From positions 21,445-53,444 of the forward strand of contig JAURWY010000010.1 of NCBI GenBank assembly GCA_030654695.1: a stretch of 32,000 nucleotides of DNA. The letters are read 5' to 3'. This document shows positions 1-32,000 of the stretch, one piece after another (positions within the stretch are counted from its first letter, which is position 1; each line of letters begins with the position of its first letter). The position numbers were made by a program, and so were the translations under genes. Source of the stretch: Polaromonas sp. (GTDB lineage Bacteria > Pseudomonadota > Gammaproteobacteria > Burkholderiales > Burkholderiaceae_C). The notes beneath the pieces were generated by a model, which saw only the letters and a program-made list of their open reading frames with translations, searched no databases and was not told where the DNA came from.

Positions 1-161
1 TGCTCAAAGACGGCGGCATGGTGGTGCGGGCTTCGCGGGTCAATCGACAAGTGGTCGGGTAAAGCTGGGCGTTCGGTGGCTTGGTTCATGGACTTCTTTT
101 CAATGCAGTTTTTCACATCTACGAATCTAACCTGATTTTGCCGGCTTTGGCGCCGAATCTG

Positions 162-1097
162 CTACCCGCATGCGGTGCATGCCTGCATCGCAGTGCTGGT
201 TTGCCGCTGCGTCTCAGCCACGAGGTAATCGAGAAAAACGCGCGTACGTTCGGGTATGTACTTGCGGCTTGGCAAGGCGGCATACAAGGCCAAACGTCCC
301 GTGATCCAAGGCGGCAGCACGCGCACCAGTTCACCGCGTGTCAAATGCGCGGCAACCAGATTCACGGATACCGATGTGATCCCTGCCCCGTCCAGCGTGG
401 CGCGCAGCAGGGTGTCGGTGTGATTAGCCAACAGCACAGGCTGAACGTCGACCTCGACCACTTTGTCGATTTGTTCCGGACGCCACATACGCCATGTGCC
501 CGACCGACCACCCAGCCATTTCAGCCGCAAGCACTCGTGTTGGGCCAACTCTTCGGGGCATCGAGGTTGGCCTCGCCGCTTTAAATAGGCGGGCGACGCC
601 ACCAAGATGGCGTCAGACTCAATGACCTTGCGGGCCACCACATCCCCGTCAAAACTATCGTCCGTCCCGAGCAACGTGATGTCGTAATCCTCAATCGGCG
701 GCTCTTTGGCCGCCTCTACTTCAATCTCAATTTGGATCTTCGGATGCTGCCGCCGAAACTCGGCCAGCAGTGGGGCAAGCACATAGCTGGCCAGTACCGG
801 CGGCGCATGCAGGCGCAGCAAGCCGGCCAGTTCTGTCGTGTGCGAGCTGGCGACCGCATCGGCTTCGTCAATATCTTGCAGGATGTTGCGGACTCGTTGC
901 AGGTACGTTTGCCCGGCGTCTGTCAACGCCAAGCGCCGAGTGGTGCGCTGCAACAGGCGCGTCCCCAGGTGATCCTCTAAGTCGGCTACCAAGCGCGTGA
1001 CCACGGGCGAGGACATGTCCATGGCCCGGGCAGCCGCTGCAAATCCACCTTCATCCACCACGCGTTCAAACACGCGCATTGACAGCAATCGGTCCAT
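162..1097 (-). CDS. LysR-family transcriptional regulator
   Basis: N-terminal winged-HTH typical of LysR (MDRLLSMRVFERVVDEGGFAAAARAMDMSSPVVTRLVADLEDHLGTRLLQRTTRRLALTDAG) followed by a substrate-binding-domain-length C-terminus. Divergent from the next gene. Confidence 0.9.
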   Translation of the reverse strand: MDRLLSMRVFERVVDEGGFAAAARAMDMSSPVVTRLVADLEDHLGTRLLQRTTRRLALTDAGQTYLQRVRNILQDIDEADAVASSHTTELAGLLRLHAPPVLASYVLAPLLAEFRRQHPKIQIEIEVEAAKEPPIEDYDITLLGTDDSFDGDVVARKVIESDAILVASPAYLKRRGQPRCPEELAQHECLRLKWLGGRSGTWRMWRPEQIDKVVEVDVQPVLLANHTDTLLRATLDGAGITSVSVNLVAAHLTRGELVRVLPPWITGRLALYAALPSRKYIPERTRVFLDYLVAETQRQTSTAMQACTACG

Positions 1098-1300
1098 GGG
1101 GGCTCCAGTTCAGTCTTTCAAGCCCTTGATTATTCCATTTATAGAAACGGTAGTTTGTAAATACGGTTATTTATCATTGTCAATAGAAACTATAAAGTTA
1201 CTACATCGACGCAGCGCTTGCCACTGAAGCCTCTCCGAAACAGCTCCCAGCCGAGCCCTTTGACCGGCGGGCTTACTTGTTAACTTTGAAAGAAATCACC
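1098..1300. promoter_or_regulatory. Divergent LysR / DUF4148 intergenic control region with two ATAGAAAC copies
   Basis: AT-rich gap between divergent genes. ATAGAAAC occurs at 1141-1148 and 1183-1190, 42 bp apart. The second copy is part of the short dyad ATAGAAACTAT. Candidate LysR box; inference only. Confidence 0.3.
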
Positions 1301-1795
1301 ATGATGAAACGCTCTTACTTCACCGCCATCGCCCTGACCGCCGCCCTCGCAGGGGGTCAGGTCCTTGCGGCAGAGACCTCCACCGGCTTAACCCGCGACC
1401 AAGTTAAAGCCGAATTGGCCGAAGCAGTTCGCACCGGCAACATGGTGGGCAATGACGAAAGCGGCAAGATGCTCAATGAAATCTACCCCAGCCGCTACCC
1501 AGCCCAACCGGCTTACCAAGGCAAAACACGTGCACAAGTTCGGGCTGAATTGGCAGAAGCCGTGCGCACCGGCAATATCTTGGCGTACGACTCAAGCAGC
1601 AGCGGCAAGATGCTCAACGAGATCTACCCCAGCCGCTACCCAGCCCAACCAGCCTACCAAGGCAAAACACGTGCGAAAGTTCGGGCTGAATTGGCAGAAG
1701 CCGTCCGCACCGGCAACATCCTAGCCAACGACCCAAGCGGCAGCGGCAAGATGCTCAACGAGATCAACCCCGGCCTTTACGATCACGCCAGCTAA
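1301..1795 (+). CDS. Secreted DUF4148-like repeat protein (three TRxQVxAELAEAVRTGN motifs)
   Basis: ATG at 1301 is preferred over the TTG at 1277. Signal peptide MMKRSYFTAIALTAALAGGQVLAAE. The motif TR(D/A)QV(K/R)AELAEAVRTGN repeats three times, as in single-motif DUF4148 proteins of Burkholderiales. Confidence 0.75.
   Translation: MMKRSYFTAIALTAALAGGQVLAAETSTGLTRDQVKAELAEAVRTGNMVGNDESGKMLNEIYPSRYPAQPAYQGKTRAQVRAELAEAVRTGNILAYDSSSSGKMLNEIYPSRYPAQPAYQGKTRAKVRAELAEAVRTGNILANDPSGSGKMLNEINPGLYDHAS
1463..1771 (+). repeat. 141-bp (47-codon) tandem repeat inside the DUF4148-like gene, two full units plus a partial third
   Basis: Units begin with GGCAAGATGCTCAA at 1463, 1604 and 1745. They are nearly identical at DNA level: GKMLNEIYPSRYPAQPAYQGKTRA(Q/K)VRAELAEAVRTGNIL. 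Confidence 0.85.
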
Positions 1796-1898
1796 GTCGT
1801 TGAGTGACTGACCCACTCAGTGGGCATGGCACCCGGCATGACCGATTTAGAGCGGCGGCTGGGTGTTTTGCTGAGTGTCGATGGCATGAATCGAGGGT

Positions 1899-2882
1899 TC
1901 AATCCAATTTAATTTGGGCTGACTTGATCAACTTGGCCCATTCATTCAAGTCTTCACTGATTCGCATCGCAAACTCTTCCGACGAATCCGCCACAGGCTC
2001 CATGGCATCAGCAGCGATACGGGCTTGAAAATCCGGCCGCTTGATGATGGATGCCACATCGTCATGGATCTTTTTCACCACCTCTTTGGGCATGCCGGCA
2101 GGCCCCATGAAGCCGTACCAAGCTTCAATGCGGAATCCGGGTAGCGTCTCGGCGATGGCAGGGACTTGCGGCATGGCCTTGGATCTCTTGGCGCTGGTCA
2201 CCGCCAGCGCTTTGAGTTTGCCGCTTTTAGACAACTGAATTGACGCGGTGATGCCACCAAAAATCAAAGGCACATGTCCCGCCATCACATCATTAACGCC
2301 TTGGCCAAATCCCTTGTAAGGCACATGGGTGATTTTCACATCGGCCATGTGTTTAACCATTTCCATTGCCAAGTGTTGCTGGCCTCCGGCGCCAGATGAA
2401 GCGTAAGTGATTTCGCCGGGTCGCTGTTTGGCTAAGGCAATGAGGCTCTTCAGGTCGTTGGCGGGAAAATTCGGATTCGCCATCAGTACAAAAGGACCGC
2501 TTGCCGCATTGATGATGGGCGTTAAGTCTTTGGCCGCGTTGTACGGAACGTTGCTCAATAAATTAGGCGCAATGGTGATGGAGGCATCTGCTGCAAACAA
2601 CAAGGTGTAACCGTCCGGTGCAGACTTGACCACAAAGTCAGTGCCGATGGTGCCACTGGCACCTGTTTTGTTCTCGACCACCACAGACTGTTTCCAAAGA
2701 TTGGAAAGTTCTTGCGACAAGATACGCCCATAAATATCAGGCGTGCCACCAGGCGGGAACGTCACAATGACTTTGACCGGTTTGTTGGGATAGGCTTGGG
2801 CCCAAGCGGCCATCGGGTTGATGGCAATGAGACACAAACTGACAGGCAAGACACTCAACCATTGGCGCAGAATTTTTGTCAT
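1899..2882 (-). CDS. Bug-family (TctC-like) tripartite tricarboxylate transporter substrate-binding protein
   Basis: Signal peptide followed by the hallmark AYPNKPVKVIVTFPPGGTPDIYGRILSQEL...VVVENKTGASGTIGTDFVVKSAPDGYTLLF. Confidence 0.9.
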   Translation of the reverse strand: MTKILRQWLSVLPVSLCLIAINPMAAWAQAYPNKPVKVIVTFPPGGTPDIYGRILSQELSNLWKQSVVVENKTGASGTIGTDFVVKSAPDGYTLLFAADASITIAPNLLSNVPYNAAKDLTPIINAASGPFVLMANPNFPANDLKSLIALAKQRPGEITYASSGAGGQQHLAMEMVKHMADVKITHVPYKGFGQGVNDVMAGHVPLIFGGITASIQLSKSGKLKALAVTSAKRSKAMPQVPAIAETLPGFRIEAWYGFMGPAGMPKEVVKKIHDDVASIIKRPDFQARIAADAMEPVADSSEEFAMRISEDLNEWAKLIKSAQIKLD

Positions 2883-2974
2883 GATTTTTTAATTCAACGT
2901 TAAAAAATGGTGATTCTAGCTTTAGTGTCGCCCAGTGAAACATGCTGCCGTACAGCGACATTCTTTCGAGAAGT

Positions 2975-3029
2975 TGTTATAGAAAATTCACTCCACAGTG
3001 ACGGAATGGTTCAGCTAGTGAGTGATTTT
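2975..3029. other. Left island junction (attL-like): native glmS-tail remnant + GT crossover + 30-nt island arm P'
   Basis: Sequence agaaaattcactccaca-GT-gacggaatggttcagctagtgagtgatttt. The minus strand of 2988-3005 reads tcc gtc act gtg gag tga (S V T V E stop), an orphan copy of the glmS C-terminus. 3009-3029 is the reverse complement (20/21) of 11359-11379. Confidence 0.75.
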
Positions 3030-3044
3030 CGGACGAACTTAATG

Positions 3045-4853
3045 CTACCCGCGACCGTCTTTTTTTTTGGAGACCAGCGTGATCATGTCCGCTCCAGGAA
3101 CCACGTCATATTCCCGTCCCTCTAGCCCAGAGCGATTTTTCTTGATCCCATCATTGACGATGGGCAGGTGCATATGCAGCGTCATTTGGTGCTCGCGTTT
3201 TTCGTTGTCGTAGAGCACATCAATCCGCTTGACCAAGCCACCGAGGTACTCCTTCTTCTGCACATCAGTCAAAGCGTCCAACTTCTCTACTTCGTCGCCA
3301 AACGCTTTCAACCAGTTGACCCACTTCCGAGATTCAGCCGTCCCCCCAAGCTCTAGCCTTACGCTGGCAAGCTCAGTTTCGGTTTTCCCAACCTCTTCCC
3401 GAATTCGTTTCAGGGTTGTTTCGTAGCTGACATCGTTAATCTTGCCGATCAACTTATTTGCCTCAAGATTACCAAGCGTATCGCTCATTGAGGCGTAGTG
3501 CTTCTGCAATCTGCGAATCTTGGCTTGAATCGCCCTGATCTCCACATCAGTGCGAATCATGATGCCACTCTCTTTGAGTAATCGATGTTTGACTTCTTCT
3601 TTCAGGGTGCTGGACTTAGAATGAAGTGACGTAACCAAATCCCAGACCAGCTTGTCTGTCTGATGGATATTCATAGCACGAGCGAAACCACAACTAAGAC
3701 CACGCTGCCATGGCGTGTCTGACCCGCCATTAACCACCCAAGCTCGCTCTTTGTTGGGGCAGTAGTAAGAAGACTCTGCACGTGCCTTGATGATGCGACC
3801 GCTAATAGGACGCCCACAATGACCGCAGTGCATGAAGTCACGCAACATGTAGAAGTTCTTTTCCGTGGCGTTCTTCTGTGATTGTCTGAGTACCTCGCTG
3901 GAGCGCTTGTGCTGAGCAGCATTCCAGATCGTTTGATCAACGATGCTTGGGCATTGAACTTCAATTTTTTGATTAGATTTGCTGTCCGTGTAGATGTAGT
4001 GCCCTGAATAATGAGTGTTCTTTAACAGCGCATTGATAGAGCCAATAGTCCACAAACCTTTCTTTCGGCGAGGGCTGACGCCATTGGAATCAAGCATTCC
4101 CTTAATGTGAGTCGCGGCACTACCTTTCACGACCTCATGGAAAATTCTTTTGACCCATATGGACTCATCTTCAACTACGACCAGCTTTTTATCAACCAGC
4201 TTGTAGCCGTAAGGTGGGGGACCACCATGCCAGCTACCAGAACGTACACGACTAAGTTTCCCAAGACGTGTACGCTCCGCGCGTGTGACATTGTCAAATT
4301 CGGCGACTGCATCCAGAAGCTGTTTCAGAAATTTGTCTTGCGGGGATGACAGATCAAACTGACCATCCTTGGTGTAAAGCGTGACGCCTTGCTTGTTGCA
4401 TTCATATCGGAAGACCGATGCAACATTGTCATTGCGTGACAAGCGCGATTGGTCATATACCCACAGATGCTTGACCAATCCCGCCTTCATCGCTACATAG
4501 AGAGAATTCAATTCAGGACGGTCAGCAATGTTTTCATGGTGTGAGCTACGTCCACCTTCGTTCCAGACCTTGAATTCAAAACCAAGATCATTAGCTTTCT
4601 TGACTCCTAGCTCACGCTGGGACTCAAGCGAAGTACCCTGCTCAGCCTGTGCGACTGTAGATACGCGGGTGTAGATGTGCAGTGTTAGGTCTGCCGATGT
4701 AACGCCAGTCACGGGAAGTCTCTCAAAATCTTGATCCTGCCTAAAAATTGAGCATATTCCCTTTGCGCTTGAATTCCTATGCGTAAAGGGAAAATCAGCA
4801 AAATATGTTGGGGTTGTCCTTCGACAGCCCATTGATGTCCTTTTAAAGGACAT
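3045..4853 (-). CDS. Large serine recombinase (resolvase catalytic domain + recombinase domain + zinc ribbon + coiled coil)
   Basis: Catalytic motif HIYTRVSTVAQAEQGTSLESQ...LWVYDQSRLSRND. Recombinase domain (GGPPPYGYKL...IFHEVV...). Zinc ribbon CGHCGRPISG...YYCPNK...LSCGF. Long C-terminal coiled coil. The true start is probably the GTG at 4712 (GAGAGA 6 nt upstream, giving MTGVTSADLTLHIYTRVST). The ATG at 4853 lies inside a palindrome cluster. Confidence 0.92.
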   Translation of the reverse strand: MSFKRTSMGCRRTTPTYFADFPFTHRNSSAKGICSIFRQDQDFERLPVTGVTSADLTLHIYTRVSTVAQAEQGTSLESQRELGVKKANDLGFEFKVWNEGGRSSHHENIADRPELNSLYVAMKAGLVKHLWVYDQSRLSRNDNVASVFRYECNKQGVTLYTKDGQFDLSSPQDKFLKQLLDAVAEFDNVTRAERTRLGKLSRVRSGSWHGGPPPYGYKLVDKKLVVVEDESIWVKRIFHEVVKGSAATHIKGMLDSNGVSPRRKKGLWTIGSINALLKNTHYSGHYIYTDSKSNQKIEVQCPSIVDQTIWNAAQHKRSSEVLRQSQKNATEKNFYMLRDFMHCGHCGRPISGRIIKARAESSYYCPNKERAWVVNGGSDTPWQRGLSCGFARAMNIHQTDKLVWDLVTSLHSKSSTLKEEVKHRLLKESGIMIRTDVEIRAIQAKIRRLQKHYASMSDTLGNLEANKLIGKINDVSYETTLKRIREEVGKTETELASVRLELGGTAESRKWVNWLKAFGDEVEKLDALTDVQKKEYLGGLVKRIDVLYDNEKREHQMTLHMHLPIVNDGIKKNRSGLEGREYDVVPGADMITLVSKKKDGRG

Positions 4854-4854
4854 C
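4757..4854. promoter_or_regulatory. Cluster of three dyad symmetries in the leader of the LSR gene
   Basis: TTCCCTTTGCGC (4757-4768) pairs with GCGTAAAGGGAA (4781-4792), 12-bp arms with 1 mismatch. GGGTTGTC-CTTC-GACAGCCC at 4811-4830. A perfect 21-nt palindrome GATGTCCTTT-T-AAAGGACATC at 4834-4854. Confidence 0.55.
4834..4854. repeat. Island palindrome copy 1 (GATGTCCTTT-T-AAAGGACATC)
   Basis: Perfect 10-nt arms around T4844. Located between the stop of the 327-aa ORF (4857) and the LSR gene. Confidence 0.9.
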
Positions 4855-4856
4855 TT

Positions 4857-5840
4857 TTAATGACTTGATACCTTGGTTCGGAGTCTATTCGCCGCTGGCG
4901 ACAACTTATTGGACTTATTTGCTTTGGACAGCTCCATCAATCTTGCTTTTTCAACCTTAATCCACTTTGTATGTTCTAGAAGTCGTTGAGCAATCTGAGG
5001 ATATTCAAACTCCGTCAATTCAACTGATTGATCAGACGGGAAATAGCCTCTAGCTGCGTTTTCAGCTAATGCTTCAAACTTCTTCAATGCCCTGAAAGTG
5101 ATCTTACTCATGATGATGCGGTCATCTTGCTCAATAGCATCCTTGCTTTTGCGTGGTCCATTCGGATCAAGCACGCCAGAGTAGCTTTTGCTCAAATTAC
5201 CTTTGGCTCCAAGTCGCCACAACTCCCAATTTGGCTTCGCTGACTTCAACCACAACAACCTCAAGCCAGTGAAGATCGCATTGGCATGCAATCGCTTACC
5301 CATCAACTTGACCTTAGCTTGCGTGTCCAAAATTTCTGGCGCTTTTAAATCATCAAGTAATTTTTTGATTTGCTTCAGGACATCAGACTGCTTCTGATTC
5401 AATGGTAAGGCTACCAAGACTGATGCATTCAAGCCCTCTTCATCCCGTCCATTTTTCAAATAAAAGTCCAAGTCGGCGTTGAGTTGATCAGCTGAAACCC
5501 CCACGCCAGCAGCAAGTACCGCAACTTGATGAACGGCGGGCTTTTTGAACGGATTGCCGAATGCCTGCAATCCATGCTGGAGCCACCAAGTTCTGAACAA
5601 GACTTTGTTCACATCACCAAACAAGTCGTACATCTCAAGCACACGCTCGAAGTCCGAAGGCAGACGCGCTTTGTCGGTATTGTTCAGCCCTTTAGTCTTG
5701 GCTTTTCTTGCCAATTCATACGTAGGACTCACCCTTAAAAACTCAAACATTAGCTGGTAGCCCGCCGTTGGTTGCGCATGCCAATTGGGTTGCGAGAAAT
5801 CGCCGCCCCTCAAAGTCCAAAGCATCAGTGTTTTAGGCAT
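4857..5840 (-). CDS. Hypothetical protein, 327 aa, immediately upstream of and co-oriented with the LSR
   Basis: Long ORF with island-like composition. Its stop is 3 nt from the annotated LSR ORF. The N-terminal segment NWHAQPTAGYQLMFEFLRVSPTYELARKA is faintly reminiscent of the WEFLRRNPxY motif of regulator-like domains on mobile elements. This is unverified. Confidence 0.7.
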   Translation of the reverse strand: MPKTLMLWTLRGGDFSQPNWHAQPTAGYQLMFEFLRVSPTYELARKAKTKGLNNTDKARLPSDFERVLEMYDLFGDVNKVLFRTWWLQHGLQAFGNPFKKPAVHQVAVLAAGVGVSADQLNADLDFYLKNGRDEEGLNASVLVALPLNQKQSDVLKQIKKLLDDLKAPEILDTQAKVKLMGKRLHANAIFTGLRLLWLKSAKPNWELWRLGAKGNLSKSYSGVLDPNGPRKSKDAIEQDDRIIMSKITFRALKKFEALAENAARGYFPSDQSVELTEFEYPQIAQRLLEHTKWIKVEKARLMELSKANKSNKLSPAANRLRTKVSSH

Positions 5841-5978
5841 ATAAATGTCAACAAATAATTTGCATAATTAGCAGTATACAAAATTAAATGACGAAATACA
5901 TACAATAGAAGCATGAACAAAACAAAAGACATTCAGTCCTTGTTTGATGTTCATAAAGCTCTTTCCAAAGGAATAAAA

Positions 5979-6785
5979 ATGAGCCAATCTATCGCCTCCA
6001 TCCCTACGTCTACAACTTCTACTGCTGCTGAAAATGCTGTTTCGGCATCCGCCACACTCAACATCCGTCAACGGATTGAAGCCTTGGCTGACAAGCGTGA
6101 AGTATGGGAATCGACTCTGTACTCACGCTCGAATACTGCGCTGTACTCGATCTTTGCTGAATGCTTGGCTTTGTATCGTGATCTGACAGAAGGTGACGGC
6201 GTCAAAGCCAAGAAAAGTGGCTTCACCGATTACATCAATCTCAAGGGCTATACGTTCAAAGAATCATCTCCTCTGAGTTTGAAAGTGATTCGTTGCGTTT
6301 TCGGTGATAAAGACCGTCGCCGTCTGTCCACTTATCACTCGGTCTTACTTGTCGCTATCGCCGACAAATGGGACGAGATGGAAGTTGCGCAGAAGATCGC
6401 TGATCGCGGTGGCGTACAGGAAATTTCCTTGACCAAGCCTGGCGGAATGACTGCAAAAGACAAAGCAAACGCCGCCCGCAACGCTTTGATGAATCAGTCC
6501 ATCGCATCACTGACCAGCGACGCTATTTCCAAGCAGTTCAACACGGAGAACATTGGAGATAACGCTGTTGCTGTTTTGACGCTCAATAGTGATGGCACGT
6601 ACAGCGTTCATTGTGTTGTTCGCAGCACAACCGCTGTCAATGCGGCTCTCACAAGTTATTTTTCCGCAAACAAAGAAGCACTGAAAGGACTTCAAGAGAA
6701 CAAGCAAATGCAAGACGATGAAGCTCAAAAAGCCTTGCTCATTTCTAACGCAGCCAACGATTCTCAAAATCAGGCTGCAGCTTGA
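5979..6785 (+). CDS. Hypothetical protein (268 aa from ATG 5979; alternative ATG at 5913)
   Basis: AAGGA lies 8-12 nt upstream of 5979. Ser/Thr/Ala-rich N-terminus, then a globular region (REVWESTLYSRSNTALYSIFAECLALYRDL...). Divergent from the 327-aa gene and followed by the ATPase gene. Confidence 0.7.
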   Translation: MSQSIASIPTSTTSTAAENAVSASATLNIRQRIEALADKREVWESTLYSRSNTALYSIFAECLALYRDLTEGDGVKAKKSGFTDYINLKGYTFKESSPLSLKVIRCVFGDKDRRRLSTYHSVLLVAIADKWDEMEVAQKIADRGGVQEISLTKPGGMTAKDKANAARNALMNQSIASLTSDAISKQFNTENIGDNAVAVLTLNSDGTYSVHCVVRSTTAVNAALTSYFSANKEALKGLQENKQMQDDEAQKALLISNAANDSQNQAAA

Positions 6786-6791
6786 ACCCAA

Positions 6792-6818
6792 TGAGTGCGG
6801 GATTTATCCCCGCACTCA
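6792..6818 (+). other. Perfect 10-bp hairpin between the 268-aa gene and the ATPase gene
   Basis: TGAGTGCGGG (6792-6801), 7-nt loop, CCCGCACTCA (6809-6818). No downstream T-tract, so it is not a canonical terminator. Confidence 0.6.
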
Positions 6819-6840
6819 ATCACACCAGATTGGAATAGAA

Positions 6841-7494
6841 ATGTTGAATGACAAAGATTTTTTGCCCACGACTCTGACCGAGTGCGTGATTTCTGATGTC
6901 CTTTCAAAGGACATGCTCACAAAGATCGTCACCAAGGTGATTCCGTTTCCTGCCTTTGGCAAGTGCGGCATCATCCTGCACGGTCCTTACGGGACCGGTA
7001 AAACTACTCTCGCAAAACTGCTCCCTAAATTGATTGAGAAGGAGTACGGGAGTGAAGACGCCTATTTAAATTTGCACCAATGTGCGCAGGGCTTGAACGG
7101 TTCATCATTGATGAATCGGATTCAGATTGCGACTCAGTTTGTTAGCCTGAATAAAAGTGGCTTGCACTTCACCATCTTGGATGAAGTAGACAACCTGACC
7201 GAAGCCGCTCAAGCATCGCTCAAGGCAATCATGACGGGACTGCATGGCATCTTCATCATGACGACTAACAACATTACTGCGTTGGACAGAGGCGTGGTGA
7301 ACCGCAGCCATGTTGTAAACATGATGGTGGCAAACCCCCAAGACTGGTTGCCACTCGTTAAACGAATCATTGATGGCTACGGTGCCAACTTACCACCAGA
7401 TTCTTCATTGATCCCCGTTATTGCGGCATGTAACGGCTCTGCCCGTGACATTAGTAGTGCCGCTGTTCAGGTCGCCATCCAATCCATCAAATAG
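6841..7494 (+). CDS. Clamp-loader (RFC small subunit / T4 gp44)-like AAA+ ATPase, truncated (217 aa, no collar domain)
   Basis: ATG at 6841 preceded by GGAA. Walker A GPYGTGKTT. Walker B with clamp-loader signature TILDEVDNLTEAAQASLKAIMT. FIMTTNNITALDRGVVNRSHVV parallels the xTxNxxxxIxxxLxSRC block of RFC/gp44. The short lid domain ends with a GSARDISSAAVQ-type segment. Confidence 0.85.
   Translation: MLNDKDFLPTTLTECVISDVLSKDMLTKIVTKVIPFPAFGKCGIILHGPYGTGKTTLAKLLPKLIEKEYGSEDAYLNLHQCAQGLNGSSLMNRIQIATQFVSLNKSGLHFTILDEVDNLTEAAQASLKAIMTGLHGIFIMTTNNITALDRGVVNRSHVVNMMVANPQDWLPLVKRIIDGYGANLPPDSSLIPVIAACNGSARDISSAAVQVAIQSIK
6896..6914. repeat. Island palindrome copy 2 (ATGTCCTTT-C-AAAGGACAT) inside codons ~19-25 of the ATPase gene
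   Basis: Perfect 9-nt arms around C6905. Confidence 0.9.
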
Positions 7495-7514
7495 AGCAAT
7501 GAACTCAAACCACC

Positions 7515-7541
7515 AAGCCAGCCAAAGTGCTGGCTTTTTTG
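7515..7541 (+). terminator. Rho-independent terminator after the ATPase gene
   Basis: AAGCCAGC (7515-7522), loop CAAAGT, GCTGGCTT (7529-7536), running into TTTTTTGTTG. Confidence 0.8.
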
Positions 7542-7542
7542 T

Positions 7543-7559
7543 TGTCCTTTGAAAGGACA
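7543..7559. repeat. Island palindrome copy 3 (TGTCCTTT-G-AAAGGACA)
   Basis: Perfect 8-nt arms around G7551. Lies between the terminator and the stop codon of the tyrosine recombinase gene (7561). Confidence 0.9.
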
Positions 7560-7560
7560 T

Positions 7561-8163
7561 TCACGATAGCAACTCAACAGCCGTACGCATCATCATGGGG
7601 TTCACGTCTATGTATTTCTGTGTGACTGCCATGGACCTGTGACCCGCCAGTTCCATGAGCACACGAACGGAAACGCCCATGTTTGCTAAGTTCGTAATGA
7701 ATGAACGGCGCGAACTGTGACTTGATGCACCTGTGATCCCTGCGCCTTTGTAGATGTAGTGAAAGTGCTGTGCCAGTGTGGAAGGTGTGAAGCCGCGATT
7801 GGGTTCTTTCTGAGTCGTGAATAAAGCACGGTTTGTGTCAGTCATGGTCACTGCCAATAATTCCTTCAACCTAAAGCGTGTTTGCAGGTAGTTTTTAATT
7901 TCTTCTTGTGCCTTTTCTGACAAGACCACGATCCTGCCACGTGAGCCCTTCGTTTGGTCTGCCGACAGACGTACTTCCTCAACGATGTTTCCGTCATTAG
8001 TCAATACATCGCAAAGCTGAAGCGATGCAAGTTCACCAACTCGCATGCCTGTTGCATTGAGCAGGGCGAACATTGCTCGATTTCTTGTCGAGTGCTTGCG
8101 TGATGCTATGTAGAGAAGGACCTTGCGAACTTCTTTTTCATTCAATACTTTTGCTTGTGCCAT
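7561..8163 (-). CDS. Short tyrosine recombinase (catalytic domain only, FimB/FimE-sized)
   Basis: Catalytic signature in order: TGMRVGEL (Arg), QTKGSRGRIV (Lys hairpin), SHSSRRSF (His-x-x-Arg), GHRSMAVTQKYIDV (His ... Tyr). Only about 35 residues precede the first Arg, so there is no N-terminal core-binding domain. AAGGA RBS upstream. Confidence 0.88.
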   Translation of the reverse strand: MAQAKVLNEKEVRKVLLYIASRKHSTRNRAMFALLNATGMRVGELASLQLCDVLTNDGNIVEEVRLSADQTKGSRGRIVVLSEKAQEEIKNYLQTRFRLKELLAVTMTDTNRALFTTQKEPNRGFTPSTLAQHFHYIYKGAGITGASSHSSRRSFITNLANMGVSVRVLMELAGHRSMAVTQKYIDVNPMMMRTAVELLS

Positions 8164-8702
8164 TTGTGTTTTTCCTTACAAATCAAATCTTTGACATGTA
8201 TTTAGTTTGATCCCATTGATTAGGTCGGACAAGCCTTTTGGGATAAAAAAGGTTCCTCTTGTAAATCAACGACTTAGCTCGAAATCAAAACTCCCTGCTA
8301 TTTGTTTTGATTTTTGTGGGACTCGTTCTGAGCGTGAGTTCCGCTGCCGATTGCCCTTGGTCATCACCGATCTGAAAATCGTTTGTAGTTTGTCCTGATG
8401 CGTCAGTTCATGACACAAACGAGCCATGCATGCAATTGCAAAAGTTGAATTCGTGAAAGCCGACACGAAAGTTCATCTTCGTGTTCAGATCGACGTTTGA
8501 GACGCTTTTTTGTGCCTTCCGTGTACGGGTCGCAGCTATGTGATTGCATCTCTTGTGCTTGGATCTGATCTGCGTCCTGAGCAATTTGCTGTACCAGTGT
8601 TTCATTGAACTCGATACCCATGTTTTTTATTCACATGAAATTCAGACATGGCTCCGCTATTAAAGGGTCAACAGACACCTCTCGCCACATCGAAAGGAGC
8701 AA

Positions 8703-9254
8703 TCACTCAGCAGAAGATGGGGAACATGAAGGCAGAAGAACATTCATCCAGTCGATGCTCTCCCTGTTTGCGAACAATGTGTTCTTTGTTGAATAGCCAA
8801 CCCATCCATGATCCCGATACGGTTTGACTATGACTTGACGACCACCAAATGGTGAGTCAGCCCAAATCGCTTTGACCTTTGACTCGACTATTTCAAAACG
8901 ATCCTCGCCCACTCCAAGATGGCAGTGGTAGTGCGGCTTCTGACCGTCATTCAGACCCTCAAGAATAGGAATGAACAAAAGATTTCCACGCCTGTTGCCG
9001 TACAGCGATTTGTCCAACTTCCATTTGAAGTACCTCATGCTCCCATGCAATAGCTGTAAGACATCGGGGTGATTCAATGGTTTCGTAATGTTGCCTTTGC
9101 GAAGGGAATTCCAAAGGTGATTGATGTCGAAGGTCAAAGTCAGTGCATGGGTGATGAGGTGTTCGTGCTGCATTGCCCATGCTTCGTTTTGGTCACGAAA
9201 TTTGTTCAACTTTGCTTTGTATTGGTCATTGAGTTGATCGGTCAGTGTTGTCAT
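8703..9254 (-). CDS. Small HUH-superfamily Rep-like protein (putative rolling-circle initiator)
   Basis: Ordered motifs: I ALTLTFD; II KPHYHCHLGV (His-hydrophobic-His), preceded by FKWKLDKSLYGNRRGNLLFIPILE as in phage/plasmid Rep (G2P-like) proteins; III GWVGYSTKN (YxxK). The ORF itself is solid. The function is inferred from motifs only. Confidence 0.6.
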   Translation of the reverse strand: MTTLTDQLNDQYKAKLNKFRDQNEAWAMQHEHLITHALTLTFDINHLWNSLRKGNITKPLNHPDVLQLLHGSMRYFKWKLDKSLYGNRRGNLLFIPILEGLNDGQKPHYHCHLGVGEDRFEIVESKVKAIWADSPFGGRQVIVKPYRDHGWVGYSTKNTLFANRESIDWMNVLLPSCSPSSAE

Positions 9255-9380
9255 AAAACTATTTATGCCAAACCAACAGAAACCACAAAAAAATCAAATG
9301 ATGGGTGCCGATCTTGGCTAGGAATCGAAATGACACGGCAATAGGCTCGATCTCATTCATCAACAAACAAGGAGATTTCA

Positions 9381-9839
9381 ATGAGTGCAATTCTTTCGAG
9401 TCTGAAATTGGTCAACGCAAAACGCCAGAATTCAATCGACCCGGTTGTCTTTCGTCGTAACAAGCTGAATGAAAAGCTGAAAGTTCAGATCGCTATGGCG
9501 CAGGCGATGAACAAGGGTGAAACGTTCACAGTGAAACGTATGCGCAACGTGCGTGATGCAGTCACAGGACAGACTTCACTCGTAGAAGTCAGCAAGCGAG
9601 TCAAGCAATGGTGGTTCGTGAACAACGACACCAAAAAGATTGCCGTTCAAATCTTCTACGGCAACAAGGTGATGGACCTTGCGAAGGGTAAGAACGCGGT
9701 CGAAGTTGCCAATGGCGACGAGCTAGTCAACGTTTTGTCAAAGCTCCAAGAAGCTGTACTTGATGGTTCGCTGGATGCTCAGATCGAACAGGCAGCGGAT
9801 TCGGTGAAGGCGCGCTTTGCGAAGTGCGCAAGGCAATGA
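9381..9839 (+). CDS. Hypothetical protein, 152 aa
   Basis: Strong RBS (AAGGAG 7 nt upstream). Plausible composition. Followed by a perfect hairpin. It resembles small conserved hypotheticals I associate with proteobacterial mobile elements, but I cannot verify that. Confidence 0.7.
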   Translation: MSAILSSLKLVNAKRQNSIDPVVFRRNKLNEKLKVQIAMAQAMNKGETFTVKRMRNVRDAVTGQTSLVEVSKRVKQWWFVNNDTKKIAVQIFYGNKVMDLAKGKNAVEVANGDELVNVLSKLQEAVLDGSLDAQIEQAADSVKARFAKCARQ

Positions 9840-9845
9840 TTGATC

Positions 9846-9872
9846 GTGAGCGTCCAGTGGCGGGACGCTCAC
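9846..9872 (+). terminator. Perfect 10-bp GC-rich hairpin after the 152-aa gene
   Basis: GTGAGCGTCC (9846-9855), loop AGTGGCG, GGACGCTCAC (9863-9872). The T-run follows only after the adjacent palindrome (9891-9895). Confidence 0.55.
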
Positions 9873-9891
9873 ATGTCCTTTGAAATGACAT
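9873..9891. repeat. Island palindrome copy 4 (ATGTCCTTT-G-AAATGACAT, one arm mismatch)
   Basis: Directly abuts the hairpin at 9846-9872. About 50 nt upstream of the 114-aa ORF. Confidence 0.8.
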
Positions 9892-9939
9892 TTTTCAACT
9901 AGCGCTGGCACCAAACTTAATGCACCGATAAATACATGT

Positions 9940-10284
9940 ATGAAGATCAATGAAGTCACAACCAATCTCAATACCTACGTTGCCACTGTCCGTGTTGTCT
10001 TGCGCAATGGAACGACCATGGCGAAAACTCATGTGATCGCTGATGGGATCAATCAAGCTCGAATGTTGCTCATGCACTTGTATGGCGAGAGCAACGTCTT
10101 GTTACTTCAAGCCGTTATCGATAAGGATATGACTGAAGGCACGAAGACGCTTACAGCATCTGAGTTGCAGGTCAAGTCAATGACTGACCGCGCCAAACAA
10201 CTGAATCAGCAAGCGAAACAGACGAGAGCACGGCAGTCATTAAAGGATGCTCAGCATAAGCTAAATTTGGCAAGCCAGAAATAA
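9940..10284 (+). CDS. Hypothetical protein, 114 aa (C-terminal basic/coiled region)
   Basis: ORF of island-like composition. No convincing RBS. Confidence 0.45.
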   Translation: MKINEVTTNLNTYVATVRVVLRNGTTMAKTHVIADGINQARMLLMHLYGESNVLLLQAVIDKDMTEGTKTLTASELQVKSMTDRAKQLNQQAKQTRARQSLKDAQHKLNLASQK

Positions 10285-10395
10285 TTAAGGTGTAGTTTTT
10301 AATTATCCAAATAGCGTTATTAAATTTAGAATTATTTATTTGTTAATTAACTAATTTAATAGAAAATTATAGAAAAAATAAGTTATTTAAATCTA

Positions 10396-10926
10396 TTATT
10401 TTTTCACTTCTTTGGCGATAGCTTTAGCAAGTTCTTCTCTTTCATAGCGCGCATTATCCATATCTTTCGATACTTTTTTCTTTATATTTTTTATATCATC
10501 TTCAGTTAGACCTGCAGCCAATGCTTTTTTATCGTTGGACTTTGATTGCACAATGTACCCAACAATTATGCATCCAAAAAACCATAGTAAACCCACGCCT
10601 AAAGACATAAAAAATGCTGCTATTGATGCTGCCATAATAAATGCACCATACATATAGTAATTTGCAGCCTCTGCCTTAAGCTCTTTTTGCATTAATTGAA
10701 TTGTTTCATCTAGAGGCTTCGCTCTATCCGTCAATTCCGTTAACATCTTAGTTAATACTTTAATTTCTGCAGTACAACTATTAATCTTATTCACATTTTC
10801 TTCTTCAATTGCTATTTTTTGTTGATATTCAACTTCTTTAAATTTAGCCGAGTTTGAAGTTACTTCACTTGAAATCTGCATTCTTTCTTTTATCAATTCA
10901 CTAAGTTCTGCCATTTTGGACTCCAA
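10396..10926 (-). CDS. Coiled-coil membrane protein with two adjacent TM helices (176 aa) in an extremely AT-rich segment
   Basis: N-terminal heptad-like region of about 85 aa. Hydrophobic hairpin YYMYGAFIMAASIAAFFMSLGVGLLWFFGCIIVGYIV. Charged C-terminal helix. Codon usage is very AT-biased, unlike the rest of the island. Confidence 0.7.
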   Translation of the reverse strand: MESKMAELSELIKERMQISSEVTSNSAKFKEVEYQQKIAIEEENVNKINSCTAEIKVLTKMLTELTDRAKPLDETIQLMQKELKAEAANYYMYGAFIMAASIAAFFMSLGVGLLWFFGCIIVGYIVQSKSNDKKALAAGLTEDDIKNIKKKVSKDMDNARYEREELAKAIAKEVKK

Positions 10927-11010
10927 TTGTTAATTTATTGTAAAAATTGTAACTTTATGTCTTTTCCTGCGTTCAGTCAATAGAGTGCAGCTGAATTAGC
11001 GTCCCGTTTG

Positions 11011-11058
11011 TTGACACATCTTGACTCAGACCATCAGATCTAAGTCGAGATGTGTCAA
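11011..11058. repeat. 16-bp inverted repeat (TTGACACATCTTGACT / AGTCGAGATGTGTCAA) with a 16-nt loop
   Basis: Arms at 11011-11026 and 11043-11058, 1 mismatch. Each arm carries a TTGACA hexamer. Located between the small ORF (stop 11065) and the AT-rich gene. Confidence 0.7.
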
Positions 11059-11064
11059 ATCATG

Positions 11065-11337
11065 TCATTCAACCCACAGGTCCAGCAACTCCGGCTCAAC
11101 CTTTAATGTGAGCCGTTCCATCCTGAGTTTCCCTTTCTTGTAGATAGAAAAGACATGCTCAGCACCAAGCAAGCAGCCATTGATTGAACGAGTGCCAGCC
11201 CTAGTCAACAGCTTGGCAATCGCCTCAAACGTCAATTGCTCACGTTCACGCAACAAAAAGACCCTATCAAACAGCCGTTGCTGACTGCTTGTATAGGGTC
11301 CTATGAAAAGCGCCTTGGTTTTCAGTCTGACGACCAT
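11065..11337 (-). CDS. Small hypothetical protein (90 aa from ATG 11337; the ORF extends to a GTG at 11370 inside the att arm), possible HTH
   Basis: The segment REREQLTFEAIAKLLTRAGTRSINGCLLGAEHVFSIYKKG looks like an HTH / recombinase-domain-like DNA-binding stretch. No clear RBS. Confidence 0.4.
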   Translation of the reverse strand: MVVRLKTKALFIGPYTSSQQRLFDRVFLLREREQLTFEAIAKLLTRAGTRSINGCLLGAEHVFSIYKKGKLRMERLTLKVEPELLDLWVE

Positions 11338-11358
11338 CAGCAGTGCTGACGCATCGTC

Positions 11359-11415
11359 AAAATTACTCACTAGCTGAACTACTCCACGGTGACGCTCTTC
11401 GCCAGATTCCGTGGT
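11359..11415. other. Right island junction (attR-like): 30-nt island arm P + GT crossover + native glmS sequence
   Basis: Sequence aaaattactcactagctgaactactccacg-GT-gacgctcttcgcc... The arm supplies the last codons and the TAG stop of the functional glmS. Confidence 0.75.
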
Positions 11416-13229
11416 TTGTCCACATCCGTCCCCCGCGCGCAGGCGGTGTGATACGCGAGCAATTGCAACGGCACCACGTGCAGCATGGGGCTCAGGGGGC
11501 CGTAGTGTTCGGGCATGCGGATGACGTGAATGCCTTCGCCGCTTTCAATGCGCGTGTCGGCGTCGGCCAGCACGTAGAGCACGCCGCCACGGGCCCGCAC
11601 TTCTTGCAAATTGCTTTTGAGCTTTTCAAGCAGGCTGTCGTTGGGAGCCACCGTGACCACCGGCATGGCGCTGGTCACCAGCGCCAGCGGGCCGTGTTTG
11701 AGCTCACCGGCCGGGTAGGCCTCGGCGTGGATGTAGCTGATTTCTTTCAGCTTGAGCGCGCCTTCCATGGCGATCGGGTAGTGCAGGCCGCGGCCTAAAA
11801 ACAGCGCATTTTCCATCTTCGCAAAGTCTTCTGACCAACTGATGATTTGCGGCTCCAGCGCCAGCACAGCTTGCAGCGCCGCCGGCAAGTGGCGCATGGC
11901 TTTCAAGTGCGCGGCTTCGTCTTCTTCCGTCAAGCGGCCTTTACTTTGCGCCAAGGCCAAGGTGAGTAAAAACAGACCCGCCAATTGCGCCGTGAAGGCC
12001 TTGGTGGACGCCACACCGATCTCGACGCCAGCGCGGGTGATGTAGGCCAACTTGCATTCGCGCACCATCGCCGAGGTGGCGACGTTGCAGATGGTCAGGG
12101 TTTGCGTCATGCCCAGGCTTTGCGCATGGCGCAGCGCGGCCAGCGTGTCGGCGGTTTCGCCGCTTTGTGTGATGGTGACGACCAGCGTGCGTGGGTTCGG
12201 CACGCTGGTGCGGTAGCGGTATTCGCTGGCGACTTCCACCTGCGTCGGAATGCCGGCAATGCTTTCCAGCCAATATTTGGCGGTGCAGCCGCTGTAGTAA
12301 CTGGTGCCGCAGGCCAGGATCAACACCGAATCAATGTCCTTGAAGGTGCGGTAAGCCGCGTCGCCAAACAGCTCGGGCACGATGGCGTTGACGCCTTCCA
12401 GCGTGTCGGCAATGGCGCGCGGCTGCTCAAAAATTTCTTTTTGCATGTAGTGGCGATACGGCCCGAGTTCGGCCGCGCCGCTGTGCGCTTGCACGGTTTT
12501 GACCTCGCGCTTGACGGCCTTGTGTTGGCGGTCAAAGACCCAGTATTTGCCCAGCTGAATGTCGATCAAATCGCCTTCTTCGAGGTAGACAATCTGGTCC
12601 GTCACGCCGGCCAGCGCCATCGCGTCACTGGCCAAAAAGTGCTCAGCGCCGTCTTTGCCGACGCCCAAAATCAAGGGCGAACCAGCGCGCGCGCCGACCA
12701 CGCGGTGCGGCTCGTCTTTGCAAAAAGCGGCAATGGCGTAGGCACCATGCAATTGCGTGACGGCGGCTTTCAGCGCCTCAAACAAGTCGCCGTCGTACAG
12801 GCTGTCGACCAAATGCACGATGACTTCGGTGTCGGTCTGGCTCTGAAACAGATAGCCTTTGGCCTGCAAAGCAGCACGCAATTCGTCATGGTTTTCAATG
12901 ATGCCGTTGTGCACCAAAGCCACTTTGCCGGGACGTTGTGCCGCGTCTGCGCCGCTGCCGTGGCTGAAATGTGGGTGCGCATTGTGCACCGCCGGCGCGC
13001 CGTGCGTGGCCCAGCGCGTGTGCGCAATGCCGGTGCCGCCTTCAAGGTGTTCGGCGCTGACCTGCGCTTGCAGTTCGGCCACGCGCGAGGTGCTGCGCGC
13101 TCGCTTCAGGCCGTCCACATACACCGCCACGCCGCACGAGTCGTAGCCGCGGTATTCAAGGCGTTGCAAACCCTGCACGAGGATGGGAACGATGTTGCGG
13201 TTAGAAACCGCGGCGACGATACCGCACAT
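11379..13229 (-). CDS. glmS: Glutamine--fructose-6-phosphate aminotransferase (isomerizing)
   Basis: MCGIVAAV N-terminal nucleophile Cys. GATase-2 domain plus two SIS domains. Canonical C-terminus [13 protein letters not shown]. Confidence 0.97.
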
Positions 13230-13367
13230 AAGCCAACTCCTGAAATCAATTCGATTGGCCGATGGTACGGATCGACAACTTTTTTATCAGATCAAAATAT
13301 GAATTAATATGAAATAAAATTCCATTCATCTGAAATATTTTCTATAAATTTCTAGAAAGTAATTTTT
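13230..13367. promoter_or_regulatory. AT-rich divergent glmS / lrp-family intergenic region
   Basis: 138-bp AT-rich gap with ATGAAT/ATTCAT and GAAAT repeats between divergent genes. Plausibly holds promoters and Lrp-type operators. Inference only. Confidence 0.35.
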
Positions 13368-13853
13368 ATGGAACAAATCACGATTGATGCCATCGACATT
13401 CGCCTGCTCGACGAGCTCCAGCAAGACGCGTCACTAACCAACCAGGCGCTGGCCGAACGCGCGCATGTCTCACCGCCGACCTGCCTGCGGCGCATCAAAC
13501 GGCTACGCGACGCCGGCCTGATCGAACACCAAATTGCCTTGCTCAACACCGATAAACTGACCGCCGCCCTAGGCCGTGGCCTGACCGCCATCACCGAGGT
13601 CACGCTGGACCGGCAAGGCAACGAAGAAGCCGTCGCGTTTGAGGCGCGGGTGGTTCAAGACCCAGCGGTGCAGCAGTGCTACCGCGTTTCACCCGGTCCG
13701 GACTTCATGCTGGTGGTCCACGTGGCCGACATGCCGGCCTACTTGGCGCTGGCCCAGCGGCTTTTCACCAGCGACGCCAACGTGCGCAATGTGAAAGCGT
13801 TTTTCAGTTTGCACCGGGCGAAGTTCAAGCCTCAGGTATTGCTGGGGATTTGA
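13368..13853 (+). CDS. Lrp/AsnC-family transcriptional regulator
   Basis: IDIRLLDELQQDASLTNQALAERAHVSPPTCLRRIKRLRDAGLI HTH followed by a RAM-domain-length C-terminus. Confidence 0.9.
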   Translation: MEQITIDAIDIRLLDELQQDASLTNQALAERAHVSPPTCLRRIKRLRDAGLIEHQIALLNTDKLTAALGRGLTAITEVTLDRQGNEEAVAFEARVVQDPAVQQCYRVSPGPDFMLVVHVADMPAYLALAQRLFTSDANVRNVKAFFSLHRAKFKPQVLLGI

Positions 13854-13888
13854 GGTTCGGGCTGTAGCTGCTCCGATCCACCCTTTTG

Positions 13889-13917
13889 CGTCATCGCGAG
13901 CGCAGCGTGGCGATCCA
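13889..13917. repeat. REP-like extragenic repeat copy (CGTCATCGCGAGCGCAGCGTGGCGATCCA)
   Basis: 27/29 identical to 24576-24604. Intergenic, between convergent genes. Confidence 0.75.
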
Positions 13918-13940
13918 TCGTCGTGGTGAGGCGGATGCCG

Positions 13941-14678
13941 TCAAACGCCAATGAGATTTCGCCGGACGTCTTCGTTAGCCGTCAGTTCGGCCATCGAGCC
14001 CTCGAAACGGATTTGGCCTTTTTCGAGCACATAAGCGCGGTCGGACACGAGCTCAGCAAAGTGCATGTTTTGCTCTGACAACAAGATGCTCACGCCCTCG
14101 TCTTTGAGCGCCAGAATCATTTGCGCCATTTGCTCGACGATGACGGGTGCGACGCCTTCCGACGGCTCATCGAGTAGCACAAGGTAAGGGTTGCCCATCA
14201 AGGTGCGCGCCACCGTCAGCATCTGTTGCTCACCACCGCTCATGCGGCCGCCCAGACGGTCTGGCATCTCGCCCAAGTTGGGGAAGAGTTCAAACAGGCG
14301 CTCAGGTGTCCACAGCGGCGCGGCACTGCCGTCGGGCCAGTGACGCGGCGGTTGGCGACCCACTTCGAGGTTTTCCATGACCGTCAGGTCAGTGAAAATG
14401 CGCCGGTCTTCAGGCACAAAACCCAGGCCCATGCGGGCTGCGTGGTGGGTTTCGCTGCTTGAGATATCAGTGCCTAAAAACGACACGTCACCACGCCGTT
14501 TGTCGAGCATGCCGATCAGGGTTTTGAGCGTCGTTGATTTGCCGGCGCCGTTGCGCCCCATCAGGGCCACCACTTCGCCGCGCCGCACTTCTAAGCCGAC
14601 GTCATACAAAATTTGGGCCGCACCGTACCAAGCACACAAGCCCTTAGCTTGCAGCAGAATGTCTTTGCCAGCGCTCAT
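13941..14678 (-). CDS. livF: Branched-chain amino acid (HAAT-family) ABC transporter ATP-binding protein, LivF-like
   Basis: Walker A GRNGAGKST, signature MSGGEQQML, Walker B LVLLDEPS. Overlaps the upstream gene by 4 nt. Confidence 0.88.
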   Translation of the reverse strand: MSAGKDILLQAKGLCAWYGAAQILYDVGLEVRRGEVVALMGRNGAGKSTTLKTLIGMLDKRRGDVSFLGTDISSSETHHAARMGLGFVPEDRRIFTDLTVMENLEVGRQPPRHWPDGSAAPLWTPERLFELFPNLGEMPDRLGGRMSGGEQQMLTVARTLMGNPYLVLLDEPSEGVAPVIVEQMAQMILALKDEGVSILLSEQNMHFAELVSDRAYVLEKGQIRFEGSMAELTANEDVRRNLIGV

Positions 14679-15457
14679 GCCGCGGCCGCCTTGCTTGGCG
14701 TTTTTTTCTCGAAAGTCTTGCCGCTGCCGAAATAGACTTCTTGCACTTGCGGATGGTCACGCACCTCCAGCGGTTTGCCTTCGGCAATCAGCCGTCCGCG
14801 CGCCAGGACGATCATGCGGTCGGCATAGGCAAAGACGACGTCCATGCTGTGCTCGGTGAACAGCACCGCCAAACCGCGGTCGACCACCAACTGTTTGGTC
14901 AGCGCCATCAAGTCGTTTCGTTCTTTGGGGGCCATGCCCGCCGTCGGCTCGTCCATCAACAGCAATTTGGGGTTGTTGGCCATCGCCATGGCCAGCTCGA
15001 CCCGTTTCACATCGCCATAGGCCAGCACGCTGCAAGGTCGGTCAGCCTGCGGCTTCATGCTGACTTGGTCTAGCAGTTCAAGGGCTTCGTCCCTTTTGTG
15101 GTCAGCGGCGCGGCGCCACATGGAGAACAGCTTGCGGTCTGACGACAGCAAGGCCATTTGCACGTTCTCGACCACGGTCAATGAAGAAAAGGTCTCGGCA
15201 ATTTGGAAGGTTCGGCTGACGCCGAGCCGCCAGATTTCGCGCGGCGTCAAACCAATCAGCTCTTGGCCGTCGAGTTGGATTGAACCGACACCCGCCCGCA
15301 ACTGGCCATTGACCATGTTGAAGGTGGTCGACTTGCCGGCGCCGTTGGGCCCAATGAGGGCCAGCAGCTCACCGGCGGCCAGCTCAAAGCTGATGCCATC
15401 AACGGCTTTGACGCCGCCAAAAGATTTACCCAAATTAGAGACTTTGAGCAAGCTCAT
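14675..15457 (-). CDS. livG: HAAT-family ABC transporter ATP-binding protein, LivG-like
   Basis: The start is taken at MSLLKVSNLGKSFGG (ATG 15457, ATGA overlap with the permease stop). GPNGAGKST, LLLMDEPTAGM. Confidence 0.88.
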   Translation of the reverse strand: MSLLKVSNLGKSFGGVKAVDGISFELAAGELLALIGPNGAGKSTTFNMVNGQLRAGVGSIQLDGQELIGLTPREIWRLGVSRTFQIAETFSSLTVVENVQMALLSSDRKLFSMWRRAADHKRDEALELLDQVSMKPQADRPCSVLAYGDVKRVELAMAMANNPKLLLMDEPTAGMAPKERNDLMALTKQLVVDRGLAVLFTEHSMDVVFAYADRMIVLARGRLIAEGKPLEVRDHPQVQEVYFGSGKTFEKKTPSKAAAA

Positions 15458-17352
15458 GATTGCCCTTCTTTGGCGCCGCGCAGGCGCAACATCAGTTGTT
15501 GGGCAAAGCCAACGATGCCCTGCGGAAACAGCAGCACCAGAATCAACATAATGCCGCCCAGCACGGCGCGCCAGTAGTCGGTGTTGCGCGCCACTGTGTC
15601 GTGCAGCCAAGTGAAGGTGACCGCGCCCACGATGGGCCCGACCAAGGTCTGCACGCCGCCCAACAAGACCATGACCAGACCGTCAATCGACCTGCCGACA
15701 GACAGGCTTTCTGGAGAAATGCTGCCTTTTGAAAACGCATACAAGGCGCCGGCCAAACCGGCAAACGTGCCGGCCACCACAAACGCCACCCACTGGAGAC
15801 GCTTGACGTCCATGCCGATGGCGTCCGAGCGCAACACCGAATCGCGAGCGGCACGCATGCCGTAGCCAAAGGGTGAATACAACATGCGGTGCATCAGCAA
15901 CACCGCGCCGGCGACCAGCGTCAACGTCAGGTAGTAGTACATTTTTTTATCAGCCAGCCACTCAGAAGGCCAGATGCCGGTCAGGCCGTTGCTGCCACCG
16001 GTGACGCTGTCCCACTGGTAACAAATGGCCCAAGTGATTTGCGCAAAAGCCAGCGTCAGCATGGCCAAATAAACCCCTGACAAGCGGACGCAGAACCAGC
16101 CGTAGACAAAAGCACCCAATGCGGCCATGGCCGGCGCCACGATCAGCGCCACTTCCATCGGCAAATGAAGGCTGCGCACCAACAAGGCAGCGCCGTAAGC
16201 GCCCAAACCAAAATAAGCGGCATGGCCAAACGAGTGCATGCCGGCCGGCCCCATGATGAAGTGCAGGCTGGCCGCAAACAACACGGCCACCAACAAGTCG
16301 ATCAGCAAAATGGTCACGTAAGGCGACTGCGCCGTCAGCACCGGCATCAACGCCAGCAGGGCCAGCAGTGCAGCGCCTCCATACGTGTAGAGACGATCTG
16401 GCGGCCTAAGGGGTTGCTCGGCTGCCCCCGCGTGCCGGCTTGGCGATTGCGGCCGGCCGAAGAGTCCCCAGGGCCGGGCTACCAAGACCACCGCCATCAC
16501 CAGAAACTCAACCACCAGCGTGAGCTTGGAGAATGAAATGCTGATGCCGGCGATCTCCACCAGACCCAGCCAAATACAAATCGCCTTGAGCTGCGCAATC
16601 AGCAGCGCCGCCACATAAGCGCCAGGGATCGAGCCCATGCCGCCGACCACCACCACCACAAAGGCGGCACCGATGATGTTCAGGTCCATATCGAGATTCG
16701 CGGACTCGCGTGGCAGTTGCAGCGCCCCACCGAGACCGGCCAGAAAAGCCCCCAAAGCAAAAACAGCCGTGAACAACCAAGCCTGGTTCACACCCAGTGC
16801 GCTGACCATCTCTCGGTCTTGCGTGGCGGCTCGCACCAAAGTGCCAAAGCGCGTCTTGGTCAAGAGCAGCCACAGCAGACCCAGCACCACCGGGCCCGCA
16901 ACAATCAGAAAAATATCGTAAGTCGGAAACTGCCGTCCCAAAATCAACACCGAACCGGTGAAACCCGGCGCGCGTGGACCGAGCAATTCTTCGGCACCCC
17001 ACAACCACAGCACGCCGTCTTTGATCACCAGCCCAAGCGCGAAGGTCGCCAGCAATTGAAAGAGTTCGGGCGCGCGGTAAATCCGGCGCAGCAGCAAGAC
17101 TTCAACCAGCGCGCCCAACAAAGCCACGGCCAGCGCCGCCAGCAGCAAGGATGGCCAGAAGCCAACGCTGTTGCCGAGCGCACCCACCAGCGAATAAGCC
17201 ACGTAGATGCCGACCATGAAAAACGAGCCGTGCGCAAAGTTAACGATGCGGGTGACGCCAAAAATCAGCGACAGCCCGGCTGCAACCAAAAACAAAGAAG
17301 AGGCGCCAGCCAGGCCATTCAGCAGCTGGACAACAAAGCCAGAAAAACTCAT
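15454..17352 (-). CDS. Fused LivH-LivM type branched-chain amino acid ABC permease
   Basis: Start at MSFSGFVVQLLNGLAGAS (ATG 17352). About 630 aa, highly hydrophobic, with two permease-like halves joined by a Pro/Arg-rich linker (RPQSPSRHAGAAEQPLRPPDR). Confidence 0.85.
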   Translation of the reverse strand: MSFSGFVVQLLNGLAGASSLFLVAAGLSLIFGVTRIVNFAHGSFFMVGIYVAYSLVGALGNSVGFWPSLLLAALAVALLGALVEVLLLRRIYRAPELFQLLATFALGLVIKDGVLWLWGAEELLGPRAPGFTGSVLILGRQFPTYDIFLIVAGPVVLGLLWLLLTKTRFGTLVRAATQDREMVSALGVNQAWLFTAVFALGAFLAGLGGALQLPRESANLDMDLNIIGAAFVVVVVGGMGSIPGAYVAALLIAQLKAICIWLGLVEIAGISISFSKLTLVVEFLVMAVVLVARPWGLFGRPQSPSRHAGAAEQPLRPPDRLYTYGGAALLALLALMPVLTAQSPYVTILLIDLLVAVLFAASLHFIMGPAGMHSFGHAAYFGLGAYGAALLVRSLHLPMEVALIVAPAMAALGAFVYGWFCVRLSGVYLAMLTLAFAQITWAICYQWDSVTGGSNGLTGIWPSEWLADKKMYYYLTLTLVAGAVLLMHRMLYSPFGYGMRAARDSVLRSDAIGMDVKRLQWVAFVVAGTFAGLAGALYAFSKGSISPESLSVGRSIDGLVMVLLGGVQTLVGPIVGAVTFTWLHDTVARNTDYWRAVLGGIMLILVLLFPQGIVGFAQQLMLRLRGAKEGQS

Positions 17353-17368
17353 GGCTGGCTCAAACCCA

Positions 17369-18577
17369 TCAGTCAGCTGCGCGCAGCTTTTTGACCTCGG
17401 CGTCGCTGGGCTGGAACTTGGCACCGTCTAGGTAGCGGTAGTCGACCATCACGCCTTTGCCATTGTCGTTTTTGGTGCGACCGACATAGACGCCCATGGT
17501 CGACTGGTGGTCTTGCGCGCGGTAAGTGATCGGGCCGTAAGGCGTCACCACCGACAGACCTCGAAAAGCCGTGATGAGTTTTTCAGTCTCGGTAGAGTTG
17601 GCTTTTTTCATGCCGGCTGCCAGCGACTTGATGGCGCTGTAACCAATGACTGAGCCGAGGCGCGGGTAGTCCTTGAACTTGCTGTTGTAAGCGTTGTAAA
17701 AGGCTTTGTGCTCCGGCGTTTGAATGCCGTACCAAGGGTAGCCAGTGACAATCCAGCCGTTCGGCGTTTCTTCTTTGAGCGGGTCGAGGTACTCAGGCTC
17801 ACCCGTCAACAGGCTGACCACTTCACGCCCTTTGAACAGACCGCGCGTGTTGCCTTCGCGCACAAACTTGGCGAGGTCAGCGGCGAACAGCACGTTGAAA
17901 ATAGCGTCTGGCTTGGCGTCGGCCAAGGCTTGCACCACGCTGCCGGCATCCACCTTGCCCAGCGGCGGCGCTTGTTCAGCAACAAACTCGACATCCGGTT
18001 GCGCAGCTTTCAGCAACTCTTTGAAGGTAGCGGCCGCGGATTGACCGTACTCATAGTTGGGGTAAATGATGGCCCAGCGTTTTTTCTTCATCGCGGCGGC
18101 TTCGGGCACCAGCATGGCGACTTGCATGTAGGTGGAAGTGCGCAGCCGGAAGGTGTAGCGGTTGCCGTTTTGCCAGACGATTTTGTCGGTCAGCGGCTCA
18201 GACGCTAAAAAGAAGACTTTCTTTTGTTTGGCGAAGTCGGTCAAGGCCAAGCCGATGTGCGATAGGAAAGAACCGGTGAGGACGTCGACTTTTTCACGCG
18301 ACAGCAGTTCTTCGGCAGCCCGCACGGCGTCGCCCGGGTTGGCGTTGTCGTCACGGACGATGAGTTCGAGTTTTTTGCCGTTGATGCCGCCGCTGGCGTT
18401 GATCTCTTCAATCGCCAAGTCCATGCCCTTTTTGTAGGGTTCAAGGAAGGCAGGCTGTGCCTTGTAGCTGTTGATTTCGCCGATCTTGATGACGTTTTGT
18501 GCCTGCGCTGGTGTCAGCAAGGTGACAAAACTCAAGAGCGTTATCGCGCCCAGTGCGGTAGGGAGTGGCATCTTCAT
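17369..18577 (-). CDS. ABC transporter periplasmic substrate-binding protein (Leu/Ile/Val-binding protein family)
   Basis: Start at MKMPLPTALGAITLL (AGGA upstream). Signal peptide ending AQAQ. IKIGEINSY...GGINGKKLELIVRDD motif. Confidence 0.88.
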   Translation of the reverse strand: MKMPLPTALGAITLLSFVTLLTPAQAQNVIKIGEINSYKAQPAFLEPYKKGMDLAIEEINASGGINGKKLELIVRDDNANPGDAVRAAEELLSREKVDVLTGSFLSHIGLALTDFAKQKKVFFLASEPLTDKIVWQNGNRYTFRLRTSTYMQVAMLVPEAAAMKKKRWAIIYPNYEYGQSAAATFKELLKAAQPDVEFVAEQAPPLGKVDAGSVVQALADAKPDAIFNVLFAADLAKFVREGNTRGLFKGREVVSLLTGEPEYLDPLKEETPNGWIVTGYPWYGIQTPEHKAFYNAYNSKFKDYPRLGSVIGYSAIKSLAAGMKKANSTETEKLITAFRGLSVVTPYGPITYRAQDHQSTMGVYVGRTKNDNGKGVMVDYRYLDGAKFQPSDAEVKKLRAAD

Positions 18578-18745
18578 AAAAAAATTTCCTGCTTGCGGAT
18601 AAATCAAGGGCTCTCGTGGACTTGTCAGTCGCCCACGCACGTGAGCGGTCCATTATTGCCTGTCAAGCCAAGCGCGATTGGGCTTTCGTCGACAATAGCG
18701 CCTTCTTGCTTTCTGCTTTTCATTCAAGTTTCACACGTACACACC

Positions 18746-19519
18746 ATGAGCGCTTTCAACGAAGAACGGGTTTTATCCGTCCACCACTGGACTGACACGC
18801 TGTTTACCTTCACGACGACCCGCGACCAGTCACTTCGCTTCAGCAACGGCCACTTCACCATGATCGGCCTGCGTGTCAACGACAAGCCGCTGTTGCGCGC
18901 CTACAGCATCGTCAGCCCGAACCACGACGAGCATCTGGAATTTTTAAGCATCAAGGTGCAAGACGGCCCGCTGACATCGCGCCTGCAACACATCAAGGTC
19001 GGCGACACCGTCATCGTCGGCCGTAAGCCGACAGGCACCTTGCTCATTGACTACCTGCTGCCAGGCAAACGTTTGTATATGCTGTCCACTGGCACTGGTC
19101 TGGCGCCTTTCATGAGCATCATCCGCGACCCGGCCACTTACGAGCAGTTTGAGCAAGTGGTGTTGGTGCACGGCGTGCGCCAAGTCAACGAGCTGGCGTA
19201 CCAAGACTTGATCGTCAATGAACTGCCGCAGCATGAGTTTCTGGGCGAGATGATCTCCAAGCAGTTGCTGTATTACCCGACAGTGACGCGTGAGGCTTAC
19301 CGCAACACCGGCCGGGTGACTGACTTGCTCGAGAGCGGCAAGCTGATGGCCGACCTGAACTTGCCGGCCCTCAACCCGGTGGAAGACCGCGTCATGATTT
19401 GCGGCAGCCCGGGGATGCTGAAAGATTTGAAACGCATGCTCGAAGAGCGCGGCTTCAAAGAGGGCAACACCGTGCGTCAAGGTGACTTCGTCATTGAGCG
19501 CGCTTTCGCTGAGCAGTGA
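18746..19519 (+). CDS. fpr: Ferredoxin--NADP(+) reductase
   Basis: Start MSAFNEERVLSVHHWTDTLFTF. RAYSIVS FAD-binding motif, MLSTGTGLAPF NADP motif, C-terminal FVIERAFAEQ. Confidence 0.9.
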   Translation: MSAFNEERVLSVHHWTDTLFTFTTTRDQSLRFSNGHFTMIGLRVNDKPLLRAYSIVSPNHDEHLEFLSIKVQDGPLTSRLQHIKVGDTVIVGRKPTGTLLIDYLLPGKRLYMLSTGTGLAPFMSIIRDPATYEQFEQVVLVHGVRQVNELAYQDLIVNELPQHEFLGEMISKQLLYYPTVTREAYRNTGRVTDLLESGKLMADLNLPALNPVEDRVMICGSPGMLKDLKRMLEERGFKEGNTVRQGDFVIERAFAEQ

Positions 19520-19532
19520 TAAGTCGGCGCCC

Positions 19533-21566
19533 TTAAGGCATCTTGTCGTCCAGCGGTGGCGCACTGGCTTCGCGTGGACCTATCATGCCCAAGCGCGCTT
19601 TCAACGACTGCGGCTGGCCGGTCAACACGGCGGCGTAGTTGGTGGTGTTGGACAACACCTTTTTGACGTAGTCGCGGGTTTCGTTGAAGGGCACGTTTTC
19701 GGCCCAAATGGCGGCTTCCAATTGCGGCCCGTTGCGCCAGTTGCGTGGCCGGCTGGGTCCCGCGTTGTAAGCGGCCGCGGCCATCGCCATCGACCCACCA
19801 AAGTCATCCAGCGCGCGCTTCAGGTAGGCCGTGCCAATGGTGATGTTGGTGTCGCGGTCATTGATCTGATTCGCGGTGAAACTTTTCAGACCAATGTAGC
19901 GTGCGGTTTCGCGTGCGGTCGCCGGCATGATCTGCATCAGGCCAGAGGCGCCTACCCCTGAGCGCGCGTCCATGATGAAACGGCTTTCTTGGCGGATCAA
20001 ACCGTAAACGTAGGCTGGATCTAGGCCAATGTCGCGGCTGCGTTTGGTGACGGCATCGCGAAACGGCATCGGGAAGCGCTGTGCAAAGTCCATGTCGCCT
20101 TGGGTGCGTTCGCTGGTGTTGATGCAGCGGTCCCAAATGGCGCGGTCGCAGGCCAGTTGCGCTGCAGCCAACAGTTCTCGCTCACCCATGCCGCCGGTCT
20201 GGGCCAAGTTGGTGGCGTAGTTCCATTCGCGCACACCTTCGCTGCGCAGACCGATGGCGATGGCGTGCGTTGCGCGTTGCAGACTGGCGTTGTTGCGGGC
20301 GGCTTCTTTTTCTGCCGTACTCAGGGCCGCCGGGCTGGCCGGCACGGTGATCAGCTGGCCCAGCTCTTCTAACGCCAACTGCTCATAAAAGCCGCGCACC
20401 GAGGCAATTGATTGGAACAGCGCCAGTGCCTCAGCGCGTTGCGGTGGCGTCGGTGTAGATGAGGCGCCCAACAAGGCACGGGCTTTCCAATAAATCCAGG
20501 TCGGGTCTTTGCGAGCATCACTGCTCATGGCGTTGATGCTGCTCAACACCAGGGGCCAACGCGGCTGGTTGCCAGCGCGCAAAGCCGCTCGGGTTTTCCA
20601 ACCGAGCATCTCATCCGTGAGGTCACTGTCGGCTGAGACCTTGTTGAAATATGTCAGCGGGTCTGAGCCCTGACTGCTGAAACGAATGGCGCTTTGTTTG
20701 CCGATGACGCCCCAAACCCAGTTGCGCTCTTCGGTACTCAACTGAAAGCCCCATTTGTGGTCTAAAAACTTGGCAGCAGCATCTGGGTCCGTGGCGGCCA
20801 ACTTGACCATCGCCAGCGTGACGAGTTCTTTGCGCGCCCGCGTGAAAGCCACTTTCTTGGAGATCAAGAATTGCGATGGACTGGCCTGAATTGCCGCCAG
20901 CAAGGCCATCGAATCGGGTGAGACCATCTCAACGGCGTCTCGGGTCGGGCGCGGCCGGTTGTTTTCTATCGACAGCCGGGCTTTGCGCCAGATGTCCAGC
21001 GGCGTCAGTTGTTTGGACGCCAGCAGGCGTTCCGCGGCGGCCCGGCAACCGCCGTCGGCGTCGCGCTGGGCGTACCAAGTTTTCTTCACGTTGTTGGCAA
21101 GGGCGCTCGTGCTGTCCGGACCGCTTTTGACGTGCTCGATCAACCACGCATAGCAGCGCACATCGCGGTCATCGCCCATGCGGAACTGCGGATGCTCAGC
21201 CGCAAACGTGGTCCAGTCACGGCGCTCGCCGAGCAGCAGCAGCCAGTCATTGCGCAGGCGGTCTTCTTGGTAGCTGCCAGCGTAACGCGTCAGAAAAGCC
21301 TGCACGTCTTGCGGGCTGGCATCGTTCAGCCGGCTGTTCAACTCCCAATAGGCCGCCCACGGCTCCAGCGCATGGCCTCGCACCTGCGGCAACAAGGCGG
21401 TCAAGCGGGCTTTGTCGCCGCGCCTGAAGGCTTGGCCCATCTCCAAAACGGTCTCGTCGGCCCGCGTTAATGCGGCTGACAGCGTGGTTTGCGCGCTGGC
21501 CGACGCGGCAAAAAAAGAGCTTGTAACGGCAGCGAGCGCTGCGCTGTAAATAAATTTCGATAGCAT
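19533..21566 (-). CDS. slt: Soluble lytic murein transglycosylase (Slt70-like)
   Basis: Signal peptide, long superhelical N-terminal region, and a C-terminal SLT domain with ESRF...GLMQIMPATA...AYNAGPSR. Confidence 0.9.
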   Translation of the reverse strand: MLSKFIYSAALAAVTSSFFAASASAQTTLSAALTRADETVLEMGQAFRRGDKARLTALLPQVRGHALEPWAAYWELNSRLNDASPQDVQAFLTRYAGSYQEDRLRNDWLLLLGERRDWTTFAAEHPQFRMGDDRDVRCYAWLIEHVKSGPDSTSALANNVKKTWYAQRDADGGCRAAAERLLASKQLTPLDIWRKARLSIENNRPRPTRDAVEMVSPDSMALLAAIQASPSQFLISKKVAFTRARKELVTLAMVKLAATDPDAAAKFLDHKWGFQLSTEERNWVWGVIGKQSAIRFSSQGSDPLTYFNKVSADSDLTDEMLGWKTRAALRAGNQPRWPLVLSSINAMSSDARKDPTWIYWKARALLGASSTPTPPQRAEALALFQSIASVRGFYEQLALEELGQLITVPASPAALSTAEKEAARNNASLQRATHAIAIGLRSEGVREWNYATNLAQTGGMGERELLAAAQLACDRAIWDRCINTSERTQGDMDFAQRFPMPFRDAVTKRSRDIGLDPAYVYGLIRQESRFIMDARSGVGASGLMQIMPATARETARYIGLKSFTANQINDRDTNITIGTAYLKRALDDFGGSMAMAAAAYNAGPSRPRNWRNGPQLEAAIWAENVPFNETRDYVKKVLSNTTNYAAVLTGQPQSLKARLGMIGPREASAPPLDDKMP

Positions 21567-21575
21567 CGGGAGATT

Positions 21576-22217
21576 ATGGACAAATTAACTGCGCGAAAAA
21601 ACCTCATTGAACAACGTTTGAACCTGCCGGATCGCCTACAGCGCGCCGACTTGTTACAGCGGGTCATGCGGATCTGGCTGGTGGGCCGGCCAGATGCCGT
21701 GATTGGCGCTTATTGGCCGATCAAAGGTGAGTTTGACCCCTTGCCCGCGCTCTACCGCTGGCAAGAAGACGCCATGCTCGGCGAGTTGTTTGAGCCGAAC
21801 ACGCCGTTGACGCCAGACGGCGGCACGCAAATCGTGACCGAAAGTCTGGCCAATCGCTCACCCCGCAAGATCGGACTGCCGGTGGTCGATAAAGTTCACA
21901 AGACGCTGACCTTTCACGCTTGGTACCCGGGTTGCCCGATGGAGGAAGACGCCTACGGCATTCCGAAGCCCAAAGACACCGAGATGATTGTCCCTACCTT
22001 GCTGTTTGTGCCGTGTGTGGGCTACGGCCCGGGCGGTTACCGCTTGGGCTACGGCGGTGGTTTTTACGACCGCACGCTGGCCACCTTGCAGCCCAAACCG
22101 GTGACGGTCGGACTCGGTTACAGCCACGGCTGGTTGCCTGACCTGCAACCCGAGGCACACGATGTGCCGCTGGATGCCTTGCTGAACGACGAAGGCGTTG
22201 TCTGGTCGGGTAGCTAG
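21576..22217 (+). CDS. 5-formyltetrahydrofolate cyclo-ligase family protein
   Basis: GGGAG RBS. Characteristic YWPIKGEFDP and GYRLGYGGGFYDRTL motifs. Confidence 0.85.
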   Translation: MDKLTARKNLIEQRLNLPDRLQRADLLQRVMRIWLVGRPDAVIGAYWPIKGEFDPLPALYRWQEDAMLGELFEPNTPLTPDGGTQIVTESLANRSPRKIGLPVVDKVHKTLTFHAWYPGCPMEEDAYGIPKPKDTEMIVPTLLFVPCVGYGPGGYRLGYGGGFYDRTLATLQPKPVTVGLGYSHGWLPDLQPEAHDVPLDALLNDEGVVWSGS

Positions 22218-23134
22218 CGCTGGACTGACAGCGCGCGTAAATCCAACTCGTAATTTTGCAACTTGCGCAGAGCGGTGAGGCGTTGCTCGGGGCTCATGCT
22301 GTTGTGCAAATCAGCAAAAGTCTGACAGGTTTGCAGCCGCGTTTTTTGGCTGTAGTCACGGTAGTTCGGGTCGGGTGACAGGGCCACGCGGGCAAAGACG
22401 CCGCCCAAGTGGGTCGACATGGTGGCCGCGGAGGCTTGCCTCAAGTTGCGCAACGTTTGCATTAAATCTTGTTGCCTGCGCAGGCGCTCCGCGTAAGCAG
22501 TTGCCGGGTCAAACCCGGACGCTTCAAGCCGTGCGTCCAGCAACGCTTCTTGCTTGTTCGTGAGGTTGCCGTAAAGACTCTCGGCGCGTGAAACCGCTTG
22601 TTCAAGCCGCTTGTCGCGCAGCTTGGACGCCGGGCCATCGACATAGTCTTTGCGGTACTTGGCATTGGCTTTGGCCAGCTTTTTTTGCAGATGCGTCAGT
22701 TGTGAGCCGTCCAAGCTGGCCAGCACCTGCATGCCAGCACCTTGACCTTCTTTTTGATCTTCAGACTGCAGCCGTCCGGCGATGCCTTCAAACGTCACCC
22801 GCAAGCGGTCTTGCACCTCGACATACAGCGTGCAAGCCTGCGCAACCGACATGTCTTTGGGCATCTGGTGTTGTAGTTTTTCCAGCGTTTCGATGTAAAG
22901 CGGCAATTGCGTCTGCCGGTGCCATTGGTGAATGTCGTCCAGCGCTGTCTTCACCAGTGGCCGCTGGCTTGCATTGAAATCGAGGTAGTCGTCTAGGTAC
23001 CAGTACGTCGCCAGCGGCGACTGGTTGTAGGCCAAGCGCAGCGCGCCGCAGCCCTGCAGCCCCAAGATGAGCATGGCTGCGCCGATAATCCTCAGCAGGT
23101 TTTTAAACAAAGACAAGTCAACAGGACAACTCAT
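22214..23134 (-). CDS. Putative lipoprotein of unknown function
   Basis: Lipobox LILGLQGC. The start is uncertain: the ATG at 23134 shares CATG with the divergent glmU start, and in-frame TTG codons lie just downstream. The longer 359-aa ORF is unlikely. Confidence 0.6.
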   Translation of the reverse strand: MSCPVDLSLFKNLLRIIGAAMLILGLQGCGALRLAYNQSPLATYWYLDDYLDFNASQRPLVKTALDDIHQWHRQTQLPLYIETLEKLQHQMPKDMSVAQACTLYVEVQDRLRVTFEGIAGRLQSEDQKEGQGAGMQVLASLDGSQLTHLQKKLAKANAKYRKDYVDGPASKLRDKRLEQAVSRAESLYGNLTNKQEALLDARLEASGFDPATAYAERLRRQQDLMQTLRNLRQASAATMSTHLGGVFARVALSPDPNYRDYSQKTRLQTCQTFADLHNSMSPEQRLTALRKLQNYELDLRALSVQR

Positions 23135-24545
23135 GGCAACTCCGATAGACGTCGTCATCATGGCCGCTGGCAAGGGCACGCGGATGAAGAGCGCTTTGCC
23201 CAAAGTGTTGCACCGTTTGGGCGGTCGCGCATTATTACGCCATGTGATCGACTGCGCTGCATTGTTATCGGCTAGGCAAGCGGTGGTCATCACCGGTCAC
23301 GGTGCGGCGGAGGTGGAGGCGGCGCTGAGCATTGATGCCCCCGCGTCGCTGGGTCTGCAGTTTGTGCGCCAAGAGCCGCAGCTGGGCACCGGCCACGCTG
23401 TGCAACAAGCGCTGCCGCAACTGGCGGATGACGGTGTCACGCTGGTTTTATCGGGCGATGTTCCGTTGACTCAGGCCAGTACCTTGCAGGCGCTGCTGGC
23501 CTTGTGTGCGGGCCAGCAATTGGCCTTGTTGACGCTGGCCATGCCCGACCCAATGGGTTATGGCCGCATCGTCCGCGAAAACGCTGAAAACTCGGGCGGC
23601 AAGGTACTGGCCATCGTCGAGCACAAAGACGCCAGCGAAGCGCAGCGCCAGATCAGCGAAATTTACAGCGGCATCATGGCCGTGCCGACGCGCTTGCTGC
23701 GGACTTGGCTGAGCCGGCTCGACAACCAAAACGCCCAAGGCGAGTACTACCTGACAGACATCGTCAAGTTCGCCGTGGGTGATGGCTTGCCCGTGCTGGC
23801 GCACCAGATCACCGACGCTGCACAGGTGGCTGGCGTCAACAGCCCCGTGCAACTGGCTGAACTGGAGCGCATTTATCAGCGGCGCAACGCTGACGCGCTG
23901 ATGGAACAAGGCACGCGGCTGGCCGACCCAGCACGGCTGGATGTGCGCGGCCAGCTGGTCTGCGGGCGCGATGTGGAGATTGACGTCAACTGCGTTTTTG
24001 AAGGCCGCGTGAGCCTCGGCGACGGCGTGCGCGTAGGTGCTAACTGCGTGATTGCCAACGCCAACATGGCCGCCGGTGCGGTGATCCATCCTTTCACCCA
24101 CATCGACGGCGAACAGCTTGGCGTTGAGGTCGGCGAAGGCGCGCTGATCGGCCCGTTTGCACGGCTGCGGCCCGGCGCCAAGCTGGGGGCCGAAGTGCAC
24201 ATCGGCAACTTTGTCGAAGTGAAAAACTCGACCTTGGCCAAAGGCGCCAAAGCCAATCACTTGGCGTACCTAGGCGACGCCACCGTGGGCGAGCGTGTGA
24301 ACTACGGCGCCGGCAGCATCACCGCCAACTACGACGGCGCCAACAAACACCGCACCGTGATCGAGGCTGACGTCCACGTGGGCAGCAACTGCGTGCTGAT
24401 CGCGCCCGTCACCATCGGCGCAGGCGGCACCATTGGCGGCGGCTCAACCATCACCAAAGACACCGCGCCGGGCGCCTTGAGCGTGGCGCGCGGCAAGCAG
24501 GTGAGTATTGCGAATTGGGCCAGGCCGGCGAAGAAAGCCCGCTGA
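23133..24545 (+). CDS. glmU: Bifunctional UDP-N-acetylglucosamine diphosphorylase / glucosamine-1-phosphate N-acetyltransferase
   Basis: Start MATPIDVVIMAAGKGTRMKSALPKVLH (AGGA RBS). C-terminal left-handed beta-helix hexapeptide repeats. Confidence 0.95.
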   Translation: MATPIDVVIMAAGKGTRMKSALPKVLHRLGGRALLRHVIDCAALLSARQAVVITGHGAAEVEAALSIDAPASLGLQFVRQEPQLGTGHAVQQALPQLADDGVTLVLSGDVPLTQASTLQALLALCAGQQLALLTLAMPDPMGYGRIVRENAENSGGKVLAIVEHKDASEAQRQISEIYSGIMAVPTRLLRTWLSRLDNQNAQGEYYLTDIVKFAVGDGLPVLAHQITDAAQVAGVNSPVQLAELERIYQRRNADALMEQGTRLADPARLDVRGQLVCGRDVEIDVNCVFEGRVSLGDGVRVGANCVIANANMAAGAVIHPFTHIDGEQLGVEVGEGALIGPFARLRPGAKLGAEVHIGNFVEVKNSTLAKGAKANHLAYLGDATVGERVNYGAGSITANYDGANKHRTVIEADVHVGSNCVLIAPVTIGAGGTIGGGSTITKDTAPGALSVARGKQVSIANWARPAKKAR

Positions 24546-24575
24546 CCAGCGGGTCAGAGCAGGCTCACCCATTTC

Positions 24576-24640
24576 CGTCATCGCGAGCACAGCGCGGCGA
24601 TCCAGTCGGTCATGGGTTGTCGCGCTGCGCTCGCAACGAC
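24576..24640. repeat. REP-like element: two inverted copies of the CGTCATCGCGAGC.CAGCG.GGCGAT unit
   Basis: Direct copy at 24576-24604. Inverted, diverged copy GTTGTCGCGCTGCGCTCGCAACGAC at 24616-24640. Could fold as a long imperfect hairpin downstream of glmU. Confidence 0.7.
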
Positions 24641-24720
24641 AAGAATGAATGACCATCTAACGCCAAAGCGCCGAACAAGCCGCCGCGCACTGTGCGCCAC
24701 CAAAAGGGCAAAATCACCCC

Positions 24721-25710
24721 ATGATTCAAAAAGTACTCGTCCTTGGTGGCACTGGTTTTGTCGGCCGGCATGTCTGCGAAAAGCTGGTCCATGCGCAAGT
24801 GCGCGTCACTGTGCCGACGCGTCGGCGTCGCAATGCCAACCATATTCTCATGCTGCCCACGCTCGATGTCGTCGAGGCCAACATCCATGACGACGCCACG
24901 CTGCAGCGGCTCATCGGTGAGCATGATGCGGTGGTCAATCTGGTGGCTATTTTGCAAGGTAACGAAGCGTCCTTTGACAGAGCGCACGTGCAACTGGCCG
25001 ACAAAATCGCCCGCGCTTGCGAAGCCACAGGCGTGCGGCGCGTGGTGCATGTCAGTGCCTTGGGTGCCGATGCGCGCAACCCTGACGGTTTGCCGTCGAT
25101 GTACCTGCGCAGCAAAAGCCGGGGTGAACAAGTGCTGCATCACGCCGCTCTCGACCTGACCGTGCTGCGCCCCAGCGTCATTTTTGGTGCAGAAGATAAA
25201 TTCCTGAATGTCTTCGCGCAGCTGCAACAGTTTTTGCCGGTGATGCCGCTGGCCGGGGCCCATGCGATGTTTCAGCCGGTCTGGGTTGAAGACGTGGCCA
25301 GTGCCATCGTCCACTGCTTGGAAGACAAGAATTTGCACAGCACCACTGGCCAGACTTACGAGGCCTGTGGCCCCGATATTTTTTCTCTGCGCCAACTGGT
25401 GCAACTGGCCGCTCAATACGCGGGTGTGAATCGCGGTCGGGGTCGGCCGGTGATCAGTTTGCCAAATGCTCTGGCTAGGGTGCAAGCGCGGCTGATGGAG
25501 CTGATGCCCGGCGAGCCGGTATTGAGCCGTGACAACTTGGACTCCATGAAAGTGCCCAACATCGCCACCGGCAATGTGCCAGGTTTGAAGGACCTTGGCA
25601 TTGAACCCTCGGCACTCAGCGCTGTTGCTCCGACTTATTTGGGCGCGCGCGGTTTGCGCAGCGGCTTGATGGCCAAGCGCCAAACCGCAGGGCGGATGTT
25701 CGACGCATGA
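24721..25710 (+). CDS. NAD(P)-binding epimerase/dehydratase-fold protein (complex I NDUFA9-like family)
   Basis: Rossmann motif VLVLGGTGFVGRHV. SDR-extended-like length. ATGA overlap with cca. Confidence 0.8.
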   Translation: MIQKVLVLGGTGFVGRHVCEKLVHAQVRVTVPTRRRRNANHILMLPTLDVVEANIHDDATLQRLIGEHDAVVNLVAILQGNEASFDRAHVQLADKIARACEATGVRRVVHVSALGADARNPDGLPSMYLRSKSRGEQVLHHAALDLTVLRPSVIFGAEDKFLNVFAQLQQFLPVMPLAGAHAMFQPVWVEDVASAIVHCLEDKNLHSTTGQTYEACGPDIFSLRQLVQLAAQYAGVNRGRGRPVISLPNALARVQARLMELMPGEPVLSRDNLDSMKVPNIATGNVPGLKDLGIEPSALSAVAPTYLGARGLRSGLMAKRQTAGRMFDA

Positions 25711-26939
25711 AGATTTACCGGGTCGGCGGTGCGGTGCGCGACGCCTTGCTGGGTTTGCCGGTGCGCGACCACGACTGGGTCGTGGTCGGTGCCACGCCCG
25801 AGGCTTTGGCGGCTGAGGGCTACCTGCCGGTGGGCAAAGATTTTCCGGTGTTTTTGCACCCCAAAACACGCGAAGAATATGCCTTGGCCCGCACCGAACG
25901 CAAAACTGCACAGGGTTATCACGGCTTTGCCGTGCATGCCGCGCCCGACGTCACGCTGGAAGACGACTTGGCCCGGCGCGACCTGACCATCAACGCCATC
26001 GCCCAAGACGCCGACGGCGTGCTGACCGACCCCTACGGCGGCCAGCGCGACATCAAAGCGCGCGTGCTGCGCCATGTGACCAGCGCCTTTGCCGAAGACC
26101 CCGTGCGCATCTTGCGCGTGGCGCGCTTTGCGGCTCGCTTCACTGGTTTTAGCGTCGCGCCTGACACCTTGCAACTCATGCGTGAGATGGTGGCCGGCGG
26201 TGAAGTTGATGCGCTGGTGCCCGAGCGCGTCTGGCAAGAACTCGCGCGCGGACTGATGGAGCGTCAGCCGTCCCGCATGTTCGAGGTGCTGCGGAGCTGC
26301 GGCGCACTGGCCAAATTACTGCCTGAAGTAGACCGCCTCTGGGGCGTGCCACAACGCGCCGAATACCACCCAGAAGTCGACACCGGCGTGCATTTGATGA
26401 TGGTGCTCGACATGGCCGCGCAGCTGGACGCACCGCTGCCGGTGCGCTTCGCCTGCCTCGGTCACGACCTTGGCAAGGGCACGACGCCGCTGGCCGACTT
26501 GCCGCGGCATATCGGCCATGAAGAACGCAGCGCACGCCTGCTCAAAGGCCTGTGCCAGCGACTGCGCGTGCCGACCGACTGCCGCGAGATTGCTGATGTA
26601 GTGGCGCGTGAACACGGCAACATTCACCGCAGCGCCGAGTTCAACGCAGCGGCGCTGGTGCGGCTGTTGGAGCGCTGTGACGCTTTTCGCAAGCCGACGC
26701 GTTTTGCAGATATTTTGTTGGCTTGCGAATGCGATGCCCGTGGCCGCTTGGGTCTGTCAGAGCAGCCTTATCCGCAGCGCCAGCGGCTGCTCTCAGCACT
26801 CACAGCCGCGCAGTCCGTGCCGACCTACGAGGTGGCCGCCGCGGGGGAGGCGCAAGGCGAGAGCGGCGCCAAAATTGGCGAGCGGGTGCATGCGGCGCGC
26901 GTGGCTGCTGTCGCCAGCCTAACGGCTATGCAGGCTTAA
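25707..26939 (+). CDS. cca: Multifunctional CCA-adding enzyme (tRNA nucleotidyltransferase with HD phosphohydrolase domain)
   Basis: MKIYRVGGAVRDALLGLPVRDHDWVVVG...FPVFLHP...EYALARTERK. HD-domain GHDLGK. Confidence 0.93.
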   Translation: MKIYRVGGAVRDALLGLPVRDHDWVVVGATPEALAAEGYLPVGKDFPVFLHPKTREEYALARTERKTAQGYHGFAVHAAPDVTLEDDLARRDLTINAIAQDADGVLTDPYGGQRDIKARVLRHVTSAFAEDPVRILRVARFAARFTGFSVAPDTLQLMREMVAGGEVDALVPERVWQELARGLMERQPSRMFEVLRSCGALAKLLPEVDRLWGVPQRAEYHPEVDTGVHLMMVLDMAAQLDAPLPVRFACLGHDLGKGTTPLADLPRHIGHEERSARLLKGLCQRLRVPTDCREIADVVAREHGNIHRSAEFNAAALVRLLERCDAFRKPTRFADILLACECDARGRLGLSEQPYPQRQRLLSALTAAQSVPTYEVAAAGEAQGESGAKIGERVHAARVAAVASLTAMQA

Positions 26940-27931
26940 ACCACCAAAGCCAGCGCCGCGTAATCCCCGACCTTGTTTTGCAAGCCAGCCGGCAGCAGCT
27001 TGAAGCCCGTGGTCAGCGCCGGAATGCGGCCCTGAATATGCGCGTCCAAGCGCGGCAACAAAAAATCGCGGTGATGCCAAAACACACCGCCGCCCAGACT
27101 GATCGCCTGCAAATCCAGCGTCACCACCAAGTTGTACAGCGTCCGGCCCATGATGCGGCAGAGCTCGTCGACCAAGGCCAGCGCGTCCGCATGGCCGGTT
27201 TTGGCCGCGTTAAAAAGCGAAGCGGCATCCGTGAAACCTTGCTCGGCAAAGCGCCGGGGAATCGCGTTGCCGGCAATCAAGCCCTCGACGTCACCAACGT
27301 TACCGCAGCCGCACAAGGCGTCGTCGTTGTCGCTGACAAACATGTGGCCGGCGTGGCCGGCGTTGGCATTTTTGCCTTTCAAGATCTGGCCATCGACGCA
27401 CAAACCGACACCGATGCCAGTGCTCCAGGTGACGTAGGCGCAGTGGTCAAACCCTTGTAGCGCGCCCCAGCGACGTTCGGCTTGCAGGGCGCCAATGCCG
27501 TCATTGCAAACCCGCACGTCCGGGAACATGCGCCGCACCGGCGCTTCCAGCACGGCGCTGGTCCAGTGGTTCGGCAACCCCCGCCCGGCGCCCGCCAAAC
27601 CGCCGCAAATATTCGGGGCGGCCAATTCAACCAGCCCGTGGTTCAACACAAAAGGCCCGCAGGACGCGATGCCGACAGCCGCGATCCGCGTTGGCGAAAT
27701 ACCCACCGCAGCACAACTCAAACCGATCATGCGCACGACCTGCTGGCCGAGCGCATCAGACGCGCCTTCTTTGACGGTCGGCTCGCTCAACCAGCCCTGC
27801 ACGCCGCGCTCGTCCACCACGCTCACCGTCACCTTGGTGCCACCGACATCGACGCAGGCCACGGGCGCTGCGCCAACGGCTAGGCGGACGTCGGGCAGCG
27901 TGACGGGAGGAGTGTGCGGTGTGGTGTTCAT
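26936..27931 (-). CDS. ROK-family sugar kinase/regulator-like protein
   Basis: Start MNTTPHTPP (ATG 27931). ATP-binding CVDVGGTKV. ROK Cys motif CGCGNVGDVE. Confidence 0.82.
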   Translation of the reverse strand: MNTTPHTPPVTLPDVRLAVGAAPVACVDVGGTKVTVSVVDERGVQGWLSEPTVKEGASDALGQQVVRMIGLSCAAVGISPTRIAAVGIASCGPFVLNHGLVELAAPNICGGLAGAGRGLPNHWTSAVLEAPVRRMFPDVRVCNDGIGALQAERRWGALQGFDHCAYVTWSTGIGVGLCVDGQILKGKNANAGHAGHMFVSDNDDALCGCGNVGDVEGLIAGNAIPRRFAEQGFTDAASLFNAAKTGHADALALVDELCRIMGRTLYNLVVTLDLQAISLGGGVFWHHRDFLLPRLDAHIQGRIPALTTGFKLLPAGLQNKVGDYAALALVV

Positions 27932-27956
27932 GGGTTGAGGCTCAAGGTTTGTGTCT

Positions 27957-29111
27957 TCAAAGTGTGTGGGAACGGTCGCCATGCGCGAAGCCCAACGCTT
28001 GCCAGTCGGTGTACGGCTGCTGCGTGGTGTTGGCAGCAAAGCCGATGACCTTGAACAGTTCGCCCATTTCATGCTCGTTGATGAGTTTTTGCAGCATCAC
28101 GCGTTGCTCCAGCGACGCGTCTTCCATGCCGTCCAACAGGCCGCAGTTGAGCAAAAACCGGCCTTGGCTGGTGTAGCCCAGCACGTGCAAACCTGCGTCT
28201 TGCCCGGCCAGCGCGATGCCCGTGAAGTTAACGTGCGCGGTGATGTCTTTCAGGCCCACCTGCAGCAGCGGGTTGCTGTCAGCCAAGTGGCCTTGGTGAC
28301 ACATCAGCGTGCCCATGTGGCGCTGCGGGTGGAAATACTCGTGCTCCGGAAATCCATAGTCGAGCAGAAAAACAGCCCCTGCCGCCAGCCGGTCAGCCAG
28401 CGTGCGCACAAAGCCTTCGGCCTGCGCATGGTTTTCGGTCAGGTAGTCCTGCGGGCCTTCGATCTCCAGCGGCGGCCGCAGCTCGGTCAGCCTGTCGGCA
28501 AACACAAACTCACCGGCGTGCAGCGCTACGCCGCGCTCATGCCAAACGCCTTTCATGCGCGCCAGCAGCTTGACCGGCATGGCGTCCAGCACTTCATTGC
28601 CGACCACCACGCCTGTCATTTGCGCAGGCAGTTCTTGCACCCAGCGCACGCGATCGCCATAGGCGGCCAGCCGCGTTTGCTGCCGCTCGCGCAAGCTGCC
28701 GGAGAGGTCGACGATGGTGTAACGCGTGAGGACCGTTCCAGCCGCGTCCAGCGACGCGATCAGCTGCTCAGCTAGCGCGCCCGAACCGGCACCAAACTCC
28801 CAAACCTCGGTGGTGCCGGTGGCTTGCAAGGCTTCGCCTACTTGGCGCGCCAAGGCCCGGCCAAAATGCGGTGACAACTCAGGCGCTGTGACAAAGTCAC
28901 TGCCCGACTGCGGCATGTGGCCAAACTTGCGCGAGCCGCTGGCGTAATAGCCGTGGCCGGGCGCGTACAAGGCCAGCGCCATGAAGTCGTCAAAGCCCAG
29001 CCAGCCGCCCGCGTCTTCAATCGCGCGCTGCAAGATCGGCTGGAGTGGGGATGCTGCGGCGCTGTCAGGCGGCAAAGCAGCATCGGTCGGTAAAATGCGT
29101 GGTTGTGTCAT
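27957..29111 (-). CDS. Class I SAM-dependent methyltransferase (DUF185 / NDUFAF7-MidA family)
   Basis: FMALALYAPGHGYYASG...GDFVTAPELSPHFG...EFGAGSGALA motifs. Confidence 0.8.
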   Translation of the reverse strand: MTQPRILPTDAALPPDSAAASPLQPILQRAIEDAGGWLGFDDFMALALYAPGHGYYASGSRKFGHMPQSGSDFVTAPELSPHFGRALARQVGEALQATGTTEVWEFGAGSGALAEQLIASLDAAGTVLTRYTIVDLSGSLRERQQTRLAAYGDRVRWVQELPAQMTGVVVGNEVLDAMPVKLLARMKGVWHERGVALHAGEFVFADRLTELRPPLEIEGPQDYLTENHAQAEGFVRTLADRLAAGAVFLLDYGFPEHEYFHPQRHMGTLMCHQGHLADSNPLLQVGLKDITAHVNFTGIALAGQDAGLHVLGYTSQGRFLLNCGLLDGMEDASLEQRVMLQKLINEHEMGELFKVIGFAANTTQQPYTDWQALGFAHGDRSHTL

Positions 29112-29192
29112 GGTCGCTAGGCTCTTCAGAGCCTTTCATTGTCACCATCTTTTTTGCCATCCTGCACGCCGTCTTACATCGCTATTCCACTC

Positions 29193-30017
29193 ATGTCCGC
29201 AGCTGCTTCTTCTCGTGTTGTCTTGGTGACCGGCGCCGCCCGCCGGCTGGGCCGCGAAATCTCGTTGGCCTTGGCCGGTGCTGGCTGGCGCGTTGCCGTG
29301 CACTACCGCGGTTCAGCCGAAGACGCTGAGCAAACCGCCGCCGACTGTTCCGCTTTGCTGGCGGCCGATACATCCACCGTCAAAAGCGCAGTCTTCGCCT
29401 GCGACCTGAACGACGAAGACGCTGTGCGCCGCCTGCTACCGCAAGTCGCAGCACAATTTGGCCGGGTCGACGCGGTGGTTAACAACGCCTCCACCTTTGA
29501 ATTCGATGACGCCGCCAGCTTCAGTTACGCGGCGATGGAAACGCATTTACGCAGCAACACTGGCGCGGCCATTTTGCTGGCGCAAGCGCTGCACACGCAT
29601 CTGCTGGCGCGCCAAGCCATTCAAGACCAGCCCGGCTGCGTGGTAAACCTGCTAGATCAAAAGCTGTGGAACCCGAACCCTGATTTCTTCAGTTACACGC
29701 TGTCCAAAGCAGCGCTAGAAGCCGCCAACACCTTGCTCGCGCAAGCGCTGGCCCCCGTGCTGCGGGTCGTCGGTGTGGCGCCAGGCTTGACGCTGACCAG
29801 CCATATGCTCAGCGCCGAAGAGTTTGCGGCACTGCACCGCTTGTCACCGCTGGGCCGTTCTTCTACGCCAGCCGATGTGGCGTCGACGGTTCGCTTCGCA
29901 CTAGAGAACCAATCCATCACCGGCACCACCTTGCTGGTCGACGGTGGTCAACACCTGATGAAATTTGGCCGCGACTTTTCGCTGATGGGCGCGGCGCCAT
30001 TGAAAACCTTAGACTGA
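29193..30017 (+). CDS. SDR-family oxidoreductase (possibly pteridine/dihydrofolate reductase-like, given folB linkage)
   Basis: Start MSAAASSRVVLVTGAARRLGREI. TGxxxxxG motif, NNAS, YxxxK (YTLSKAALE). Confidence 0.85.
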   Translation: MSAAASSRVVLVTGAARRLGREISLALAGAGWRVAVHYRGSAEDAEQTAADCSALLAADTSTVKSAVFACDLNDEDAVRRLLPQVAAQFGRVDAVVNNASTFEFDDAASFSYAAMETHLRSNTGAAILLAQALHTHLLARQAIQDQPGCVVNLLDQKLWNPNPDFFSYTLSKAALEAANTLLAQALAPVLRVVGVAPGLTLTSHMLSAEEFAALHRLSPLGRSSTPADVASTVRFALENQSITGTTLLVDGGQHLMKFGRDFSLMGAAPLKTLD

Positions 30018-30022
30018 ACTGC

Positions 30023-30397
30023 ATGCTCAACACCCGAGGCACCCAAATTCTGACGCTCACCGGCTTGCGCTTTAACGCCAGCTTGGGCATTTTGGAATCA
30101 GAAAAAAACGCACCGCAGCCGATCCAAGTGGACGCCGAACTCAACCTCGGCACGCAGCCGCTGCTGCCCAGTGACGATGACATCAAACATGTGCTGGATT
30201 ACCGCAAGGTTCGGCAGATCATCATCAACGAGTGCACCATGGAACATACGAACTTGCTGGAGAGTTTGATCGGCAAACTGGCGCATCGGCTGATGCTGCT
30301 GCCCGGCGTGCTGGGCGTTCGCGTCAAGATCGCCAAGCTTGAAATTTTTGAAGATTGCGAAGTCGCCATTCGCGTAGAAACAGGACAGTGGTCATGA
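30023..30397 (+). CDS. folB: Dihydroneopterin aldolase family protein
   Basis: 124 aa. [27 protein letters not shown] and DYRKV motifs typical of FolB. Confidence 0.82.
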
Positions 30398-31290
30398 TGA
30401 AAGAACAGATGATTGAACGCGAAGATTTGAAGTTAGAGAAGCGTTTGTGCCGTGAAGTTGGTCGCGCCATCATGGACTTCAACATGATCGAAGAAGGCGA
30501 CAAGGTCATGGTCTGCGTCTCAGGCGGAAAAGACAGCTACGCCATGCTCGACATCTTGCTCAAACTGCAGCAGCGTGCGCCCATCAACTTCAGCTTGATT
30601 GCGGTCAACCTCGACCAAAAGCAACCCGGTTTTCCAGACCACATCTTGCCGGAGTACCTGAGCAAACTGGGCGTTCCGTTTCACATTGAAACGCAAGACA
30701 CCTACAGCATCGTCAAGCGGGTGATTCCTGAAGGCAAGACCATGTGTTCGCTGTGCTCGCGCTTGCGGCGCGGCATTTTGTACCGCGTGGCGGAAGAGCT
30801 GGGCGCGACCAAAATTGCGCTGGGCCACCACCGTGACGACATGCTGCAAACGCTGTTCCTCAACATGTTTTTCGCCTCCAAGCTCAAAGGCATGCCGCCC
30901 AAGCTGGCCAGCGACGATGGCAAAAACATCATCATCCGGCCGCTCGCGTATGTCGGCGAAAAAGACCTGATCCGCTGGGCCGAAGTGCGCGAATTCCCGA
31001 TCATTCCGTGCACCTTGTGCGGCAGTCAAGACGGTCTGCAGCGGGTGCAGGTCGGCAACATGCTGCGCGAGTGGGACAAAAAATTCCCCGGCCGCTTAGA
31101 GAACATGTTTACTTCCTTACAAAATGTCATCCCATCGCACCTGATGGATGGCAAGCTGCATGACTTCAAGGGCATCAAAACCACCGGCGTCGCCAACCCC
31201 GACGGCGACAAAGCCTTTGACCCCGAAGACCTGCCCAAGCCGCCGGCCACGCTGCAATTCATAGACAGAAAAGCCGTCCTCGAAAGTTGA
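30394..31290 (+). CDS. ttcA: tRNA 2-thiocytidine(32) synthetase
   Basis: PP-loop [25 protein letters not shown] and CTLCGSQ Fe-S Cys motifs. ATGA overlap with folB. Confidence 0.93.
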
Positions 31291-31294
31291 CGTG

Positions 31295-31951
31295 ATGAAA
31301 AGAGCCTGCCAATCCATCTTTGTCGCCGTTGCTTTCGCTGCCTTGCTCAGCGCTTGCTCCGGCTTGCGATTGGTCGACACCGACGTGGTGTCGTTTGCGC
31401 AGTGGCCCGGCGCCGCAGTCCCGGCGCCCGGCAGCAGCTATCGTTTTGAACGCCTGCCGTCGCAGCAGTCGGCATTGCAGCCGAGCGGCATCAGCGGCAT
31501 GGAGTTGTCGCAAGACCAGCTCGAAACCATCGCCCGCACGGCGCTCGACAAAGTCGGTTTACGCAACAACCCAAGCGCCTCAAACTTCAACGTGCAGGTC
31601 AGCGCCAGCACCCGCTACGCACCGCGCTATCCCTACAACGGGTCGGCTTTTGGGGTTGGATTCGGCGGCTTCGGCGGCACGGGTGTTTCACTCGGCGCAG
31701 GCAATGCTGGCAGCTTCATCGGCTTTTCTTTTCCCTTGGGCATGGCCGAGTCGCCGCTCTACATGCGCGAAGTCAGCATCCTGATCCGCGACGCTGTCAG
31801 CAACGCTGTGGTGTATGAAAGCAAGGCGACGCACAGCGGCGTTTGGAGTGACGCGCAAGCTGTTCTGCCCGCCATGTTCGAGGCCGCGCTGCAAGGCTTT
31901 CCAACGCCGCCCGCCGGCGCGCGCCGCATCAACATCGAGATCCCACGTTGA
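31295..31951 (+). CDS. Putative lipoprotein (DUF4136-like)
   Basis: Lipobox LLSAC after a basic N-terminus. Gly-rich central segment. Confidence 0.65.
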   Translation: MKRACQSIFVAVAFAALLSACSGLRLVDTDVVSFAQWPGAAVPAPGSSYRFERLPSQQSALQPSGISGMELSQDQLETIARTALDKVGLRNNPSASNFNVQVSASTRYAPRYPYNGSAFGVGFGGFGGTGVSLGAGNAGSFIGFSFPLGMAESPLYMREVSILIRDAVSNAVVYESKATHSGVWSDAQAVLPAMFEAALQGFPTPPAGARRINIEIPR

Positions 31952-32000
31952 TCACACAAGAACCCACCCGCATTCTGGCGATTCGCCATGGCGAGACCGC
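31948..32000 (+). CDS. 5' fragment of a histidine phosphatase (phosphoglycerate mutase-like) family gene, runs off the window
   Basis: Reading from the TTG at 31948 gives LITQEPTRILAIRHGET, i.e. the RHGE catalytic motif. The start overlaps the preceding stop. Confidence 0.45.
   Translation, partial: MITQEPTRILAIRHGET

Follow-up and report, generated by a model that had tools for sequence, protein, structure and literature searches.

In staphylococci, SCC elements, including SCCmec, are integrated by the Ccr large serine recombinases (LSRs) in the last codons of rlmH (orfX), and a look-alike end preserves the encoded protein. LSRs carry out unidirectional recombination between attP and attB, and excision requires a directionality factor. 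The end of glmS is the target of Tn7, a DDE-type transposon that relies on a separate target selector and goes in about 25 bp past the stop codon of glmS; Tn7-like elements have the TnsA/B/C core genes, a TnsD-type selector and a 5-bp duplication. A third kind of element is the tycheposon fGI-3 of freshwater and marine Methylophilaceae, which is described as bounded by tRNA-Met and driven by an xerD tyrosine recombinase, and which is bordered by glmS (PMC10872708).

The window that we analyzed is a 32,000-nt stretch of a Polaromonas genome (contig JAURWY010000010.1, positions 21,445 to 53,444), and it holds an 8,391-bp island (Table 1), counted from crossover GT to crossover GT with the right-hand GT included. 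The island interrupts the essential gene glmS within its last four codons, between the Val and Thr codons of the terminal KSVTVE-stop. The G+C content is about 0.58–0.62 in the flanks and 0.33–0.50 between 3000 and 11400. The original prediction, made from this sequence, was of an insertion at the end of glmS with both junctions readable, and all of the features that it named are in place. The glmS open reading frame ends ...AAG AGC GTC ACC GTG GAG TAG, preserving the KSVTVE ending as had been claimed, and the original tail, said to be stranded 8.4 kb away, can be read there as a VTVE-stop. Four copies of a 19-nt palindrome, ATGTCCTTTNAAAGGACAT, are found in the island (4 matches vs. 0.01 expected by chance), and we recognized no virion genes in it.

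Table 1. Features of the glmS island and its borders (window coordinates).
Feature	Position	Strand	Basis or remark
Junction far from glmS (P arm, crossover, B' flank)	2968..3029	-	arm 3000-3029, GT 2998-2999, old chromosomal flank up to 2997
Stranded original glmS tail	2988..3002	-	GTC ACT GTG GAG TGA (VTVE-stop), reverse complement of + strand
Integrated island	3000..11390	-	G+C drop; blastn break vs. empty-site contig L039
Large serine recombinase (LSR), 555 aa	3045..4712	-	Pfam domains, homology to solved LSRs
19-nt palindrome ATGTCCTTTNAAAGGACAT	4835-4853, 6896-6914, 7542-7560, 9873-9891	.	repeat search and match count
Unknown-function protein, 327 aa	4857..5840	-	backbone gene of close subfamily; no family match
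Unknown-function protein, 290 aa	5913..6785	+	ORF
AAA+ ATPase, clamp-loader-like similarity	6718..7494	+	Pfam AAA 8.6e-9; PHROG clamp-loader families 5.7e-17
Tyrosine recombinase, 200 aa, catalytic domain only	7561..8163	-	Pfam Phage_integrase 1.2e-29
Probable HUH rolling-circle Rep-like nuclease, 183 aa	8703..9254	-	motif, sub-threshold profile, fold
DUF6641 protein	9381..9839	+	Pfam 4e-10; phrog_31551 2.9e-24; backbone gene of close subfamily
Unknown-function protein, 114 aa	9940..10284	+	ORF
176-aa protein, coiled-coil/membrane-like by eye only	10396..10926	-	lowest-G+C block (0.33-0.36)
p101, small conserved protein	11065..11370	-	101 aa from GTG within arm, or 90 aa from ATG at 11337
glmS-side junction (B arm, crossover, P' arm)	11359..11420	-	arm 11359-11388, GT 11389-11390, glmS coding flank from 11391
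glmS, intact	11379..13229	-	last 10 nt and stop codon island-derived

The junction far from glmS reads ...cactccaca-GT-gacggaatggttcagctagtgagtgatttt, and the junction on the glmS side reads aaaattactcactagctgaactactccacg-GT-gacgctcttcgcc, with the glmS-side arm contributing C GTG GAG TAG to the gene. Each island arm had been described as extending 30 nt from a GT and as mirroring the other arm, and our recount gave the same figures: 24 of 30 positions are reverse-complementary between the arms, 20 of the 21 outer and 4 of the 9 inner ones (binomial P(≥24/30) = 4e-10), and a repeat search independently ranked this pair as the strongest long inverted repeat (27 nt, 89%). The LSR stop codon at 3045-3047 likewise agrees with the predicted distance of 15 nt between the end of this gene and the left arm. 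The 30+2+30 dyad register is kept in 10 of 11 elements, with AC (GT on the + strand) as its center, while the arm sequences vary between elements yet stay inverted repeats, even in L034, whose LSR is only 30% identical to that of the window. Comparison of the window with the empty site described below (L039) narrows the exchange to GTCAC, and comparison of the junctions of a related island, L001 (GTG-AC-C and GTC-AC-g), with the attP of L040 (GTC-AC-C) narrows it further, to AC. The proposal of a 62-bp dyad-symmetric attP with a central GT agrees with both comparisons and with the dyad center in at least 10 elements, and strand exchange predicted at this non-palindromic GT (AC on the glmS strand) is thereby supported. 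The stretch over which attP and attB look alike is unusually long, reaching about 15 of 18 nt at most, as attP mimics the gene end, and the half of attB past the stop codon is not conserved between hosts.

Two metagenome contigs bear on the sites before and after recombination. One, L039, is an island-free contig of a relative that was located via the exact left-flank protein, and its empty site reads ggaatctggcgaagagcgtcACtgtggagtgaattttc, identical to the attB that had been predicted by joining the outer flanks. With the island deleted, the window aligns colinearly with this contig for 1,663 nt (97.5% identity); the relative is not the same strain. The blastn alignment between this contig and the window stops at 3003 and restarts at 11381, with a shared core of 14 nt, and the end of its uninterrupted glmS is identical to the stranded tail. 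For the joined ends, we searched with a pattern matchable only by a P arm fused to a P' arm, and it matched one metagenome contig, L040 (10 kb), from a related element with an LSR that is 86% identical. This contig lacks glmS and carries, without interruption, the LSR gene of the relative, an intact 62-bp dyad attP and p101, the gene from the far end. Compared with the island integrated in Limnohabitans Rim28 (L001), the contig is circularly permuted, and its two ends map about 20–30 nt apart in L041. The attP predicted for the circular junction was thus seen, in a related element and not in the window's own. L040 has no terminal overlap, and a tandem or otherwise rearranged copy is a possible alternative source of it.

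The LSR probably starts at the GTG at 4712; a longer ATG open reading frame, to 4853, begins within a copy of the palindrome. The protein is 100% identical to a 555-aa NCBI protein from a Polaromonas MAG, and matches the Pfam families Resolvase (PF00239, 4.7e-19) and Recombinase (PF07508, 7e-14). The match to the zinc ribbon PF13408 (Zn_ribbon_recom) is weak (19.1 bits, cutoff 25.3), and this domain is recorded for many homologues. R16 and S18 of the catalytic motif YTRVST are conserved in 14 relatives, four cysteines (C296, C299, C318 and C341) are invariant, and the family profile matches the solved LSRs SPbeta YokA, A118, TP901-1 and PhiC31. By its domains, its serine nucleophile, and its predicted dyad attP and simple attB, the protein fits the LSR class. 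It does not fall among the Ccr recombinases, scoring 73.7 bits for CcrB (cutoff 900), 63.2 for CcrA (cutoff 700) and 39.8 for CcrC (cutoff 900), and with glmS as its target, not the rlmH (orfX) 3' end, the island does not belong to SCC. The likeness to the SCCmec strategy at rlmH that had been drawn originally is therefore apt as an analogy, while the LSR itself is no Ccr.

It had also been asked whether relatives of the LSR neighbor glmS. Relatives down to 30% identity were collected from Beta-, Gamma- and Alphaproteobacteria, and indeed, in 32 of 35 genomic loci, no more than about 50 nt separate the LSR stop codon from a glmS VTVE-stop; of 38 loci, 20 contain glmS itself in the flanks that were fetched, which extend up to 10 kb. 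The exact motif is missing from three of the 35, of which L029 has the variant SMTVE-stop, and L032 and L035 have none. Among 50,697 phage records, no LSR exceeds 26% identity to that of the window; for 72,556 plasmid records, the listed matches of best coverage reach no more than 24%. We found no description of an LSR with a glmS-end target in the literature searched; this clade is a previously undescribed family, new in both target and family, while the integration mechanism itself is standard LSR integration of the kind known from SCCmec at rlmH.

The gene most widely shared with the LSR is p101, with tblastn matches in 11 fetched loci (L001, L003, L005, L006, L010, L015, L017, L027, L031, L032 and L040). 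On the circle, p101 follows the LSR gene immediately, with attP in between, and this is the order seen in L040. None of 226 p101 homologues has a Pfam domain, the structure model is poor (pLDDT 62) with no fold match, and we identified no directionality factor. The 327-aa protein has 57–59% identical copies adjoining the LSR in L001 and L040, and the DUF6641 protein has 85–90% identical copies in the closest relatives. The 183-aa protein has invariant H108-x-H110, Y146 and Y154, and 18 of 23 homologues matched PF23343 (REP_ORF2-G2P) below threshold. Its AF2 model (pLDDT 83) gave the nuclease domains of parvovirus NS1, AAV Rep and circovirus Rep as top Foldseek matches, albeit weakly (E about 6e-3 to 7e-2, TM about 0.35), and a HUH Rep-like nuclease is thus probable. 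The 176-aa protein, for which we saw no relatives in the fetched loci, is probably cargo.

From these sequence comparisons we consider it about 90% probable that the island is an integrative mobile element whose LSR recombined a roughly 62-bp dyad-symmetric attP, carried on the circular form, with an attB spanning the last glmS codons. The LSR would be the catalyst that joins the two sites, with the strands exchanged at the AC that opens the Thr codon of ...Ser-Val-Thr-Val-Glu-stop (on the + strand of the window, GT). The attP would hold an 18-nt imitation of the glmS end, TCC GTC AC-C GTG GAG TAG (hyphen at the exchange), and the GlmS protein would therefore be unchanged after integration, with the final 10 nt of coding sequence and the new stop codon coming from the island, and the original tail left 8.4 kb off. 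The element may still be able to excise, presumably with the help of a directionality factor, and the HUH Rep-like protein may replicate the circle once it is excised.

The island also encodes a tyrosine recombinase with a strong Phage_integrase domain, and the published Methylophilaceae flexible island ending at glmS was credited to an xerD-type recombinase (PMC10872708), so one could suppose that this enzyme integrates and excises the island and that the LSR does resolution or inversion instead. We consider this very unlikely. The enzyme lacks an N-terminal DNA-binding domain and occurs only in close relatives (L001, L002, L003, L005, L019, L030, L031 and L040), and because it is so confined we conclude that it is not the island integrase; elements with the same target and the same arms do without it (L006, a 5.4-kb island, L015, L023, L025, L034 and all inverted-type loci). 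Across relatives the LSR gene always abuts an att arm, and the ends form a 30+2+30 dyad like LSR attP sites. Tyrosine-recombinase islands, tycheposons among them, have a tyrosine integrase that is conserved with the element and an att site within or beside a tRNA gene; this island does not belong with them, as its tyrosine recombinase is limited to the close subfamily and there is no tRNA in the window, L001, L002 or L007. A Methylophilaceae genome, L016, has an LSR relative with a stranded glmS tail; its fetched flanks have no tRNA-Met, the one tRNA there being a tRNA-Gly located downstream, some 8.7 kb from the LSR stop. Entry of a Tn7-like or other transposon through a TnsD-type selector is harder still to credit, even though attTn7 in its classical form is this very end of glmS: we found no match to a Tns protein or a DDE transposase for any of the 10 island proteins, and no Tn7-type terminal repeats in the island; the insertion is within the coding sequence, whereas Tn7 would lie about 25 bp further on; apart from the shared core, no target site is duplicated; and the joined ends make a dyad site adjoining the LSR gene.

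A reading closer to our own is that the island did enter by LSR recombination and is now a fixed, immobile relic, its sites being historical scars. Decayed relatives do occur, such as L021, of which 1,757 bp are left, with p101 fused to an LSR without its catalytic N-terminus, and we saw no excised form of the window's exact element. We nevertheless find this improbable, if clearly less so than the two readings above, as the LSR reading frame is intact and keeps the conserved residues of its catalytic and zinc-ribbon parts, the two arms are likewise intact (24/30), a 97.5%-identical relative with an empty site argues for recent gain or loss, and joined ends were seen in a related element (L040).

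The island resembles SCC in being, most probably, LSR-driven, in lying within the final codons of a conserved housekeeping gene, and in supplying a look-alike end, and its LSR is distantly homologous to CcrA, CcrB and CcrC; it differs in the glmS target, the proteobacterial hosts, the single LSR and the small cargo (5–11 kb) of the family. With Tn7/TnsD it shares the use of the highly conserved glmS 3' end as a safe site where the gene stays functional, whereas here a serine recombinase is predicted to act within the reading frame itself, exchanging strands in the fourth-last codon, and there are no Tns genes. The LSR has the domain architecture of SPbeta SprA/YokA, A118, TP901-1, PhiC31 and Bxb1, with detectable sequence homology, and like phage and element serine integrases it is paired with a short dyad site as attP, a simple attB, and a crossover of 2 nt that is not palindromic. 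Unlike phage serine integrases, the element has no recognizable virion genes and a long attP/attB look-alike, and its LSR is at most 26% identical to any LSR in the phage records. Like fGI-3 (PMC10872708), the island is variable, glmS-bordered and found in the same kind of freshwater Betaproteobacteria, but there is no tRNA in the window.

Tn7/TnsD and the LSR clade would be two unrelated machineries acting on the same few dozen bp, a convergent genomic safe harbor. We put forward, as a tentative idea that we think rather less likely to be right than wrong, that the clade is a natural single-protein counterpart of Tn7 glmS targeting, reading mainly the attB coding half plus 10 nt, which is conserved by GlmS function, with an essentially arbitrary far half-site, and that LSR, attP and p101 form a transcription unit that exists only in the circle and is split by integration. 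If so, tolerance of the far half would explain the spread over three proteobacterial classes, the clade would be a broad-host-range ‘safe-harbor’ integrase, and the split unit could act as a built-in sensor of the integrated vs. the excised state. The natural attP/attB pairs reconstructed for the family, at least 13 in number and with arms that co-vary, are material for studying how the zinc-ribbon and recombinase domains read half-sites, and could show how an LSR copes with a non-conserved one. With a natural attB in a nearly universal, sequence-constrained gene end, the LSR is also a candidate one-protein, unidirectional, broad-host integration tool for Proteobacteria that would complement mini-Tn7. 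Lastly, the glmS-adjacent flexible islands of freshwater bacteria may need re-annotation.

The large serine recombinase (LSR) island noted in the end of glmS is genuine, and the original prediction interpreted it correctly. Its junctions, given on the + strand, are ...cactccaca-GT-gacggaatggttcagctagtgagtgatttt (left) and aaaattactcactagctgaactactccacg-GT-gacgctcttcgcc (right). The 30-nt island-side arms are mutually reverse-complementary at 24 of 30 positions; 20/21 of the outer and 4/9 of the inner positions match. At least 24 matches in 30 would be reached by chance with P = 4e-10, and the arm pair was the strongest long inverted repeat (27 nt, 89%) in an unbiased repeat search of the window. 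The junction sequences, the GT positions, the arm symmetry and both glmS tails were thus all present as described, and the predicted 62-bp attP of the island is aaaatcactcactagctgaaccattccgtcACcgtggagtagttcagctagtgagtaatttt. G+C content is 0.33-0.50 between the junctions, compared with 0.55-0.66 in the rest of the window.

Positions in the window of the island genes, junctions, repeats and flanking genes
Feature	Position	Strand	Remark
TctC-family gene, left flank	1899-2882		
Second copy of glmS tail	2988-3002		GTC ACT GTG GAG TGA
GT of left junction	2998-2999	plus	
LSR	3045-4712	minus	555 aa
Palindrome, copy 1	4835-4853		
p327	4857-5840		
p290	5913-6785		
Palindrome, copy 2	6896-6914		
Palindrome, copy 3	7542-7560		
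Tyrosine recombinase	7561-8163	minus	200 aa
p183	8703-9254		
DUF6641	9381-9839		
Palindrome, copy 4	9873-9891		
p114	9940-10284		
p101	11065-11370		
GT of right junction	11389-11390	plus	
glmS	11379-13229	minus	end = AAG AGC GTC ACC GTG GAG TAG

An exact-protein look-up with the window GlmS gave no record, and an exact match of the left-flank TctC-family protein led to a 1,695-nt metagenome contig (L039) in which glmS continues directly into the left flank, ...ggaatctggcgaagagcgtcACtgtggagtgaattttctataac..., identical letter for letter to the empty attB that had been predicted. With the island deleted, the window aligns to this contig without a break over 1,663 nt (97.5%), whereas the intact window aligns at 1822-3003 and 11381-11874, in two blocks whose 14-nt overlap on L039 is the sequence common to both junctions. 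These alignments set the island at 8,391 bp and imply that relatives of this Polaromonas, a genus assigned through a 100% NCBI match, exist without the island.

For the joined ends, metagenome contigs were scanned with the inner parts of both arms placed adjacent to each other (CTGAACCANTCNGTCACNGTGGAGTAGTTCAGC), a pattern that neither integrated junction can match. One contig of 10,032 nt (L040) matched, and a scan of viral contigs for an attP pattern gave 0 matches. L040 lacks glmS and carries an LSR gene 86% identical to that of the window; 12 nt past its stop codon lies AAAATTACTCACTACCTGAACCAGTCCGTC-AC-CGTGGAGTAGTTCAGCTAGTGAGTAATTTT, directly followed by a homologue of p101, the gene at the far end of the window island. 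Relative to the island integrated in Limnohabitans sp. Rim28 (L001), the contig is circularly permuted, with 163-4067 matching the LSR end and 4049-4418 the glmS end of that island. Since its termini fall approximately 20-30 nt from each other on L041, a third relative, it probably spans essentially a whole circle, a tandem copy being the alternative, although without a terminal overlap. The circular junction that had been predicted was found for a related element, and not for the exact element of the window. Three further close-relative contigs (L041-L044) were rejected as circles, all being integrated copies.

Comparison of these sequences also narrows down the crossover point. The window junctions differ from L039 solely outside GTCAC, which places the exchange within those 5 nt, and the L001 junctions, GTG-AC-C and GTC-AC-g, set against GTC-AC-C in the attP of L040, a 90%-identical relative, place it in AC itself. 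The dyad, moreover, is centred exactly on AC. We therefore infer from sequence that strand exchange occurs at AC, in agreement with the central GT (+ strand) of the original prediction.

Two site-specific recombinases are encoded in the island, together with no Tns-like genes. The LSR gene abuts an arm in every case, and the tyrosine recombinase is limited to the closest relatives. The remaining elements that share this target lack it; the 5.4-kb island L006, for instance, holds nothing but p101, the LSR and a few unrelated genes. The LSR has Resolvase and Recombinase domains, conserved R16 and S18, and a weak zinc-ribbon match accompanied by four invariant Cys. Among solved LSRs, SPbeta YokA, A118, TP901-1 and PhiC31 are matched by its family profile. 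It scores far under the Ccr and XisF family cutoffs. No phage-collection protein exceeds 26% identity to it, and the best-covering plasmid-collection matches listed reach 24% at most. By these sequence comparisons, the recombinase belongs to the LSR superfamily, outside the Ccr family and every other named family. The tyrosine recombinase consists of a catalytic domain without the N-terminal DNA-binding domain, and is similar in size to FimB/FimE-type invertases.

The window LSR has 941 detectable homologues, and a scan limited to one genome per species gave 38 loci with LSR relatives, with identities to the window LSR down to 30%. In 20 of these, the fetched flanks (up to 10 kb) contain glmS. 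The LSR gene keeps its 3' end in 35 loci. A stranded VTVE-stop, the old glmS end, lies on the same strand within approximately 50 nt of the LSR stop in 24 of them, a convergent glmS has its functional end there in a further 8, and one (L029) has an SMTVE* variant there; the suggestion that relatives of this LSR neighbour glmS is thus borne out. The hosts include Betaproteobacteria (Limnohabitans, Polynucleobacter, Sheuella, Zwartia, Rhodocyclaceae and Methylophilaceae), Gammaproteobacteria (Marinomonas and Lysobacter) and Alphaproteobacteria (Magnetovibrio, Rhodospirillaceae and SAR116).

Inverted-repeat arms in the same 30+2+30 register were found in 10 of the 11 elements for which both junctions were available. 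The arm sequences vary among elements (e.g., ...ACTCACTAGCTGAAC, ...ACCCCCGTTGGAAAC and ...GAACACTCTTCCGAAC), which is how arms should co-vary if each pair is recognised by the LSR of its own element, and every reconstructed attP contains TCN GTN AC N GTN GAR TAR, imitating the GlmS end. The element is reversed relative to glmS in eight loci, the L008/L009/L010/L012/L017/L037 group among them, and there the LSR-side arm supplies the new stop codon, which indicates that attP changed its orientation with respect to the LSR gene during the history of the family. Conservation of attB is 0.24 bits per nt beyond the stop codon compared with approximately 1.4 on the coding side, and the need for the half beyond the stop codon is possibly relaxed.

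In the close subfamily, the backbone in the direction of LSR transcription is p101, variable cargo, p114, DUF6641, p183, the tyrosine recombinase, an AAA+ ATPase, p290, p327 and the LSR. The gene most widely kept with the LSR is p101, which in the circle is the next gene downstream of the LSR, on the other side of attP; in L040 (2344-4379) these two genes and the attP between them make up a single co-directional unit, the genes being only approximately 70 nt apart. As integration puts the two genes at opposite ends of the island, p101 expression could track whether the element is integrated or excised. The idea that p101 is expressed by read-through from glmS fails as a general rule, since p101 points the opposite way in inverted-type elements. 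p101 has no match in Pfam, PHROG, NCBIfam or PADLOC, and its poor AF2 model (pLDDT 62) gave nothing below E=0.5 in Foldseek.

In p183, the HxH motif and the tyrosines are invariant, and most homologues match Pfam REP_ORF2-G2P at sub-threshold level. The best, albeit weak, fold matches of its confident model (pLDDT 83) are the nuclease domains of parvovirus NS1, AAV Rep and circovirus Rep, so that p183 is probably a small HUH Rep-like nuclease; these features suggest that the excised circle is open to nicking or replication. p183 has no similarity to the 175-aa protein of L006. A defence-system scan gave a single weak TRIP13-like AAA match, an Rfam scan of the window gave no RNA family, and no transfer genes were recognised in the island. 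The block of lowest G+C (window 10000-11000; 0.33-0.36), which encodes a 176-aa protein that is coiled-coil/membrane-like by eye and has no relatives in other islands, is probably cargo of recent acquisition. Four copies of a 19-nt perfect palindrome, ATGTCCTTTNAAAGGACAT, are present in the island (0.01 expected by chance), one of them between p327 and the LSR start and another upstream of p114, and two in the related island L002 (3032-3048 and 7891-7907). The palindrome could serve as an operator or be acted on by the small tyrosine recombinase.

In six relatives (L007, L014, L016, L021, L022, L023) the LSR frame runs through the island arm to the stop codon of the stranded tail, so that the recombinase has ...TVE* as its C-terminus and is encoded by a gene that extends into its own att site. 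L021 (245-2011) is a 1,757-bp remnant between the glmS end and the stranded tail, in which the N-terminus of p101 continues in frame into an LSR without the catalytic serine region; it is presumably an immobile, decayed copy. The inverted-type L010 (Sheuella amnicola) has three VTVE-stop motifs (2724, 9895 and 12395), one of them internal, with a different arm beside it, approximately 800 nt upstream of the LSR gene. This internal motif may be left over from a previous integration at that site, or from a nested one. The minimal Rhodocyclaceae island L006 has none of the close-subfamily backbone genes, and its 1929-4172 region encodes a 226-aa resolvase/invertase-type serine recombinase and a 501-aa repeated Cys-pair (CxxC) protein.

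By analogy with SCCmec at rlmH, the LSR island would enter the last codons of a housekeeping gene and rebuild them, here in glmS, but unlike in SCC the recombinase is not of the Ccr family. Tn7 also uses the glmS site, from just outside the gene, whereas the LSR island enters its last codons. No LSR or island integrating in glmS is described in the open-access literature searched, nor does the LSR/att catalogue of Durrant et al. 2022 (text and 8 supplements; PMC10083194) hold a glmS-integrating LSR. The closest published mention found concerns Methylophilaceae, in which a flexible island reportedly has glmS as its border and is ascribed to a xerD 'tycheposon' (PMC10872708). L016, on Methylophilaceae chromosome OZ271845.1, is an LSR relative with a stranded glmS tail, and part of the 'tycheposon' island may be an element of the present LSR/glmS kind. 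The mechanism is conventional; what is new is the glmS target, the breadth of the LSR family that uses it and the possibly relaxed attB half beyond the stop codon.

Follow-up and report, generated by a model that had tools for sequence, protein, structure and literature searches.

Four palindromes in a Polaromonas island are best explained as one allele of a family-wide dyad site at gene ends and module joints

We have analysed a palindrome, ATGTCCTTT-N-AAAGGACAT, that occurs four times in an island of Polaromonas sp., within a stretch of 32,000 nucleotides (GCA_030654695.1 JAURWY010000010.1:21445-53444) that is referred to here as the window. The four copies are best explained as one island's allele of a family-wide dyad site in double-stranded DNA, which marks gene 3' ends as well as joints of exchangeable modules. 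The island is a member of a large uncharacterised family of freshwater-bacterial islands, found in Burkholderiales and not as plasmids, which comprises 401 metagenome stretches confirmed by tblastn and 14 genome loci. The conserved core of this family consists of a 327-aa all-alpha protein (p327), a 200-aa Xer-like tyrosine recombinase, a DUF6641 protein, a 290-aa protein (p290), and a clamp-loader-like AAA+ ATPase. The repeat is not a private oddity; it is the local version of a mark at gene ends and module joints across the island family.

Reading the sequence directly, we located the four copies exactly where the initial annotation had put them. Copy 1 (4834-4854), G-ATGTCCTTT-T-AAAGGACAT-C, has perfect 10-nt arms, and its 19-mer at 4835-4853 is perfect. 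It lies 3 nt 3' of the stop codon of the p327 gene (4857-5840, minus strand), the hallmark gene of the family, and precedes by about 120-140 nt the conserved part of the large serine recombinase (LSR; 3045-4853, minus strand), which is the integrase of this island. The annotated ATG of the LSR falls inside copy 1, and the similarity of the LSR to its homologue in the related locus L013 begins at residue 43. Because other islands use tyrosine integrases of about 430 aa, the LSR does not belong to the conserved core. The half-site-like TTGTCCTT noted at 4814-4821 is also present and runs on to 4826 as a short dyad, TGTC-CTTC-GACA. Copy 2 (6896-6914) is perfect and lies in frame in the 5' end of the AAA+ gene (6841-7494, plus strand), which encodes a clamp-loader/RFC-like ATPase of 217 aa without the collar domain. 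The centre of this copy is 64 nt past the start codon, and its codons read S-D-V-L-S-K-D-M (GAT GTC CTT TCA AAG GAC ATG for D V L S K D M). Copy 3 (7542-7560), with perfect 8-nt arms and one mismatch in the 19-mer, is 0 nt from the stop codon of the tyrosine recombinase (7561-8163, minus strand), at a convergent 3'-3' junction between that stop and the AAA+ terminator. Copy 4 (9873-9891) has one arm mismatch and is located 50 nt upstream of a 114-aa accessory gene (p114; 9940-10284, plus strand), directly 3' of a GC hairpin at 9846-9872. This hairpin, in tandem with copy 4, is a palindrome of a second, related type (B; CGTCC...GGACG) with extended arms GTGAG...CTCAC, and it lies 7 nt past the stop codon of the DUF6641 gene (9381-9839, plus strand), a core gene found in 18 of 22 loci. 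Its core, CGTCCAGTGGCGGGACG (9851-9867), is a degenerate member of the B type, which predominates in the sister islands L013, L023-25, L007-9, L027, L006, and L033-35. Tandems of A and B, about 23-37 nt from start to start, also occur in L013, L014, L026 (three times), L027, and L029.

The motif is specific to the island. In 100 dinucleotide-preserving shuffles, 0.00 matches were expected even with three mismatches, and in the 3.45-Mb genome the four island copies are the only matches with up to two mismatches, all other places being 3-4 substitutions away. These results bear out the earlier statements that the motif exceeds chance and has no copy in the 23 kb of flanking chromosome. The exact 17-mer core has no match in 300 other genomes of the same family. 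Given its absence elsewhere in the genome and in those 300 genomes, the motif is not a genome-wide REP-type repeat, and homologous islands carry the motif or a co-varying version of it. A genome-wide REP repeat, or absence from homologous islands, was what the initial annotation had named as speaking against its proposal, and neither was found.

It is very improbable that the palindromes are a selfish repeat of the REP/RAYT kind or, as had been suggested, a hairpin origin or nick site of a 183-aa HUH Rep-like protein (8703-9254, minus strand). The sites are palindromic, the island does encode this small HUH-like protein, and REPs are likewise short extragenic palindromes 3' of genes. However, the 183-aa protein has no sequence match in Pfam, PHROG, NCBIfam, or PDB, and its homologue was found in none of 106 related loci, where the palindromes are kept. 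Since the protein is private to the window's island, it is not the partner of the palindromes, and we rejected the origin or nick-site proposal. REPs are spread genome-wide in hundreds of copies together with a RAYT gene, whereas the present repeat stays within the island and is missing from the host chromosome outside it and from the 300 related genomes. Membership of the REP/RAYT group was also rejected on the grounds that there are no dispersed chromosomal copies, no match to PF01797, and no conserved Y1 transposase.

Relatives of the island share an 8+1+8 dyad, YGTC-N4-N-N4-GACR, which extends up to 25 bp; the consensus over 17-25 bp is (AAG)-YGTC-NNNT-N-ANNN-GACR-(CTT). We counted 206 such sites in 907 kb, compared with 21.6 in shuffles. 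The sites are uniform inside an island and fall into at least ten sequence classes, which differ in the inner bases (TGTCCTTT, TGTCGTGT, TGTCGTTT, TGTCCTGT, and TGTCGGGT, and further CGTCC[AC]GT, CGTCTAGT, CGTCCAGA, CGTCCTTT, and CGTTACTT). Half-sites mix freely inside sites, as in the hybrids CGTCCCGT/CGTCCAGT and TGTCCGTT/TGTCCTTT, and arm mismatches are mostly non-wobble. When palindrome class was compared with protein identity among islands, the AUC was 0.86 for p327 and the AAA+ ATPase (0.79-0.86 over the p327/p290/AAA module), 0.77 for the recombinase, and 0.52 for DUF6641, whose identity does not follow the class. Copy 2 lies within a 21-nt run that is the longest invariant stretch, all third codon positions included, of a 150-nt alignment with L019 and L026, and other islands have an equivalent in-frame copy (V-x-S-x-D) at +55 to +70 of the 290-aa gene. 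Because copies are uniform inside an island and differ among islands, and because synonymous positions of the intragenic copy are conserved too, we consider that the sites are almost certainly read by a sequence-specific factor encoded in the island.

In terms of gene position, 76 of 140 sites (54%) lie 0-60 nt past a stop codon, where 6.5 were expected (about 12-fold enrichment). The mode of the stop-to-site distance is 0-2 nt, a range that holds 23 of the 140 sites, and the stop codon often falls within the extended arm. In L019, a copy follows the stop of each cargo gene by 1-9 nt, forming an array. The slot 0-6 nt past the p327 stop holds a palindrome in L006, L007, L010, L013, L014, L019, L023, L026, and L029, and the recombinase stop adjoins a site in the window and several relatives; among p327 and recombinase genes, the proportion with a strict palindrome behind them is only about 22-25%. 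Many sites lie between convergent genes and few in promoter regions. In the window, copies 1 and 4 are situated upstream of genes, and no promoter-like match was found at the four copies.

Sites directly past stop codons would also be expected if the palindromes acted in RNA, as hairpins of the 3'-UTR (and of 5'-coding sequence) with a role in the termination, stability, or processing of mRNAs, possibly through an island RNA-binding protein. The B-type sites have extended GC stems (-17.9 kcal/mol for the RNA hairpin at 9846-9872) and a terminator-like score, and on the sense strand G.U mismatches are in weak excess over A.C mismatches (9 versus 2, p = 0.065). However, most mismatches are non-wobble, the A-type hairpin is weak (-7.7 kcal/mol, and -1.7 for copy 4), and complementarity extends across the centre, where a hairpin loop would require none. 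No T-run or T enrichment was seen downstream of 74 oriented sites, and the B type also lacks a regular T-run; an intrinsic terminator, with a GC-rich stem and U-tract, was therefore rejected. The AAA+ gene already has a canonical one, a GC stem with a T-run at 7515-7541 on the plus strand, which precedes copy 3 and is distinct from it. Moreover, independent terminators would not share one sequence per island and switch as a set among islands, and Rfam families gave no match. We therefore regard an RNA role as unlikely, and less likely than a role in recombination or as an operator.

The same positions bear on the operator of one regulon, bound by an island-encoded dimeric DNA-binding protein, that the initial annotation had proposed. 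In this case, a dimeric island protein (p327, p290 with the AAA+ ATPase, or the 114-aa protein) would bind the 17-19-bp dyad on double-stranded DNA and control or insulate module transcription, either as a roadblock, placed at the ends of genes and near +60 of the first genes, or from a distance in the manner of KorB and KorA. We consider this a serious rival, though somewhat less probable than a role in recombination. The architectural part of the proposal holds, in that the motif is island-specific and its 8+1+8 geometry, in which the central base is free, is that of classic lambda-type 17-bp operators; independent assortment of half-sites and mostly non-wobble mismatches are what one monomer per half-site would give. 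The class follows the p327/p290/AAA module and not DUF6641, the intragenic copies near 5' ends are nucleotide-constrained, as for a roadblock, in three islands the 114-aa gene has copy 4 or its counterpart 18-50 nt ahead of it, and no recent rearrangements were seen. The regulon part fits poorly with the enrichment right after stops, with the many sites between convergent genes without a promoter, and with the lack of a copy in the divergent p327/p290 promoter region of the window's island. As for the dimeric protein, the conserved core proteins gave no match to HTH, RHH, or wHTH domains or to any known DNA-binding fold, and the models of p327 and p290 had no fold match. We found no relatives of p327 in Pfam, PDB, or BFVD and no family match for p290 (5913-6785, plus strand), whose gene is oriented divergently to that of p327 and which is strongly variable among islands. 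The IncP operators of KorB (OB) and KorA (OA) are short, perfect, element-specific dyads across the plasmid backbone, some of them in genes or far from promoters, and form a global regulon. In contrast to that system, no ParB/KorB-like or HTH protein was detected, the island sites favour post-stop positions, and breakpoints and an indel coincide with sites.

An operator alone does not account for an exact cassette indel, for the enrichment of breakpoints, or for a conserved second recombinase. In L102, a 1.4-kb two-gene segment is flanked by two 25-bp palindromes that are identical save for the free central base, and in L097 a single palindrome joins the outer flanks of that segment exactly. 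Among close relatives there are about 12 distinct indels (20 rows, several of them repeated over sister loci); about half adjoin a palindrome that is retained at the empty site, and only one has a palindrome at both ends. Among 293 block ends (identity of 85% or more), 35 lie no more than 25 nt from a site, compared with 5.9 for random positions (maximum 14), an enrichment of about sixfold. The similarity between the window and L013 spans 7560 to 9877, that is, from copy 3 to copy 4, and a block of B, A, and the 5' end of p114 is common to the window and L026 in different contexts. The gene p114 occupies three different slots among the islands, and of its six copies seen, four have a palindrome ahead of them (the window, L019, one of two in L026, and one of two in L013). 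Relative to the recombinase, the palindrome-bounded module of AAA, p290, and p327 is found either way round among the islands; pairs of loci at 75% or higher nucleotide identity showed no inversion. The palindromes on either side of one and the same BrnT/BrnA cassette belong to different classes in L051 and L030, and the sites therefore do not simply move along with cassettes.

These results suggest, as a reasonable but tentative reading, that the small recombinase of the island uses the sites as core or recombination sites and that they mark exchangeable modules, as pdif or attC do. The likeliest reader would be the conserved 200-aa tyrosine recombinase, with p327, the product of the neighbouring gene, as a probable partner. 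The outer bases may serve as recombinase-binding arms and the central 7 bp or so (TTT-N-AAA in the window's island) as the strand-exchange region, which would have to match in partner sites; such a requirement would account for alike copies in one island and discrete classes among islands. If two sites recombined, the intervening segment would be inserted, deleted, or inverted, which would yield the mosaic, cassette-like architecture across the family. Binding and cutting of the sites by the recombinase (with or without p327), the cut positions, and present-day recombination are what we infer here.

On the one hand, site recombination is favoured by the island-specific, non-random sites, the co-varying architecture, the placement at stop codons, the breakpoints, and the exact cassette indel. 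The recombinase, which adjoins p327 in 21 of 22 loci with enough flank, has the full catalytic set (R41, K72, H149, R152, H175, and Y184 in the alignment), whereas integrases vary, and the 25-bp classes are compatible with a 9+7+9 core-site layout. On the other hand, the usual core sites of tyrosine recombinases have an asymmetric overlap and longer arms, whereas the island sites are palindromic throughout, and in the 17-19-bp class of the window only 5-6 bp remain for each arm. Free mixing of half-sites and non-wobble mismatches suit dimer binding equally well, the class tracks p327 and the AAA+ ATPase somewhat better than the recombinase, and a strict palindrome follows only the minority of p327 and recombinase genes given above. 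The lack of inversions, the single two-ended indel, and the differing classes around BrnT/BrnA also count against it. In addition, recombination at the intragenic copy would disrupt the ATPase gene, and homologous recombination could occasionally use 25-bp repeats too.

Known systems show similarities to a site-recombination role, but each differs in some respects. The fimS switch of FimB/FimE and the R64 shufflon of Rci and sfx are invertible segments acted on by small tyrosine recombinases. The islands resemble them in having a tyrosine recombinase of about 200 aa, short inverted sites, some of them coding, and a module in both orientations among islands, but no recent inversion was seen, and the many sites per island lie mostly at gene ends. 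Fim-type NCBIfam models scored 28 bits against the recombinase (cut-off 221). As in integrons, where the palindromic attC begins at or inside the stop of the cassette ORF, the outer bases are conserved and the inner ones variable; the 76 post-stop sites and the L019 array agree with this placement. The sites of one array are alike, which is also true of sedentary chromosomal integrons; a tyrosine recombinase gene stands alongside, and some of the cargo genes are defence-like. However, attC sites are imperfect, 57-141 bp long, carry extrahelical bases, and recombine as folded single-stranded DNA. Identity with attC (R''/L''/L'/R' boxes, RYYYAAC...GTTRRRY) was rejected, the island sites being 17-25-bp near-perfect palindromes with GTC...GAC outer bases. 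IntI, with about 320 aa, comprises both domains and also an insertion specific to it, while the island recombinase has 200 aa; it scored 44.7 and 30.5 bits with integron-integrase models (cut-offs 265 and 435), and was rejected as an IntI. No attI, Pc, or one-directional array was seen in the island family, and its sites do not clearly travel with the cassette.

The pdif sites of Acinetobacter plasmids are 28 bp long (11+6+11), with asymmetric XerC/XerD arms, and are used by the host XerC/XerD (PMC6449649, PMC13141974, PMC7399989). The island sites differ in being 17-25-bp perfect palindromes with an odd centre and many island-specific classes, and neither their length nor their sequence matches a host-dif-like site of 28 bp with 11-bp arms and a 6-bp spacer. 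The candidate for acting on them is one recombinase, encoded by the island itself, that consists of the catalytic domain and lacks an N-terminal core-binding domain. Its nearest PDB relatives are archaeal XerA and XerD, and the XerA, XerD, and XerC models are the closest; its scores are below the Xer equivalog cut-offs, although the catalytic set is complete. The pdif work and the island family rest alike on mainly comparative evidence, and both show a repeated short site in a mobile element with a Xer-type recombinase, where the sites bracket accessory modules in varied contexts and orientations, as in the L102/L097 indel, the breakpoints, the two module orientations, and the p114 slots.

We found that the pattern ATGTCCTTTNAAAGGACAT matches the window at only four places when up to three mismatches are allowed, namely 4835-4853 (copy 1), 6896-6914 (copy 2), 7542-7560 (copy 3) and 9873-9891 (copy 4), against a shuffle expectation of 0.00, which bears out the claim of the initial annotation that the four copies are not due to chance. 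Its view that the repeat is specific to the island also stands: the same four copies are the only matches with up to two mismatches in the entire 3.45 Mb assembly, and the exact 17-mer core was not found in 300 other genomes of the same family. Accordingly, the observation is confirmed and a genome-wide REP-type repeat is excluded. Copy 1 lies 3 nt past the stop codon of a 327-aa protein (p327), copy 3 lies 0 nt past the stop codon of a 200-aa tyrosine recombinase and behind the AAA+ gene's own canonical terminator, and copy 4 lies downstream of the DUF6641 stop codon and of a second, related palindrome, the B site. The GC hairpin that had been described as fused to copy 4 is present at 9846-9872, and we reinterpret it as a degenerate B site. 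Copy 2 is located inside a gene and is read in frame (V-L-S-K-D); when it is aligned with L019 and L026, two related loci of 65-75% amino-acid identity, no invariant run is longer than the 21 nt that surround it, and these include synonymous positions. In other islands its counterpart is an in-frame V-Q-S-L-D copy about 55-70 nt into the gene of a 290-aa protein (p290). We concluded that the repeat is genuine, confined to the island and under functional constraint.

The island measures 8.4 kb, has a low GC content (about 45% vs 60%), extends from about 2990 to about 11380 and adjoins the 3' end of glmS, the product of which terminates AKSVTVE*. It encodes a large serine recombinase (LSR; the integrase, 3045-4853, minus strand), p327 (4857-5840, minus), p290 (5913-6785, plus), a clamp-loader-like AAA+ protein of 217 aa (6841-7494, plus), the small tyrosine recombinase (7561-8163, minus), a 183-aa protein (8703-9254, minus), a DUF6641 protein (9381-9839, plus), a 114-aa protein (9940-10284, plus) and a 176-aa membrane protein (10396-10926, minus). 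The small recombinase aligns to XerA and XerD over the catalytic domain only, and retains R41, K72, H149, R152, H175 and Y184. The 327-, 290-, 183- and 114-aa proteins (p327, p290, p183 and p114) had no match in Pfam, PHROGs, NCBIfam or PADLOC. PDB sequence searches gave no relative for p327, p290 or p183, and the AlphaFold models of p327 and p290 (pLDDT 82 and 73, respectively) gave no Foldseek match in PDB, nor did that of p327 in BFVD. Also, p327 had no match in plasmid or phage databases, and DUF6641 had none among phages. The 183-aa HUH-like protein, for which the palindrome had been proposed as a hairpin origin or nick site, is private to the island in the window (0 of 106 related loci), and the nick-site reading is therefore rejected; together, we consider the HUH and REP ideas highly improbable.

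The two island ends (2985-3030 and 11360-11395) share ACTCCACNGTGACG as a direct repeat and GTTCAGCTAGTGAGTGATTTT / AAAATTACTCACTAGCTGAAC as an inverted one; the right end overlaps the glmS stop codon, and together they look like the attL/attR pair of the LSR. In Limnohabitans sp. Rim28 (L013), the same glmS site is occupied by a sister island whose LSR is 86% identical. At 4712-4853, the annotated ORF of the window LSR has its ATG within copy 1, and its first 42 residues lack a counterpart in the L013 homologue, the alignment with which begins at residue 43; the true start is probably further downstream. The very AT-rich stretch at 10285-10990 (35% GC), which encodes the 176-aa protein with two transmembrane segments and no homologue in any related locus, stands in place of the palindrome pair that closes the L013 cargo region (L013 2199/2223). 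Upstream of the small recombinase, about 0.5-1 kb is devoid of a convincing or conserved gene in several islands (window 8164-8702, L019 1361-2355, L013 5990-7124); the first 170 nt or so are conserved with L013 and L026, and the region may serve as a promoter, encode an RNA or contain an origin.

The island is one member of a large family. A protein collection contained 249 matches to p327, mostly from freshwater metagenomes and Burkholderiales MAGs, and 14 loci in GTDB genomes carry the gene, among them Limnohabitans sp. Rim28, Polynucleobacter and Sapientia aquatica; at least 401 metagenome stretches were confirmed as members. Of the 22 non-redundant loci in which p327 has 4 kb or more of sequence on both sides, 21 contain the small recombinase and 18 contain DUF6641; AAA+ (10) and p290 (9) are divergent and probably under-detected. 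The integrase varies, being an LSR in the window and L013 and a tyrosine integrase of about 430 aa in L023, L026 and L027. Since the integrase is not conserved, the small recombinase is a second, core recombinase with a different job. More distant p327 relatives in IMG/VR (L111-L119, only 30-35% identical) lie in viral or prophage contigs of 17-40 kb, several near one end, without other core genes, repeated palindromes or neighbours with informative Pfam matches. Literature on DUF6641, on such islands with recombinases or palindromes, and on Limnohabitans and Polynucleobacter contained no description of the island family, which is previously undescribed.

When the relatives were scanned without bias for 8+1+8 palindromes, the motif was recovered in homologous islands in the same architecture with other inner bases; the window palindrome is one allele of a family-wide site. 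The exact TGTCCTTT form also occurs in the nearest relatives (L019-21, L026 and L031). Other forms are TGTCGTGT-N-ACACGACA in L014 (four exact copies and one variant), L005 and L010, TGTCGTTT in L029 and L030, TGTCCTGT, extended to 25 bp (GATT...AATC), in L045-L052, CGTCC[AC]GT in L013, L023-25, L007-9 and L027, CGTCTAGT at nine sites in L011, CGTCCAGA in L061, L063-65 and L071, and the 25-bp CGTTACTT-N-AAGTAACG with TAAG...CTTA in the most distant clade. Altogether, 206 sites were counted in 907 kb, compared with 21.6 in shuffles; several site counts used the motif filter N-GT-[CT]..., and the loci are related to one another, so the counts are not independent events. Copies are alike within one island and differ between islands, and the types 'TGTC' (A) and 'CGTC' (B) are often in tandem, about 23-37 nt apart.

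In terms of position, 76 of 140 sites in non-redundant loci lie 0-60 nt past the stop codon of an ORF that is 90 aa or longer (6.5 expected at random; ORFs by a longest-ORF heuristic), 23 of them within 0-2 nt, whereas 17 lie in the first 120 nt of an ORF (19.1 expected), 15 elsewhere within genes (89.2) and 32 in other intergenic sequence (25.1). In L019, each of three consecutive cargo genes has a copy 1-9 nt past its stop. Among p327 and recombinase genes, only 22-25% have a strict palindrome behind them. With the sites oriented according to the gene upstream, the consensus lengthens to AAG-YGTC...GACR-CTT; the stop codon often lies within the left arm, and no T-run follows. The sites could act as RNA hairpins, and the B hairpin is indeed strong (-17.9 kcal/mol), but the A hairpin is weak (-7.7 kcal/mol), that of copy 4 reaches only -1.7, and no Rfam family matches 2800-11500. 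Mismatches on the sense strand were G.U in nine cases vs A.C in two (p = 0.065). The same sequence throughout an island and pairing through the centre argue for recognition as double-stranded DNA, and we regard the RNA reading as unlikely.

On the one hand, the sites coincide with joints between modules. Similarity between the window and L013 comes in gene-sized blocks, one starting at 7560 and another stopping at 9877, at copies 3 and 4, and similarity of L023 to L013 stops at 10952, the end of a site. When all locus pairs were taken together, blocks of 85% identity or more had 293 internal ends, 35 of which fell within 25 nt of a site (random mean 5.9, maximum 14). Palindromes bound the AAA-p290-p327 module, which faces one way relative to the recombinase in 11 loci and the other way in 10. 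The cleanest case is L102, where a 1.4-kb segment, comprising a 108-aa ORF plus an RNase_T-like gene, is flanked by a pair of 25-bp palindromes, TAAGCGTTACTT-N-AAGTAACGCTTA, whose only difference is the central base; L097 has a single palindrome, whose left flank is that of the first L102 site and whose right flank is that of the second one. Indels between close relatives (20 rows, several repeated in sister loci, about 12 distinct events) adjoin a palindrome kept at the empty site in about half of the cases; a palindrome at both ends was seen only in L102/L097. On the other hand, several results count against simple cassette recombination. Locus pairs that are 75% or more identical showed no inversion. 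A BrnT/BrnA toxin-antitoxin cassette common to L051 (4040-4674) and L030 (5209-5853), at 77% nucleotide identity, lies between TGTCCTGT sites in the former and between TGTCGT[TG]T-type sites in the latter, showing that the sites follow the island, not the cassette. Palindrome class was predicted by protein identity with AUCs of 0.86 for p327 and AAA+, 0.79 for p290, 0.77 for the recombinase and 0.52 for DUF6641, an order that also counts against it, as does the low share of strict palindromes after core genes; these AUCs are crude and linkage-confounded. Half-site mixing and mostly non-wobble arm mismatches count likewise, as do the symmetry and shortness of the sites: they are fully symmetric, and those in the window measure only 17-19 bp, a common design for dimer operators but an unusual one for the core sites of tyrosine recombinases. 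We regard operator or insulator sites, a broadened form of the regulon of the initial annotation, as a rival to recombination sites that is somewhat less likely.

Considering these results, we tentatively favour, at somewhat below an even chance, the reading that the palindromes are core sites at which the conserved, minimal Xer-like recombinase acts and that they delimit exchangeable modules. It is possible, and more doubtful, that the islands form a self-contained platform for gene capture and shuffling, different from both integrons and pdif modules, in which the catalytic-domain-only recombinase and p327, a new all-alpha protein, would recombine perfectly symmetric palindromes of 17-25 bp abutting stop codons. 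In this case, p327 may provide site recognition in lieu of the missing core-binding domain, islands of 8-15 kb in freshwater Burkholderiales would gain, lose and invert single-gene cassettes (toxin-antitoxin, caspase-like, nuclease), and the discrete palindrome classes would serve as mutually incompatible exchange groups. If the palindromes are recombination sites, they would represent a third, independent route to modular gene exchange within mobile elements after integron attC and Acinetobacter pdif, one with a minimal recombinase and unusually short symmetric sites, and class-specific sites this short and symmetric, together with a 200-aa enzyme, could find use as tools for orthogonal recombination. 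Should they instead be operators or insulators, they would form a global control circuit like that of a plasmid, belonging to a new island family and read by a protein whose fold is unknown. Under either reading, the family counts 400 or more environmental members and has five conserved genes, of which two have no known relative, and a diagnostic DNA motif, all open to direct testing; it occurs in Limnohabitans, Polynucleobacter and Oxalobacteraceae, abundant bacteria of lakes about whose islands little is known biologically.

A second homologue of the small recombinase, N-terminally shorter and 47-49% identical, is encoded on contig C25 of genome G000 (1638-2099). Its surroundings lack p327, p290, AAA+ and DUF6641, the first 15 kb contains no repeated palindrome, and the homologue may be a remnant or another element. 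The cargo between palindromes in L019 (6337-12561), L026 and L027 includes a 599-aa Peptidase_C14 (caspase-like) protein, a 967-aa PKD/GH113 protein, H-NS, MORN and NYN proteins and an RNase_T-like exonuclease, suggesting a defence or accessory flavour; the exonuclease recurs in many islands.
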